In this document: in pieces, positions 1-64,000 of the stretch | Layout of the letters: every line of letters begins with the position of its first letter | Position numbering within the stretch: the first letter of the stretch is position 1 | NCBI GenBank assembly: GCA_965217585.1 | Contig: OZ244561.1 | Coordinates: forward strand, 3,872,001 to 3,936,000 | Source of the DNA: Candidatus Latescibacterota bacterium | GTDB lineage: Bacteria; Latescibacterota; UBA2968; UBA8231 | Direction: 5' to 3' | Length of the DNA stretch: 64,000 nucleotides | Notes under the pieces: generated by a model | Told to the model about the DNA's origin: nothing | Seen by the model: the letters and a program-made list of their open reading frames with translations, nothing else | Databases searched by the model: none | Program-made: the position numbers and the translations under genes

Positions 1-130
1 TCGTGCGCCAGAAGGGGCTCGACGTCTGAGTTGAACATGCGTAGAGGCCCCGGCGTCAGTCCGCACGTATGCTTACAAACCAATATCGCAGCCGATCTAC
101 CCCTATGGTACTAGTTTAAGAGGATTTAGT

Positions 131-3391
<3,261 letters not shown>

Positions 3392-3405
3392 GCTTGGGGA
3401 GCAAT

Positions 3406-4863
3406 ATGACCGTCTGGGAAGTACTCTGTTTGGTGGTGTATGGCATCATTATTGCCGTTCTCGGCATTTATGGCTTCCATCGCTACCAGCTACTGCGCCT
3501 GTTTTATCGGCATCACCCAACCCCGGTTCCCGAACCCGATCGCTTTCCCAAGCTGCCCTCCGTCACGATTCAGCTACCTCTCTACAACGAATATCACGTG
3601 GTCGAGCGCCTGCTAGAGGCCGTGGGCCAGATCGACTATCCCCGCGACCGCCTACAAATTCAGATTCTCGACGATTCGCAGGACGAGACCTGCGACAAGG
3701 CGCGGGAAGGAGCTGCGCGGCTGTCGGCCCAAGAGCTAGATGTCGAGTACCTAGGCCGGACTCAGCGCCACGGCTTTAAGGCCGGGGCTTTGGCCGCCGG
3801 GCTAGAGCGCACCCAAGGCGAATTCGTGTTGGTGCTCGACGCCGATTTCGTGCCCCCCCCCGACATCCTACAACGGGCTATTCACTACTTCACTGACGAT
3901 TCCATCGGCATGGTGCAGATGCGTTGGGGGCATCTCAATCGCTCCTACTCGCTCCTGACGCGCATCCAGTCGATCTTCCTCGACGGCCATTTCGTCGTCG
4001 AGCACACGGCCCGCAACCGCTCAGGCCGCTTCTTCAACTTCAACGGCACCGCGGGGATCTGGCGCAAAAAGGCCATCTACGACGCCGGCGGCTGGCAGCA
4101 CGACACGCTCACCGAAGATCTCGACTTGAGCTACCGCGCTCAGCTAGCGGGCTGGCAGTTTCTCTATCTACCCGAAATTGAAGTGCCCGGCGAGATACCT
4201 ATCGAGATCAACGCCTTCAAGTCGCAACAGCACCGCTGGACCAAGGGCGCGGTACAGACGGCGAAGAAAGTGCTGCCGCGGATCTGGCGCTCTGCGCTAC
4301 CAGCCAAGATCAAGGTCGAGGCCACCTTCCATCTGACGGCCAACCTCTGCTACATTATGATGCTCTTGATGGGCCTGTTGACCCTGCCGGTGCTCTCCAT
4401 TCGCTCGCAACTCGGCTGGGAGCGGCTCTTGATTATCGACCTGCCGCTGTTTTCTTTTGCCACCATGGCCATTTCCGGCTTCTACATTACCTCCCAGCGC
4501 GTGCTCTACCCGGATTGGCGGCGGCAGATCAAGTATTTGCCCCTGCTGATGGCCATTGGCATGAGCCTCTGCATCAACAACACCCGGGCGGTGATCGAGG
4601 GCCTCGTCGGGTACCAAACCGGCTTCCACCGGACCCCCAAATACGGGCTTACCGGACGCCGCGACCAAGGCCAGCAGCGCAAGTACCTAAGCCGCTGGTC
4701 TCTGCTGTCTGTGGGCGAACTGGGCATGGCGCTCTACTTCGTCGTCGCCCTCTACCACGCCTATGCGACCGGCCTCTACTTGGGGATGCCCTTCCTGCTG
4801 CTCTTCCACGCCGGCTTTCTCTACACCGGCTTGCTCTCCAGCGGCCAGCGCTGGTTGCACTAG
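3406..4863 (+). CDS. GT2 processive glycosyltransferase (cellulose synthase/CslA-like), membrane-bound
   Basis: QLPLYNE, ILDDS, KAGAL, DADF, TEDLDL and QQHRW (QxxRW) motifs plus TM helices; ATG 3406 preceded by GGGGAG. Confidence 0.92.
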
Positions 4864-4905
4864 TTCAAGACCCGCCAGCCCTCTCCGAGCATAGCGTCCT
4901 AACAC

Positions 4906-4944
4906 AAAAAGCCCCCAACCTCAAAGGGCCGGGGGCTGGGGGGC
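4906..4944 (-). terminator. Probable intrinsic terminator between convergent genes
   Basis: Imperfect GC-rich stem (gcccccaacc / ggctggggggc) next to an A5 run that reads as a U-tract on the minus strand. Confidence 0.5.
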
Positions 4945-4969
4945 TGCATTTGTTTGAACACCGTCTAGA

Positions 4970-5443
4970 TCACTCGGGCCACTCTAGCGGAAAATCCGGC
5001 AATCTATGACGCTCCCACAAGACGCTCATGCCGTTGTGATGTCGCTTGGTGAATTTCTCGATGTGGCGCACGCCGATGTCCACATTGCTCTTCTCGCGCT
5101 TCATCTCGCGCCCCTTGTCCCCCGACAGCTCGATGGACTGCGACACCTTTTCGACATAGAGGTTGTGGGTCAAGCGCAGTTCGCGATATGGGAGATCTTT
5201 GGGTAAGGTTTGCAACTGCGCCACATAGTCGTTGATGAGCTGACGCGCCTCGACTAAATTCCGTTCGGAAATCTCGCTGATCGGCTTTCTCAGGTGTTCA
5301 ATGGTCCTGACAATCCGCTCATTTTTGTCGTCCAGCTTTTTCAACTCCGTCACATAAGCGATAAGCAGTTGCTTATCTTCCTCCTCGGTCCCGCAACCGC
5401 CCAGGCCAACCGCCAGCATCAGTATAGCCAGTTTCTTCAACAT
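4970..5443 (-). CDS. Hypothetical helical lipoprotein
   Basis: Signal peptide with lipobox MLKKLAILMLAVGLGGC; GGAGG SD upstream. Confidence 0.75.
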   Translation of the reverse strand: MLKKLAILMLAVGLGGCGTEEEDKQLLIAYVTELKKLDDKNERIVRTIEHLRKPISEISERNLVEARQLINDYVAQLQTLPKDLPYRELRLTHNLYVEKVSQSIELSGDKGREMKREKSNVDIGVRHIEKFTKRHHNGMSVLWERHRLPDFPLEWPE

Positions 5444-5537
5444 ATGGACCTCCCTGTAGGGGTGAGATTGTCTGTTTCGTCGGCCTCAAAATACGCCGCA
5501 GAGAGGCGAAAATCAAGCACTCTCTACTTCGGACCTA

Positions 5538-5566
5538 TTGACGGGGCTTATGCGGCCTCATAATAT
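5538..5566 (+). promoter_or_regulatory. Sigma70-type promoter for purC
   Basis: TTGACG-17 bp-TAATAT. Confidence 0.55.
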
Positions 5567-5610
5567 CAATTTTTTCGCATCCTACGCTCTTACTTGAGGA
5601 CATCTATTCC

Positions 5611-6579
5611 ATGTTAACTCGCGAGCAGATCCAATCCCAGCTCGGCAACTGCCTGTTAGAGGCCAAATTCCCCCAGTGGGAGTCGCGCTATAAGCGCGGC
5701 AAGGTGCGCGATATGTACTTGCTTGAAAACCATCGCGTGCTGATCACTACGGATCGCCAGAGCGCGTTCGACCACGTGCTCGGCACCATTCCTCTCAAGG
5801 GCCAAGTGCTCAACCGCATCGCCCAGTACTGGTTTGAGCAGACCCAAGACATCGCCCCTAATCAAGTCATCTCAGTGCCCGACGCCAACGTCACCATCGC
5901 CCGCGAGCTGGACATCCTGCCCGTCGAGGTGGTGGTGCGCAAGTATCTGACGGGCAGTTCGGACACCGCCATCTGGACCCATTACAACAGAGGCGTGCGC
6001 CACTATTGCGGCCACACTTTGCCCGACGGCATGGTCAAAAACCAGCCCTTCGACGAGGCGATCATCACGCCGACGACCAAGGACGAAGTCCACGACGAGC
6101 TGATTTCGCGCGACGAAATCATCGCCCAAGGCTTGGTGCCAGAAGACACCTGGACCCAAGTCGAGGAGATCGCCCTCGCGCTCTTTGCTCGCGGCGAGGC
6201 GCTAGCGGCCAAGCGAGGGTTAATCCTCGTCGATACCAAATACGAGATGGGGCTGGACGCGGACGGGCGCATCACGCTCGCCGACGAGATCCACACGCCC
6301 GACTCGTCGCGCTTCTGGATCAGAGACACCTACGCGGAACGCCACGCTCGCGGCGCAGAGCCCGAAAGCCTCGACAAGGAATTTTTGCGCCTTTGGCTCC
6401 GCGACAAGGGCATTTCCGATGACAATATCCCCGCACTCGACGACGAGATCCGCATCCAAGTTGCCGAGCGCTATATCGATCTTTTCCAACGGGTTACAGG
6501 CACTGACTTCGCAGCCGAACTCGGCGAAATGCCGATCTTGCAGCGCATCGAGGAGCGGATTGCGGAGTACCTCAACTAA
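5611..6579 (+). CDS. purC: SAICAR synthase
   Basis: GKVRDMY, TDRQSAFD, PVEVVVR, TPTTK, LVDTKYEMG, DEIHTPDSSRFW, DKEFLR motifs. Confidence 0.98.
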   Translation: MLTREQIQSQLGNCLLEAKFPQWESRYKRGKVRDMYLLENHRVLITTDRQSAFDHVLGTIPLKGQVLNRIAQYWFEQTQDIAPNQVISVPDANVTIARELDILPVEVVVRKYLTGSSDTAIWTHYNRGVRHYCGHTLPDGMVKNQPFDEAIITPTTKDEVHDELISRDEIIAQGLVPEDTWTQVEEIALALFARGEALAAKRGLILVDTKYEMGLDADGRITLADEIHTPDSSRFWIRDTYAERHARGAEPESLDKEFLRLWLRDKGISDDNIPALDDEIRIQVAERYIDLFQRVTGTDFAAELGEMPILQRIEERIAEYLN

Positions 6580-6651
6580 GGTGCGGAATTTGCGCTGGTG
6601 ATCTGCTTAGGAGTTTCGCCTCTCTTCCGGGAATGAAGCGATTAGAGAACC

Positions 6652-6837
6652 ATGGTCAAAAACTTGCTCCGCGCCTTCTTGGTCTTCCGCCTAGAGTTTC
6701 ACCAGCCCACCCTCACTTTCGAGGACATGCTGAGCTATTGGCGACGCGCGCCCATCGTCCAGTACGTGGTTGAAAACGACGATGAGCAGCGCAGCAGTGC
6801 GCTTAAGCGCAGGCTCGACGAGGTCTATCCCTTCTAA
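6652..6837 (+). CDS. Small hypothetical protein (61 aa)
   Basis: ATG start; stop overlaps the next start (TAATG). Confidence 0.55.
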   Translation: MVKNLLRAFLVFRLEFHQPTLTFEDMLSYWRRAPIVQYVVENDDEQRSSALKRRLDEVYPF

Positions 6838-7115
6838 TGCTGCATCGCCAGCTCAGAAACGCCTTGGAGGAAATTTTCGGCGCATCCTTTGTCGCCGAGG
6901 CACTCGCCAACGCGCCCATTGCCCAGGTTGTCCTCTACGAGCGACGCGAGGATTTCAAAAAGGCCGTCCTCGGCTTCCAGCGGATCAATTTTCGCGACGA
7001 ACACACCGCTTATGCCACGGCCTTGGAGCGCGAGTTGGGCATCGCCCTGATTTGCGCCCTCCTCGACAACGACACGCGCGCGCTGGTTTCCGACCTCGGT
7101 CTCAACTATCTATGA
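6837..7115 (+). CDS. Small hypothetical protein (92 aa)
   Basis: Coupled at both ends (TAATG upstream, ATGA with rhaB); protein-like composition. Confidence 0.7.
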   Translation: MLHRQLRNALEEIFGASFVAEALANAPIAQVVLYERREDFKKAVLGFQRINFRDEHTAYATALERELGIALICALLDNDTRALVSDLGLNYL

Positions 7116-8581
7116 GCAAGCTCCTCGCCTTTGACCTAGGAGCCGAGAGTGGCCGCGCCATCGTCGGGCATTTCGACGGCGAGCGCCTAGCGCTAGAAGA
7201 GTTGCACCGCTTTGCGAACGGTCCGGTTCAAGTCTTCGATCGTCTCTACTGGGACCCTTTGCGCCTCTTCGCCGATATGAAACAGGGCCTCGGTCTGTTT
7301 GCCCGCGCACACGGCAAGGCACTCGATGCCATTGGCGTCGATACTTGGGGAGTTGATTTCGCCCTCCTCGGGCCTGGGGACGTGCTCTTGGACAATCCGC
7401 GCAACTACCGCGACCCGCGCACCGACGGCATGTTAGAGGAAGCCTTTGCACGGGTGCCGCGCGAGGAAATTTTCGCGCGCACCGGCGTGCAGTTTTTGAA
7501 GCTCAACACCTTGTATCAACTGCTTTCGCTGCGCGACTCGCCCTTGCTGGAATGGGCGCGGACCTTCCTGATGATGGCCGACCTTTTCAATTTTTATTTT
7601 ACGGGCACCAAGACCTGCGAATTTTCCAACGCCACTACCACCCAGTTCTACGATCCGCGCCAAGGCACTTGGTCGGTCGAACTCCTAGAAGGACTGGGGC
7701 TGCCGACCCACTTTCTTCCCCAGATCGTCCAGCCCGGAACCCGCATAGGCTCGCTCCTGCCTTCTATTGCTGCTGAAGTAGGGCTCAATTCGGTCCCGGT
7801 CATCGCTCCAGCTACTCACGATACGGGCGCGGCCGTGGCCGCCGTGCCCGCCGAAGTCCGCGACTACGCCTATATCAGCTCGGGAACTTGGTCGCTGATG
7901 GGCGTCGAGCTCGACCAACCGCTCATTAGCCACCAAGCATTCCAGTACAATTTCACCAACGAAGGGGGCGTCGGGCCGACCTACCGCTTCCTCAAAAATA
8001 TCATGGGGCTGTGGCTGATACAGGAGTGCCGGCGCGCTTGGCAGCGCGAAGGCCGCTCCTTTTCCTACGACGAGCTGGCGGCCATGGCCCAAAGCGCTGC
8101 ACCCTTTACCGCTTTCGTCGAGCCGGACGCCGAGTGCTTTCTCGCGCCGGGCGACATGCCCGCCAGAATCCGCGCCTATTGCCAAGAGACGGGCCAAGCC
8201 ATTCCAGCCGACGAGGGGCACGTCGCGCGCGTGGCCCTCGAAAGCCTAGCGTTTAAGTACCGCTACGTGCTCGACGCGTTAGAGACCATTCTCGGCCGCC
8301 GCCTCGAATGCATCCACATAGTCGGCGGCGGGATCCAAAACCGCCTGCTCTGCCAGTTTACCGCCTCGGCTACTGGTCGTCCGGTCGTCGCCGGGCCGCT
8401 TGAAGCTACGGCCATCGGCAATTTAATGCTCCAGCTCATGGGCCTAGGCCAGATGTCTTCGCTGGCCGAAATCCGCCAAGTCGTGCGCCACTCCTTCGCG
8501 CCCGTTGTGTACGAGCCGGAACAAGCCGCGGCTTGGGACGCGGCCTACGACCGCTTCCGCCCGCTGCTCCCCCCAGCCTGA
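7112..8581 (+). CDS. rhaB: Rhamnulokinase-family FGGY sugar kinase
   Basis: LAFDLGAESGR, IGVDTWGVDF, HDTGAAV, YISSGTWSL, TNEGG, LKNIMGLW, EATAIGN; start corrected to ATG 7112. Confidence 0.9.
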   Translation: MSKLLAFDLGAESGRAIVGHFDGERLALEELHRFANGPVQVFDRLYWDPLRLFADMKQGLGLFARAHGKALDAIGVDTWGVDFALLGPGDVLLDNPRNYRDPRTDGMLEEAFARVPREEIFARTGVQFLKLNTLYQLLSLRDSPLLEWARTFLMMADLFNFYFTGTKTCEFSNATTTQFYDPRQGTWSVELLEGLGLPTHFLPQIVQPGTRIGSLLPSIAAEVGLNSVPVIAPATHDTGAAVAAVPAEVRDYAYISSGTWSLMGVELDQPLISHQAFQYNFTNEGGVGPTYRFLKNIMGLWLIQECRRAWQREGRSFSYDELAAMAQSAAPFTAFVEPDAECFLAPGDMPARIRAYCQETGQAIPADEGHVARVALESLAFKYRYVLDALETILGRRLECIHIVGGGIQNRLLCQFTASATGRPVVAGPLEATAIGNLMLQLMGLGQMSSLAEIRQVVRHSFAPVVYEPEQAAAWDAAYDRFRPLLPPA

Positions 8582-8660
8582 TTTCGGGCTGGAACCGCGC
8601 TCTTCCTCGGTAGTCCTACTTAAGAACCTGTCGTTTCTCTTTTTATCGTTTGAGCTACTT

Positions 8661-9509
8661 ATGGGAAAAAGCAGCCTCGATTCGCGAGGTCTGACCGAGT
8701 CCTATTGGCGCGACATTCAGCACTTTCAACCGCTGAGCCGCCAACGAGAGATCGAGCTGGTGCATAGAGCGCGCGCTGGCGACGAGCGCGCCATGCACCA
8801 GATGGTCGAAGCCAACTTGCGCTTTGTCGTCCGCATCGCGAGGGGGTACCACGGGCGCGGGCTTTCCTTTATGGAGTTGATTTCCGAGGGCAACCTCGGG
8901 CTGCTGGAAGCGGTTCAGCGCTTTGACGAGACCCGCGGCTTTAAGTTCATCACCTATGCGGTATGGTGGATTCGCCAAGCCATCCTCCGGGCCTTAGCCG
9001 AACACGGCAAAATTGCTCGCCCGCCGCTGAGCCGGGTCAATGACCTGCAAAAGGTCGAGCGATGGACGGGTATCCTCGCCCAAAAACTGGGGCGCAATCC
9101 CACCCCCGAGGAAATCGCCAACAGCGCCGAATTATCGCTGGAGAGGACGCACAATGCCCTTCACATGGCCCAGCCCGATATCTCTATGGACGTGGCGATC
9201 GTGCCCGATGAAAGGGAGCCGCTGATGGCGACCTTCGCGGCTTGCACTCCCGATCCGGCCGATTGCTATGAGCGCGCCGCACTTTCCCATACCCTGCATG
9301 CGTGCCTCGACCTGCTCGACCGGCGCGAACGCCTAGTCGTCCGCGCCTATTTCGGCCTCGACGACCAAGAGCCCCAGACGCTGGAGCAAATCGGCGTGCA
9401 ATTGGGCCTCACGCGAGAGCGAGTGCGCCAGATCAGGGACGAAGCCCTCGATAAAATGCGAATTCACGCTGGTGATCTACTGCTCGAGCTTTGCAACAAT
9501 CCCGTGTAG
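8661..9509 (+). CDS. RpoD/SigA-family sigma-70 factor lacking region 1.1
   Basis: ANLRFVV, LISEGNLGL, FDETRGFKFITYAVWWIRQAI, TLEQIG..LGLTRERVRQI. Confidence 0.93.
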   Translation: MGKSSLDSRGLTESYWRDIQHFQPLSRQREIELVHRARAGDERAMHQMVEANLRFVVRIARGYHGRGLSFMELISEGNLGLLEAVQRFDETRGFKFITYAVWWIRQAILRALAEHGKIARPPLSRVNDLQKVERWTGILAQKLGRNPTPEEIANSAELSLERTHNALHMAQPDISMDVAIVPDEREPLMATFAACTPDPADCYERAALSHTLHACLDLLDRRERLVVRAYFGLDDQEPQTLEQIGVQLGLTRERVRQIRDEALDKMRIHAGDLLLELCNNPV

Positions 9510-9645
9510 CAAGACGACCCGCTCTCGCTGTGCGAGGCGGATCGCGATATGCGACAAAGGGCTTGATTGAGCGCGGCAAAAGGCTTTCTTTTTTAAATAG
9601 TTATAGAACTATGAAATAGCATTCTCATAGGATAAAGAGACCCTG

Positions 9646-10473
9646 ATGTCTTACAACTTAGCCGATCTCCACATGCATTCTCTGTGCTCTGACGGGTTGC
9701 GGACACCGACCGAAGCAGTCAAAGAGGCCTGTGAAGCGGGCTTGCAAGCGATGAGTTTGACCGATCACGACACAGTCAAAGGCGTCCCCGAAGCCACTGC
9801 GGCCGGCGAGCGTATGCATATGGAAGTGGTGCCCGGTACCGAGTTGAGCGCCCACATCCGGGACCGCGAAGTACACATTCTCGCCTACTGCATCGACTAC
9901 CAAGACGACCAACTCGGCACGACCCTCGCCAAGTCTTTTCAAGCCCGCTACCAGCGGGGGATTGCCATCGTCAAAGCGCTCAACAGCATCGGGCTGACCG
10001 TCAGCCTAGACGACGTGCTCTCCCAAGCCAACGGCAGCCCCCTCGGGCGACCGCACATCGCTGCGGCCATGGTGCAAAACGGCCTAGTAGCCGACAAGGA
10101 CGAAGCCTTCAGCCGCTACATCGGCGACCACGGACCGGCCTTTCAGCCTAAGCCCTACGCCGCAGCCAAAGACCTCATCGCCCTCATCCATCGCACGGGG
10201 GGCGTGGCCGTGCTCGCCCATCCTAGCATCAGCCTCCCCGAGTCCATCATCGAGCAGTTAGTCGCCTACGGGCTCGACGGCATTGAGGTCTTCCATCCGG
10301 CCCACCAGCCAGCGCAAATGGAGTTTTACGACCAACTCGCTGACCGCTACGGCCTGATCAAGTCGGGAGGCTCCGATAGCCACGGTGACAGCGAGGGCAC
10401 CCGCATCGGCGACTACGGAGTCGGCTACGAAGTAATCGAGGCCATGCGCGAGCGGGCCGCTACCTATGCTTAA
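9646..10473 (+). CDS. PHP-domain metal-dependent phosphoesterase (TrpH/YciV-like)
   Basis: DLHMHSLCSDG, LTDHDT, GRPHIA, VLAHP, GGSDSHG. Confidence 0.93.
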   Translation: MSYNLADLHMHSLCSDGLRTPTEAVKEACEAGLQAMSLTDHDTVKGVPEATAAGERMHMEVVPGTELSAHIRDREVHILAYCIDYQDDQLGTTLAKSFQARYQRGIAIVKALNSIGLTVSLDDVLSQANGSPLGRPHIAAAMVQNGLVADKDEAFSRYIGDHGPAFQPKPYAAAKDLIALIHRTGGVAVLAHPSISLPESIIEQLVAYGLDGIEVFHPAHQPAQMEFYDQLADRYGLIKSGGSDSHGDSEGTRIGDYGVGYEVIEAMRERAATYA

Positions 10474-10512
10474 GTGGCCCAATCACTGGCCCGCAGTGAA
10501 AATGCTCGCTCG

Positions 10513-12177
10513 ATGACCTATTTCTTTTTTCGGCAGGCTGTCCTCTTTGCTTTTTCGCTGCTCGTCCTCGCGCTGCATCTATCGCCCAGCTATGCACTTC
10601 GGCCTCAGCGCTTCCACCAAGCAGCCGAGCCTATTCGCGGGCTCTTCGGCACTTCAATAGGCGACATCGTCTGGAGCGGACGCTATCTATGGGTCGGCAC
10701 CGAGAGTGGGGTGGCGCGGCTCGATCCGGCGCAAAGCAGCGGCCTCAACTCTACGGACTGGGTCACCTTTACCGAGCTCAACGGCCTCGGCCGCGGCGCG
10801 ATCAGCGCCCTCGACGCGGTCGGCGATACCGTGTGGGTAGCAACTTTGGTTGACTCGGTCACCGCCGGACAGGGCGTGAAGCAAGCGGGCACTGGGTTGA
10901 GTTTTTCCCACGACGGCGGCGACTCCTGGCACCACATTCCCAACGAGTTCATTTTCGACCCCACCAAGGCCGGTTTTGAGCGCGGCCCCGGTACGCCCAT
11001 TGACAATGCTTGTTTTGACATCTCCATCGACGGGGAGGCCGTGTACGCCGCCTTTTTCGCCGGCTCTACCGTGCGTTCGCTCGACCAAGGCCGCACTTGG
11101 GAACCCTTCTTGCCCGGCGGCGCAGACGAGATCGTCTTCTTTGCCAGCGAAACGGCGGCCGACAGCTTGCGAATTGTGGCCGACAGTCTCGCACGTGAAA
11201 ACGCCGATCCAAGCAACATCGCCCCGTTGCGCACGGCCGCCGACAGCTTGGCTAGCCAAGAATTCCTACACCGCACCTTTGCGGTTATCGCTTACGGGGA
11301 TACGGTGTGGATCGGCACTGCCAGCGGCATCGCCTTCTCCTTTGATGGAGGCCAGCATTGGCAAAACGCCAAAGTGCGCCTCGGCGAAGAGGGCACTCCC
11401 CTTCCAGGCCATCCGGCTGGCAACTGGGTCGTCGCTCTCGAACGCCAAATACTGCCAAATGGCAGTAGTGCCATCTGGGCGGGAACCAGTACTACCACGT
11501 TGCCCGGCCAAACCCAAGCCATCAGCGTCAGCCGCGACCTCGGCCAGACCTGGGGCCACACTGGGCCGACTTTTGCTTGGGACTTTGCTTTTACCTCCAA
11601 TTTTGTTTGGGCCGGCACCGACCAAGGGCTGCTAGCTAGCCCAGACCCAACCCTACCGACCGACTCAGAACGCGTCTGGGACACCATAGAGGTCGTCGAT
11701 GGACAGCCCCTGACCGGCACCTTTGTCGGGCTTGCAGGGGTGGGCGATGTGCTCTGGGCGGGGGCCGAGCATGGCCTCGGGCGCTCCGAGGACGAAGGGA
11801 AGACCTGGCGCGTCATCCGCGACCTGATCCGCACGCGCACGCTCGACGAAGGTGCCTTCGTCAGCGCCGGAGGCGTGCCCGACAGCACGGCCCTCGCGTA
11901 CGCAGCACCCAATCCTTTCGCTCCCTCGCGCGAAACGACGACCATCGTCTTTAGCCTGTCACAGGATGCAGAGGTATCTGTTGCGATCTACGACTTTGCT
12001 AGCGGCCTAGTCCGCGACCTTGCGGCAGACGCACCCTTTGCCGGCGGCCTCGATCACCGCATCCTTTGGGATGGCCTCGATCAAGACGGCCAACTGGTAG
12101 CCAATGGCACGTACTTTTACCGCATTGCCCTCAACACCGGTCAACAGGCCTTTGGCAGAGTAGTGGTGCTCGATTGA
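10513..12177 (+). CDS. Secreted BNR/Asp-box beta-propeller protein with C-terminal FlgD-Ig/T9SS-like sorting domain
   Basis: Signal peptide; repeated SxDGGxxW/SxDxGxTW Asp-boxes; C-terminal APNPF...WDGLDQDGQLVANGTYFYRI; start could be GTG 10474. Confidence 0.8.
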   Translation: MTYFFFRQAVLFAFSLLVLALHLSPSYALRPQRFHQAAEPIRGLFGTSIGDIVWSGRYLWVGTESGVARLDPAQSSGLNSTDWVTFTELNGLGRGAISALDAVGDTVWVATLVDSVTAGQGVKQAGTGLSFSHDGGDSWHHIPNEFIFDPTKAGFERGPGTPIDNACFDISIDGEAVYAAFFAGSTVRSLDQGRTWEPFLPGGADEIVFFASETAADSLRIVADSLARENADPSNIAPLRTAADSLASQEFLHRTFAVIAYGDTVWIGTASGIAFSFDGGQHWQNAKVRLGEEGTPLPGHPAGNWVVALERQILPNGSSAIWAGTSTTTLPGQTQAISVSRDLGQTWGHTGPTFAWDFAFTSNFVWAGTDQGLLASPDPTLPTDSERVWDTIEVVDGQPLTGTFVGLAGVGDVLWAGAEHGLGRSEDEGKTWRVIRDLIRTRTLDEGAFVSAGGVPDSTALAYAAPNPFAPSRETTTIVFSLSQDAEVSVAIYDFASGLVRDLAADAPFAGGLDHRILWDGLDQDGQLVANGTYFYRIALNTGQQAFGRVVVLD

Positions 12178-13088
12178 AAACGCTCTTCGCTCTATTACTC
12201 GCGGCCTCCACTGCGCACGGGGCCGATTTTGCCGCCGCCTTTCTCAGAGCGGGGCTGGGCGCCCGCGGCCTAGGACTGGGAGCCTTTGTCGCCGCTGCCG
12301 ACGACGCGTCGTCTCCCTACTGGAATCCAGCCGGCCTCGCTCGCCTGCGCGGCAAGACCCTAGAGACCTCCATGCAGTCGCTCTCGCTGGGGCGGCGGCA
12401 AGGCAGTGCCGCTATTGCGTTCAACGTTCGCGGCGACATGGGCTTTGGCTTTGCTTGGTCGCATGCCGCAGTCGGCGGGATCAAGGGTCGCACGGCCAGT
12501 GGCCAATACACTGGGCCAATCGAGGATCAAGCCAATGCTTTTATCTTCGGGATCGGTCGCTCCCTTGGGCCGCGCCTTGCGGTTGGTTTGGCCGTTAAAA
12601 TCCTCAAGCAGAGCATCAACATTCCCTCAGCTCCCAAGGCCACGGCCAACGGCAGCGGCTTCGACTTGGGGGTGCAGTTCCGCGCGGCCGAGCATACTTG
12701 GCTCGGGGCCGGCGTATCCAATCTCAGCACCGACCTAGCCTGGAAGGTGCGGCGCGCCGACCAGCAGTCGAGCACCACTGAGAACGCCCTGCCGCGCAGT
12801 CTCGTCTTTGGCGCGGCACATCGGCTTTTGGACGCCCTGCTGCTAGCCGCTGAGCTCCGTTCCGACGGGGAACAGAGCGTCAACCTCGGGGCCGAGTGGC
12901 AGCTAAGTGCGCTGCTCGTGATGCGCGGCGGCCTGCACCGCCTCGGCACCGAAGACGGGGGCCAACTCTCGGCTGGTCTGACCTTGCGCCCGGCGCGCCG
13001 CGAGACCGTGCAGTTTCAATACGCTTACTTAACCGACCCCCTCGGCGCTGGAGGCCGCACGACCGTGGGGCTGGCGCTGGCGTTCTGA
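12174..13088 (+). CDS. PorV/PorQ-family (UPF0164) outer-membrane beta-barrel
   Basis: FLRAGLGARGLGLG, DDASSPYWNPAGLA, DLGVQF, NLGAEW, C-terminal F; TTG start overlapping the upstream TGA gives signal peptide MKTLFALLLAASTAHG. Confidence 0.8.
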   Translation: MKTLFALLLAASTAHGADFAAAFLRAGLGARGLGLGAFVAAADDASSPYWNPAGLARLRGKTLETSMQSLSLGRRQGSAAIAFNVRGDMGFGFAWSHAAVGGIKGRTASGQYTGPIEDQANAFIFGIGRSLGPRLAVGLAVKILKQSINIPSAPKATANGSGFDLGVQFRAAEHTWLGAGVSNLSTDLAWKVRRADQQSSTTENALPRSLVFGAAHRLLDALLLAAELRSDGEQSVNLGAEWQLSALLVMRGGLHRLGTEDGGQLSAGLTLRPARRETVQFQYAYLTDPLGAGGRTTVGLALAF

Positions 13089-13091
13089 CAA

Positions 13092-13949
13092 GTGATGGCT
13101 CTCTTATTGATTGCGCTTTTAACTCTGCCCACGGCCCTCACCGCCGCCGGCCTGCCCGCGCTGCGCCAAGGCGGCGGGGCCCGCGCTGCGGGCTTGGCCG
13201 GCGCGGAGACTGCCCTATTCGCCGCCCAAGCCCGCAACCCAGCAGCCCGACAATCGCGTGGGCGCAGCGTCGCCTTTAGCCACCAAGCCTCGATCCAGAA
13301 TATCCGCCAGAATCACTTGCACCTTACGCAAGCCCGCGGCCGCGGCACTTGGGGGCTTTCCGCCCAACTGTTACACGACGACAGCCTAGAGCGCCGCACC
13401 GGCCCCTCGGCTGAGCCATTGGGACACTTCGGCGTGTACGAGGGAGCGGTTGGCTTGAGCTACGCCCGCCAGATGGAGCGGACGCGCCTCGGCTGGCAGC
13501 TAAACTTCATCCGCCAGTCCATTTTTACCCAAAACGCCAGCGGCTTGGCCGCTGATTTCGGGCTGCTGTGCGATGTTTCGGCCCGTTTGCGCTTGGGGGC
13601 CACGGTGCGCAACTTGGGCCGCATGAACCGCCTCGACCGACGGGAGACCGACCTGCCCTTAGAAGCTCGTTTAGGCGCCGCTTATGTCGGCCGCACAGAC
13701 ATGCTCGTGACTGTCGAAGCTCAGAAGGCTCGCGGCGGCGACCTCACGCTGCATCTGGGCGGCGAGTACCGGGCCGGTGAGCACCTGCGCCTGCGCGCAG
13801 GCTACCAGAGCACTGAAAACCGCAGCATCGCGGCCGGGCTAGGCCTCGTGGCTAAGCACTGGGTCATCGACTACGCCTATGTGCCCTTTGGCTCGGGCTT
13901 GGGCGACGCGCACTGGCTCAGCCTCCAGTTGGAAAGCGCAAACCCTTGA
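13092..13949 (+). CDS. PorV/PorQ-family (UPF0164) outer-membrane beta-barrel
   Basis: GGGARAAGLAGA..NPA, ADFG, VRNLG, LHLGGEY, LRAGY, IDYAYVPFGSGLGDAH. Confidence 0.8.
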   Translation: MMALLLIALLTLPTALTAAGLPALRQGGGARAAGLAGAETALFAAQARNPAARQSRGRSVAFSHQASIQNIRQNHLHLTQARGRGTWGLSAQLLHDDSLERRTGPSAEPLGHFGVYEGAVGLSYARQMERTRLGWQLNFIRQSIFTQNASGLAADFGLLCDVSARLRLGATVRNLGRMNRLDRRETDLPLEARLGAAYVGRTDMLVTVEAQKARGGDLTLHLGGEYRAGEHLRLRAGYQSTENRSIAAGLGLVAKHWVIDYAYVPFGSGLGDAHWLSLQLESANP

Positions 13950-14920
13950 ACTTCTGGCGCAAAACAGTGTCGCCGGTGGTGCCGCCAACCCCGCCAACCG
14001 TGCCAACCCCGGCCTCACTCCCGGTCCAGCACACCAACTCCTCGCGTTTATGGGTCCACTTGCTGCTGTTTTGCTGTACCATTGCTTCGACTACGACCGC
14101 TGGCGCCATGCAGCAAGGGGTTGACCCGCTGACCAGCATCGCGGCCTTGGTTCACCTCGTCGAGGGCATCCCTTTTGCCGCGACCTTGCTTTTTATTCTC
14201 ACGGTCCACGAATTTGGCCATTACTTTGCTGCGCGCCGCTGGGGAGTCAGGGCCTCGCTGCCTTACTTTCTCCCCCTGCCCTATGTTTCCTTCCTCGGCA
14301 CCTTGGGCGCGGTCATCAAAATTCGCTCCCCCATCCCCAACAAGCGCGCCCTCCTCGACATTGGTGCCGCCGGCCCCCTAGCGGGCTTTGTCGTCGCCCT
14401 CGCGGCCTGCTTCGCCGGGCTTTCGCGCTCGGCCGTGGTCTCAGCCGATTACTTTCACTCTTCCCCCATCGAATTGGGGGCACCCTTGCTTTTTTCTGGC
14501 ATCGCCGCTCTCGTCTTGCCCGCTATTGGGCCGGACCAAATGGTCCTCTTAGACCCAGTGGCTTTTGCCGGTTGGGTCGGGCTGTTTATTACGGCCTTCA
14601 ACCTCTTTCCGATCGGCCAACTCGATGGCGGCCATATCGCGTACGCGCTCTTTGGCCCCCGGCACCGGCAGATCGCCCGCACGACCTACGTCGCTTTGCT
14701 CGCCTTGGGGCTTTATGGGGTCCTATCGCTGCTGTGGGAATGGCCCCAAGGATGGCCGGGGTGGCTCGCGCTGGCCTTTTTTCTCGCGCTCTTTGGCAAG
14801 GATCACCCGGCCCCCTACGACCCTTTTATCACGCTGGACCGCGGCCGGTACTTCGTTGGCTACCTCTGCCTGCTGATCTTTGTCGTCTGTTTCGCTCCCG
14901 TGCCTTTTGTCACCCACTAA
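13946..14920 (+). CDS. Site-2 protease (M50) intramembrane metalloprotease
   Basis: HEFGH, GTLGAVI, IGAAGPLAG, NLFPIGQLDGGH. Confidence 0.95.
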   Translation: MNFWRKTVSPVVPPTPPTVPTPASLPVQHTNSSRLWVHLLLFCCTIASTTTAGAMQQGVDPLTSIAALVHLVEGIPFAATLLFILTVHEFGHYFAARRWGVRASLPYFLPLPYVSFLGTLGAVIKIRSPIPNKRALLDIGAAGPLAGFVVALAACFAGLSRSAVVSADYFHSSPIELGAPLLFSGIAALVLPAIGPDQMVLLDPVAFAGWVGLFITAFNLFPIGQLDGGHIAYALFGPRHRQIARTTYVALLALGLYGVLSLLWEWPQGWPGWLALAFFLALFGKDHPAPYDPFITLDRGRYFVGYLCLLIFVVCFAPVPFVTH

Positions 14921-14928
14921 GCCGCGCC

Positions 14929-15678
14929 ATGCTCTCGTCCCTATCATTTCTGCTCGCAGTGCTGTTGGCTGGCTGCGCCATAGGCGACAGCGAACAAGTG
15001 GATTGTCGCTGCGCGCCCGACACGAGTGTCCAGCTTTTTCCCCATTGCGCCGACGTGGTCGATGAGCGCCCCGATCCTAAAACCCCGCTATCAACCCAGA
15101 TCCCCGACTGCCCTAGTGGCCAACAGATCTTCCTGCGCGAGCGCACGCGCCCCGAAGCCGTGCTGGCCAATCTCGCTTCTATCTTTCAAGCCCAACCCGA
15201 ATCCCGCAGCCCTCAACAGTACATGGAGCAGTTTACCGACGACTTTGTCTTCGACCCCGACCCCGAAGATGTGCAGCTATATCCAACGATATACAACGCC
15301 GACCGCGATACGCTCTGGGGGGCAGCTGAGGAGCGCAACTTCGCCCGCATCATTCTCTCACCGGAGCGGATCCATAGCGCACGCTTTGTGCGCTGGTTCA
15401 AATCGTCCTTGGACGAGCGCATCCCGGCCGAGGACGAGTTGCGCGAGACCTTCATCTTCCCCTACGAAGCCGAGTTCGTCGAGATAAGCAGCGCAGCCGG
15501 GGCAGACTCCGTGGAAACGACGTTCAACACAATCGGCATTAAGGGCCTTGCGGAAATCGATTTGGTGACGCCAACGGTGGAAAATCCCGTGTGGTCGATC
15601 GCGGCTTGGCGCGACCGGCGCGACCGAGCTTCGGCGAAGTTCTCTTGGGGGGAGTTGCGGGCGCTCTTCTCGCAGTGA
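14929..15678 (+). CDS. Hypothetical lipoprotein (NTF2-like fold likely)
   Basis: Lipobox LLAGC after ATG 14929; PEAVLANL...Y...FTDDFVF...W motifs shared with the next gene. Confidence 0.7.
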   Translation: MLSSLSFLLAVLLAGCAIGDSEQVDCRCAPDTSVQLFPHCADVVDERPDPKTPLSTQIPDCPSGQQIFLRERTRPEAVLANLASIFQAQPESRSPQQYMEQFTDDFVFDPDPEDVQLYPTIYNADRDTLWGAAEERNFARIILSPERIHSARFVRWFKSSLDERIPAEDELRETFIFPYEAEFVEISSAAGADSVETTFNTIGIKGLAEIDLVTPTVENPVWSIAAWRDRRDRASAKFSWGELRALFSQ

Positions 15679-15760
15679 ACGCTCGGCGGATTCCTTTGAT
15701 AATCGCCCCTTTGATTTGTATCTTAACTAGCACAACCAACCCTGCAACAAAAGACGGAGT

Positions 15761-16435
15761 ATGACCGTGAAATCATTCGCCTTCTTGAGCTTTTGCGGCC
15801 TCCTCGCCTTGAGCGCCTGCGACAACCCCTTTAGGCCCAAGCAAATACCCCCCACGGAAAGAGTGCCGCCACTCCCGCCCGCCCCCGAGGCCACGACCCC
15901 CGTGCAACTCATGGACAATCTCGCCCGCGCCATGCGCACCCGCGACGAAGAGCTCTACGAGAGCTTGCTCGACGAAGACTTCTTGTTTACCGAATGGGAT
16001 TGCCTCGGCGAAGTGGTCTTCCACAACAATTTGGAAGAAGAGCTAGCGATCATGGCTGGCAGCCGCGATGGTTCGCAGGAGGGTATTTTCGACAGGTTCC
16101 GCCATAGTTTTACCTTCGACTTTACGATCAAGCGCCGCTATACAGAATTCGGCTCCGAACATCCGGAAGCCTTTCCTGGGGACCCCGACGGACATCCAGA
16201 CGAAGACTGGGAGGTCTTCTATGGGCAGGTCCAAATAGAGATGCTGGAATCGGCTGGCGAGGGCTTCCGCGTAGATCAGAACATGACCTACAAGCTCCGC
16301 CTCGACCCAAACGACAACCTGTGGAAAATTGTTCGCTGGGAGGACGATGCCTTGACAGGTGCCTGCGGCGGCGGCGGCAAGCGCTTGGCAAACGCCTTTA
16401 GCTGGGCGGCACTAAAGCAAAAAATCGCGCCCTGA
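15761..16435 (+). CDS. Hypothetical lipoprotein (NTF2-like fold likely)
   Basis: Lipobox LSAC; TPVQLMDNL...YESLLDEDFLF...WKIVRWED; GGAG SD. Confidence 0.75.
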   Translation: MTVKSFAFLSFCGLLALSACDNPFRPKQIPPTERVPPLPPAPEATTPVQLMDNLARAMRTRDEELYESLLDEDFLFTEWDCLGEVVFHNNLEEELAIMAGSRDGSQEGIFDRFRHSFTFDFTIKRRYTEFGSEHPEAFPGDPDGHPDEDWEVFYGQVQIEMLESAGEGFRVDQNMTYKLRLDPNDNLWKIVRWEDDALTGACGGGGKRLANAFSWAALKQKIAP

Positions 16436-16439
16436 GCCA

Positions 16440-18706
<2,267 letters not shown>

Positions 18707-18716
18707 AAGGACCGGC

Positions 18717-19286
18717 TCAGGCCGCTTGGTCGCAGGGCGCGCAGACTAAGGCGAACCGCCGCGTGCCGCCCACATCGAGTTCGGTCGCAAAATCCCTCTT
18801 GACCGGCACGGACTGCTCGCCGCAGAAATCGCACTTGCCGCGCTCTGCGTGTTGGGGAATCGCCCCTACCTCGAACTCGACCTGTTTGCGCTTTTCGCGC
18901 CCTTGGGAAAACAGCCGCGCAAAATTGAGTACTTGCTTGTCGGTCTCGCGCTCTAAGGTCCGCTCTATGATCTGGTCGAGCGCTGGGTCGTCGGGTTTAC
19001 CGCCGTCTTCGAGTGTGTGCCAAGCAGCGCGGCGCACCCGCGCATCTTGGTCTTCGAGCATCCGATAGAGCGCCTGCCAGACCTCGTCTATGCTCTGACG
19101 CACGTGGCAGGGGCACAAAAAGGACGCCGCCTGTAAGCGATCTTCTGGATCGACGCTACGCGACATTTGCAACAACTCCTGAATCTCTTCGCGCCCCACA
19201 CGCAGCTCGCCCGGACGGAAGGCCGCTCGCTGGTGCTTGTTCAGTCCCTTGGGCCTCGAATCGCTGTTGCGTCTTTTTCTGCTCAT
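18717..19286 (-). CDS. HEAT-repeat protein with CPCH motif and C-terminal CxxC..CxxC Zn finger
   Basis: DPEDRLQAA, LEDQDARVRRAAWHTL HEAT-like repeats; CDFC...CAPC; AGGAG SD and own promoter. Confidence 0.75.
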   Translation of the reverse strand: MSRKRRNSDSRPKGLNKHQRAAFRPGELRVGREEIQELLQMSRSVDPEDRLQAASFLCPCHVRQSIDEVWQALYRMLEDQDARVRRAAWHTLEDGGKPDDPALDQIIERTLERETDKQVLNFARLFSQGREKRKQVEFEVGAIPQHAERGKCDFCGEQSVPVKRDFATELDVGGTRRFALVCAPCDQAA

Positions 19287-19319
19287 GTCCAATTCTCCTA
19301 TCTCAAGCTTGTCATCATC

Positions 19320-19383
19320 ATCTTAATGGCGAGATTGCTGCAATGTCAAAGGGTTTGACAAAGGCGTTCCCGCCTCGTACTCT
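19320..19383. promoter_or_regulatory. Back-to-back divergent sigma70 promoters
   Basis: Palindrome TGTCAAA-GGG-TTTGACA (19344-19360) gives TTGACA on both strands; + strand -10 TACTCT at 17 bp, - strand -10 TAAGAT at 18 bp. Confidence 0.65.
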
Positions 19384-19467
19384 GAACGCTTTACCGCAGA
19401 GGCCGCGCATTTTAGGCGGCGCGTTGCCTACGCGAGTATTTCCTAGGTCTTACCCTACCGAAAGGAA

Positions 19468-19818
19468 TTGACCGTGTTCGATCTTATTTCCACGGCCTAC
19501 GCCTTGGGCGGCTCACCCGCCGACGGCGACCAGCCCAACCCCATCGCCTCGCTCCTGCCCTTCGCGCTGATGTTCTTGGTTCTCTACCTCTTGCTATTGA
19601 GGCCGCAGATGAAGAAGCAGAAGAACCAACAGCGGATGGTCGACGAACTCGAAAAAAACGATGAAATCGTCACCAGCGGCGGGATCCACGGCACCATCCT
19701 CAACATCAAAGACGATATCCTCGTGGTCAAAATCGCCGACAACGTCAAGATCGAGGTCTCGCGGGCGGCCGTTTCGCGAGTAAAAAACAAAGAAGACGCC
19801 GACGGCAAGGGGAAATAG
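19468..19818 (+). CDS. yajC: Preprotein translocase subunit YajC
   Basis: YLLLLRPQMKKQK, VTSGGIHGTI, KIEVSRAAV; AAGGA SD with TTG start. Confidence 0.96.
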   Translation: MTVFDLISTAYALGGSPADGDQPNPIASLLPFALMFLVLYLLLLRPQMKKQKNQQRMVDELEKNDEIVTSGGIHGTILNIKDDILVVKIADNVKIEVSRAAVSRVKNKEDADGKGK

Positions 19819-20741
19819 TGAGGCTCGCGTTTATGGGAACCCCTCGTTTTGCGGTTCCCTCCTTAAAAGCCCTCGCCCAGAGCCGCCACCAGATCATCGC
19901 CGTCGTCACCAATCCCGACCGACCCCAGGGGCGGGGCCGCCAGCTCGCGAGTCCGCCCGTCAAGGAACAAGCTCTAAAGCTCGGATTAGAAGTACTGCAA
20001 CCGGCCACAGTCAAAGACCCAGCGCTAGCCGCGGCCCTAACTGCTCGTGCGCCCGATCTCTTTGTCGTCGTCGCCTTTTCAATCTTGCCCCGGCACCTAC
20101 TGGCCATTCCCCACCTCGGCTCAATCAACCTGCATCCCTCGCTCTTGCCTGCGTATCGCGGCGCGGCCCCCATTATCTGGGCGGTGGCCAACGGCGAGAA
20201 GGAGACCGGCATCACTACCTTCCAACTAAGCCCGCGCATCGACGCGGGTCACATCCTACTCCAGCGCCGCTTTGCCATCGGCTGTGACGAGACGGCCGGC
20301 GAGCTGGAGGCCCGCTTGTGCGTGGAGGGTGCTAATATGGTCGTGGAGACCGTCGATGGGCTGGAAGACGGTCGTCTCACCGGACGGCCCCAAGGTACGG
20401 ACGGCGTCAGTCGGGCCCCCAAGCTGTCCAAAGAGGACGGCCAGATTGATTGGCACCAACCGGCCGAGCGGGTCCGCAACCTCGTCCGCGGCATGAATCC
20501 CGCGCCCGGTGCCTATACCCAATGGCAGGGCAAGATGCTCAAAATACACCGGACTCAGCACGCTGCGGGCGGCGGCGCACCCGGCACCGTACTCTGCGCC
20601 GACGACCGCCGAGGTTTAACCGTGGCCTGCGGCGAGGGTGCCCTGCAACTGACCCAAGTACAACCGGCGGGCAAAGCCGCCATGGAGGGAACGGCCTTTG
20701 TGCGGGGCTACCCGATTGCGGCTGGCATGCGGCAGGGCTAG
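19818..20741 (+). CDS. fmt: Methionyl-tRNA formyltransferase
   Basis: FMGTPRFA, VTNPDRPQGRG, INLHPSLLPAYRGAAPI, APKLSKEDG. Confidence 0.98.
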   Translation: MRLAFMGTPRFAVPSLKALAQSRHQIIAVVTNPDRPQGRGRQLASPPVKEQALKLGLEVLQPATVKDPALAAALTARAPDLFVVVAFSILPRHLLAIPHLGSINLHPSLLPAYRGAAPIIWAVANGEKETGITTFQLSPRIDAGHILLQRRFAIGCDETAGELEARLCVEGANMVVETVDGLEDGRLTGRPQGTDGVSRAPKLSKEDGQIDWHQPAERVRNLVRGMNPAPGAYTQWQGKMLKIHRTQHAAGGGAPGTVLCADDRRGLTVACGEGALQLTQVQPAGKAAMEGTAFVRGYPIAAGMRQG

Positions 20742-21189
20742 CCTGCTCCTCGCCCTGCTCGCGGGACGACCAGCCTGTGCCACAGAGGCAGAGACCGATT
20801 CGACTCGCACCGTGCGGTCCGGCCTCAGTATTGGGGCCGACACCCTGCCTTCGGCGCATGGTGCGCTCCTGCGGTCGGCCGTGCTGCCCGGCTGGGGCCA
20901 GTACTACAATGGCCGCCCCGTCAAGGGGCTGTTCTTCGGTGCTGCCAGCGCGACAGCCCTCACCGCGGTCGTGGTCGAGCATCGCCGCATCCGTTCCGCC
21001 CCCACACCCGAAGAACACCAAGATCGCACCGCCCGCCGCAACAGTCGCCTGCTCTATTTCGCACTCTCAGTCGCCTTGGCCGCCACCGACGCCTATGTCG
21101 ATGCCCACCTCGCGGACTTTGGGGCCGCGATGCAAGTGGAGATGCGACGCGGCAACGCGTGGCTTCGGCTGAAAGCGACTGTGCCTTAA
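20716..21189 (+). CDS. DUF5683-like membrane protein
   Basis: ALLRSAVLPGWGQYYN and DAYVDAHL motifs; start codon uncertain. Confidence 0.75.
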   Translation: MRLACGRASLLLALLAGRPACATEAETDSTRTVRSGLSIGADTLPSAHGALLRSAVLPGWGQYYNGRPVKGLFFGAASATALTAVVVEHRRIRSAPTPEEHQDRTARRNSRLLYFALSVALAATDAYVDAHLADFGAAMQVEMRRGNAWLRLKATVP

Positions 21190-21545
21190 ATACTTTGCTC
21201 AATTCGCTCGACGCGGCGTCTCAGCAGCTTGAGGCGGTCGCGGTCGAATGCAAATGGCATACACTGTCGCGATTGGTAGGGGGTTTGGATGCGGCGGCGG
21301 CGCTCCAAGAGAACGAGCTCGCGCTCGAGTTCGACGGAGAGTCGGTCGGAGAAAAACAACAAGAGCGGGTGGGCGTTGAGCAGGCTGCCGAGCCGCGAGG
21401 TGCGGCCGTGGGCCAGCATCTGCACCCGGAAGGCGAGCTGCCGCAGGCCGCGCAAGGCGACTAGCCGTCCCAAGATCACATAGGCCGCATAGGCTAGGCA
21501 GATTAGGAAGACCCCGCAGGCCCCATATATGAAGTAGTAGAACAT
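21186..21545 (-). CDS. Hypothetical membrane-anchored protein
   Basis: ATG start, N-terminal TM helix, convergent 4-nt overlap with the previous gene. Confidence 0.55.
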   Translation of the reverse strand: MFYYFIYGACGVFLICLAYAAYVILGRLVALRGLRQLAFRVQMLAHGRTSRLGSLLNAHPLLLFFSDRLSVELERELVLLERRRRIQTPYQSRQCMPFAFDRDRLKLLRRRVERIEQSI

Positions 21546-21723
21546 ATCGCCCCTGGCCTTGGCATCGCGCCTAAATATCTAATACGCGGCCCGATGGCTC
21601 AAGCCCATTTCCTAAGTTCTAACGGGGATAAAATGCTTGCTTAATTAGCCCCAAACAACCTACTTGAAGCGAGCGCCGCCCTTAGCGAGCTGTCAAACAA
21701 AGGCTTCCGATTTGAGGTGTCCC

Positions 21724-22275
21724 ATGAAAATTCGCCATTGTGCTTTACTCCTCCTCGCCGCGTTGTTCGCTTCCTGTGGCACCGATTCGACCAAAAGCCC
21801 CAGCGCGAATCCGCCGGCACTCTCAGCCCAACTCGACGGCCGCTACGCGCAAACCATTCGCATCGAGGAGGGCCAATTCACGGCTACCGGCCCCGGTCAA
21901 GAGGTGGTCCTCACTTTTGTGGCTCAAGGCATGGTAAACGTCAAGCAGTTTGAGTTGCGCCTAGCGATCGAGCCGGCCAATGCCTTGACCTTTGAAGGCT
22001 CTTCCTTCGCCGCGACCCAGCCCTTTCTCACCCCGCCCCTCAGCATTGAGCTGACGGAAGAGGGGCTGTGGCGCACCGGCGGCGCGAGCATTACCCAAAC
22101 CAAAAAGGGCGATGATATCCTAGGGACGCTCACGCTGAGGACCAGCGACGACTTCGACGCGGGAATGCAGGTGCAAGTGCGCGTGGCCTTCTTTTCCCTA
22201 GGACCCAGCTTCTCCGACCGCGACGATTACACGGCCGCCGACCTCAACATGGGCGTGATGATTAACGGCAGCTAA
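21724..22275 (+). CDS. Hypothetical lipoprotein (beta-sandwich/cohesin-like)
   Basis: Lipobox LFASC after ATG 21724; GAGG SD. Confidence 0.7.
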   Translation: MKIRHCALLLLAALFASCGTDSTKSPSANPPALSAQLDGRYAQTIRIEEGQFTATGPGQEVVLTFVAQGMVNVKQFELRLAIEPANALTFEGSSFAATQPFLTPPLSIELTEEGLWRTGGASITQTKKGDDILGTLTLRTSDDFDAGMQVQVRVAFFSLGPSFSDRDDYTAADLNMGVMINGS

Positions 22276-22285
22276 ACTCGGCTCC

Positions 22286-22315
22286 TTGACGATGTAGAGG
22301 GGGATTGCTTATCTT
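22286..22315 (+). promoter_or_regulatory. tRNA promoter
   Basis: TTGACG-18 bp-TATCTT just upstream of the tRNA. Confidence 0.55.
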
Positions 22316-22327
22316 TTTTACTCTTGT

Positions 22328-22403
22328 GGGGCTGTAGCTCAGTTGGGAGAGCGCCTGAATGGCATTCAGGAGGTCAGGGGTTCGATTCCCCTCAGCTCCA
22401 CCA
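22328..22403 (+). tRNA. tRNA-Ala (GGC)
   Basis: GGGGCTG acceptor stem with G3:U70, D-arm AGCTCAGTTGGGAGAGC, anticodon arm CCTGA-ATGGCAT-TCAGG, GGTTCGATTCC, encoded CCA; 76 nt. Confidence 0.99.
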
Positions 22404-22422
22404 TGATAAGCTATCAGGTAGT

Positions 22423-22459
22423 AAAGGGTTTACGACATGCCGTCGCAGACCCTTTTTTT
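22423..22459 (+). terminator. Intrinsic terminator after tRNA-Ala
   Basis: agggtttacgac-atgcc-gtcgcagaccct stem followed by a T-tract. Confidence 0.8.
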
Positions 22460-22538
22460 CGGATTTCTCGACCGCGAGCACGCCCTACCCCGGCTGTTTT
22501 CGCCGCACAAACTTCTCTAATAGCACGTTGAGAACGGA

Positions 22539-25500
22539 ATGGATTCAGCCCATTCACTCGACCACATCGTTCGCCTGACGTCCGAGACGGACCGTTTCAA
22601 AGAGGTCTCTGCCCGGCTTGCGGATGGGCAGAAACAAGTCCTGTTCCACGGGCTGCCTACGACCCTAGCTGCATTTCTCGCCAGTCACATCCGCACTGCC
22701 CTTGAACGCCCGGTGCTCATCGTCGCGGCCGACGAGGACCGCGCCGAGCAGTGGCGCGACGACCTCCAAGTCATCGCCGGCGAGCAGATGGTCTATTACT
22801 TCCCCGCTTGGGACGTTGGCATCTACGACCGGCAGTCCCCGGACCTCGAAATTACCAGCTTGCGCGTGGCCGCCGCCGCTCGGCTCATGCGCGGCGAACC
22901 GGCCATCGTCGTCGCCCCAGTCTCGGCCCTGCTCGATCCGCTGATCCCGCCCCATGCCCTCGAATTGGGCACGGAGGTCCTCAAGGTAGGGGAGGAACGC
23001 GACCTCGACGCGCTCTGCTCGCACTGGGTCGCCTGCGGCTTTGATCGCGTGGCGGCCATCGACGGCATTGGGCAGTTCAGCCTGCGCGGCGGCATCCTCG
23101 ACATATACCCTTTCGGCGTTGAGCATCCCTACCGCTGCGAGTTCTTCGGCGATGAAATCGAATCCATCCGCCACTTTGACGTCAGCACCCAGCGCTCGCT
23201 TAGCACCTGCGAAGAGGCTTGGGTGCTGCCGGCGCGCGAGGTGCTGCTCGATTCCCCCTTTTACGAAGATTACCTCCAGCGGATTGAGGCCGCTGGCACG
23301 GCAGAAGCCCTCGCCCCACTGAAAGATCAGCTAGAGCTAGGCGAGTCGCTCGACGGCATTGAGTGCTACACCTCCCTGCTCTACGGCCGCGACGACGGGC
23401 TTTTCGAGTATCTCAAAGAGCCGGTGCTCTTTTTGGAGGAGCGCGAGGACATCGCCGCGGCCCTCGACAAGGCCCTAGCAAAGCCACGCCAAGAGTACGA
23501 GCGGTCGCGGCAAAAAGAATCGCGGCTGCCCCCGTCGGCACTCCTGCGCGACGGGGATTGGCTCATAGCGCAGCTAGACGACCGCACCCGGCTCGAGCCA
23601 GCGCCCTTAGGCCAGCTTGATAACGCCGTCCGCTTCGAGGCCACAGAGCCGCGCGTCTTTGCCGGCGAGCGCACCCTCCTGCAGCAGGAAATCGACCGGC
23701 TCGCAACGGAGTCCTACGCCATCCACATCCGCTGCGAGACCAAGGGGCAGGCGAGCCGCTTACAAGAGATTTTCGCTGACTGCCCCGAGATCCATTTCGG
23801 GCTTGGCTCGCTGCACCGGGGCTTCAGCTTTCCGCAAGCCCAGCTAGCCCTGCTTAACGACCACGAGATCTTCAGCCGCCAGAAGCCCCGCTACCGCTAC
23901 CGCAGGTTCCGCTCAGCCAAGTCCATCGCCAACTACGGTGCCTTGCAGCGCGGCGATTTTGTCGTCCACATTGACCACGGCATTGGCCGCTACTCGGGCA
24001 TCCGCCGCCTGCGGATCGGCGGACGCGAGCACGATTTCCTCGTCGTGGTCTATCAGGACCAAGACCGCGTCTTTGTCCCCGTCGAACAACTCGACCGCCT
24101 ACGCAAATATTCCAGCGCCGATGGCGAGACACCCCTGCTCAGCAAGCTGGGCAGTGCCGCTTGGGAAAAGCTCAAGGAGCGCACGCGTGAAGAGATCTTC
24201 AAAATGGCCAGCGAACTGGTGCATCTCTACGCCGAGCGCAAGGCAAGGCCCGGCTTCGTGTTCTCAGCCGATGGCTCTCTGCACCGCGAGCTAGAGGCGG
24301 CCTTTCCCTTCCAAGAGACGCCCGACCAGTTGCGCACCATGGAAGAAGTCAAAAAGGACATGGAAACGCCGCACCCGATGGATCGCTTAGTCTGCGGCGA
24401 CGTCGGCTATGGCAAGACCGAGGTCGCCGTGCGCGCCGCCTTCAAGGCGGTCTGCGACCACAAGCAGGCCGCCGTGCTGGTGCCCACTACCATTCTCGCC
24501 GAGCAGCACTACCAGACCTTCTCGGAACGCATGGGGCACACCCCAGTGCGCGTCGAGGTGCTCAGCCGCTTCCGCTCCCCTAAGGAACAGCAGCAGATCC
24601 TTCAAGATGTCAAAAACGGCCAAGTCGATGTGATCATCGGCACCCATCGCATCCTCTCCCAGGACATCCGCTTCCGCGATTTAGGGCTCTTGGTCGTCGA
24701 TGAAGAGCAGCGCTTTGGGGTCCGCCACAAGGAGCGGCTCAAGCAGCTAAAGCGGCTCGTTGATGTGCTGACCCTGACGGCGACCCCGATCCCGCGTACC
24801 CTGCACATGTCGATGATGGGTGCTCGGGACATGTCGGTGATCAACACTCCGCCGCAGGATCGCCTGCCCATCCACACCGAGATCCTAGCTTTTGACGAGG
24901 CCCGCATCGCCGAGGCCATTCACCGCGAGGTCGAGCGCGGCGGTCAAGTTTACTTCGTCCACAACCGAGTACAGTCGATTCAGCGGCTCAAGGAATACCT
25001 GCAAGACCTCCTGCCGCAGGTGCACTTCGGCGTCGCCCATGGGCAGATGCCACCCAAGCAACTAGAGAAGGTCATGGTCGATTTCTTGGAACGAAAGTAC
25101 GACTGCTTAGTCTGCACCATGATCATTGAATCGGGTATCGACATCCCTTCGGTCAACACCATCATCGTCAACCGCGCCGACGCGCTGGGCCTGAGCCAGC
25201 TCTACCAGATCAGGGGCCGGGTCGGCCGCTCCAACGAGCGCGCCTACGCTTATCTGCTGGTACCCAAGGGCAAGAAACTGACCAAGAAGAGCCGCATGCG
25301 CCTGCGAGCCATTGAGGAATTCGCCGATTTAGGGTCTGGGTTCAACATCGCCATGCGCGATCTAGAGATTCGCGGTGCCGGCAACCTAGTGGGGGCGCAG
25401 CAACACGGATTTATCGCCGCCGTCGGCTTCGACCTCTACTGCCGCCTGTTGGACGAGGCCATGCGCGGAATCAAGGGCGAGTACTCGCCCGACAATCCCG

Positions 25501-25937
25501 AACCCGATATAAAAATTGCGGTCTCGGCTTATATTCCAGATGAGTACCTACACGACCCGGACCAAAAGATGGAGTTCTACCAGCGCTTAGCCGACGCTGG
25601 CCGCATTGTCGATCTTTTAGATATCCGCGAGGAGATGCAGGATCGCTTTGGGCGTCTGCCCCAGCCGGTGCGCTCGCTAATGCACATCATGGAAATCAAG
25701 ATCATGGCCCGCCAGCTCGGCCTCGAAAGCGTCCAGTTGGAGCAGCATCGCTTTCGCCTCGCCTTTCTGCCAGATAGGCCGATCTCACCGGCCGACATCC
25801 AGAAGATGGTGGAGCAGTGTTCTGCCCAGCTAGACTTCGACTTGGGTGAGCAGCTCAAGATCGAGGTCCAGGTGCCGGGACGCGACGAGATAGAGCGCTT
25901 GGAAAAGGCGCGCGACATCTTGGAGGAAATCCTCTGA
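22539..25937 (+). CDS. mfd: Transcription-repair coupling factor
   Basis: UvrB-like N-terminus (RGGILDIYP), RID (VVHIDHGIGRY), GDVGYGKTEVA, DEEQRFG, TATPIPRT, QIRGRVGR, TRCF C-terminal domain. Confidence 0.99.
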   Translation: MDSAHSLDHIVRLTSETDRFKEVSARLADGQKQVLFHGLPTTLAAFLASHIRTALERPVLIVAADEDRAEQWRDDLQVIAGEQMVYYFPAWDVGIYDRQSPDLEITSLRVAAAARLMRGEPAIVVAPVSALLDPLIPPHALELGTEVLKVGEERDLDALCSHWVACGFDRVAAIDGIGQFSLRGGILDIYPFGVEHPYRCEFFGDEIESIRHFDVSTQRSLSTCEEAWVLPAREVLLDSPFYEDYLQRIEAAGTAEALAPLKDQLELGESLDGIECYTSLLYGRDDGLFEYLKEPVLFLEEREDIAAALDKALAKPRQEYERSRQKESRLPPSALLRDGDWLIAQLDDRTRLEPAPLGQLDNAVRFEATEPRVFAGERTLLQQEIDRLATESYAIHIRCETKGQASRLQEIFADCPEIHFGLGSLHRGFSFPQAQLALLNDHEIFSRQKPRYRYRRFRSAKSIANYGALQRGDFVVHIDHGIGRYSGIRRLRIGGREHDFLVVVYQDQDRVFVPVEQLDRLRKYSSADGETPLLSKLGSAAWEKLKERTREEIFKMASELVHLYAERKARPGFVFSADGSLHRELEAAFPFQETPDQLRTMEEVKKDMETPHPMDRLVCGDVGYGKTEVAVRAAFKAVCDHKQAAVLVPTTILAEQHYQTFSERMGHTPVRVEVLSRFRSPKEQQQILQDVKNGQVDVIIGTHRILSQDIRFRDLGLLVVDEEQRFGVRHKERLKQLKRLVDVLTLTATPIPRTLHMSMMGARDMSVINTPPQDRLPIHTEILAFDEARIAEAIHREVERGGQVYFVHNRVQSIQRLKEYLQDLLPQVHFGVAHGQMPPKQLEKVMVDFLERKYDCLVCTMIIESGIDIPSVNTIIVNRADALGLSQLYQIRGRVGRSNERAYAYLLVPKGKKLTKKSRMRLRAIEEFADLGSGFNIAMRDLEIRGAGNLVGAQQHGFIAAVGFDLYCRLLDEAMRGIKGEYSPDNPEPDIKIAVSAYIPDEYLHDPDQKMEFYQRLADAGRIVDLLDIREEMQDRFGRLPQPVRSLMHIMEIKIMARQLGLESVQLEQHRFRLAFLPDRPISPADIQKMVEQCSAQLDFDLGEQLKIEVQVPGRDEIERLEKARDILEEIL

Positions 25938-26752
25938 AAACACTGCTTGCCATCGCGCTCGCGCTTAGCCTGCTGCCGGGGTGTGAACCGTCGAACACCC
26001 GCGACATCGTCGCCCGCGTCGGAGACGCCGAACTCACGGAAAGCGAGTTTGCAAGCCAATTCGCGTCTGGCCTCGACGCCGATCTAGCCGAAGACGAGCG
26101 GGCGCAGCTCATCGAGGACTGGGTGCGCCAAGAACTGCTCTATCAGGAAGCGCTCGCCCGCGGGCTCCACCAGCAGACGCGGCTCAAAACGCTCCTAGAG
26201 CAGATGCGGCGAGACCTGCTGGTAGCGGCCCTGCTCGACGCCGAGTTCCAAGACCATGAACTCGCCTTCAGCGAGGCTGCAATCCGCCGCTATTACGACG
26301 CGCATCAAGACGATTTTCGCAGGCTTCGTCCCGAGATTAGGGCGCGGCACATCCTCCTGACCAGCCAGCGCGAGGCCAACGCCCGACGTAAAACCCTACT
26401 ACAGCGCGGCGAAAGTTTTTCCGAGGTGGCCCGCAAGTACTCGCACGATGCCGCCACCCGCAACGAGGGAGGCGAGTTGGGTTATTTCTCCGAAGTAGAA
26501 AATCCCGTGCTGTGGGCCGCGTGCCAAGATCTGCCGCTCAAGGTAATCTCCGAGCGGGTGCAGACCGAGTACGGCTACCACCTCATCCAGATCCTAGAGC
26601 GCTGCGAGGTCGGCACGGTCCGCGACCTCACGCAAGTGCGCTCCCAGATCGTCGAGGCGCTGGTGCGCGAGCATCATCAATCTCAGCTCGACCAACTCGT
26701 CGCCAAGCTCAAAAACTCCACAGACTGGGCTATCGCAGCCCCCACCCCCTGA
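25934..26752 (+). CDS. PrsA-like parvulin PPIase lipoprotein
   Basis: ARHILL, FSEVARKYSHD, GGELG, TEYGYHLI; the frame extends upstream to CTG 25934, giving lipoprotein signal MKTLLAIALALSLLPGC, with GGAGG SD. Confidence 0.85.
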   Translation: MKTLLAIALALSLLPGCEPSNTRDIVARVGDAELTESEFASQFASGLDADLAEDERAQLIEDWVRQELLYQEALARGLHQQTRLKTLLEQMRRDLLVAALLDAEFQDHELAFSEAAIRRYYDAHQDDFRRLRPEIRARHILLTSQREANARRKTLLQRGESFSEVARKYSHDAATRNEGGELGYFSEVENPVLWAACQDLPLKVISERVQTEYGYHLIQILERCEVGTVRDLTQVRSQIVEALVREHHQSQLDQLVAKLKNSTDWAIAAPTP

Positions 26753-26754
26753 AT

Positions 26755-28089
26755 ATGCCACTGCATTCGCCAAATCGCCTGTTGTTAGCTCTCTGCCTCG
26801 CGCTGTGTATCGCGCCGAGAGCAGGGGCCTTGCCCGAACTCATCGACCGCATCGTCGCCACCGTTGACAACCACACGATCCTCTGGTCCGAGCTCAACTA
26901 CCGACTGCGCTTTGAAGCCGAGCAGCGCGGACTCTCGGTCTTTGTCGAGTCCGAGCAGATCAAGGCACTTCGCCAAGAGATCCTCGACGCCATGATCGAC
27001 GAGCAAGTACTGGTTCTCAAGGCCAAACAGGACAGCATTCAGATCGACCCTTCCGAAGTCGAGGAAATGCTCGGCCAGCAGTTTCAGCTGGCCAAGAGCA
27101 GCATGGACGACGGGCAATTCGAGCAGATGCTAGAGCGCGTGGGCTTGAGCGAGCGCCAACTCAAGGCCCGCTACCGCAAGGAAATCCGCCACCGCCTGCT
27201 CTCGCGCCAGATGCGCGCCTTTGTCTCGTACCGGGTACACGTCAGTCACCGCGACGTAGAGGAGTTCCGCATCGCTCACCAAGATACCTTGCCCTCTCAA
27301 ATCTCGCTCAGCCACATTCTGATCAAGGTCCAGCCCAGCGATGACGTGCTAAAAGAGAAACGGGCGCGGATCGAGGAGATCCAATCCCTGCTGGCCGCTG
27401 GCGGCGACTTCGCCGCAATAGCCCGCGCCCACTCTGAAGATCCCGGCAGTGCCTCTCTCGGCGGCGACTTGGGCTGTTTCTCGCCTAGGACCTTGGTACC
27501 CGAGTTTGAGGAAGCGGCCTTCGCGCTCAAACCGGGCCAGATTAGCGAGCCGGTTTTGAGTCCGTATGGCTACCACTTGATACAGGTGCGCGAAAAGCGC
27601 GAAGCCTCCATTTGCGCCAGCCATATCCTCGTCTTGGCCAAAACCTCGGAAAGCGACGAGGCTCGTGCGCGAGAAAAGCTAGAGGACTTGCGCCACCGCG
27701 CCCAGAACGGCGAGGAATTTTCCCAACTCGCCCGCCAGTATTCGGCCAACCCGCAGACGGCCATGCAGGGCGGCCTCTGGGGCACCTTCCCCAAGGAAGG
27801 GATCCCCGAATTCCTCCAGCCTTACCTCCGCGACCTCAAGCTGGGAGACGTCAGCGAACCCTTCTTTTTTGACGAGGGCGGCCATATCATCAAAGTTGAC
27901 GACGATCAAGCTGTGATCGAGGGCCTGATCCGCGAAAGCCGCACCGCAGAAGCCATGCGCCAATTAATCGACCAATACCGGCAGCAAATCCACATCGAGG
28001 TGCGGCTCGACGAGGAAAATTTGCGCCACCCAGTACGGAATGCGACTGGATATCTTCCTGAAGAACACGGGGCTGATCAAGCAGCGTAG
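26755..28089 (+). CDS. surA: SurA-like chaperone/PPIase
   Basis: Signal peptide, IDRIVATVD SurA N-domain, two parvulin domains (SHILI..SEDPGSASLGGDLG..FEEAAF; SHILV..FSQLARQYS). Confidence 0.85.
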   Translation: MPLHSPNRLLLALCLALCIAPRAGALPELIDRIVATVDNHTILWSELNYRLRFEAEQRGLSVFVESEQIKALRQEILDAMIDEQVLVLKAKQDSIQIDPSEVEEMLGQQFQLAKSSMDDGQFEQMLERVGLSERQLKARYRKEIRHRLLSRQMRAFVSYRVHVSHRDVEEFRIAHQDTLPSQISLSHILIKVQPSDDVLKEKRARIEEIQSLLAAGGDFAAIARAHSEDPGSASLGGDLGCFSPRTLVPEFEEAAFALKPGQISEPVLSPYGYHLIQVREKREASICASHILVLAKTSESDEARAREKLEDLRHRAQNGEEFSQLARQYSANPQTAMQGGLWGTFPKEGIPEFLQPYLRDLKLGDVSEPFFFDEGGHIIKVDDDQAVIEGLIRESRTAEAMRQLIDQYRQQIHIEVRLDEENLRHPVRNATGYLPEEHGADQAA

Positions 28090-28321
28090 TGAAGCCAAGC
28101 GGGCCTGCGACGCCGGGCGAGTCCATATCGGCGGCCAGCAGGCCAAGGCTGCGCACTCCGTGACCGTAGGCGAGCAGATACACATTGCCACGCCCACCCG
28201 CCTACTCGACATCGAGGTGCTCGGCATCCCGGAGCGCCAGCCCGCACGGCGAGACCGCCGCCGCTTTTATCGGATCCTCCGCGAGGAATACCGCGACCCG
28301 TACGAGGACCTGAGCTTTTAG
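28040..28321 (+). CDS. S4-domain RNA-binding protein (Hsp15/RqcP-like)
   Basis: MRLDIFLKNTGLIKQRSEAKRACDAGRV S4 signature. Confidence 0.9.
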   Translation: MRLDIFLKNTGLIKQRSEAKRACDAGRVHIGGQQAKAAHSVTVGEQIHIATPTRLLDIEVLGIPERQPARRDRRRFYRILREEYRDPYEDLSF

Positions 28322-28331
28322 GAGGCAAGCT

Positions 28332-29090
28332 GTGGGTAGCGCAGCGCAATCGCCCTATCAAGGGCTGGCCCCCATCTACGACTATGTAATGTCCCACGTC
28401 GATTACGGCGAATGGGCCGCTTACATCCATGCACTATTCGCCCGCTTTGCCCCCGACACCACCCGCGTCGTGGATTTGGCCTGCGGCACCGGCAATGTGT
28501 CTTTTGCGCTCCACCGCCTCGGCTATGAGGTAACAGGCGTAGACCGCTCCGAGGCCATGCTGCAGATCGCGCGCGAAAAGGCCGCTGGCACCGACGTCGA
28601 GTTCGTCCAGCAGGACCTGCGCCAGCTAGGAGGCCTAGGGCCTTTTGACGCGGCCACTTGCCTGTACGACAGCATCAACTATCTGCTCGCACCAGCCGAC
28701 ATCGACGCGGCACTGCACGGCGCGCAGGCTATTGTGCAGCCGGGTGGGCTTTTTGTCTTTGACATCTGCACCGAGCGCAATTCGCTGCGCTATTTTCGCA
28801 ACATGCGCGACAGCGAACGGGGGCCGGGTTTTTCCTACGAGCGGCACAGCATCTACGATCCAGACAAGCGACTCCAGAGCAATCACTTCCGCATCCGCTG
28901 CGACGGAAGCGATGCCGCACTAGAGGAAACCCACGTCCAGCGCATCTATCCGGTCGCCGCCGTCGCCGCTCGCGTCGAGGCGAGTGCCTGGGAGTTGCTC
29001 GCGTTCTTCGACGGTTTCACCTTTGACAAGGAGACCGAGGAATCGGACCGCGTTCACTTCGTTCTACGCGCTCCGCGAGCGGAGAAATAA
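28332..29090 (+). CDS. Class I SAM-dependent methyltransferase
   Basis: VVDLACGTG, GVDRSEAML, CLYDSINYL, PGGLFVFD; GGAGG SD. Confidence 0.92.
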   Translation: MGSAAQSPYQGLAPIYDYVMSHVDYGEWAAYIHALFARFAPDTTRVVDLACGTGNVSFALHRLGYEVTGVDRSEAMLQIAREKAAGTDVEFVQQDLRQLGGLGPFDAATCLYDSINYLLAPADIDAALHGAQAIVQPGGLFVFDICTERNSLRYFRNMRDSERGPGFSYERHSIYDPDKRLQSNHFRIRCDGSDAALEETHVQRIYPVAAVAARVEASAWELLAFFDGFTFDKETEESDRVHFVLRAPRAEK

Positions 29091-29092
29091 CC

Positions 29093-30040
29093 TTGGACCT
29101 GCAGCTAAGAGCAACGCGCGCATTCATTGAGGCAGAAGACGATTTCCTGCTGACGACCCACGTCAACAGCGACGCCGACGGCCTAGGCGCCTGCATGGCT
29201 TGGGCCCACCTGCTGCGGGGCCTCGGCAAGCGCGCTGACATCGGCTTGCCCGAGCCACCGGCTGGCCAATGCTCCTTTCTCGTCGGCTGGGACGGTGTGC
29301 GCCACTTCGCCGACCTCGACTTGACCCGCTACCGCTGCGCCATTGTCGCCGACTGCCCCTCCCTCGACCGCATCGGTCCGGTGCTCCCAAGTCTCAGCCC
29401 CGACATCCGTCTCCTCAACATCGATCACCACCGAGGCAATGAGTGCTTCGGCGCGGTGAATATCGTGGAGGAAATAAGCTCGACCTGCGAGCTCCTCTAC
29501 CATCTCGCCATTGGCCTTGGCCATGAGGTCGATGCCGTCGCGGCCGACCAGCTCTATGCGGGGATTCTCTTCGATACCGGCGGCTTTCGCTTCTCGCTAA
29601 CGACGGCTACCACCTTTGAAGTAGCAGCCGATCTAGTGCGGCGCGGCGCGCGTCTCGACGTCATCGCCGAGGGTGTCTTCGGCAACAAGAGTCTCGGCTC
29701 GGTCAAACAACGCGGCCAAGCCATTGAGAGCTTGGTGCTGCGCCTCGGGGGCCGAGTGGCGGTGCTCTATCTCGACCGCGAGGCCATGGGCGCGGGCGAG
29801 CCTGACGAGGTAGTCAACTACGGCCTGATGATCAGAGGCGTCGAAGTGGCCTTGCTGCTCAAGGAACGCGCGCCCGGATGCTACCGCATCAGCCTGCGCT
29901 CCCGCGAGGTCGACGTCAGCCAAGTCGCTGGCACCTTTGGCGGCGGCGGCCACGCCCGCGCCGCCGGGCTGGAACTAACGGGTGCGCCCCAAGATATCGT
30001 TGAGAGCATACTAACCGAAATCGGTCGCCATTTGAATTAG
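29093..30040 (+). CDS. nrnA: DHH/DHHA1 oligoribonuclease/PAP phosphatase
   Basis: THVNSDADGLG, NIDHH, DTGGF, ISLRS, FGGGGHARAAG. Confidence 0.9.
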   Translation: MDLQLRATRAFIEAEDDFLLTTHVNSDADGLGACMAWAHLLRGLGKRADIGLPEPPAGQCSFLVGWDGVRHFADLDLTRYRCAIVADCPSLDRIGPVLPSLSPDIRLLNIDHHRGNECFGAVNIVEEISSTCELLYHLAIGLGHEVDAVAADQLYAGILFDTGGFRFSLTTATTFEVAADLVRRGARLDVIAEGVFGNKSLGSVKQRGQAIESLVLRLGGRVAVLYLDREAMGAGEPDEVVNYGLMIRGVEVALLLKERAPGCYRISLRSREVDVSQVAGTFGGGGHARAAGLELTGAPQDIVESILTEIGRHLN

Positions 30041-30125
30041 TAATAATTATTCTTGATTGTAAATTTTATTTATTATAATATGATTTTTACCACAAAAAGA
30101 GCAATAAAGTAAAGTAAGGAAGACG
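30038..30125 (+). promoter_or_regulatory. Very AT-rich promoter/operator region upstream of argF
   Basis: Nearly pure A/T tract with TTGATT/TTGTAA and TATAAT hexamers and an AATAATTATTC ARG-box-like core. Confidence 0.5.
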
Positions 30126-30130
30126 TTCCA

Positions 30131-31048
30131 TTGCATTTAATTACCCTAAAGGATTGGTCCCCAGCCGACGTGCAGCAAGCTGTAGAGCTCGGCCTCGCCG
30201 TCAAGGCCACTCCGCAGCACTACGCCGACGCCCTCTCTGGACGCACGGTGGTTCTGCTCTTCCAGAAGACTTCGACCCGCACCCGCTGCGCCGGCGAGAT
30301 CGGCACCGTCCAGCTAGGCGGCCACGCCCTCTACTTGAACTGGCTGGATACCAACTTCGGCCTAGCCGACTTAGGCGACGAGTTCCGCGTACTCTCCGGC
30401 TACTCCGATTTCATCGTCGCCCGCCTGCTCGAACACGCCGATGTGCGCCGCGCCGCCGCCGCCTCGCAGGTGCCGCTGATAAACGGCTGCTGCAACCGCT
30501 ACCACCCCTTACAGGCGTTGACCGACTTGATGACCCTACAGGAGACTTTCGGGCGGCTCGAAGGGGTGCGGCTGACATACGTCGGGGTGCTCAACAACGT
30601 CGCCAACTCGCTCATTGCCGCCGGCGTCAAAGTGGGCATGCACGTCACTTGCGTCTGCCCGGAGATCAACGCCGCTGCACGCGACGACGGACTCTACGCC
30701 GAAGCCAAGCGCTTGGGACTCTACGAGCACACCGAGGAACTGCATCCGGCGCTAGCAAAGTCTGACGTCGTGTACACTGACACTTGGATCGACATGGAGT
30801 TTTTTGCCGACCCCAAGTTCGCTCGCGAAAAGGAGCGCCGGGTCCAGACCTTTCAGCCCTATCAGCTCAGCCGCGAGTTGCTCGCGGGCCTAGACCTGAA
30901 AATCTTGCACTGCCTCCCCGCCCACCACGGCTATGAGATCGAAGGCGCGCTCTTGCACGACGAGCGTTCGCTGATCTTCACTCAAGCCGAAAACCGCCTG
31001 CACAGCCAGAAGGCCGTGCTGCTCAAGCTGGCGAATGCCCTCGCCTGA
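30131..31048 (+). CDS. argF: Ornithine carbamoyltransferase
   Basis: FQKTSTRTR, HPLQALTD, YTDTW, HCLP, QAENRLH. Confidence 0.9.
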   Translation: MHLITLKDWSPADVQQAVELGLAVKATPQHYADALSGRTVVLLFQKTSTRTRCAGEIGTVQLGGHALYLNWLDTNFGLADLGDEFRVLSGYSDFIVARLLEHADVRRAAAASQVPLINGCCNRYHPLQALTDLMTLQETFGRLEGVRLTYVGVLNNVANSLIAAGVKVGMHVTCVCPEINAAARDDGLYAEAKRLGLYEHTEELHPALAKSDVVYTDTWIDMEFFADPKFAREKERRVQTFQPYQLSRELLAGLDLKILHCLPAHHGYEIEGALLHDERSLIFTQAENRLHSQKAVLLKLANALA

Positions 31049-31292
31049 GAGCGAGGAGCATCTCGTCGCGCAAGATTCGCCGCAGAAGATCCCTGTCTCA
31101 GGCTCTATAACACTCAAGCCCCACTGACATTGGCGTACTCATAAGCTGTGGTAGCACTAATTGCCAAAGTGCGTACCATCGGTTTATAATTTGCTTAGGA
31201 TGGTCGTTGACAAACCTTTGCCTTGCATCGGCTTTTGTCATATATCCTAACAGGCGGTGCTTGCTATCGCATTTTCCCCAGCAGGGCTCGCT

Positions 31293-33998
31293 ATGCTAGC
31301 ACACGGTGATTCGCGTCCAAAGCTCGTCCTCTTCCTGCTGCTCCTGCTTTCCCCCTTCCAAGCCCCGGCTGAGATCAGGAACTGGCGAGTGGGCGACCAA
31401 GACCATCCTTGGAACCTCGTCCCGGTCTCCGGCCGCCTGACTTGGGGCCGCGGCTGGGCCGTCGAGATCCTCACCGACGACGACGGCGACGGACTCATCG
31501 ACGAAGACCCAGTCGAGCTTGTCGATTCGGACGGCGACGGACTTTTCAACGAAGACCCGCCTGATCCGCAGCTCGACTCGGACGGCGATGGGCAGCTCAA
31601 CGAGGACCCTCCCAATAAACTCGACGACGACGGCGACGGACTCATCGACGAAGACCCAGTCGAGGCATTCGACAGCGACTTGGACGGGCGCGTTGACGAG
31701 GACGGGCCCGATCCACAGCTCGACTCGGATGGAGACGGACGACTCAATGAAGACGGGCTGATGACCGATGGGGACGACGACCTGGACGGTCGCACCGACG
31801 AAGACCCATATAATGGCACCGACGACGACGGCGACGGACTCATCGACGAAGACGGGCCGCGGCTGCGCGACCCCGACGGGGTCGCGACTTGGCTGCGGCC
31901 CATCGAACTCAACGAGCGCCGCAATCTAGCCATCCTGCTCAACGAGCGCTATCTACAAGGGGAATTCGGCGGCGTGGGGCCGGACGGCAGGTTACTCAGC
32001 CCCTTTCTGGAAATTCCCAGCGAATTCGGCCCACGCGTCGAGCGAGCCGATCCCATCTCGGGTGACTATTTCAAATCCGGGTCGGGTGGCGGCATCAACC
32101 GGATTGACTACGGCAAGATGGTTGACGGCGATCTCTCCACTGCCTTCGGCACGACCAGCACCGACTATCGCGTCGCCGGCATCTACGGCATCCATGGGGG
32201 GGGAGCATCCCTCAACCTGATGGGCTTTTACCACATCAATCGCCTTATCTTCCAACCGCGGCCCACCCTGCCCGTCACAACCATCGCCAACTACTTCGTT
32301 GTCTACGGCGACCCTACAACCGTCAACTCCACTTTGGCGACCCTCGAAGTAAAGAAGATCCTCGTCCCTGTGACGCGAGAACATACCGATCCAGTCAAGG
32401 ACCTGCACTTCGACCCGCCGGTGCTCATAGGCCGACTGGATGTCGCTTCACTCGATTCCAATGGTGATTACAAGGAAACGGCAGAGATAGGCCTCTTCGG
32501 CGAGGGCTTCCCCAGCGACGCCTCCTTTACCTCCGAGATCATCGATGTCGGCACCTCCACGCCGCGCGCACGGCGCTACAGCCAACTGCTCGAACTCTTC
32601 GATGACGCCGGGTCGGTCGAGGCCGAGTTCCCCGACCGACCCGGCTCGACGGTCAACTGGGGCAAAGTTCGCTGGCGGGGACGCAAAACGGGTTTCGCTG
32701 GCGATGTACGCATCCAGTTCCGCGCCGGCGATGCACCCAACATGCACATCTACGCTCGCGATAGCGGTGCCAATGAGATCGATACCCGCGGCGAGGACGA
32801 TCAGCCGCTCGACGCCTTCTCCTGGCTCAAACTGCGCCAAGGCCGCATCCCCGAGGCCAAACTTCGCTACAATGAACTCGGTGCAGATTTGGGCAGCGAC
32901 GGCCCGAAGGGTTGGAGTTTCTGGTCGGCCCCCTTCAGTTTCGAGGACGGGCTCATCGACGAGCGCCTCCCCGAAGAGCGCTGGTCCGAGGCGGGCGTGT
33001 CCCTGCCGCTACCTACTGGCACCCGCTATCTGCAGTTCCGCATCCTCTTCGACAGCACTATCGAGAGCGCAGTTGCGCTCGACTATATCGAATTCGACTA
33101 CGACGAGCCCCTAGTCTCGGGCGGCGTGGTCGCCGAGGTCTTTCCGCCGCGCGTCGCGCTGGGCGAGGAAGCGTCCTTGCGCTACTTCCTGCGGCCTTTT
33201 TTCGCCGATGAAGAAGAAGGGGGGTTCAATCGCATCGAACTGACGGTACCCGACGCTTCAACCCGGATCGACACTTTCAAGTTCGATGGCCGCGCTTGGG
33301 AAGAAGTCGCCGTACCCACCGGAACTAACGCCGAAGACCCACTGCTCCAAGTCGAGCCGCTGCGTCTGGAGCCCGAACCGGACAGTCCTTTCGTCGTCGG
33401 CCAGTTCGCTCAGACCATCGTCTCGGACCCCCGGACCGGCGAGACTCGGCTGTTGGTCAAGTTCCCGTTGCTAGGGGCCTCCGACTTCAAGGCCCGTCAG
33501 AGCATCGAGATCGACTTGCGGACGCGGCTCTTTCGCGGCTCGGCTCGCTTTGAAGGATCGGTGTGGAACGACCGCCTCGCCACGCGGGAGGCGACGATTC
33601 CCCAGCTAGTGCGCGACGGCGACGCGGTACAGCAAGTGGCTACCAACGCGACGCTGGTCGTCGTCGACGATATCCAGGCGCACCGCCTGCAGGTTCAGGC
33701 CACCCCCAACCCCTTTACGCCCAATGGCGACGGCATAAACGACGCGATCGAATTCGCCTTCGACCTCTTTCTGGTCTTAGACCAAGTCGAAGTCGCGGTG
33801 GAAATACTCGACCTGTCGGGGCGCAGGATGCACCGCGTCGGGCCGGTATCGCGCACGGCAGGTCAGACGAAACTCGAGTGGGACGGTCGCAACGCGGCGG
33901 GCCATCTTCTAATGCCGGGCCTCTACCTCTATCGCCTGCAAGTCGCCGCCGACCAAACAGCTGCCGAGGCCCTCGGCGTCCTCTCGCTGGTGTACTAA
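31293..33998 (+). CDS. Large secreted protein with 8 acidic Ca-binding-type repeats and C-terminal FTPNGDG/FlgD-Ig domain
   Basis: Signal peptide; DxDGDGxxD/NED repeats; NPFTPNGDGIND...WDGRNAAG...PGLYLYR...LVY. Confidence 0.8.
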   Translation: MLAHGDSRPKLVLFLLLLLSPFQAPAEIRNWRVGDQDHPWNLVPVSGRLTWGRGWAVEILTDDDGDGLIDEDPVELVDSDGDGLFNEDPPDPQLDSDGDGQLNEDPPNKLDDDGDGLIDEDPVEAFDSDLDGRVDEDGPDPQLDSDGDGRLNEDGLMTDGDDDLDGRTDEDPYNGTDDDGDGLIDEDGPRLRDPDGVATWLRPIELNERRNLAILLNERYLQGEFGGVGPDGRLLSPFLEIPSEFGPRVERADPISGDYFKSGSGGGINRIDYGKMVDGDLSTAFGTTSTDYRVAGIYGIHGGGASLNLMGFYHINRLIFQPRPTLPVTTIANYFVVYGDPTTVNSTLATLEVKKILVPVTREHTDPVKDLHFDPPVLIGRLDVASLDSNGDYKETAEIGLFGEGFPSDASFTSEIIDVGTSTPRARRYSQLLELFDDAGSVEAEFPDRPGSTVNWGKVRWRGRKTGFAGDVRIQFRAGDAPNMHIYARDSGANEIDTRGEDDQPLDAFSWLKLRQGRIPEAKLRYNELGADLGSDGPKGWSFWSAPFSFEDGLIDERLPEERWSEAGVSLPLPTGTRYLQFRILFDSTIESAVALDYIEFDYDEPLVSGGVVAEVFPPRVALGEEASLRYFLRPFFADEEEGGFNRIELTVPDASTRIDTFKFDGRAWEEVAVPTGTNAEDPLLQVEPLRLEPEPDSPFVVGQFAQTIVSDPRTGETRLLVKFPLLGASDFKARQSIEIDLRTRLFRGSARFEGSVWNDRLATREATIPQLVRDGDAVQQVATNATLVVVDDIQAHRLQVQATPNPFTPNGDGINDAIEFAFDLFLVLDQVEVAVEILDLSGRRMHRVGPVSRTAGQTKLEWDGRNAAGHLLMPGLYLYRLQVAADQTAAEALGVLSLVY
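31476..31853 (+). repeat. Intragenic tandem repeats (8 x ~16-17 aa)
   Basis: 42-nt perfect copies at 31476-31517 and 31623-31664; 33-nt copy at 31821-31853. Confidence 0.9.
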
Positions 33999-34002
33999 CG
34001 TG

Positions 34003-37000
34003 ATGCGCCCGATCCTCGCCGTCCTGATCCTCACCACGGCCGTCTGCGGCCAGGGATACCGCCTAACCGCAGACGCCATCCGCGTTGACCGCAGCGAGCA
34101 CTGGCGCGAGTGGATATTCCAAAACGACGTAGTGCGCACCCTCAACGAGCGGGCTGACTCCACCGGCCTGTTCTTGTTGTCGGACGACGGTGTGCAACCC
34201 CGACTCGTCGCGAAAGTGGCCAACGCCGCGCTCGCCGCCGGGCAGTTCCGTTACCTCGATGCCGTGCGCACTGACGGTGAGACCGTACGGGGAGGAGCCA
34301 CAGCGCTGAGCAACGACCGGATCGCGTCGCGGCTCATTGACGGCGACCTAGACACCTTCTGGGAGCCCGCTGCCGCGGACTTTTCCGCCGAAGGGCTGCG
34401 CAATTGGGAATTGCTAGTCGACCTCGGCCGTCTAGCCTTCATCGACAGCATCACGGTCTCCTTTCCCGCCGGGGACGCGCCCAAGGCTTTCTCGCTCCTC
34501 GTCTCCCTCGGAGAGCCATTTCCCTTTCCCGACGGCAATAGTCTCAGTTTCTCACTAGTGGCCGAGACCAAAGCGACGGACTTGGCCCCTCCCGGAGCCG
34601 ATGGCCTCGTGCGGCAGTCCTATCCTATAGAGCCTCTTTTGCGCGCCGACTTCAATCTGGACGGACAGCCAGATTTGCGAGGATCTTTTCTTCAGTACAT
34701 ACGCCTGAAGATTACCGAGTCCGATCTCGAACGCCACCGCTTCGTCGGCGAGGGGGACTCCGGCTTCGGCACCTATCAGGCGTTATCGCCTGAGCGGTGG
34801 GGCGCGGTGGTCCACCAGCGTCTGACGGCGGGGGGCTTTCTCATCGAGATCGACGAGGACACCTATTTCAACGACGTGCCCGAAGCGCAGCGGGGACCTA
34901 TCCGCTACTTCGAGCGCGAAGTGCCGCGCGTTGCCGAAATACAGGTCTGGACCAAGGGGGACAACCTAGCCCTCAACCCTCGACAGCGCGCCGGGGACTC
35001 CTACGAAATAGGCGGTCGGGGCACGCCCAATCAAGCCACCGATGGGCTCTACCAGACCGAGTGGACGGCTTGGGGCTACAATCCGACCATCGTTCGCGGC
35101 ACCATGTGGCTGGACCTAGGTGCAACCTTCTGGATCGATGGGCTCTACGTGGTGACGCGCCGTCAGCGCAACAACACGGCCTTCTCTGGTCATGGATTCC
35201 TCGTCTCCGACGGCACCCAAGTCAAACCCGTGCAACTGGCCACCGCCGAGGACTTCGACCAACTCGAAGAGGCGTTGCTGTGGCACGATATCATCAGCGA
35301 GGATAAGTTCGACAACCGCCAGGCTAGGGTGCTGATGTTCGGCGAGGAGTTCGCGCCGCGCAAGATTCGCTTTATGCAGGTCCGCAACCTCTTTGGCGGC
35401 GAAGGCGGCGACGGCGGCCGCCTCGCCGAAATGCAGCTCTACGGCGTCGGCTACCCAGTCGATATCTCGCTGCACTCGCCGCCGATCCGCCTCACCGATG
35501 CCCGCGGCAACTTCGTGCGCAAGACGCTGCCGCGGATCGCATGGAGCGCCGCTGCCGTCGTACGAGACGAAGACCCCCTCACCGGCCAAATCGTCGAGCG
35601 CATCGAGCCGTTGGATCAGCACCCCGAAATCCGCCTCGATATTCAGACCCGCACTTCCGACCATACCGATACCAACTTCACCTATTTTGAGGTAGTCGAG
35701 ATTGGCGGTACTGAAGAGCGAAGCGAAGTAAGCAGGGAAGCCTACGACGTCCTAGCGCTGCAATGGGCAGCGTGGGAGTACTGGCAGACCCTACCAGCCA
35801 GTCGACAGCACGTCTCGCGCGAAGACGACGACGCAGACGGTAGCACCGACGAGGATCCCATCGACTTCATCGACAACGACGGCGACGGTCTCATCGACGA
35901 GGACGGCCGCAAACTGCGCCGGGCACCGCGCTCTAGTTTTGCCAAAGACGGCGAACTGGCCTTTGTCGGCTGGAGCGAATGGAGCGAGAACTACCAGCCC
36001 ACGGACGGCCGCAGCGAAGCCACCATCACTTCGCCTAGCCCGCGCAAATTTGTCCAGATTCGCTTCAAGATCTCTTCTAAAGATCCGTTTAAGACGGCGA
36101 GAATTCGCTCGTTCCACATCGATCTGGCCCCGCCGCTGGCGCTGGAACTGGCCGGCGAACTGGCGCTTGTGAGTCCACAGGGCACGGCGCGGCCCATTGG
36201 CGACCTCGGTGCCGAGCCTGGGGACTACGGTCCGCCGCGGGGCATTAACCCGCTGGCCCCGCAGCGCTTTTCATATTTCGCACGCCTCGCCGCGCCCGAT
36301 CCCGACGACCCGACCGTTCGCGACGGCGTTAACGAGATATTGATCATCGCCCCCCAAGCGGCCGAGCCGCTGGGAGTGCGCATTGGCTGGGTCGAGGTCG
36401 AGCGGCAGGCCTCTGATTTCGACCCGGCGGTTTTCTCGACCCGCGTCCTCAAAACCCGCTTCGACCGAGTCTTTGCGCCCGATTCCGACGGCCGCTTACA
36501 GGACGCCGATGGCCGGACCATAGCGATTCTGCCGACCGGCCCCGACTCGCTTTATTTGCGCTTCCCCGCCTCGCTCAACGCCGATCTGCCCCTGGACGTC
36601 CACTCCCTAGTCGAGGTGCAATTCGCCTCGCGTGCCTTCCGCGAGGGGGCACTCTTTCCTGCCTTCGCCCGTTCTTCGACTGATCCTGCGGGCTTTTTCC
36701 AGCGCGTCGATGCGGAAGCGCAGGACGCCACAGAGCTAGTCGCCAGCGGCACGGCACGCGTCTCGTTGCAAACGGTCGGTCGCCGGTTAATAAACGATGT
36801 GCAGGTAGCCCGCGTTTTTACTCCGAACGGCGATGGGGTCAACGACCTGCTCCAGGGCCGTTTCGTGCTTTTGCGGATATTGGCAGAGCGGCGGCTGGAC
36901 ATCGCCTTCTACGATTTGGCAGGGACGTTGCGAGGACGCGCCGGAAGCGACCTAGGGCAGGCCGGTCAGTGGAATTTCGCTTGGGACGGCCGCGACGAGC

Positions 37001-37101
37001 ACGGACAGTTGGTGCCGCCGGGGATCTACCTGTGCCGGATCAAGATCGCGGCGGACCGGGGTGCCGAAGAGGCGCTCTTTCCGGTTCACGTGGCTTATTA
37101 A
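34003..37101 (+). CDS. Large secreted paralogue (discoidin-like domains, 2 acidic repeats, FTPNGDG/FlgD-Ig C-terminus)
   Basis: Signal peptide; IDGDLDTFW..VDLG, LDLGATFWID, WSEWS, SPSPRKFVQ, VFTPNGDGVND, WDGRD..PPGIYL, ends VAY. Confidence 0.8.
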   Translation: MRPILAVLILTTAVCGQGYRLTADAIRVDRSEHWREWIFQNDVVRTLNERADSTGLFLLSDDGVQPRLVAKVANAALAAGQFRYLDAVRTDGETVRGGATALSNDRIASRLIDGDLDTFWEPAAADFSAEGLRNWELLVDLGRLAFIDSITVSFPAGDAPKAFSLLVSLGEPFPFPDGNSLSFSLVAETKATDLAPPGADGLVRQSYPIEPLLRADFNLDGQPDLRGSFLQYIRLKITESDLERHRFVGEGDSGFGTYQALSPERWGAVVHQRLTAGGFLIEIDEDTYFNDVPEAQRGPIRYFEREVPRVAEIQVWTKGDNLALNPRQRAGDSYEIGGRGTPNQATDGLYQTEWTAWGYNPTIVRGTMWLDLGATFWIDGLYVVTRRQRNNTAFSGHGFLVSDGTQVKPVQLATAEDFDQLEEALLWHDIISEDKFDNRQARVLMFGEEFAPRKIRFMQVRNLFGGEGGDGGRLAEMQLYGVGYPVDISLHSPPIRLTDARGNFVRKTLPRIAWSAAAVVRDEDPLTGQIVERIEPLDQHPEIRLDIQTRTSDHTDTNFTYFEVVEIGGTEERSEVSREAYDVLALQWAAWEYWQTLPASRQHVSREDDDADGSTDEDPIDFIDNDGDGLIDEDGRKLRRAPRSSFAKDGELAFVGWSEWSENYQPTDGRSEATITSPSPRKFVQIRFKISSKDPFKTARIRSFHIDLAPPLALELAGELALVSPQGTARPIGDLGAEPGDYGPPRGINPLAPQRFSYFARLAAPDPDDPTVRDGVNEILIIAPQAAEPLGVRIGWVEVERQASDFDPAVFSTRVLKTRFDRVFAPDSDGRLQDADGRTIAILPTGPDSLYLRFPASLNADLPLDVHSLVEVQFASRAFREGALFPAFARSSTDPAGFFQRVDAEAQDATELVASGTARVSLQTVGRRLINDVQVARVFTPNGDGVNDLLQGRFVLLRILAERRLDIAFYDLAGTLRGRAGSDLGQAGQWNFAWDGRDEHGQLVPPGIYLCRIKIAADRGAEEALFPVHVAY

Positions 37102-37131
37102 CCGAGCAATGTCGCGGCGATTTCGCTCGTC

Positions 37132-37611
37132 TTACCCTTCTTCCCGCACCCAAGTTCCGCTCCGCCCTCCCCGCTTCTCCATTAGCCGCAATTCGGAAAT
37201 CACCATCCCCCGATCGACGCCCTTGCACATGTCGTAAATGGTCAAAAGCGCCGTGCTCGCCGCCACTAGCGCCTCCATTTCCACGCCCGTGCGATCGTCA
37301 ATTTTGGCCTCTGCCTCGACCTCGACCCGATCCTCGCCGATGTGCAAATCTACGCTGACCGCAGTGAGGTTGAGCGGGTGGCACAAGGGAATTAACTCCC
37401 CCGTCCGTTTGGCGGCCATGATCCCGGCCAGCCGCGCCGCTTCCAAGACGTTGCCCTTGGCGACTTTATTCTCAGCGATCAGCCGCGCCGTCGCGCGGTC
37501 CATGCGGATCTCGCCGCGCACCCGCGCCAGCCGCGCCGTCGGCTCCTTGCCGCCTATATCGACCATTTTGAGGCGGCCCTGCTCGTCGAGGTGGGTCAGC
37601 GCGTCGGCCAC
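37132..37611 (-). CDS. moaC: Cyclic pyranopterin monophosphate synthase
   Basis: LTHLD..MVDI..K, AGIMAAKRT..LIPLCHPL, TGVEMEAL, IYDMCK, KRGGRSG; GTG start overlaps the icd stop. Confidence 0.97.
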   Translation of the reverse strand: MADALTHLDEQGRLKMVDIGGKEPTARLARVRGEIRMDRATARLIAENKVAKGNVLEAARLAGIMAAKRTGELIPLCHPLNLTAVSVDLHIGEDRVEVEAEAKIDDRTGVEMEALVAASTALLTIYDMCKGVDRGMVISELRLMEKRGGRSGTWVREEG

Positions 37612-38864
37612 TACATGTTCTCGATAATTGCTGCGCCGAACTCCGAGCACTTGACCTCGGTCGGCTCGTCCATTAATCGCGCAAAGTCGTAGGTGACGAC
37701 CCGGTTCGCAATCGCCTGCTCTAGCCCCTTGACGATCAGGTCGGCCGCCTCGGTCCAGCCTAAGTGGCGGAGCATCATGTCGCCCGACAGGATCACCGAA
37801 CCGGGGTTGACCTTGTCTTGGCCGGCGTATTTGGGAGCGGTGCCGTGGGTGGCCTCAAAGATGGCGTGGCCAGTGGTGTAGTTGATGTTGCCGCCTGGCG
37901 CGATGCCGATGCCGCCGACGCAGGCGGCCAGCGCGTCGCTGATGTAATCGCCGTTGAGGTTCATCGTGGCGATGACCGAGTACTCGGCCGGGCGCGTGAG
38001 GATCTGCTGTAAAAAGGCGTCGGCGATCACGTCCTTGACGGTGATCTGGGTACCGTCAACGACGATGCTAGTCCAAGGGCCGCCGTCGATCTCTGCGCCG
38101 CCATAAGCCTTTTGCGCCACCTCGTAGCCCCAGTCGCGGAAGGCCCCTTCGGTGAACTTCATGATGTTGCCTTTGTGTACCAAGGTGACGCTATCGCGGC
38201 CTTGGGCGGCGGCGTAGTCAATGGCGGCGTGGACCAGACGCTCAGTACCCTCCTGTGAGATCGGCTTGACGCCCAAGCCAGCGGTATCTGGAAAGCGAAT
38301 CTTGCCGTAGCGATCGGCAAAGTGCTCTGCAAGCAGAGCCTTAAAGCGCGCGTTGTCGTCCGTGCCTTCCTCGAACTCGATCCCGGCGTAGATATCTTCG
38401 GTGTTTTCGCGGAAGATGACCATATCCACCAGTTCTGGTTGCCGCACCGGCGAGGGCACGCCGCTGAAGTAGCGCACGGGGCGCAGACACACATAGAGGT
38501 CGAGTATCTGGCGCAAAGCCACGTTGAGGCTGCGGATCCCGCCGCCGACCGGCGTCGTCAGCGGCCCTTTGATGCCGACCAGATAGGTATTGAAGGCCTC
38601 CACCGTGGCGTCGGGCAGCCAGCTAGCGGTCTGCTCGAATGCCTTCCCACCGGCCAAGACCTCCATCCAGGCGATCCTCCGCTGACCGCCAGAAGCCTTT
38701 TCGACGGCTGCGTCGAAAACGCGCACGGCCGCCGCCCAGATATCCGGCCCAGTGCCGTCGCCTTCGATAAAGGGGATGATGGGCTGGTCTGGAACGCTGA
38801 GCGCGCCATCCACTAAGGTTATTTTTTCGCCGTTTGCGGGGGCCTTGGGCTGCCAATCGGCCAT
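37611..38864 (-). CDS. icd: NADP-dependent isocitrate dehydrogenase
   Basis: [72 protein letters not shown]. Confidence 0.99.
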
Positions 38865-38963
38865 AGGATAAAACTCCTCGTGTCTTTTATTTGTGTAAGG
38901 AATAATCGGCCCGATTCGACCGCTGTGGCTGCGCTCGGGGCCTGCCTGTTGTGGCTTTTGAAT

Positions 38964-39641
38964 CTAAGGATTTCGCTCGAGACGGCCAATGCAAGACGCC
39001 AAGGCACTGCGCTCGACCTCGACCAGCTCGCAGGCGAATACATCGGCGTAGGCGCGTAGCAGTTCAGACTCGACTTCGCTCCGATCCAACGCGCGCCCCA
39101 AGAGCGCGGCCATCGTAGTTATCTCCTCGCTCCCCAAGCCGCAGGGCTTGATCGCCGCAAAGTAGCGCAAGTCGGTAGCCACATTCAGGGCCAGACCGTG
39201 CGCCGTGATCCAGTGCCGCACATGGACGCCGATCGACGCTACCTTGGACGAGCCGACCCAAGCGCCCGTCAAGCCGCGCCGAGCCTCTCCCTCCAAGCCA
39301 TAGGCACCCAAGGTGCGGATCAGCACAGTCTCCAAATCGCGCAAGTACTGATGTACATCCCGACCGCGCTGACGCAGATCGACGATCGGATAGCCCACGA
39401 TCTGGCCCGGCCCGTGAAACGTCACGCTGCCCCCGCGATCAATCGCGACCACATCTAGCCCTTGGGTTAGGAGATGCTCGGGCAGCGTCGCTCGTCCGCC
39501 GGTATAGGTTGGCGGGTGTTCGACCAGCATCAGCGTATCCGGAATTTGCTCGGCTCGCCGCAATTGGCGCAGCGCCTCTTGCCAAGCCCAAGCCCGAGCG
39601 AATTCGATCCGCCCGACACGGCAAACGCGCGTTTCATTCAT
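38964..39641 (-). CDS. lipB: Lipoyl(octanoyl) transferase
   Basis: EHPPTYT, DRGGSVTFHGPGQIVGYP, KVASIG, HGLALN, PCGL. Confidence 0.96.
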   Translation of the reverse strand: MNETRVCRVGRIEFARAWAWQEALRQLRRAEQIPDTLMLVEHPPTYTGGRATLPEHLLTQGLDVVAIDRGGSVTFHGPGQIVGYPIVDLRQRGRDVHQYLRDLETVLIRTLGAYGLEGEARRGLTGAWVGSSKVASIGVHVRHWITAHGLALNVATDLRYFAAIKPCGLGSEEITTMAALLGRALDRSEVESELLRAYADVFACELVEVERSALASCIGRLERNP

Positions 39642-39816
39642 GGGTGGTTTCTTTTTTCGCAGAACGCCGACTAGGGAATGGCCCGGAGTCATAAAGCCAC
39701 TTCCCCCATCGTCCTTCACAATATACTTTCTTCGCAAAGGAACCGCTCATGCTCGTCAGATAACTGCTGGATTCCTTTCGTTAGACCGGTTCCTGAGAAA
39801 TAGGAAGACTTCGACC

Positions 39817-40620
39817 ATGGAAAACGACGCCTATCCCGAGTTGACTGATCTCAACATCCGGTTGCAGGAGCTGGAGAGCCAAGGGTACACCGTGTTCCCC
39901 GATTATCTCGACCATGACACTACAGCCGCAGTGCGCGCCCATATCGACAGCCTCGTCGGACCCATTGTGTCCGCCGATCACAACACCGCTAGGCACGGTC
40001 TGCGGCATCCCATTCCAGGGGCGATCATGTCCCGCTTAGTGAACAATCCCGCGACCCTTGAACTCGCTGCAACATTGATCGGGTCGCGGGAGCTTCGCAT
40101 GCGCGAACAAGTTTTCATCCGCAGCGATCCTTCGCCGCCGCCATACCAAGCTCCGCAATGGCACATCGATGCGGCCTTTTGCCGCGCAGAGTTTGCAGCT
40201 AAGCCGCGACAGGTCTATTACCAGATGCTGCATTACTGCAGTACGGTTTCTGCCGGAGGGGCTGCGTTTATGATCGTGCCCGGCTCACACAAGTTGTCTC
40301 TCGCAGCCAGCGATAAAGCAGAGCAGGAGCAGGGACGGCAACCCATTCCCAGTCACACCGCCTCAGTCCCCGACGCAAATGACGACGACGGCATCGAAAT
40401 TTGCGCCAACGATGGCGATCTCATCGTCTTCAATCCCCTGTGTTATCACTCCAGTTCTCCCAACCGAACGGATCAGCCCCGCTTCGTATATTTTACTTCG
40501 TTTTATCACCCCTCAGCGGCTCGCTTAGTGGAACTAGTGCGCAGGACCAAGTATCGCGATAACTTTCCCGACTCACTGCGCCAAGGCTTGCCACCCGAAC
40601 TTCAGAGCTTGCTCGATTAG
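39817..40620 (+). CDS. PhyH-family Fe(II)/2OG dioxygenase (canonical HxD)
   Basis: LESQGY, WHIDA, IVPGSHK, GDLIVFNPLCYHSSSPN..PR. Confidence 0.88.
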   Translation: MENDAYPELTDLNIRLQELESQGYTVFPDYLDHDTTAAVRAHIDSLVGPIVSADHNTARHGLRHPIPGAIMSRLVNNPATLELAATLIGSRELRMREQVFIRSDPSPPPYQAPQWHIDAAFCRAEFAAKPRQVYYQMLHYCSTVSAGGAAFMIVPGSHKLSLAASDKAEQEQGRQPIPSHTASVPDANDDDGIEICANDGDLIVFNPLCYHSSSPNRTDQPRFVYFTSFYHPSAARLVELVRRTKYRDNFPDSLRQGLPPELQSLLD

Positions 40621-40678
40621 TATTCAATACGCCACCTGCACGACTCCTTTGGGTGTGGACAACAAGGAGCTAGAAGCT

Positions 40679-43600
40679 ATGAGCGCATGGAGCCGGCAAG
40701 TTGTGAAATTGGTGACCGGAGGTCTCCTCGGGCTGGTGTTGTTGAGCGGGCGGAGTGGGGCGATAGCATCCGAGCCGCAGCTTGAGGGCTGGGTGCGGCT
40801 GGCCTCCGGGCAGCCGGCGGCCGGAGTGCAGGTGCGGCTTTTCAATCTGACCGATCCGCGCCGCTCGGTCGGCACCATTTCGGATGAGGAAGGGTACTTC
40901 GCGCTAGCCGCTCCCCGCTCAGCCAATGCTCGCCCTCAAGGCTTCGCGCTGCTACAGAACTATCCCAATCCGTTCAATCCTTCCACAATTATTCCCTACC
41001 AACTACCGGCACCGACTCACGTGCGGCTGGAGGTCTTCAATGTGCTTGGGCAACACGTCGCCACTTTGATAGATCGGGAACAAGTAGCCGGCTGGCACAC
41101 GGCGACTTGGCACGGTACAGATGCAGCCGGTCGCGCTATGGCAGCGGGGCTTTATCTCTATCGCATCCGTGGGACCGGGCCTAGTGAAACCCGGCGGATG
41201 GTGCTCGTCGATGGACCGGTCAATGCTCCGAGAGCGGCGGTCGCCGCCGAGCCTCCGACGAGATCGGCGGCACCCGAGCCGACCTACGGGCTGACCGTCT
41301 CGGGCCGCGATGTGGTCACCCATGTGGACCCGGACTTCCGGGCCGGCGTCGGACCGGTGGAGATCGTGGTCGAAGCACAGACCAGCGCCACCGGACTGGC
41401 CGCGATGAAGGTGACCACAAAGGACAGGATCTGGGGCGACGTAGATGCCAATGGCCAAGTTGACATTTTTGACGCGCTTCTAGTGGGGTTGTACAGCCTT
41501 GATCCCTCAATTTCCATCCCCAACGATGGCGATATCTCTCTAGGCGATGTGAACCGCGACGGCCTCATAGACATCACTGATGCTTACCTCATCGCCACCT
41601 ATAGCGTCAATCCGACCGACCCCTCGTTGCCGGCGGGGATCGGCACCCCGGTGGTCGTTGTCGCCGAGGGCAAGATGTACTGGGTGGACGCGAGTCGGAT
41701 TGGGGCTAAAATTCAGCGGGCAAACCTCGACGGATCACAAATCGAAACCCTCGTCTCCACCGGGTTGCAGGAGCCGACAGACCTAGCCTTGGATCTAGTC
41801 GGAGACAAGATGTACTGGGTGGATCAGGGTACGGGTAAGATTCAGCGGGCAAACCTCGACGGATCACAAATCGAAACCCTCCTCGCCGAGCGATTCGATA
41901 TACGGAGCTTGGTCCTAGACGTCGCCGGGGGTAAGATGTATTGGATAGACGCGGTCATCGGGGGGCCTAAAATTCAGCGGGCTAATCTCGACGGATCACA
42001 AATCGAAACCCTTCTCGCCGCTGGATTGCGCACTCCACGAGCTCTGGCTATAGACGTCGCCGGGGGTAAGATGTATTGGATAGACGCGGTCATCGGGGGG
42101 CCTAAAATTCAGCGGGCAAACCTCGACGGATCACAAGCCGAAGCCTTCGTCGTCTCCGGATTGGATAGTCCAGAGAGCTTGGTCCTGGACCTTGCCAAGA
42201 GCAAGATGTACTGGACGGATTCATTCACGAATAAGATTCAGCGAGCCAACCTCGATGGATCACAAATCGAAGACCTCGTCTCCACTGGACTAGACGCTCC
42301 AAGCGGCCTAGCGCTGGATGTCGTTGGGGGTAAGATATATTGGACTGATGTGGTAAAGGACAAGATTCAGCGAGCCAACCTCGACGGATCACAAATCGAA
42401 GACCTCGTCTCCACTGGACTGCGAGTTCCATGGGATCTAGCTCTGGAGTTGGCCTACATGCCCTCCGAAGTCAGTGTGAATCGTCCGCCGGTATTGGACG
42501 GCATCCGCAAGCAGAGTGTTGCAGAGGGAGACCTCCTTCGCATCGACTTAGTCGCCCGCGACCCAGAGGGGGCTGAGGTCACCTATGAGGCGCAGTCCAA
42601 CGCTCCCGGCGTGGCGACGGTGAGCGTGTCCGGTCGCCAGATGACGATCACCCCAGTAGAGCTTGGCGTTGCCACGGTAGCGGTGATGGCGAGCGATGCT
42701 AGCGGCGCGACCACCACGCAGACCTTTACGGTGAAAGTGACGGCACCCGCACCCGAGAGCCGGGGTAAAATGTATTGGACTGATGTGGGCACGAACAAGA
42801 TTCAGCGCGCTAACCTCGACGGTTCCCAAATCGAAGACCTCGTCACAGCCGGATTGGATTTTCCAAGCGGCCTCGCGCTGGATGCCGCTAGGGGTAAGAT
42901 GTACTGGATAGACACGGGCACGAACAAGATTCAGCGCGCTAACCTCGACGGTTCCCAAATCGAAGACCTCCTCTCCACCGAATTGAACTTTCGACAGGCT
43001 CTGGCTCTCGACCTGGACGGCGGCAAGATGTACTGGACGGACGAGTGGACCACAAGAAAGATTCAGCGCGCTAACCTCGACGGATCACAAGTCGAAGACC
43101 TCCTCTCCGATAGGAGTAATCCGGCGGGTCTTGCTCTCGACTTGGCTACAGGCAAGATGTACTGGACGGACACCGGTCGCTCTCGCATAGTGCGGACCAA
43201 CCTCGACGGTTCCCAAATCGAAGACCTCGTCACCCGATCATTGAACATTCCACAAGCCCTAGCCCTCGATTTGGCGAGAGGCAAGATGTACTGGATGGAT
43301 CCAGGCACGATAAGGATTCAGCGCGCTAACCTCGACGGATCGCAGGTCGAAGACCTCGTCGTCACCGGATTGGATTATCCAGATGGCCTAGCCCTCGATT
43401 TGGCTGGGAGTAAGATGTACTGGACAGACGCGGGCACAAACAAAATTCAGCGCGCCAACCTCGACGGGACTCGAATCGAAGACCTCGTCATCGGCTTGAG
43501 CGATCCAGTGGGCTTGGCCTTAGACATCCTCACCCCAGATCTGGTAGCCGCGTCGCCTTCGGCGAACCCGCCCAACCCGGCCCCAAGTCAATCCTTCACC

Positions 43601-43885
43601 TTGTCGGTCGCGATCCACAACCGAGGTAACGCACCGGCACCACCGACAACGGTGCGCTACTATCTCTCTACCGACTCGACGATCACCAACGACGACACCG
43701 AGGTGGGTACGGGCACGGTGAGCGGATTGGCCGCCCCAAGCACCATTTTCAAATTGATCCGGCTGACAGCACCGCCGAGTCCAGGGACCTACTACTACGG
43801 TGCCTGTGTACAGCCCGTCAGCGGCGAAAGCGATACTCAGAACAACTGCTCTTCAGCTAGCGAGGTCGTTGTAATTTCTCGATGA
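40679..43885 (+). CDS. Secreted multidomain protein: T9SS-A/FlgD-like domain, dockerin, 2 x six-bladed YWTD (LDL-receptor class B) propellers, cadherin-like and CARDB domains
   Basis: Signal peptide; LLQNYPNPFNPST..GLYLYRI; GDVDANGQVDIFD/GDVNRDGLIDITD; 12 KMYWxD..KIQRANLDGSQIE repeats; NRPPVL..DPEG; PDLV..NRG..YYLSTD..YYYGACV; AGGAG SD. Confidence 0.88.
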   Translation: MSAWSRQVVKLVTGGLLGLVLLSGRSGAIASEPQLEGWVRLASGQPAAGVQVRLFNLTDPRRSVGTISDEEGYFALAAPRSANARPQGFALLQNYPNPFNPSTIIPYQLPAPTHVRLEVFNVLGQHVATLIDREQVAGWHTATWHGTDAAGRAMAAGLYLYRIRGTGPSETRRMVLVDGPVNAPRAAVAAEPPTRSAAPEPTYGLTVSGRDVVTHVDPDFRAGVGPVEIVVEAQTSATGLAAMKVTTKDRIWGDVDANGQVDIFDALLVGLYSLDPSISIPNDGDISLGDVNRDGLIDITDAYLIATYSVNPTDPSLPAGIGTPVVVVAEGKMYWVDASRIGAKIQRANLDGSQIETLVSTGLQEPTDLALDLVGDKMYWVDQGTGKIQRANLDGSQIETLLAERFDIRSLVLDVAGGKMYWIDAVIGGPKIQRANLDGSQIETLLAAGLRTPRALAIDVAGGKMYWIDAVIGGPKIQRANLDGSQAEAFVVSGLDSPESLVLDLAKSKMYWTDSFTNKIQRANLDGSQIEDLVSTGLDAPSGLALDVVGGKIYWTDVVKDKIQRANLDGSQIEDLVSTGLRVPWDLALELAYMPSEVSVNRPPVLDGIRKQSVAEGDLLRIDLVARDPEGAEVTYEAQSNAPGVATVSVSGRQMTITPVELGVATVAVMASDASGATTTQTFTVKVTAPAPESRGKMYWTDVGTNKIQRANLDGSQIEDLVTAGLDFPSGLALDAARGKMYWIDTGTNKIQRANLDGSQIEDLLSTELNFRQALALDLDGGKMYWTDEWTTRKIQRANLDGSQVEDLLSDRSNPAGLALDLATGKMYWTDTGRSRIVRTNLDGSQIEDLVTRSLNIPQALALDLARGKMYWMDPGTIRIQRANLDGSQVEDLVVTGLDYPDGLALDLAGSKMYWTDAGTNKIQRANLDGTRIEDLVIGLSDPVGLALDILTPDLVAASPSANPPNPAPSQSFTLSVAIHNRGNAPAPPTTVRYYLSTDSTITNDDTEVGTGTVSGLAAPSTIFKLIRLTAPPSPGTYYYGACVQPVSGESDTQNNCSSASEVVVISR
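41670..43525 (+). repeat. YWTD repeat arrays (2 x 6 units of ~43-45 aa)
   Basis: Recurrent aagatgtactgg...attcagcg.gc.aacctcgacgg.tc.caaatcgaa; 67-nt perfect duplicate at 41916-41982 and 42051-42117. Confidence 0.9.
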
Positions 43886-44038
43886 CCATGGCGACACCCG
43901 CTTTGGCTACTGGACATCTATCGACCGGCGATACGGATCACTTCCGCCCTCAATAGACCACCCCATCCTGCCGATCCTCATCCGTACGTTCGGCCAAACG
44001 TGCGTCTCACTCATGCACGAGCTAGACAGAGGTTATTC

Positions 44039-44067
44039 TTGCACAAAAATGATGCGATTTTTATATT
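44039..44067 (+). promoter_or_regulatory. Sigma70 promoter of groEL
   Basis: TTGCAC-17 bp-TATATT. Confidence 0.7.
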
Positions 44068-44087
44068 CTACTGCTCAGCTTTGTTTT

Positions 44088-44114
44088 TTAGCACTCTCTT
44101 TTTTTGAGTGCCAG
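44088..44114 (+). promoter_or_regulatory. CIRCE element (HrcA operator)
   Basis: TTAGCACTC-N9-GAGTGCCAG versus consensus TTAGCACTC-N9-GAGTGCTAA, upstream of groEL. Confidence 0.93.
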
Positions 44115-44125
44115 CTTTTTTGTAA

Positions 44126-45820
<1,695 letters not shown>

Positions 45821-45839
45821 CCCATTCTCTCGCAAATAG

Positions 45840-45879
45840 AAAAGGCTCGCTGCTTCTTTGGCAGCGAGCCTTTTTTTTT
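45840..45879. terminator. Bidirectional intrinsic terminator
   Basis: aaaaggctcgctgc-ttctttg-gcagcgagcc-T9 between convergent genes. Confidence 0.92.
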
Positions 45880-45889
45880 CTACCCCTTC

Positions 45890-46642
45890 TCACATCCACA
45901 ATCTGTAGAGCAAGGGGTCGCGGAACTGCCCATCTTCTTGGACGGCGTAGTGCAACCCCGGTCTCCGAGATCCACGTCCCTCGTCCAAGAGCGCGATGGA
46001 CTGCCCCTTGAGCACATAGTCCCCCACATCGACGAGCAGGTGAGCGTTGTATCCGTATTGGGTCAGCAGACCATTGCCGTGGTCGAGAATCACTACGTAG
46101 CCGAGGTCTTCTTCGTAGCCCGCTTGCATCACTTGACCCGCAGCACTAGCCCTTACCAAGCTGCCCGCGGCCGCAGCAATAACAACCGAGGGGTGCTCCT
46201 CGCTAAAGGGCCTATACACTGGCCCGCGCAACGGCCACAAGGTGGGGACGGTATGCACATGGCCCCAACACAGCCGCTGCATGGAGGAGATATAAGGGGA
46301 AGCGGCGCGGCGCTGCACCGCCGCCTCGTCTAAGGCCTCGGGCTTGCCTAAGATGGCGCGCAACTGATCGTTGCCGCGCTTGAGCCGGACCAGCATTTCT
46401 TCGAGCTGATCTATCTGGCCTACTTGCTCTTCGAGCAGGGCCTTGTCCTGCTCGAGCTGTGCCGCCTTCTGCGTTAGCTCGCGCCTGTCGAGATAGGAGC
46501 TAAGCCCCACGGGTATGAACACAAGCAAGGCGACGCAGCACAACCCCAACAACCACACGCGTGTGCCGGAGATCTTAAACTCAAAGGTCTTGCGACCCTT
46601 TTCCGGAATGATGATTACGGTAATGTTACTGCGCTTGAACAT
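45890..46642 (-). CDS. M23/LytM-domain protein with TM and coiled coil, probably catalytically degenerate
   Basis: PTLWPLRG, VRASAAGQV, GYVVILDHGNG, V.VGDYVLKGQSIA, LHYAV..DP; Zn ligands altered. Confidence 0.85.
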   Translation of the reverse strand: MFKRSNITVIIIPEKGRKTFEFKISGTRVWLLGLCCVALLVFIPVGLSSYLDRRELTQKAAQLEQDKALLEEQVGQIDQLEEMLVRLKRGNDQLRAILGKPEALDEAAVQRRAASPYISSMQRLCWGHVHTVPTLWPLRGPVYRPFSEEHPSVVIAAAAGSLVRASAAGQVMQAGYEEDLGYVVILDHGNGLLTQYGYNAHLLVDVGDYVLKGQSIALLDEGRGSRRPGLHYAVQEDGQFRDPLLYRLWM

Positions 46643-46860
46643 CTGTGTCTTCGCCCGCGACAAAACTTCGGCTATTTTTCCAAGTCAATATATCCTCGAC
46701 AACCATAAATAATAATAATACCAATAGTTCCTCCACGCGCTCCCATAAAGCCGAAGCGCGCCGGTCCGTTTTCGCTTGTAGGGTGAAGCAACCCTAAATT
46801 CAATATATTTTATATCCGACGCTTAAGCCGCGCTTTTCCCTTAAAAAAAACAGATCGCCC

Positions 46861-49170
46861 GTGTCGCCATTCCGCCTCTTGCCCTTAGCACTGTGCATGC
46901 TCGTGCCATTCAGCAGCCCCGTTCGTTCCGAGCGGCTAGTTATGACTTCGGCAGATATATGGGAAAACTGGGTGTATCCCGCCGGCGCCCTGCGCCTAGA
47001 CGAAGCAGGCTTGTTGCGGCCGGTGCGGGTCGGCAAAGACATTGATCCGCTCTCTGAGGCTGCTGTTCGTGGGGCCGGAGCGGCACAATCCACTGCTGCC
47101 CGCGCCTTTGACGGCGATCTCGCCACTAGCTGGAATCCACCGCCGGGCACGGCCCCAAAGGACTGGTGGCTCGAGATCGACTTGGGGCAGGTGTTTCCCG
47201 TCCAACAGATTCGCCTGCGCTTTGCCGACAGCGCGCCGCCCTTGCCCTTTTTTACCCTCTCACTCTCCAAGGGCGAGCGCTTTATCAACAGCGCCAACGT
47301 CGTCGTCGAAGGAACCCTAATCTACAGCCACAGCAGGCGCTTTGCCTTCAACGAGGAGCGCGACGTGACGATTGACCTCGACGACGAACTCGTTCAAAGT
47401 CTCCGCATCGAGGCCACTCGCGAAATGACCGGTGCGCCTGCGCTCGCCGAAATCCAAATCAAGGCCTTTGGCGACAATATCGCCTTTGACCTGATTGCCA
47501 AAGGCGGCAGCGCCGATGTCGAGGCTGCCGTCGTCGCCGTGGCTGGCGTTCCTTCCGTCATGTTCGACGGCGACCTCTCGACCATGTGGCGCGTCAACCC
47601 CCTTGCCAAAGGCTACAGCGGCAGCAGCGCGACCTTCGGCGATTACCGCATTGATCTAGGGGCGACCTACTGGATCGATGCGGTCTGGCTCTTGGGTGAG
47701 CCGCTGGGCATTCCGCCGCGGGTGCGGCATCACTACGCCAACTTCCTCTCCTATCAGATGCAGTACTCCGACGGCTCGCTGGCACCCGACGGCTCGCTGG
47801 CCTGGCAGGCGTTGGCCTCCATTCCCTTCGACCCCCGCAACCTCTTCGATGTACGCAACTTTCGCCACGATGTCCCCCTACTCGCCGCCCGCTACCTGCG
47901 TTTGATCTATCCCACTAGCCATGGTGGCAACATCATCGGCGGCGGCCGATCTGGCAGCGATCTCGCCAACACCGGTCGCTTGGATGGGCTGGGCCTAGTT
48001 AGCGAGTTCCAAGTGTACGGCGAGGGATATCCAGCCCGCGTCGTCCTGCGCTCGCCTGTTATCGACCTCGGCACCAATTGGAATATTACGGCGATCGAGT
48101 GGAAAATTGACGCGCCGCTCGGGGCCCAATTCGCCTTGCGCAGCCGCACCGGCGACCACGTCGTCGAGGAGATGCGCTATTTCGACAAAAACGGCAAAGA
48201 GATTACCAAAAGGCGCTACGAAAAGCTGATCGCCTCGTTCCGCGGCCCCATCGAAACCACGCTCCAACCCGGCGATGGCTGGAGCGTGTGGAGCGAGGAG
48301 TACATCCATACAGGCACCCGCTTCCGCTCGCCGTCGCCTCGACGCTACGTCCAGCTCGAAGCCGAACTGCGCGCCGACAACCCGCAGTCTGGCATTGCCC
48401 TCGACGCGCTTATGTTGATCTACTCCCGTCCTTTGGCGCGCACCGCCGTCGGCGAAGTCCACCCGACGCGAGTTGAGCCAGGAGAGCAAACCGACTTCAC
48501 GTACTTCCTCCGCCCAGAATTCGCCCGCGACAGCCAAGGCTTTGAGGCCATCGCCCTCGAAGCCTCGGTGCCTCTTGCGTTCCGCGCCCTGCAAATCGAC
48601 GGCGCGGCAATCAACGCCGAGGTGGAAAAGACGAATGCGGGCCTCCGCCTGCACTTGCCCAAGCGGATCGCAGCCGCCGAGCGCGTCGAGCTAGGTTTCG
48701 CCGCCACGGTCTTCCAAAACAATACCCGCTTCCGCGCCTTTCTAGAGCGCGAAAGCGGGCTTGACACGCTGCGTCAGCAGGTCGATCCAGGCGATGCAGT
48801 TCCTGATTTAGAGGGAGCAGGCGATGCGGTCTCACTGCCCGTGGACGGCAGCTTACTCACGCGCCTAGACCTAGGCGCGGGGATTTTTACCCCCAACGGC
48901 GACGGCGTCAACGACGCGCTCGCCATCTCTTTCGACGTGCTCAAGGTCCTAGACGCCCGCCCCATTGAAGCCCGCATCTACGACCTGCGCGGCCGGCTAG
49001 TCCGCACGCTGCGAGACGCCGCCGGCGTGGCAGGCCACTACCAGCTAACTTGGGACGGCCGCCGCGACTCCGGCGCGATGGCCCGGCCCGGCCTCTACCT
49101 CTTCCGCGTGCAGATCGCTGGCGACTCCGCCACCCACACCTTGGTCCGCAGCATCGGCCTGAGCTACTAA
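46861..49170 (+). CDS. Large secreted paralogue (discoidin-like domains, FTPNGDG/FlgD-Ig C-terminus)
   Basis: Signal peptide; FDGDLATSW..WWLEIDLG, IDLGATYWID, WSVWS, SPSPRRYVQ, IFTPNGDGVND, WDGRR..PGLYL, ends LSY. Confidence 0.8.
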   Translation: MSPFRLLPLALCMLVPFSSPVRSERLVMTSADIWENWVYPAGALRLDEAGLLRPVRVGKDIDPLSEAAVRGAGAAQSTAARAFDGDLATSWNPPPGTAPKDWWLEIDLGQVFPVQQIRLRFADSAPPLPFFTLSLSKGERFINSANVVVEGTLIYSHSRRFAFNEERDVTIDLDDELVQSLRIEATREMTGAPALAEIQIKAFGDNIAFDLIAKGGSADVEAAVVAVAGVPSVMFDGDLSTMWRVNPLAKGYSGSSATFGDYRIDLGATYWIDAVWLLGEPLGIPPRVRHHYANFLSYQMQYSDGSLAPDGSLAWQALASIPFDPRNLFDVRNFRHDVPLLAARYLRLIYPTSHGGNIIGGGRSGSDLANTGRLDGLGLVSEFQVYGEGYPARVVLRSPVIDLGTNWNITAIEWKIDAPLGAQFALRSRTGDHVVEEMRYFDKNGKEITKRRYEKLIASFRGPIETTLQPGDGWSVWSEEYIHTGTRFRSPSPRRYVQLEAELRADNPQSGIALDALMLIYSRPLARTAVGEVHPTRVEPGEQTDFTYFLRPEFARDSQGFEAIALEASVPLAFRALQIDGAAINAEVEKTNAGLRLHLPKRIAAAERVELGFAATVFQNNTRFRAFLERESGLDTLRQQVDPGDAVPDLEGAGDAVSLPVDGSLLTRLDLGAGIFTPNGDGVNDALAISFDVLKVLDARPIEARIYDLRGRLVRTLRDAAGVAGHYQLTWDGRRDSGAMARPGLYLFRVQIAGDSATHTLVRSIGLSY

Positions 49171-49727
49171 ATGCCTAGCTGGCGCATCAGCGCCCCGTGC
49201 GAGCCACCATGTAGTTCGGGCCGCATATAGACCTTGCGCACGTAGTCGAGCCCGCCGGACAAATGCTCGAATTGCTCCTCTAAGGCACCAAAGAGCCGCG
49301 CTTGCGACACGGAACCGAGCTGCGCCAGTTCGGCTGCTGCCCCATAAGCCCTTCTTCCCTGCTCCAAGTAGTAGCCACCAAGTCCCTGCCGCTCGACCCA
49401 TGTGCGGAAAAGCCCGCTGGTAAAAAGCGCGTAGTCGCCCACGTGCCGGCGGATATCCATCTCGCGGTCGAAGGACCAACGCCGCTCTGGTTGCCGCTGA
49501 CGCCCGAGTTCCACCAGCATCTCGGCGATGGTTTCAAGTGGTTGGCCACGCAAATCGCGGATGCGGTAGAGCTGATCGGTCCGGGCAAAGCTCGTTAGCA
49601 AATCAACGACGTATTCGACCACTTCGCGGTCGGCAATGCCCAACGAAGTAAACCCGGGGAAGACTAGGCGCTGGAAGAAAGATCGCAGCCCGGACGGAGA
49701 GATCGGCTTTGTGATGCGAGGCGGCAT
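49167..49727 (-). CDS. Hypothetical helical protein
   Basis: Clean 186-aa ORF with globular composition (YVVDLLTSF, RHVGDYALFTSG, YYLEQGRRAY). Confidence 0.7.
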   Translation of the reverse strand: MPPRITKPISPSGLRSFFQRLVFPGFTSLGIADREVVEYVVDLLTSFARTDQLYRIRDLRGQPLETIAEMLVELGRQRQPERRWSFDREMDIRRHVGDYALFTSGLFRTWVERQGLGGYYLEQGRRAYGAAAELAQLGSVSQARLFGALEEQFEHLSGGLDYVRKVYMRPELHGGSHGALMRQLGI

Positions 49728-49760
49728 ATCGTATTAAAGACGTTCAGTTCAGAATGTACT

Positions 49761-50290
49761 TTAGAAGGTTGTATTGGTCATAAGGTAAGCAAAGGTCATA
49801 TCCCCGTTCCAGTCCTCAATCGAATCCTTGTAACGAGTAACGCTGGTCATGCTGTCGTCGGCTATCACTCGCGAAAGTCCGGCGACTACGGCAAAGCCGG
49901 GACGGTATTTGTAGGTAAGCGTCAAATCGACTTCCTCGCCCAAATGGCTCGATTCCAAGTCCCCCTTTTGCGCTGTGAGGAAAGAGTGCCCGTGGATTCC
50001 AAGGGATGCCTGGTCACTCAACGGCAACGCCGCCTTGAAGGCCAAGTCCTGCAGCCCCAGCCCTCCAGTGTGGACCAGGATATTGAGAAACGGTAGGAGA
50101 ACGCCATCTTTTTGCCCGCTAGACGCACGCCCATAGTGACCTGATCGGTGTCCTTGGCTCCGTCCTTGTTGTAGAGCGCGTAGAGGTCCAAGCTGCCGGA
50201 CGGCAGTTGGTCTAAGGTCGCGTACGCACCCGTCAAATAGGCGTCGTCGGAAAACTGCGTCGAATCCGCCTCGGTCACTTGAATCGCCGG
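49761..50290 (-). pseudogene. Fragment of an alginate-export-family outer-membrane beta-barrel
   Basis: Two frames joined near 50090: DAYLTGAYA..LDLYALY..TMGVRL..YRF then FLNI..GLQDL..LGEEVDLTLTYKY..FAYLMTNTTF; no signal peptide or N-terminus. Confidence 0.65.
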
Positions 50291-50427
50291 CGGAATAGAT
50301 TGCAAGACGCACGGCGTTCCCCCAACGTAAAGGTGGCATAGATACGGATAAGTTAAACCGCGAATCTCGATCAAGCTACTTGCTTTTTATGGGTGGTTGC
50401 GTCTAGATAATGCAGCGCACCCAGCGC

Positions 50428-50745
50428 TTAGCGCAGCAGCCGTTCGCTAAACAGCGTCCGCGCTAGAGCGCGCACGTCCCGCTCACCAGCCAAATGGGTC
50501 TGCCCCACCGACACCAGCACCACCTCGACCTCCCCAAGCCCTACCCGATAGACGATGCGGAACCAGCCGCCCGGCGGACGCAGGCAGCGATAATCCCTTA
50601 ACTCGCCGACCAAGGGCCAGCCCTGTTCCTCGGGGTCAATTGCCAGCCCGGTGATGTATTGGTCCACTTGCTCGGCGATCCGCCGGTTGAGCAAACCTTG
50701 CCGCGACTCTAAGGCGCGCTGCGCCAAGACGACGCGAAACATCAT
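50428..50745 (-). CDS. RelE/ParE-family type II toxin
   Basis: FRVVLAQRA, LAIDPEEQGWPLVGELRDYRCLR..FRIVYRV..VLVSVG; ATGA overlap with antitoxin. Confidence 0.85.
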   Translation of the reverse strand: MMFRVVLAQRALESRQGLLNRRIAEQVDQYITGLAIDPEEQGWPLVGELRDYRCLRPPGGWFRIVYRVGLGEVEVVLVSVGQTHLAGERDVRALARTLFSERLLR

Positions 50746-50999
50746 TGCGCCTCCCAAACAGCGCGCTCGCCCGCCTCAATCTGGCGGATGCCTTCGCGCA
50801 GCGCGGCACATTGGGCCTCGTCGCCGAGCACCTCTAAGGTTTCGACAATGCCCTGGTAAAGCGACCACGGCATCAGCGCGAGTATCGGCTGGCCGCGGCG
50901 CGTTACAGCGAGGGCACTCGCTTCGGGTTCGGCGGCGAAGCGATCAGGCAATTGATTCAGGACTTTGCGGGCTTCGGCGATGGGCATGGATTGGAGCAT
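50742..50999 (-). CDS. Phd/YefM-family antitoxin
   Basis: MPIAEARKVL, AVTRRGQPILALM, ETLEVLGD..LREGIRQIEAG; GAGG SD. Confidence 0.9.
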   Translation of the reverse strand: MLQSMPIAEARKVLNQLPDRFAAEPEASALAVTRRGQPILALMPWSLYQGIVETLEVLGDEAQCAALREGIRQIEAGERAVWEAQ

Positions 51000-51011
51000 A
51001 TTTCCTCTCTT

Positions 51012-51039
51012 GTACCGTATAGGGTACTAAATTGAGTAC
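51012..51039. promoter_or_regulatory. TA operator: three GTAC cores at 12-bp spacing
   Basis: GTAC at 51012, 51024 and 51036 just upstream of the antitoxin; YefM-type operators use TGTACA cores 12 bp apart. Confidence 0.7.
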
Positions 51040-51172
51040 TCTTGGCGACGGTCTGGTTGGCCCATAATTGTAGAATTTCTCCGTGAATCTGCAAGAGCGT
51101 GGAAATTGCCAATGAATAACCTATTGATAATACTCTGCATATGAGAATCTTGAAAAAGGCACGCAATTGTGC

Positions 51173-51200
51173 GTACATTTAACGGTACTAAAAAGCGTAC
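51173..51200. promoter_or_regulatory. Second array of three GTAC cores at 12-bp spacing
   Basis: GTAC at 51173, 51185 and 51197; shares GGTACTAAA with the first array. Confidence 0.55.
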
Positions 51201-51343
51201 TTTAATGCAAAGCTAAATTTTCAATCAGACGCGACGGGATTCCGGCTGCGATCTGCTGCGATGTGGGCCGCTTTTTTGGCTGCAATAATAGTGCGTTTAC
51301 TTCCCCGTTGGCATTCCCTTTTCCCGCGCTTATATTTCCGCGC

Positions 51344-52207
51344 ATGTCCGACGGCGAATTCATCCGGCCCTTTCCCGCGCTCACCTCCGCCCAGCGCTAT
51401 CACCTCGAAGTCTATGGCTATGTGGTGATTGAAAACGCGCTCGAGCAAGACCTGACGGATCGCCTGCTAGAGGCCATGCTCCGGCTCAAAAGCGATCTCC
51501 TGTCCTCCACGGATCCAGCTAAAGCCCGCGTCCGCAATTGCCGTCTCGCCGCCTATCGGCCTCACTACCTGCACTTTGCTCATATCCTCGAAGCCGATCC
51601 TGCGATCTTCGAATACCTGACTCATCCTCGCTTGGTCGGCATGGCCGAGGAGCTAGTTGGCGGCAGCGTGCGCCTCGAAGAATCCGAGGCCGTCGTCAAC
51701 GAGCGAGACCCGGAAATCGACCTCGCTGCCGCGCCGCGCTACGGCTTCCACACCGGCACCACCCCAGACGTGGGCACGTACGTCGAAAACGGCCTCTACC
51801 ACTGCACCTTTGTCAAAACCCTGACCAACCTCACGGAGCTAGGCCCAGACGACGGCGGCACCGTGGTCATCGCCGGCAGCCACAAGGTCAAAAGCGACCG
51901 CGAGCCCATCATCGCGGCGGCTTACGAGGATCCCACGCTGATCCACCAAGTGATCGCGCCCGCCGGATCAACCCTGCTCTTTGGCGAAGCTCTGATCCAC
52001 GCCACCGGCCAGATCCGCTCCGACCGCGAGCGCGTCATCGTCATCGGTGGCTATACCCCGCCGATGTTCCAAGCTTGGAACGGCCAAGAGCCGAGCGCTG
52101 AATTCATCGCCCAAACGCCCGAACCCCTCAAGCCGCTCCTTTCCGGCAGCGACAAGTGGAGCTGGCAGCAGCGCCGTCGCCGCCTCGACATGCCGGTCGC
52201 CTCGTGA
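51344..52207 (+). CDS. PhyH-family Fe(II)/2OG oxygenase with HxG motif
   Basis: LEVYGYVVIENAL, LTHPRL, GFHTG, DGGTVVIAGSHK, AGSTLLFGEALIHATG..R; promoter TTGGCA-17-TATATT 7 nt before ATG. Confidence 0.85.
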   Translation: MSDGEFIRPFPALTSAQRYHLEVYGYVVIENALEQDLTDRLLEAMLRLKSDLLSSTDPAKARVRNCRLAAYRPHYLHFAHILEADPAIFEYLTHPRLVGMAEELVGGSVRLEESEAVVNERDPEIDLAAAPRYGFHTGTTPDVGTYVENGLYHCTFVKTLTNLTELGPDDGGTVVIAGSHKVKSDREPIIAAAYEDPTLIHQVIAPAGSTLLFGEALIHATGQIRSDRERVIVIGGYTPPMFQAWNGQEPSAEFIAQTPEPLKPLLSGSDKWSWQQRRRRLDMPVAS

Positions 52208-52458
52208 GTCTTTGCTGGCCGTGACCCAACTCGCCTTTGGGTTAGCCAAAATTGGTCGGTAAAAGGGAACAACGCCAAGACAATATCGCCGAAACTAAAT
52301 TATCCCAGACTCGACTAACGCTGGCCTTAGCAGTAGAAAAATCTGAGCGGGAGAGCGTCTCTCCCATCTTCCCAGCGGCACCATCGGACCGCGTGGGTTT
52401 TAGCTGCTAAGTGCGCTTGAATTCCAACTTTACTTGGACCCCGTCTCGCCGTGGGGCA

Positions 52459-53358
52459 TCAGCGAGCATCAACAGGCTTTGCGCCGCCTTCGGAATTGCC
52501 CTGCTCCAAGACCTGCGAGCTGACAAGCTCGATAATCTGCGGCAGTGTCATAGCGCCAATACGTCGGGCCTCGCGCAACAAGAGTAGCGCGGCGACGGTC
52601 GCATCCGCGCTCGCCGCAACCCGTTGCAAGTTCTCCCGGATGGTTCGAGGCAGGGTATCCCCAATGGCTTCCAGAAGATCGGACTCGATTCGTTGTTCAA
52701 GGACGCGCTCTCGTTCGTTTTCGTCGGCTTCGGACAGGACTCTGCGCCATTCCTCGAGATGCTTTGAGCGGATTTCCAGCAGGTCAAGCCCTGGATTGCC
52801 CAACCGAGCGGCACACTCCTCAACTATCGGATCGAACCGATGAGCTTCCCAGACTAGATCAATGCGCCCCCTGAGGTCGGCGACGAGCCTTGGGCCATCC
52901 TCCGGGTCGTCGAGTAGGTCGCAGGCTTCAATTGCGCCATTGAGTGCCTCTTGAAGTCTGCCGGCAAGATAGATGCAGCAATCGCAGTAGTGAGCGGCAC
53001 TGTCTGGCGAGCCTCGCCCGCACGCCTCCTTGAACCAACGATGAACAAAGGCATACGTTTTCTGATCCCGTTTCTTGCTAATGTCTAAGTTGTGAGCCAC
53101 GTAGGTTCGCAAAGTGGACATTTCGTTGCGGAGTGAACTATTGGCCTTTAGCGGCGGCAACTTCGTGAGAAACGCGAGCGTGATCTTTGCCGCTTCGTTG
53201 ACAAGCGCATATCCCCAGATGACTAAGCGATAGAATGCCAGTTCGTCGCTAAAATCGGATGGCAACGGCAGCGAGATTTCGGCACAACCGTTTGGCGAGT
53301 GGATGGAGACGCGAGTGCGGAGTGTTTGGTACAGGTTGCTGAGTTCAATCGGAGTCAT
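52459..53358 (-). CDS. Hypothetical protein with HEPN-like RxxxxH motif, putative defence effector
   Basis: Helical 299-aa ORF; LRTYVAHN (53092-53109); ATGA overlap with the upstream NTPase gene. Confidence 0.7.
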   Translation of the reverse strand: MTPIELSNLYQTLRTRVSIHSPNGCAEISLPLPSDFSDELAFYRLVIWGYALVNEAAKITLAFLTKLPPLKANSSLRNEMSTLRTYVAHNLDISKKRDQKTYAFVHRWFKEACGRGSPDSAAHYCDCCIYLAGRLQEALNGAIEACDLLDDPEDGPRLVADLRGRIDLVWEAHRFDPIVEECAARLGNPGLDLLEIRSKHLEEWRRVLSEADENERERVLEQRIESDLLEAIGDTLPRTIRENLQRVAASADATVAALLLLREARRIGAMTLPQIIELVSSQVLEQGNSEGGAKPVDAR

Positions 53359-56300
53359 CGTCTCCGCCCCAAGCGTGAGAGCGGATCGGCAATGGGGCCA
53401 ATGTAGTTAAATGCAATGCCAAAGTTTCGCAGTTCGCGACCATGGGCGAAATCGTCGTTTGGGAAATCGCGCGCTAGCACCCTGATTGGCCTTTCGATAC
53501 CCTCTACTCGAATCCAGTCAGTTTCACCCCTTTTCTCGACGCGTCCCCGGAATTGACGCGTGGAACCGCTCTCATCCTTCGCCACGAGCCACCGTACCAC
53601 CCGTGATCGATCCTCATATTCGGTGTCGTGTGACAGCGACCGCCAGAGTTCGATGGCACGGTTCGTGTCTTTGAGTAGCCAGCACAGCACCGCTTCAAGG
53701 AACCGTTCCCGGTTGCGTGCGTCATCACCGGCCTGCTCATTGAGGGCACTCACGATCGCACGAAGCTCCAAAATTTGGCCGGTGTCCACAGGTGTGCGGC
53801 CATGCTGATTGAACATCAGGCGATCTCCTGTCGCTTGCGTCCAGCGCAATCTGAGCAAAAGCCGTTGGCAGCGGTCGTCCAGTGCTATTCCTGTATTGAC
53901 CCGATTAGATATGTAGTCCGCCGCTTCCGCTGCGATTCTGCGAGTCTTGTCGTCGAAGGGCGGCTCGCTCATATAGACATGCTCCGCTCGACGCTTTGCG
54001 ATAAGGAAGGTTGCTGCCGCAGGAGCGACGCTTTCCAACTTGGCAAGCGTCTCGTCACTCAGCTTCGCATCGCCCATAACGTATGCGGCGCGGCTTCGAC
54101 TCTCAAGATATCTCGTTTTTTGATCTATGGAGACCAAATCTTCGTCCAGATCACTGTCTTTGTGCAAATAGCTCGACGTCTCGGTACTCTGTTCCTTCAC
54201 CCTAAAAATATCATCTGCAACGTCGACAGTTGCGTATAGGTCGGCTAATAGTTCCGCACATTGCACATCTGACAGTTCGTCCTTTTTTGAGTTGAGAACA
54301 TCGCGTCCCGTCCATAGGGCGATATCAATTGGGTAGTAGTCTCTGCCAAGCCCAATGGCTTTCTCACTTGCCACCCTGGCGGCGAGATAATCTGACCAAA
54401 AGGCTTCTCCTGTGCCGACCCGCGCGCGCTCGACGGCAAGATATCCGTATATCGCCGCACGTTCCGCAACAAGGCTTTGTTTTGTCTTTCTGGATACTGG
54501 AATTTTCTCGTCGTCAATTTGATGTAGTGTTTTTTCGACCGTATCGCGAGCCTCATCCAGGATTGCAAATCTTTCGTCGTCGGTCCTATTTGTATCACAA
54601 TCACTTTGCAACTGGAAGACTGCCCGTCGACGAAACACACACTCGCGCAAAACGAGGTCTGGGTCGGACATTCTATTGTGCTCCCGTAACTCTTTTAGTG
54701 TGTCGGCAAACCGCAGATAACCAGAGCGGTACGCCTCTTTACGCGGCCCGTTCCGATCAATTTTGAACAGCAGGTCAAGCAGGAACGAACGTTCGGCGCT
54801 TTTATCTACTCCAGGTCTGACACAGCTAATAAGATCGAGGAGTCGCTCGATTTCCTGACCTGGAGTAAGCCTTCCTCTGCATATGAGCTCTGCCTCAAGC
54901 TGTATGCGTGGCGAAATCAGGAAATCCGATCCTTCTTCATCCTCTCGCCAGCGGAACAGATCAAGATCGGCAAGGAGATAGGTGATTTGATCCAAATGCA
55001 GTCCACCTGTCTGGCCAAGCACTCGAAAAAGAAGATTAACGGGCACTGCACAATTCAGTCGGCCGGCCACCATGACGTAGTCAATTAGCCGGCCCGACTC
55101 ATCCAAGCCCAAAGCCGCGAGTTTTTCATCCTCCTCGAATATCTGCGAGGAGGGACTGGCAATGCCTAAATCAATTAACTGCTCCGCTAGGGGAGAGATC
55201 CCAGTAGATGGTTGCGGTACATCCCGTGCCCGATCCCGCACCACACCTTCGGTAGCTCTCGCTTCCGATGACACGCCTGTGGCAAGGCGCTCGCGTGAGG
55301 CAGGCAAACTGCGGTACAGCATGGCGAAGATCGAGTCAGTATTAGGCAGGCTATAGTGTAGCTGGAGACGGAATTCGTTCTGTAGCTCCTTGAACGCAGA
55401 CAACTCTGCCGGCGAAACGTGGTCAGGGGCCTCGACGAACCGATCCGACTTGCGAGCAGTACGGCTCTCCATTCGATAGCAAGTGCCGACTATGAGCAAG
55501 TGCCGACCCCGACTTCGCAACGCGGAGGCTACATCGTCGTAGCGGGGCGGGGCCTGGCTGGAGTCACAGATTAAGACTGTTGCCATCGCCCCCAAACGCT
55601 CAGACTCTAGACAGAACGCTTCGATGTCTGCATGATTTGGTATTCGGTTTGTTGCAACGACAACAGGCAAACGCAATTCACGACGTATCTTTCGAGTTAA
55701 CCGTGCAAGTGCAATGCTTTTTCCGGTGCCCGACTGCCCATGTAGGATAACCACATCGTCGGAGTCGGCTTGCCCAAGCCGTTTTAGTTTGTTTTTTACC
55801 GTCTTCCAAAGGGTCTGCTCGAATTCGCGTTCCACTGCAAATCCGCGTGCCACACCCTCTATCAGCAATCTGAAGTTACCAAGCGTACCGTGGAATCGGC
55901 GGAATGCATCGTCTAATTCGGATTCGCCTAATGACTCGGGATCTTCTGTCCATCCATCGTCAACAATAGCCGCAGACGCCTCCACTCGCAGACGCAGGGC
56001 CGGAGTGATGTCCAGTGCCCTTTCCCCGGAGATCGACACCATGCCCGGCTCGTCCGGGGCAGCGGACCCTGAAACATCAAGCACACCGCGGAGTTCAAGT
56101 TGGCTTATTGCGCTTGCAAGGGTCGTTGTGGTTTCAATGAGTGCGCCTTGCTCAATCATCTCGTCGGCGAAGATCGAGTCCGGCTTGCCCGAGGAGCCAA
56201 ACCATAAAACCTTGGGGCCGAATTGGCCGGATAGAGGTGCCAATAGCGAGTCTATCGGCATCCAATCCTTGCTTGAATCGTAGCCTGCTATGACCACCAA

Positions 56301-56849
56301 GCCGCGCACTGTCGCGGTTTCCGCGATGCGGTTTAGCAATTCCGTCGCGTGCCCGCTGAGGCGGCGCTGCAGATCGCTTTGCTTTCTAGGTGCTCGTGCC
56401 TCCTCGACGGTTTCATTGGACTTTCCAAGGAGATAGTGAATCGGCGGTCTTGATCGGCTACGCGGCACTCTCGCATAGGTATCTCTGGAAAGCACCGACT
56501 CGGGCTGTCGCCCTCTGGTCTCGAAACGCCGCGCAAACTGGGGATCTATGGACGAGGTGAACACCGCACTCCAAGCGACATCAAAGATGAGAGCAACGGC
56601 ATCAGAGGGCACACTTCGTTCAAACCGCTCGGAAAGCCAATCCATGTCGACCGCACTCATGCCCTGCTTGAGCGCGGCGCACCATCCCGAATTGCAATCT
56701 GTGCATCCAGAGCGATCGAGGAGAGCACCAAGTATGGCATCATGGGCCGAGTCGAGACTCTGGCCTGCTAATAGCACCAGCGGCCGCTTCTCCTTATTCT
56801 GAAGTGCGTCGCTAAGTATTTCAATAGGATCAGTCGATGAGCTTAGCAT
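53355..56849 (-). CDS. STAND-like P-loop NTPase with degenerate SIR2-like N-terminus, helical/TPR region and OB-fold-like C-terminus
   Basis: LVLLAGQ, WSAVFTSSID, IHYLLG, LVVIAGYD..D (SIR2-like layout); Walker A LHGQSGTGKS; Walker B VLICD; C-terminal FRGRVEK..FGIAFNYIGPIA. Confidence 0.75.
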   Translation of the reverse strand: MLSSSTDPIEILSDALQNKEKRPLVLLAGQSLDSAHDAILGALLDRSGCTDCNSGWCAALKQGMSAVDMDWLSERFERSVPSDAVALIFDVAWSAVFTSSIDPQFARRFETRGRQPESVLSRDTYARVPRSRSRPPIHYLLGKSNETVEEARAPRKQSDLQRRLSGHATELLNRIAETATVRGLVVIAGYDSSKDWMPIDSLLAPLSGQFGPKVLWFGSSGKPDSIFADEMIEQGALIETTTTLASAISQLELRGVLDVSGSAAPDEPGMVSISGERALDITPALRLRVEASAAIVDDGWTEDPESLGESELDDAFRRFHGTLGNFRLLIEGVARGFAVEREFEQTLWKTVKNKLKRLGQADSDDVVILHGQSGTGKSIALARLTRKIRRELRLPVVVATNRIPNHADIEAFCLESERLGAMATVLICDSSQAPPRYDDVASALRSRGRHLLIVGTCYRMESRTARKSDRFVEAPDHVSPAELSAFKELQNEFRLQLHYSLPNTDSIFAMLYRSLPASRERLATGVSSEARATEGVVRDRARDVPQPSTGISPLAEQLIDLGIASPSSQIFEEDEKLAALGLDESGRLIDYVMVAGRLNCAVPVNLLFRVLGQTGGLHLDQITYLLADLDLFRWREDEEGSDFLISPRIQLEAELICRGRLTPGQEIERLLDLISCVRPGVDKSAERSFLLDLLFKIDRNGPRKEAYRSGYLRFADTLKELREHNRMSDPDLVLRECVFRRRAVFQLQSDCDTNRTDDERFAILDEARDTVEKTLHQIDDEKIPVSRKTKQSLVAERAAIYGYLAVERARVGTGEAFWSDYLAARVASEKAIGLGRDYYPIDIALWTGRDVLNSKKDELSDVQCAELLADLYATVDVADDIFRVKEQSTETSSYLHKDSDLDEDLVSIDQKTRYLESRSRAAYVMGDAKLSDETLAKLESVAPAAATFLIAKRRAEHVYMSEPPFDDKTRRIAAEAADYISNRVNTGIALDDRCQRLLLRLRWTQATGDRLMFNQHGRTPVDTGQILELRAIVSALNEQAGDDARNRERFLEAVLCWLLKDTNRAIELWRSLSHDTEYEDRSRVVRWLVAKDESGSTRQFRGRVEKRGETDWIRVEGIERPIRVLARDFPNDDFAHGRELRNFGIAFNYIGPIADPLSRLGRRR

Positions 56850-56965
56850 GGTCTATTATCATTCATTACGTAGTGGGTCTTGACGATGCGGAAAAACCGC
56901 ATCAGGCGAATACCCCATGCGCTCGAATATGGGGAAAATCTACCCTGCTCTTGTTAATAAGGTAC

Positions 56966-56995
56966 ACTCTGCGAAAACTCTGCGAAAACTCCGCG
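56966..56995 (+). repeat. 11-bp tandem direct repeat
   Basis: ACTCTGCGAAA x2 plus partial ACTCCGCG. Confidence 0.7.
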
Positions 56996-57033
56996 CTATC
57001 CGCGTTTTGCCGCAATTCCTATCTTAATTTTCT

Positions 57034-58032
57034 ATGCCCCAGCTCGCGCACCCATACCTATTGTTCCTCGGCGACGCCTCCGACCAGCTAGCCGCCAAAA
57101 CAGCCGTTGGCGTCGCCCACTGGCGGCCCGAACAGTGCATTGGTCAGCTCCGCCTTCCCGACTGCCACGCCGACCTCGGACTGCCCGACCAAACCCTCGC
57201 CGAAGCCCGCGCCGCCGGTGCCCGCACCCTCATCATCGGCGTCGCCAATCGCGGCGGCACCATCTCCGATCTTTGGCGCGAGACCTTCCTGCAGGCCATC
57301 GACCTCGGCTACGACCTCGCTAGTGGCCTGCACACGCGCCTTGGCACCATCCCCGGCTTGGCCGACCGCGCCCGCGCAAAGGGCAAACGCCTCGTGGATG
57401 CGCGCTTTCCCGACCGCGCTTTTCCCATTGCAACCGGCGTCAAACGCCCGGGCAAACGCCTGCTCACCGTCGGTACCGATTGCTCGGTCGGCAAGATGTT
57501 CACCGCGCTGGCCATTGAGCGCGAGATGCAGGCGCGAGGCATGGCCTGCACCTTCCGCGCCACTGGCCAAACCGGCATCTTCATCGCCGGGACGGGCGTT
57601 TCCGTTGACGCCGTGGTTTCCGACTTCCTCGCTGGGGCCGTCGAGGTCCTGATCCCGGCCAACCACCCCGAGCACTGGGACCTAATCGAAGGCCAAGGTT
57701 CGCTGTTCCACGCCTCCTATGCCGGCGTATCGCTGGGCCTCATGCACGGTGCCCAGCCCGACGCGCTCGTCCTCTGCCACGATCCCAATCGCCCTCATAT
57801 GCGCGGCCTACCCGAATACCGGCTGCCCGATCTGCTCGACTGCATTCGCCTCAACGAGCAGTGCGGCCGGCTCACCAACCCGGCCTGCCGCACCGTTGGC
57901 ATTGCGGTCAACACTTCGCACCTGCCGGAAAACCGCGCCTCCGAACTGCTCAGTACTATAGAACGCCAAGCCGGCCTGCCCGCAGTCGATCCTCTGCGCC
58001 AAGGAGCCGCGCGCTTGGTCGATGCCCTGTGA
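57034..58032 (+). CDS. dgcN: DUF1611 family D-glutamate N-acetyltransferase
   Basis: PYLLFLGD..AAKTA, LTVGTDCSVGKM, FRATGQTG, DAVVSDF, IEGQGSLFH, HGAQPD. Confidence 0.9.
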   Translation: MPQLAHPYLLFLGDASDQLAAKTAVGVAHWRPEQCIGQLRLPDCHADLGLPDQTLAEARAAGARTLIIGVANRGGTISDLWRETFLQAIDLGYDLASGLHTRLGTIPGLADRARAKGKRLVDARFPDRAFPIATGVKRPGKRLLTVGTDCSVGKMFTALAIEREMQARGMACTFRATGQTGIFIAGTGVSVDAVVSDFLAGAVEVLIPANHPEHWDLIEGQGSLFHASYAGVSLGLMHGAQPDALVLCHDPNRPHMRGLPEYRLPDLLDCIRLNEQCGRLTNPACRTVGIAVNTSHLPENRASELLSTIERQAGLPAVDPLRQGAARLVDAL

Positions 58033-59009
58033 CTGGATTCTCCATTCGCGGTAAGAGCTTTCCACTCGCCCAGACCTTCACCATTTCGCGCGGTGCCAAG
58101 ACCACCGCCGACGTCGTTGTCGTCGAACTGAGCCGCGATGGCTGTATTGGCCGCGGCGAGTGCGTCCCTTATCCCCGCTACAACGAAAGCATGGCCGGGA
58201 CCATAGGCGCGCTAGAATCGCTGCGCCCACAGGTCGAAGCCGACCTCGACCGGGCGGCATTGCAACGCGCTCTGCCGCCCGGCGCCGCCCGCAACGCCTT
58301 GGACTGCGCCCTCTGGGATCTGGAAGCCAAACTCAGCGACCGCCCGGTCTATGAGCTGGCCGGCCTAGCGGCACCGCGCCCAGTGGCGACGGCCTACACC
58401 CTCTCGCTCGACGACCCAGAGGCCATGGGTCGGGCCGCTGCCCTGCACGCCGACCGCCCTCTGCTCAAGATTAAACTCGCCGGGCGCGACGACCTCGACC
58501 GCGTCGCCGCGATCCGCGCCAACGCCCCAGACTCGACCCTGATCGTCGATGCCAACGAAGGCTGGTCTCCCGCCCAAGTCGAACCGCTCTCAGTCGCATT
58601 GGCTCGCTTGGGCGTCGCACTCATCGAACAGCCTTTACCCGCCACCCAAGACGCCTTGCTCGCCGAACTCGAACACCCGGTCCCCTTCTGCGCCGACGAA
58701 TCCTGCCACACTGCCGCCGATCTCGCGGAACTGGCCTCCCGCTACGAATGCGTCAACCTCAAGCTCGACAAGACCGGCGGCTTCAGCGAGGGCCTGCGCT
58801 TGGCAGCCGAGGCGCGCACGTGCGGATTGGACTTGATGGTCGGCTGCATGATCGCCACCTCGCTGGCCATGGCACCGGCTGTCCTGCTGGCGCAACAAGC
58901 CCGCTTCGTCGATCTCGACGGTCCCTTGCTCCTGCAAAAAGATCGGGAGCACGGGCTGCGCTACGAAGGCAGCCTCCTCCATCCGCCCCACTCTCAACTC
59001 TGGGGATAG
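58029..59009 (+). CDS. dgcA: N-acetyl-D-Glu racemase / L-Ala-D/L-Glu epimerase (enolase superfamily)
   Basis: FTISRG, GECVPYPRY, ARNALDCALWD, KIKL, VDANEGW, IEQP, ADES, KLDKTGG, DLDGP; GTG start overlaps dgcN stop. Confidence 0.92.
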   Translation: MTGFSIRGKSFPLAQTFTISRGAKTTADVVVVELSRDGCIGRGECVPYPRYNESMAGTIGALESLRPQVEADLDRAALQRALPPGAARNALDCALWDLEAKLSDRPVYELAGLAAPRPVATAYTLSLDDPEAMGRAAALHADRPLLKIKLAGRDDLDRVAAIRANAPDSTLIVDANEGWSPAQVEPLSVALARLGVALIEQPLPATQDALLAELEHPVPFCADESCHTAADLAELASRYECVNLKLDKTGGFSEGLRLAAEARTCGLDLMVGCMIATSLAMAPAVLLAQQARFVDLDGPLLLQKDREHGLRYEGSLLHPPHSQLWG

Positions 59010-59016
59010 GCGACTC

Positions 59017-59056
59017 GCGCGTCAGCAAACCCTGCAGGGGTTGTTTGCTGGACGCA
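59017..59056. terminator. Intergenic stem-loop after dgcA
   Basis: gcgtcagcaaac...gtttgctggacgc inverted repeat; no clear U-tract. Confidence 0.4.
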
Positions 59057-59105
59057 GGTAGCGATTGAGTGTATTCTTCCAAAACGAACCGCAGATTTCA
59101 ATCTA

Positions 59106-60074
59106 ATGAGCAACGCATTCCTATTATTTGCCCAAGGACTGGACGAGGCCGCGCTGCAACGCGCCGTACCGCCGTCCATCCGGCCAAAGCAGATCGAGTC
59201 GTTGGCATGGCACGGCGACGCGCGCTCGGTAGGCTTGTCACCTGCAGTGCTAGAAGGCGCGCTAGAAATCCTGCCGTGCCTCTCGGTCGTCCACGACGGC
59301 GCGTGGGGCTATCAGTTCGCAATGGAATGCGAAACCAAAACTGGCAATAGCAGCCGAGCTGTCCTCGACCCGGTCGGCTCGTTTATCGGGGCTGAAGCGG
59401 GCGCGACAAACGAGGCGGTGGAAGCGGATATCGACCTCCTGCGCATCCGCACCCCCTTGCAAGCGGCCACCCTACACCTGCGCGTCCAAGGCATCGCTCC
59501 CGAGGCCCCGGCCTTGCTCTCGGTCTCGGTGCGCCGCAAGGGCGCCGTGCCCGCTCCGACCCTCGCCAGCCGAGATACGGCTCTCGCGGTGCCGCCGCAA
59601 AGCCAGATGACTCTGCGGCCCGAGCTAGCTTCCCGCGTCTGCTCGCCGACCAGCGTCGCCATGCTCCTCGCCTATTACGGCCATAGCGCGGACATCTACG
59701 ACGTGATCTCAGAAGCGCGCCACCAGCCCAGCGGACTATACGGCGTGTGGCCGGCCAATATCCATGCCGCTGCTCGCCGGGGCCTCTTGGGCTATCTATT
59801 GCACTTTCCCTCTTGGGAGGCAGTGCGCACGCTGCTCGACGCGGGCTTTCCCATTATTGCCTCCGTGCGCTACGAGGTGGGCGAGTTGAGCCGGGCGGCC
59901 ATTGAGCGGACGGCTGGGCATTTGCTGGTCGTGCGGGGTTGCGCCGGGGATACCGTGCTGGTCAACGACCCGGCCGCGGCCACCGAGGTCGCACGGGCGT
60001 ACGACCTAGCGGAATTCTGCAAAATCTGGTTGGAGCGCAGCGCCGTGGGCTACGTGCTCTTTCCGCCGTTGTAA
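59106..60074 (+). CDS. C39-like cysteine peptidase
   Basis: VPPQSQ, CSPTS, GHLLVVRG, VNDPA catalytic Q/C/H/D. Confidence 0.85.
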   Translation: MSNAFLLFAQGLDEAALQRAVPPSIRPKQIESLAWHGDARSVGLSPAVLEGALEILPCLSVVHDGAWGYQFAMECETKTGNSSRAVLDPVGSFIGAEAGATNEAVEADIDLLRIRTPLQAATLHLRVQGIAPEAPALLSVSVRRKGAVPAPTLASRDTALAVPPQSQMTLRPELASRVCSPTSVAMLLAYYGHSADIYDVISEARHQPSGLYGVWPANIHAAARRGLLGYLLHFPSWEAVRTLLDAGFPIIASVRYEVGELSRAAIERTAGHLLVVRGCAGDTVLVNDPAAATEVARAYDLAEFCKIWLERSAVGYVLFPPL

Positions 60075-60081
60075 ATGTATT

Positions 60082-60939
60082 ATGGACAAAGCGAACTTCA
60101 CTAGCATCGTCTTCGGCGAGATCCTCTACGACTGCTTCCCCGACCGCACCTGCTTGGGGGGTGCCTCCCTAAACTTCGCTTGGAACCTGCGCCAACTCGG
60201 CTTTCCCGTGGCCATGGTCAGCGCCGTGGGGCGGGACGAACTGGGACAGCAGGCGCGGGGCTTTCTCCGGCTCGCTGATATCGATCAGCAATGGGTCGCC
60301 GATCGGCCCGAGCCTACGGGCACGGTCGATGTATTGCTCGCGGATGGCCAGCCTTCCTACACCATCCGCGCCGGCGTGGCTTGGGACTATATCGAAACTA
60401 AGCCGACGTTGGACCGGCCCCCCGACTTGATCTACTATGGTACTGCCGCGCAGCGCAGCCCGGCCAATCGTCCGGGGCTAGAACACTTGCTGGCAGCCAA
60501 TCCCCGGCATCGGTTTTTCGATGTCAACCTGCGCGAGGAGTGCTATACGCCGCAAACCGTGCGCTTTGGCCTCGAAGCGGCGACCATTGTCAAACTCAAC
60601 GGCGAAGAATGGGAGGCCGTGCAGGACATCGCCGCGGTCGCCGCGCCTGCCGATTTGCTCGCCCGCTACGCGCTGGATAGCCTAGCGATTACTTTCGGTG
60701 GCGACGGCGCTCAACTCCATATTCCGGGGGCCTCATTCGCCGCACGGCCCGCGCCCGTGTCCGTCGTTGATGCGGTCGGGGCTGGCGACGCCTTCAGCGG
60801 GGTCCTGGCCGCCAGCGCCCTGCTCGGCACCGATTCGCAACAGGCCCTAGACTTAGCTTGCGCCGCCGGTGCCAGCGCAGTGCAGCACCGAGGGGCCCAT
60901 TGCCCGCTGCCCGAAGCCGTGAAGGCGGCGTTTGCTTAA
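60082..60939 (+). CDS. PfkB-family carbohydrate kinase (fructokinase-like)
   Basis: FGEILYD, GGASLNFA, DVNLR, KLNGEE, VDAVGAGDAF. Confidence 0.92.
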   Translation: MDKANFTSIVFGEILYDCFPDRTCLGGASLNFAWNLRQLGFPVAMVSAVGRDELGQQARGFLRLADIDQQWVADRPEPTGTVDVLLADGQPSYTIRAGVAWDYIETKPTLDRPPDLIYYGTAAQRSPANRPGLEHLLAANPRHRFFDVNLREECYTPQTVRFGLEAATIVKLNGEEWEAVQDIAAVAAPADLLARYALDSLAITFGGDGAQLHIPGASFAARPAPVSVVDAVGAGDAFSGVLAASALLGTDSQQALDLACAAGASAVQHRGAHCPLPEAVKAAFA

Positions 60940-60965
60940 CCCTTATCAGCGAAAGGCTTTTCTCC

Positions 60966-61907
60966 ATGCAGACCCCTATCCCCCTGTGCGACCCCCACTT
61001 CCACCTCTGGGATCTAGCCGAGCGGGCCAACCCCAACCTCGGTCCCGTCATGCCGGCGTACCGAGCCGCCGATTACTCCCAAGACATGAACGAGCTGCCC
61101 CCTCAATTGCGGCGGGTCAGCGGAGTCCACGTCGAAACCGTCGTCGGCCAAGTCGCTGGCGGCGTTCCCGTCGATACCGTAGAAGAAACCCGCTGGGTGC
61201 GCGACCAACTCGAACCAACCAAACAGCCCTTTAGCATCGTCGCGTACGTGCATCTGGAGCGCGACATCGCCGCGGCCGAGCGCACCATTGAACAGCACCT
61301 AGAAGCTGCTGGAGACCGTCTGCGCGGCGTGCGCATGATCCTCAATCACCATCCCGACAATCCCGATCTGACTTGGCCGCAGGTAGAGGACGGCGTGTTG
61401 CAGAGCGACCGCTTCCGCACCGGCTTGGCCCTCCTAGAACGCCACAACCTCGCCTTCGACCTCTCCTGCAACCCCCATCAAGTGGCCGATGCGGTCGCGG
61501 TTTTCCGCGATTTCCCCGGCCTCCGCGTCGTCGTCAACCACCTCGGCTTCCTCCACGACGGCGAGGACCAAGCGCACGAGGACCTCTGGCGCGAAGGCAT
61601 GGCCTCTTTGGCCGCATTGCCCAATGTCTATATGAAGCTGTCTATGGCGTGGTTTGCACGGGACGCCTTCCACGAGGATGCGGCCAAAGAAGCCAAAATC
61701 GCCGCGGTCGTCCAAGAGCTGATCGAACGCTTTGGCTGTAGCCGCTGCATGTTTGCCAGCAACTATCCCGTCGATAAACTGCGGGGCATTAGCATCGGCT
61801 ATCTCTACGCCAAGTTCCTCGAGTGGAGTGCCGGCTTTTCGGACGACGAGCGCCGGGCGCTTTTCCACGACACGGCTCTCAGCGCCTATGGGCCGCTTTC
61901 GCAATAG
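60966..61907 (+). CDS. Amidohydrolase_2 family (sugar-lactonase-like)
   Basis: DPHFHLWD, VHVE, LRGVR, FDL, VVNHLG, PNVYMKLS, RCMFASNYPVD. Confidence 0.88.
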   Translation: MQTPIPLCDPHFHLWDLAERANPNLGPVMPAYRAADYSQDMNELPPQLRRVSGVHVETVVGQVAGGVPVDTVEETRWVRDQLEPTKQPFSIVAYVHLERDIAAAERTIEQHLEAAGDRLRGVRMILNHHPDNPDLTWPQVEDGVLQSDRFRTGLALLERHNLAFDLSCNPHQVADAVAVFRDFPGLRVVVNHLGFLHDGEDQAHEDLWREGMASLAALPNVYMKLSMAWFARDAFHEDAAKEAKIAAVVQELIERFGCSRCMFASNYPVDKLRGISIGYLYAKFLEWSAGFSDDERRALFHDTALSAYGPLSQ

Positions 61908-61909
61908 CC

Positions 61910-62407
61910 ATGAGTGCAGAAAAATTCGACTATACCCAATGGTGTGACAGTACGGGCACGCCGCTGACGAAAATGCCCGACCGGCTCGGCGTGGCGGCCA
62001 ATGGCTTTATCCGCGACAAGACCGGCAAAATCCTGCTGCAACAGCGCGCGGACAACGGCTTTTGGGGCATGCCCGGCGGCCAAGTCGAACTCGGCGAATC
62101 CGTCGAGCAGAGCGCGGTGCGCGAAGTCTATGAGGAAACGGGCTTAGAGGTGGACATCGAGCGGCTGATTGGGATTTACTCCGGGCCGGAGAGCTACCCG
62201 TTTATGCGCTATCCCAACGGCACCGTCGTCCACTACGTCACCCACGTCTTTATCTGCGACCCCGTGACCAGCGCCTTGCGGATCTCCTCAGAGAGCACGG
62301 ACATCGGCTATTTTGCCGCCGATGCCCTGCCCGCACAGACCTTGCTCTCGCACCGCATCCGCATCGAGGACGCGCTGACCGGCCTAGTGTACCCATTTAT
62401 TCGCTGA
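61910..62407 (+). CDS. NUDIX hydrolase
   Basis: Nudix box [25 protein letters not shown]. Confidence 0.92.
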
Positions 62408-62490
62408 ACTATGTTGACCTCACCTCGCCTAACAGCAAATATTTCTTTTTTCTAAGTCCCAACATTCAACTCACCAAGAAGAGGAACGAC

Positions 62491-63468
62491 ATGATCAAGA
62501 TTGCCGAAGTCCTGCCCGATCATCCCACGCCGCTGTGGCGGATGGTCAAGCAATGCGGCGTTGACCACGTGGTCGGCGGCTTCTCCACATCCGGCAACCC
62601 CGCCGACATCCGCCCCGAGCAACGACCTTGGAGCTTCACCAACCTCGTGCGGATGAAGACCGCGTTTAACGACGGCGGCTTCTCCCTCGACGTCATTGAG
62701 GCCCGCCCGCCGCTCAACAAGGCCAAGCTCGGCCTGTCGGACCGCGACGAGGAGATCGAATACGCCTGCGAGCTGATTCGCAACATGGGCAGGGTCGGCA
62801 TTCCGGTCTGGTGCCCCGAGTGGATGCCCGTGATCAACTGGACTCGCACCTCAATGGCTGCGCCTGGGCGCGGCGGTGCCATGGTCACCGGCTTTGACAA
62901 CGAGCTAATGAAGAATGCGCCTCTGACCGACGCCGGCGTCGTCACCGAAGAGCAGCTTTGGGATAACCTGAAGTACTTCCTCGAAAAGGTCGTGCCGGTC
63001 GCCGAGGAAGCCGACGTCAAACTCGCCATGCACCCCGACGACCCGCCGCTGTCGCCCCTCCGAGGCATGGGGAGGATCATGCGCAGCGTCGAAAACTATC
63101 AGAAGCTCATCGACCTAGTGCCCAGCCCGGCCAATGGCATCTGCCTGTGCCAAGGCAACTTCACCCTGATGACCGACGATTTGCCCGAGGTCATCCGCCA
63201 CTTTGGCAACCGCATCTACTTCGTCCACTTCCGCGACGTGCGCGGCACGCCTGAAAAATTCGTCGAGACCTTCCACGACGAAGGCAAGACCGACATGCGC
63301 GCCTGCATGGAAGCCTACCGCGACATTGGTTTTGAAGGCGTCCTGCGCCCCGACCACGTGCCAACGATGGAGGGCGACCGAAACGACCAGCCGGGCTACT
63401 CGTCGATCGGGCGCTTGTTTGCCATCGGCTATATCAAAGGGCTGCGCGAGGCCGTGTACGCGAATTAA
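62491..63468 (+). CDS. uxuA: Mannonate dehydratase
   Basis: [62 protein letters not shown]. Confidence 0.92.
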
Positions 63469-63499
63469 AGCCTGCTGCTGGATCAGCGCGTTCAATGCG

Positions 63500-64000
63500 A
63501 TGTGTGATCGTTTAGCGGAAAAAATCCACCCGTACTTGTCGATACTGGGAGCGCTCCTGCTCGCCGTCCAAGCCCTCGGAGCCGAGGAACTGCGCCTTGG
63601 CGGGCCGAACGGCTGGAGTGAGTGGAAGCTGCCCGGTGATGCGGTCTATATCGCCGACGGCGTGCTCAAGCCCGCGTTCGTGCGCCAGAATATCGACGCG
63701 GTGCAAAACGCCGCGGCCTTTGACGGCGGCATCCGCGCTGCGGGCACGGCTCTGGATCTTGCGGCCCGGCTGATAGATGGAAATGTGGAGACGGCCTGGG
63801 CACCCTCCGCAAAGGCCCCGCTGGAGGACTGGTGGATAGAGGTTGACCTAGGCCGGGTGGTCTCGGCGCGTACCATACGCCTACATTATACTGGGGTCGC
63901 AAGGAAGGGCGCGGGAAGACGCCCGTGGGGCGCTTCATCCTCGACTTAGGCGTGCTCTTTTGGATGGACCGAGTGCGGTTGTTGGGGGATTTCACCGGGT
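63500..64000 (+). pseudogene. Fourth paralogue of the secreted discoidin/FlgD family, disrupted by internal deletion plus frameshift (runs off the window)
   Basis: Signal peptide, WSEW, IDGNVETAW, WWIEVDLG, IRLHY; homology resumes in another frame from ~63889 (YWGR..GRFILDLGVLFWMDRVRLLG); first frame stops at 63949. Confidence 0.65.

What the first reader, a model, noticed from the sequence alone, without database searches (positions are those of the whole stretch)
52459..56849. Candidate undescribed two-gene anti-phage system: degenerate-SIR2 STAND sensor plus HEPN-like partner
Seen: two minus-strand genes coupled by an ATGA overlap, visibly lower in GC and with different codon usage than the flanks, next to a TA pair and a pseudogene. 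The 1164-aa protein has an N-terminal SIR2-like motif order, but TSSID and YLLG sit where active SIR2 NADases have TTNxD and LHG. It then has Walker A GQSGTGKS, Walker B VLICD, a long helical region and a short beta-rich C-terminus resembling an OB/cold-shock fold. The 299-aa partner is helical and carries RTYVAH (RxxxxH). Known: Avs/NLR-like STAND ATPases sense phage components and activate effectors, and HEPN RNases use RxxxxH. Inference: the fused SIR2 has lost catalysis and become an adaptor, with the effector role moved to a separate HEPN-like RNase; the OB tail may sense nucleic acid. I do not recognise this pairing among named systems.
Basis: partly seen in the sequence, partly recalled or inferred. 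Interest (0 to 1): 0.85.

Follow-up and report, generated by a model that had tools for sequence, protein, structure and literature searches.

The report
Paired bacterial immune-sensor and effector genes
A strictly conserved pair of bacterial genes, a large NLR-like switch protein with a disabled SIR2 domain and a small helical partner carrying an RNase-like motif, looks like an undescribed antiviral system laid out like a split version of the human antiviral protein SAMD9.

Summary
The two overlapping minus-strand genes are real: gene A (53355-56849, 1164 aa) and gene B (52459-53358, 299 aa). They are under purifying selection and compositionally foreign (GC3 0.56/0.63 versus 0.70-0.78 in neighbours). 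They are always found together: gene B follows gene A in 22 of 22 loci found through B, in all 12 genomes found through A, and in three divergent pairs (A 28-37%, B 22-29% identity). The pair is a presence/absence insert at one chromosomal junction within a genus. Gene A is a STAND NTPase of Pfam clade nSTAND5. Its N-terminal domain aligns to true SIR2_2 proteins (hhalign probability 88%), but the catalytic Asn and His are replaced in 83 of 84 relatives. Gene B is all-helical. Its invariant Rx4H sits at the HEPN-defining position, but no profile or fold search confirms HEPN. The OB-like tail could not be tested. PADLOC has no match and the papers searched describe no such pair. The closest analogues are Avs5, SAMD9/Avs9 and HEPN-STAND-OB fusions. 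Best reading: a two-gene Avs-like defence system with a structural SIR2 domain and a trans effector. It is a new variant of a known kind. Structure and complex prediction for gene A were unavailable.

The parts
53355..56849 (-). Gene A: 1164-aa STAND NTPase (Pfam clade nSTAND5), the predicted sensor and switch
   Evidence: ORF. 387 relatives at 90% clustering and 562 clusters at 50%. 41 of 42 relatives match PF25199. omega 0.15-0.17.
56265..56837 (-). Gene A aa 5-195: SIR2-like domain without the catalytic Asn and His. Motifs LAGQ (aa 27-30), FTSSID (97-102), YLLG (139-142), AGY..D (188-195)
   Evidence: hhalign against 18 true SIR2_2 sequences: probability 88.3, E 2.9e-6, 174 columns, all four motifs in register; controls. 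Residue counts. ThsA 8wc0_A at E 0.03.
55854..56264 (-). Gene A aa 196-332: conserved linker between the SIR2-like domain and the NTPase, fold unknown. It occupies the same position as the delta domain of SAMD9.
   Evidence: Conserved residues P265, D266, E290, D297, W300, F316, F319. The position analogy comes from PMC13600222 and was not tested.
55449..55853 (-). Gene A aa 333-467: P-loop NTPase core. Walker A is aa 371-378 (nt 55716-55739) and Walker B is aa 425-429 (nt 55563-55577).
   Evidence: Pfam nSTAND_NTPase5 at aa 333-467, E 5.2e-6, 26.8 bits, below the 34-bit cut-off. G371, G376 and D429 in 84 of 84; K377 in 82 of 84. mS29/DAP3 is the best PDB sequence hit, E 1.6e-5.
53595..55448 (-). 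Gene A aa 468-1085: long middle region, the presumed helical sensor arm. Its most variable patch is aa 881-920 (nt 54090-54209).
   Evidence: Conservation profile: 0.44 in close relatives and 0.19 in diverse relatives for aa 881-920, against means of 0.69 and 0.41. The fold was not determined.
53358..53594 (-). Gene A aa 1086-1164: strongly conserved C-terminal tail (F-x-I-A-F-N-[FY]-x-G-P-I-A-D-P). The OB-like fold is only conjectured.
   Evidence: F1147 in 84 of 84, G1151 in 82 of 84, N1148 in 77 of 84. The cold-shock comparison was not significant.
52459..53358 (-). Gene B: 299-aa all-helical partner, the predicted effector
   Evidence: ORF. 170-182 relatives, none with a Pfam domain in the rows listed. 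AlphaFold2 pLDDT 85.7. omega 0.12-0.16.
53020..53358 (-). Gene B aa 1-113: four-helix unit with HEPN-like topology. E55 is nt 53194-53196. The Rx4H-N motif, aa 84-90, is nt 53089-53109.
   Evidence: Helices 3-18, 39-65, 75-87 and 96-113. R84, H89, N90 and E55 are invariant in alignments A5, A7 and A8. Motif position as defined for HEPN in PMC3710099. Weak Pfam HEPN_Swt1 hit at aa 72-110.
52498..52896 (-). Gene B aa 155-287: second helical half, with F175, D176, D192, R197, W204 and E225 invariant. It may bind RNA or gene A.
53355..53358 (-). ATGA overlap: the stop codon of gene A overlaps the start codon of gene B, which implies translational coupling
   Evidence: Coordinates.
56850..57033 (.). 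184-bp upstream boundary of the insert, presumably holding the promoter. It contains a hairpin at 56885-56903.
   Evidence: Sequence. The empty-site comparison places the insert boundary here. No promoter consensus was found in this stretch.
52208..52458 (.). Downstream boundary of the insert, between the end of PhyH and the stop codon of gene B
   Evidence: Empty-site comparison. No flanking direct or inverted repeats were found.

Best explanation
The two genes form a two-component, Avs/NLR-like anti-phage module.

Gene A is the sensor and switch. It has a STAND (nSTAND5) ATPase, whose canonical Walker A and B motifs suggest it can bind nucleotide. A long C-terminal arm with a conserved terminal domain would recognise an infection cue. 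An N-terminal SIR2-like domain has lost the NADase catalytic residues. By analogy with the non-catalytic SIR2-like domain of SAMD9, this domain would act structurally, holding the protein shut and then mediating activation contacts.

Gene B is translationally coupled to A and never found without it. It supplies the effector in trans, most likely as a metal-independent RNase that uses the invariant R84/H89 pair (with N90 and E55) on a HEPN-like four-helix unit. On activation of A, it would be released or assembled to cleave RNA and stop the infected cell.

Shown: the gene pair, its conservation, its mobility, STAND membership, SIR2 homology with loss of the catalytic residues, and the Rx4H motif with its position in the model. 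Inferred: the defence role, physical contact between A and B, RNase activity and the trigger.
For: Pairing: gene B is directly downstream of gene A on the same strand in 22 of 22 loci found with the B profile, spanning Latescibacterota, Gemmatimonadota, Acidobacteriota, Binatia, Spirochaetia, and Gamma- and Alphaproteobacteria. The same holds in all 12 genomes found with the A profile in the window's phylum (one copy decayed) and in a second divergent pair in genome G172.

Accessory and mobile behaviour: 12 of 168 genomes in the phylum carry the pair, 5 of the 30 other genomes in the genus, and 1 of 401 genomes in the phylum of L021. In 5 of 5 same-genus genomes lacking the pair, PhyH abuts DUF1611 within about 10-25 bp, with identical flanks. 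GC3 is foreign, and gene A's dS is about 1.4-3 times that of the flanking genes.

Functionality: omega is 0.12-0.17.

STAND: 41 of 42 relatives match PF25199, and the Walker motifs are invariant.

Dead SIR2. In Avs5 the N110A change at the equivalent Asn abolishes NADase activity (PMC12931631).

Precedent: the SAMD9 SIR2-like domain is judged unlikely to bind NAD, yet it is needed for autoinhibition and for the SIR2/SIR2 and OB/SIR2 activation contacts (PMC13600222).

Effector modularity: relative P0282 (44% identical to A) carries an N-terminal extension of about 360 aa that matches a DUF4238 HMM (E 8.1e-7). DUF4238 alone protects against T7 (PMC9122126).

Gene B: R84, H89, N90 and E55 are invariant down to 22% identity. 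[quoted passage not shown] HEPN-STAND-cold-shock-OB fusions are on record (PMC3710099).

Defence neighbours in independent contexts: QatA (L014), a type III R-M module (L013), a PifA-like KAP NTPase (L016), plus PtuA, TRIP13, PDC-M01A/B and mad genes among 106 flanking ORFs.

Against: Gene A could not be folded, so the sensor arm and the OB tail are uncharacterised. The OB test was negative or inconclusive.

Many flanking genes are housekeeping, 6 of the 10 large neighbours had no PADLOC hit, and in the window itself the neighbours are metabolic genes. The pair was not found on plasmids, phages or viral contigs. There is no experimental or expression evidence. The strongly conserved polar residues of the SIR2-like domain (Q30, D102, R114, R130, D195) could mean that it still binds a ligand.
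Confidence: 0.5

Rival explanations
1. It is a defence module, but gene B is not a nuclease. It could be a regulatory or adaptor subunit: a co-sensor, an inhibitor that keeps gene A off, or a bridge to a host target. The lethal or protective output would then come from gene A oligomerisation or from an unrecognised activity in its conserved linker or C-terminal domain.
Against: An invariant R-x4-H-N plus a helix-2 Glu, kept at 22% identity, is typical of a catalytic site rather than an interface. Gene A has no recognisable effector domain of its own, whereas one relative has a fused DUF4238 where effectors normally sit.
Confidence: 0.2
2. The SIR2-like domain of gene A is not dead but repurposed. 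It would bind or process a nucleotide such as NAD or ADP-ribose, or a signalling molecule, using a different set of residues, and would be the real effector or signal generator. Gene B would then be its downstream target or a modulator.
For: The domain has its own near-invariant polar set (Q30, D102, R114, R130, D195). Avs5 shows that the HG motif can vary (NG) and still work (PMC12931631).
Against: The Asn whose mutation kills Avs5 is Ala or Ser in 73 of 84 relatives and Asn in 1 of 84. The His position is hydrophobic or aromatic (F, Y or L) in 81 of 84. The GAGxS dinucleotide loop is replaced by G-Q. The SAMD9 SIR2-like domain, in a similar position in its protein, is judged unlikely to bind NAD.
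Confidence: 0.12
3. The module is not an immune system. It could be a STAND-type signal-transduction or regulatory pair, with gene B as a sigma-like or other regulatory protein, or a selfish addiction module that persists by post-segregational toxicity.
For: Many bacterial STAND proteins are regulators, as discussed in PMC5445408. Gene B shows weak sigma region 2-like structural matches. The window's own neighbours are metabolic genes. The pair is absent from phage and plasmid collections.
Against: The distribution is patchy and crosses phyla. The pair is a precise presence/absence insert, has foreign composition, and includes decayed copies (L017, L020, G145). Defence genes sit beside it in several independent contexts. 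No DNA-binding domain was detected.
Confidence: 0.1

Closest known systems
Avs5 (AVAST type 5; SIR2-STAND; PMC12931631)
   Same: An N-terminal SIR2-family domain is followed by a STAND ATPase and a long C-terminal sensor arm. It is an anti-phage system that depends on its Walker A and B motifs.
   Different: Avs5 is a single gene with an active SIR2 NADase (the N110A mutant is dead), and its NTPase is Pfam nSTAND3. Here the Asn and His are replaced, the NTPase is nSTAND5 in 41 of 42 relatives against nSTAND3 in 3 of 42, a second gene is obligatory, and no PADLOC model matches the window's two proteins. An HMM of the gene A family found nothing in 20 true SIR2_2 long ORFs from sister genomes.
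SAMD9/SAMD9L and bacterial 'Avs9' (PMC5445408, PMC12680541, PMC13600222)
   Same: A variant SIR2-like domain sits directly before a STAND NTPase, followed by a long arm and a small C-terminal domain. The effector is a separate module that cuts RNA (tRNA-Phe). A conserved His lies just before the P-loop (H370 here, in 63 of 84).
   Different: SAMD9 and Avs9 fuse an AlbA_2 nuclease at the N-terminus, whereas gene A starts directly with the SIR2-like domain and the candidate effector is a separate gene of a different fold. The SAMD9 family has a GG[TS] Walker A, whereas gene A has GK[TS]. No sequence-level link to SAMD9 was detected or testable here, and the OB and TPR parts were not verified.
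HEPN-STAND-(cold-shock OB) fusion proteins noted by Anantharaman et al. 2013 (PMC3710099)
   Same: They combine a HEPN-type effector, a STAND NTPase and sometimes a C-terminal OB domain.
   Different: Those are single polypeptides with HEPN at the N-terminus and no SIR2-like domain. Here the HEPN-like protein is encoded downstream as a separate gene, and its HEPN identity is unproven.
Pfam PF25199 nSTAND_NTPase5
   Same: The NTPase core of gene A and of 41 of 42 relatives matches this model (best E 3.3e-13). The public collection pre-assigns PF25199 to the window's own protein.
   Different: The Pfam entry covers only the 145-residue NTPase core. No paper in the searched library uses the name nSTAND5 for a STAND clade. 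It says nothing about the SIR2-like domain or the partner gene.
DUF4238 single-gene defence (Rousset et al. 2022, PMC9122126)
   Same: One gene A relative (P0282) has a DUF4238-like N-terminal domain in front of the SIR2-like domain, so the family can carry a validated defence domain at the effector position.
   Different: The window's gene A has no such domain, and gene B is unrelated to it.

Membership tests
STAND NTPase, Pfam nSTAND_NTPase5 (PF25199) | Match to the family profile | tested here: met
   41 of 42 diverse relatives match, best E 3.3e-13. The window protein itself scores 26.8 bits, E 5.2e-6, below the 34-bit cut-off, but the collection's precomputed Pfam assigns PF25199.2 to it (P0003).
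STAND NTPase, Pfam nSTAND_NTPase5 (PF25199) | Walker A GxxxxGK[ST] and Walker B hhhhD | tested here: met
   G371 and G376 in 84 of 84, K377 in 82 of 84, D429 in 84 of 84. The residue after D429 is G, A, C or S, with no second acidic residue.
STAND NTPase, Pfam nSTAND_NTPase5 (PF25199) | Helical, winged-helix and sensor domains after the NTPase | not testable with these tools
Only weak helical-bundle sequence hits were seen at profile positions 720-850.
SIR2 superfamily (SIR2_2, PF13289) | Homology of the domain core (Rossmann-like, four motif blocks) | tested here: met
   hhalign probability 88.3%, E 2.9e-6, 174 columns, motifs in register. The best of 20 shuffles scored 28.0 (6.8%), the reversed profile gave 0.3%, and other regions of gene A gave at most 5.3%. 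The Pfam HMM itself matches only 1 of 42 members, at E 0.001.
SIR2 superfamily (SIR2_2, PF13289) | Catalytic Asn of TTNxD | tested here: not met
   The position is Ala in 41, Ser in 32 and Asn in 1 of 84. It is S100 in the window protein.
SIR2 superfamily (SIR2_2, PF13289) | Catalytic His of the HG motif (or the NG variant of Avs5) | tested here: not met
   The position is Phe in 65, Tyr in 13, Leu in 3 and His in 1 of 84. It is L141 in the window protein.
SIR2 superfamily (SIR2_2, PF13289) | GAGxS dinucleotide-binding loop | tested here: not met
   It is replaced by G29-Q30 (83 and 81 of 84).
Avs5 | Single-gene SIR2-nSTAND3 protein with an active NADase | tested here: not met
   nSTAND3 is matched weakly by 3 of 42 relatives, against 41 of 42 for nSTAND5. 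The catalytic residues are absent. A partner gene is obligatory. PADLOC gives 0 hits for P0001.
SAMD9 / Avs9 | N-terminal AlbA_2 nuclease effector | tested here: not met
   The SIR2-like alignment starts at residue 5-9 of gene A. No AlbA_2 hit appeared in Pfam scans of 42 members.
SAMD9 / Avs9 | Deviant Walker A GG[TS] (SAMD9 family proper) | tested here: not met
   Gene A has GK[TS], with K in 82 of 84. The feature is as stated in PMC5445408.
SAMD9 / Avs9 | Variant, non-catalytic SIR2-like domain directly upstream of the NTPase | tested here: met
   Compare PMC13600222.
SAMD9 / Avs9 | C-terminal OB (cold-shock-like) fold | tested here: inconclusive
   hhalign against 19 cold-shock sequences scored 15.6 (probability 1.6%), and 30 shuffles reached 17.3. 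The reference profile had low diversity, and no structure was available.
HEPN superfamily | Conserved Rx4-6H motif | tested here: met
   R84-x4-H89 is invariant in 52 sequences and in three relatives at 22-29% identity.
HEPN superfamily | [quoted passage not shown] | tested here: met
   Model helices are 3-18, 39-65, 75-87 and 96-113. R84 is in the last turn of helix 3, H89 is in the loop, and E55 in helix 2 is invariant. The definition comes from PMC3710099.
HEPN superfamily | Polar N/D/H after the Arg, and an Ex3[KR] motif | tested here: inconclusive
   The residue after R84 is Thr (Asn in P0225). The acidic motif is E55-A-[AG]-[KR], that is Ex2[KR].
HEPN superfamily | Significant profile or fold match to a known HEPN family | tested here: inconclusive
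   Pfam HEPN_Swt1 E 0.14 for the window protein; 5 of 45 members match, best 0.066. hhalign against Swt1-HEPN scored 13.0, within the shuffle range, though the motifs were in register. The lists from Foldseek, VIA wide and VIA re-rank contain no HEPN chain. Only the Swt1 family was used as a profile reference.
Catalogued defence systems (PADLOC-DB v2.0.0) | Match of either protein to any system model | tested here: not met
   0 families for P0001 and for P0002 at E <= 1. Among 42 gene A relatives only scattered matches appeared (mad8 in 9 of 42, best E 5.6e-5; AbiO in 2; Nhi in 1), which I take to be P-loop level. Newer catalogues could not be queried.

The most novel reading that the evidence does not exclude
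The pair is a naturally 'split SAMD9-like' immune machine. A dead SIR2 domain would serve as the docking and activation platform through which a STAND switch controls a separately encoded RNase. That RNase would belong to a previously unrecognised family, either a very divergent HEPN or a new fold that has converged on the Rx4H-plus-Glu chemistry. It may aim at tRNA, as hinted by the tRNA-nucleotidyltransferase-like C-terminal motif in distant gene B relatives. If so, it would be a simple bacterial system for dissecting what the enigmatic SIR2-like domain of SAMD9 and SAMD9L does.
Probability: 0.3. Interest if true: 0.8.

Novelty: new variant of a known kind. Interest (0 to 1): 0.6.

Why it matters
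STAND/NLR-like receptors are a central theme of immunity from bacteria to humans. Nearly all characterised bacterial Avs proteins carry their effector fused at the N-terminus. Here a whole clade (562 clusters at 50% identity) keeps a SIR2 domain whose catalytic residues are gone. In every case examined it is tied to a small, unannotated partner with an invariant RNase-like motif. If validated, this would add a two-gene architecture to the Avs repertoire and a new effector family. It would also provide a bacterial model for the non-catalytic SIR2-like domain that controls human SAMD9/SAMD9L, whose gain-of-function mutations cause disease. The clean insert and empty-site polymorphism also gives natural isogenic-like comparisons.

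Tried and rejected

Complex prediction (gene A aa 1-330 plus aa 1000-1164, with gene B) was not available, so binding remains untested.

ESM Atlas: not usable for P0002 or for the stored homologue P0145.

Profile searches of gene B: PDB sequences gave nothing below E 0.38 and PHROGs nothing below 0.078. The Pfam tally was led by TetR_C_6 (7 of 45 members, best 4.1e-4), which I took as helical noise.

OB test with a cold-shock profile: not significant.

HEPN test with a Swt1-type profile: not significant.

Metagenome scan with the diverse gene A alignment failed for lack of a conserved stretch and was not repeated. The wide gene A family (562 clusters) was therefore checked for a gene B partner only in 3 distant pairs.

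Plasmids, phages and IMG/VR: no matches.

Terminal repeats or transposon ends around the insert: none convincing. Promoter and terminator scans were at background.

I considered and rejected the idea that gene A is simply an Avs5, that the TA pair belongs to the island (it is core to the genus), and that gene A evolves under positive selection overall (omega about 0.15).

Supplementary tables were not readable. Those of PMC12803255 (589 STAND clades) and PMC12680541 (238 structural hits) may already list this clade.

Literature searches for a description of the pairing: 'nSTAND5'; nSTAND/SIR2/HEPN; SAMD9/STAND/SIR2/OB-fold/bacterial; the nSTAND1-6 names; STAND/HEPN/two-gene/anti-phage. None of the listed titles or abstracts describes it. 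Only listings were seen for most of these papers.

Full report
WHAT IS THERE

The window holds two minus-strand ORFs exactly as described. Gene A runs 53355..56849 (1164 aa, P0001) and gene B runs 52459..53358 (299 aa, P0002). They share an ATGA stop/start overlap at 53355-53358.

The module is compositionally distinct. Its GC is 0.549, against 0.595 for the left 10 kb and 0.632 for the right flank. GC3 is 0.558 for A and 0.627 for B, against 0.70-0.78 for nine neighbouring genes.

Both genes are under purifying selection. Against four same-genus alleles, omega is 0.15-0.17 for A and 0.12-0.16 for B, similar to the flanking genes at 0.08-0.22. They are therefore real, functional genes.

The public annotation of the window's own protein starts at M69 (1096 aa, P0003). 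Relatives are about 1160 aa and conserve residues upstream of M69 (P23, G29, Q30), so the long form is correct.

AN OBLIGATE, MOBILE PAIR

A profile of gene B found 22 loci in reference genomes of Latescibacterota, Gemmatimonadota, Acidobacteriota, Binatia, Spirochaetia, Gammaproteobacteria and Alphaproteobacteria. In 22 of 22, a gene A homologue lies immediately upstream on the same strand. This includes two loci where A is only 28-29% and B only 25-27% identical (L021, L022).

Searching from the gene A side, 12 of 168 genomes of the window's phylum carry it. All 12 have gene B downstream, and one copy (G145) is frameshifted.

Genome G172 carries a second, divergent pair, with A at 37% and B at 29% identity (L102).

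The distribution is patchy: 5 of the 30 other genomes in the genus, and 1 of 401 sampled genomes in the phylum of L021, that one being the query genome itself.

Within the genus the pair always sits between the DUF1611 gene and the PhyH gene. In 5 of 5 same-genus genomes that lack it, PhyH abuts DUF1611 within about 10-25 bp, while the flanks, including the Phd-type TA pair, stay syntenic at 87-97% identity. The module is thus a discrete insert of about 4.6 kb. I found no terminal repeats.

Gene A alleles have dS of 0.46-0.78, against 0.18-0.44 for the flanking genes. The alleles are therefore older than the surrounding chromosome, as expected for an exchanged accessory gene. Copies in L017, L020 and G145 look decayed.

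The pair was not found in PLSDB plasmids, INPHARED phages or IMG/VR contigs.

GENE A

The family is large: 562 clusters at 50% identity, 265 of them at E <= 1e-30. It keeps its full length of about 1120-1190 aa down to 22-25% identity.

41 of 42 diverse members match Pfam nSTAND_NTPase5 (best E 3.3e-13). Weaker matches go to AAA_16 (22), AAA_22 (17), NACHT (8) and nSTAND3 (3). The window protein scores 26.8 bits, below the 34-bit cut-off.

Walker A (G371-x4-G376-K377-[ST]) and Walker B (hhhh-D429) are essentially invariant. D429 is followed by G, A, C or S rather than a second acidic residue.

For the N-terminal 195 residues, I built a reference alignment of 18 true SIR2_2 domains from sister genomes. 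These carry the canonical GAGxS, TTNxD and xHG motifs. hhalign against columns 1-330 of the 84-sequence gene A alignment gave probability 88.3%, E 2.9e-6 and 174 aligned columns. All four blocks are in register: LGQ with GAG, VFTS[AS]ID with TTNxD, YLFG with LHG, and IEGY..D with VGYS..D.

The controls were clean. Twenty column shuffles reached at most score 28.0 (6.8%). The reversed profile gave 0.3%. Other regions of gene A gave at most 5.3%. A ThsA structure (8wc0_A) also appears at E 0.03 over profile positions 9-147.

In that register, the catalytic Asn position is Ala in 41, Ser in 32 and Asn in 1 of 84. The catalytic His position is Phe in 65, Tyr in 13, Leu in 3 and His in 1 of 84. The GAG loop is G-Q. 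In Avs5 the N110A change at the equivalent Asn abolishes NADase activity (PMC12931631, passages seen).

The domain is nevertheless strongly conserved, with its own polar set (Q30, D102, R114, R130, D195). It is therefore maintained for another purpose.

The most variable patch is aa 881-920, and the last 25 residues are among the most conserved. A test of the proposed cold-shock/OB likeness was not significant.

GENE B

The family is compact, at 170-182 clusters at 90% identity, and the listed rows carry no Pfam annotation.

AlphaFold2 with a 45-sequence alignment gave a confident all-helical model (pLDDT 85.7). Its helices are at 3-18, 39-56/58-65, 75-87, 96-113 and 121-149, followed by a second helical half.

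R84, H89, N90 and E55, with W48, W108, F109, F175, D176, D192, R197, W204 and E225, are invariant across 52 sequences and across the three divergent relatives.

[quoted passage not shown] Gene B fits the first feature, and fits the helix-2 acid as E55-A-[AG]-[KR]. Thr follows the Arg.

The C-terminal 40 residues of the divergent gene B proteins weakly match tRNA_NucTran2_2 (E 0.0046 and 0.0095, below cut-off). This is a lead, not a finding.

CONTEXT

I scanned 106 flanking ORFs (at least 95 aa, up to five per side) from 14 contexts: the window, two loci from a second syntenic group, and eleven unique neighbourhoods.

PADLOC gave strong matches to QatA (L014, four genes upstream, E 1.5e-231). 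It also matched a type III methyltransferase, with an adjacent weakly REase_III-like ORF, directly downstream in L013. There was a PifA-like KAP NTPase in L016. PtuA, TRIP13, PDC-M01A/B, mad3/6/8 and PD-T4-6 also matched, in loci I did not map.

The remaining neighbours are ordinary metabolic and transport genes, and 6 of the 10 large neighbours had no PADLOC hit. This is suggestive of a defence association, but it is not a formal enrichment test.

COMPARISON WITH WHAT IS KNOWN

Avs5 is a single-gene SIR2-nSTAND3 NADase (PMC12931631). The gene A family differs in NTPase clade, in its catalytic residues and in needing a partner. An HMM of the gene A family found nothing in the true SIR2_2 long ORFs of sister genomes.

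The SAMD9 family core was described as AlbA_2, variant Sir2, STAND, TPR, then cold-shock-like OB (PMC5445408, passages). Bacterial 'Avs9' has the same layout, with an AlbA_2 nuclease that is needed for killing (PMC12680541, passages).

Cryo-EM of SAMD9 shows that its SIR2-like domain lacks the NAD lid. It stabilises the closed state and makes the SIR2/SIR2 and OB/SIR2 contacts required for activation (PMC13600222, outline and sections 6, 11 and 13).

Gene A shares the 'variant SIR2 directly before the NTPase' arrangement and the His before the P-loop. It lacks AlbA_2 and has GK[TS] rather than the family's GG[TS]. It is an architectural analogue, not a demonstrated member.

One relative, P0282, has an N-terminal extension of about 360 aa in front of the SIR2-like domain. 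That extension matches an HMM built from six DUF4238-family sequences taken from sister genomes, two of them poorly trimmed (E 8.1e-7, residues 2-120). None of the four control proteins matched. DUF4238 alone protects E. coli against T7 (PMC9122126, passage).

This shows that, in this clade too, the position ahead of the dead SIR2 is where an effector goes. It makes it plausible that gene B is the same function supplied in trans. HEPN-STAND-OB fusions were noted in 2013.

The 2026 survey of 589 STAND clades and Avs7-21 describes fused N-terminal effectors (PMC12803255, passages). Its supplementary tables, which I could not open, may include this clade.

No PADLOC model matches the window's two proteins. 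No paper found by five searches describes the pairing.

VERDICT

The most likely reading (about 0.5) is a two-gene Avs-like defence module. A STAND switch with a structural, non-catalytic SIR2-like domain controls a separately encoded effector that is probably a HEPN-like RNase.

It is a new variant of a known kind rather than a categorically new system. The least certain points are what gene B does, how it is coupled to gene A, and what gene A senses.

Noticed in passing
window 50428-50999 (-): A Phd/YefM-family antitoxin (50742-50999, Pfam E 3.2e-9) overlaps a 109-aa partner ORF (50428-50757) that has no Pfam hit. The pair is present at 86-98% identity in all ten same-genus loci examined, with or without the A-B insert. 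It belongs to the genus backbone, not to the island.
   Followed up: partly
L003, L007, L020 (downstream of gene B): In three of the same-genus loci that carry the pair, the PhyH gene that normally flanks the insert is missing. The junction has therefore suffered further deletions.
   Followed up: no
window 49761-50339 (-): This 192-aa ORF matches relatives only in two separate pieces (109 aa plus 69-75 aa) and is absent from some genomes.
   Followed up: no
L102 (G172:C1:3253000-3266000), genes at 4783-8202 and 8207-9085: The Spirochaetia genome that holds L014 carries a second, divergent A-B pair (A 37% and B 29% identical to the window's). The first search of that genome reported one in-frame TAG in this gene A match.
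   Followed up: partly
protein P0282 (935 aa, from the representative search): This gene A relative has a fused N-terminal DUF4238-like domain of about 360 aa ahead of the SIR2-like domain. It is cut short at the C-terminus, and its genomic context could not be fetched.
   Followed up: partly
L021:9890-10816, L022:5591-6589, L102:8207-9082: Divergent gene B proteins end in a 'P-x-T/D-G-K/R-D-V/I-I ... A/T-P-G-x-x-V-G-x-x-L' stretch. In the two that were scanned it weakly matches the C-terminal domain of tRNA nucleotidyltransferases (E 0.0046 and 0.0095). The window's clade has a degenerate version.
   Followed up: partly
sister genomes; own genome G000:C1:4084512-4084919 and 5737439-5737897 (outside the window): True SIR2_2 domains are frequent in this lineage (28 of 41 genomes), many in open frames of 1100-1320 aa. 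The window's own genome has two, one in a 1233-aa frame. These are probably Avs5-like or other SIR2-STAND proteins.
   Followed up: no
own genome G000:C1:886408-886749 (outside the window) and 45 other genomes of the phylum: Swt1-type HEPN domains occur in 46 of 168 genomes, mostly at the start of open frames of about 1110-1135 aa. These are probably the HEPN plus AAA+ (Ava_2192/DUF499-type) proteins described in the 2013 HEPN census.
   Followed up: no
window 56885-56903: A perfect 7-bp stem with a TTTTT loop (GATGCGG TTTTT CCGCATC on the minus strand) lies 36-54 bp upstream of the gene A start codon, in the AT-richer intergenic region. It may be a regulatory site.
   Followed up: no
L013:11020-17359: In the Binatia locus a type III R-M-like module lies directly downstream of gene B. 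It comprises a 1001-aa methyltransferase (PADLOC E 0) and a 1027-aa ORF with a weak REase_III match.
   Followed up: partly
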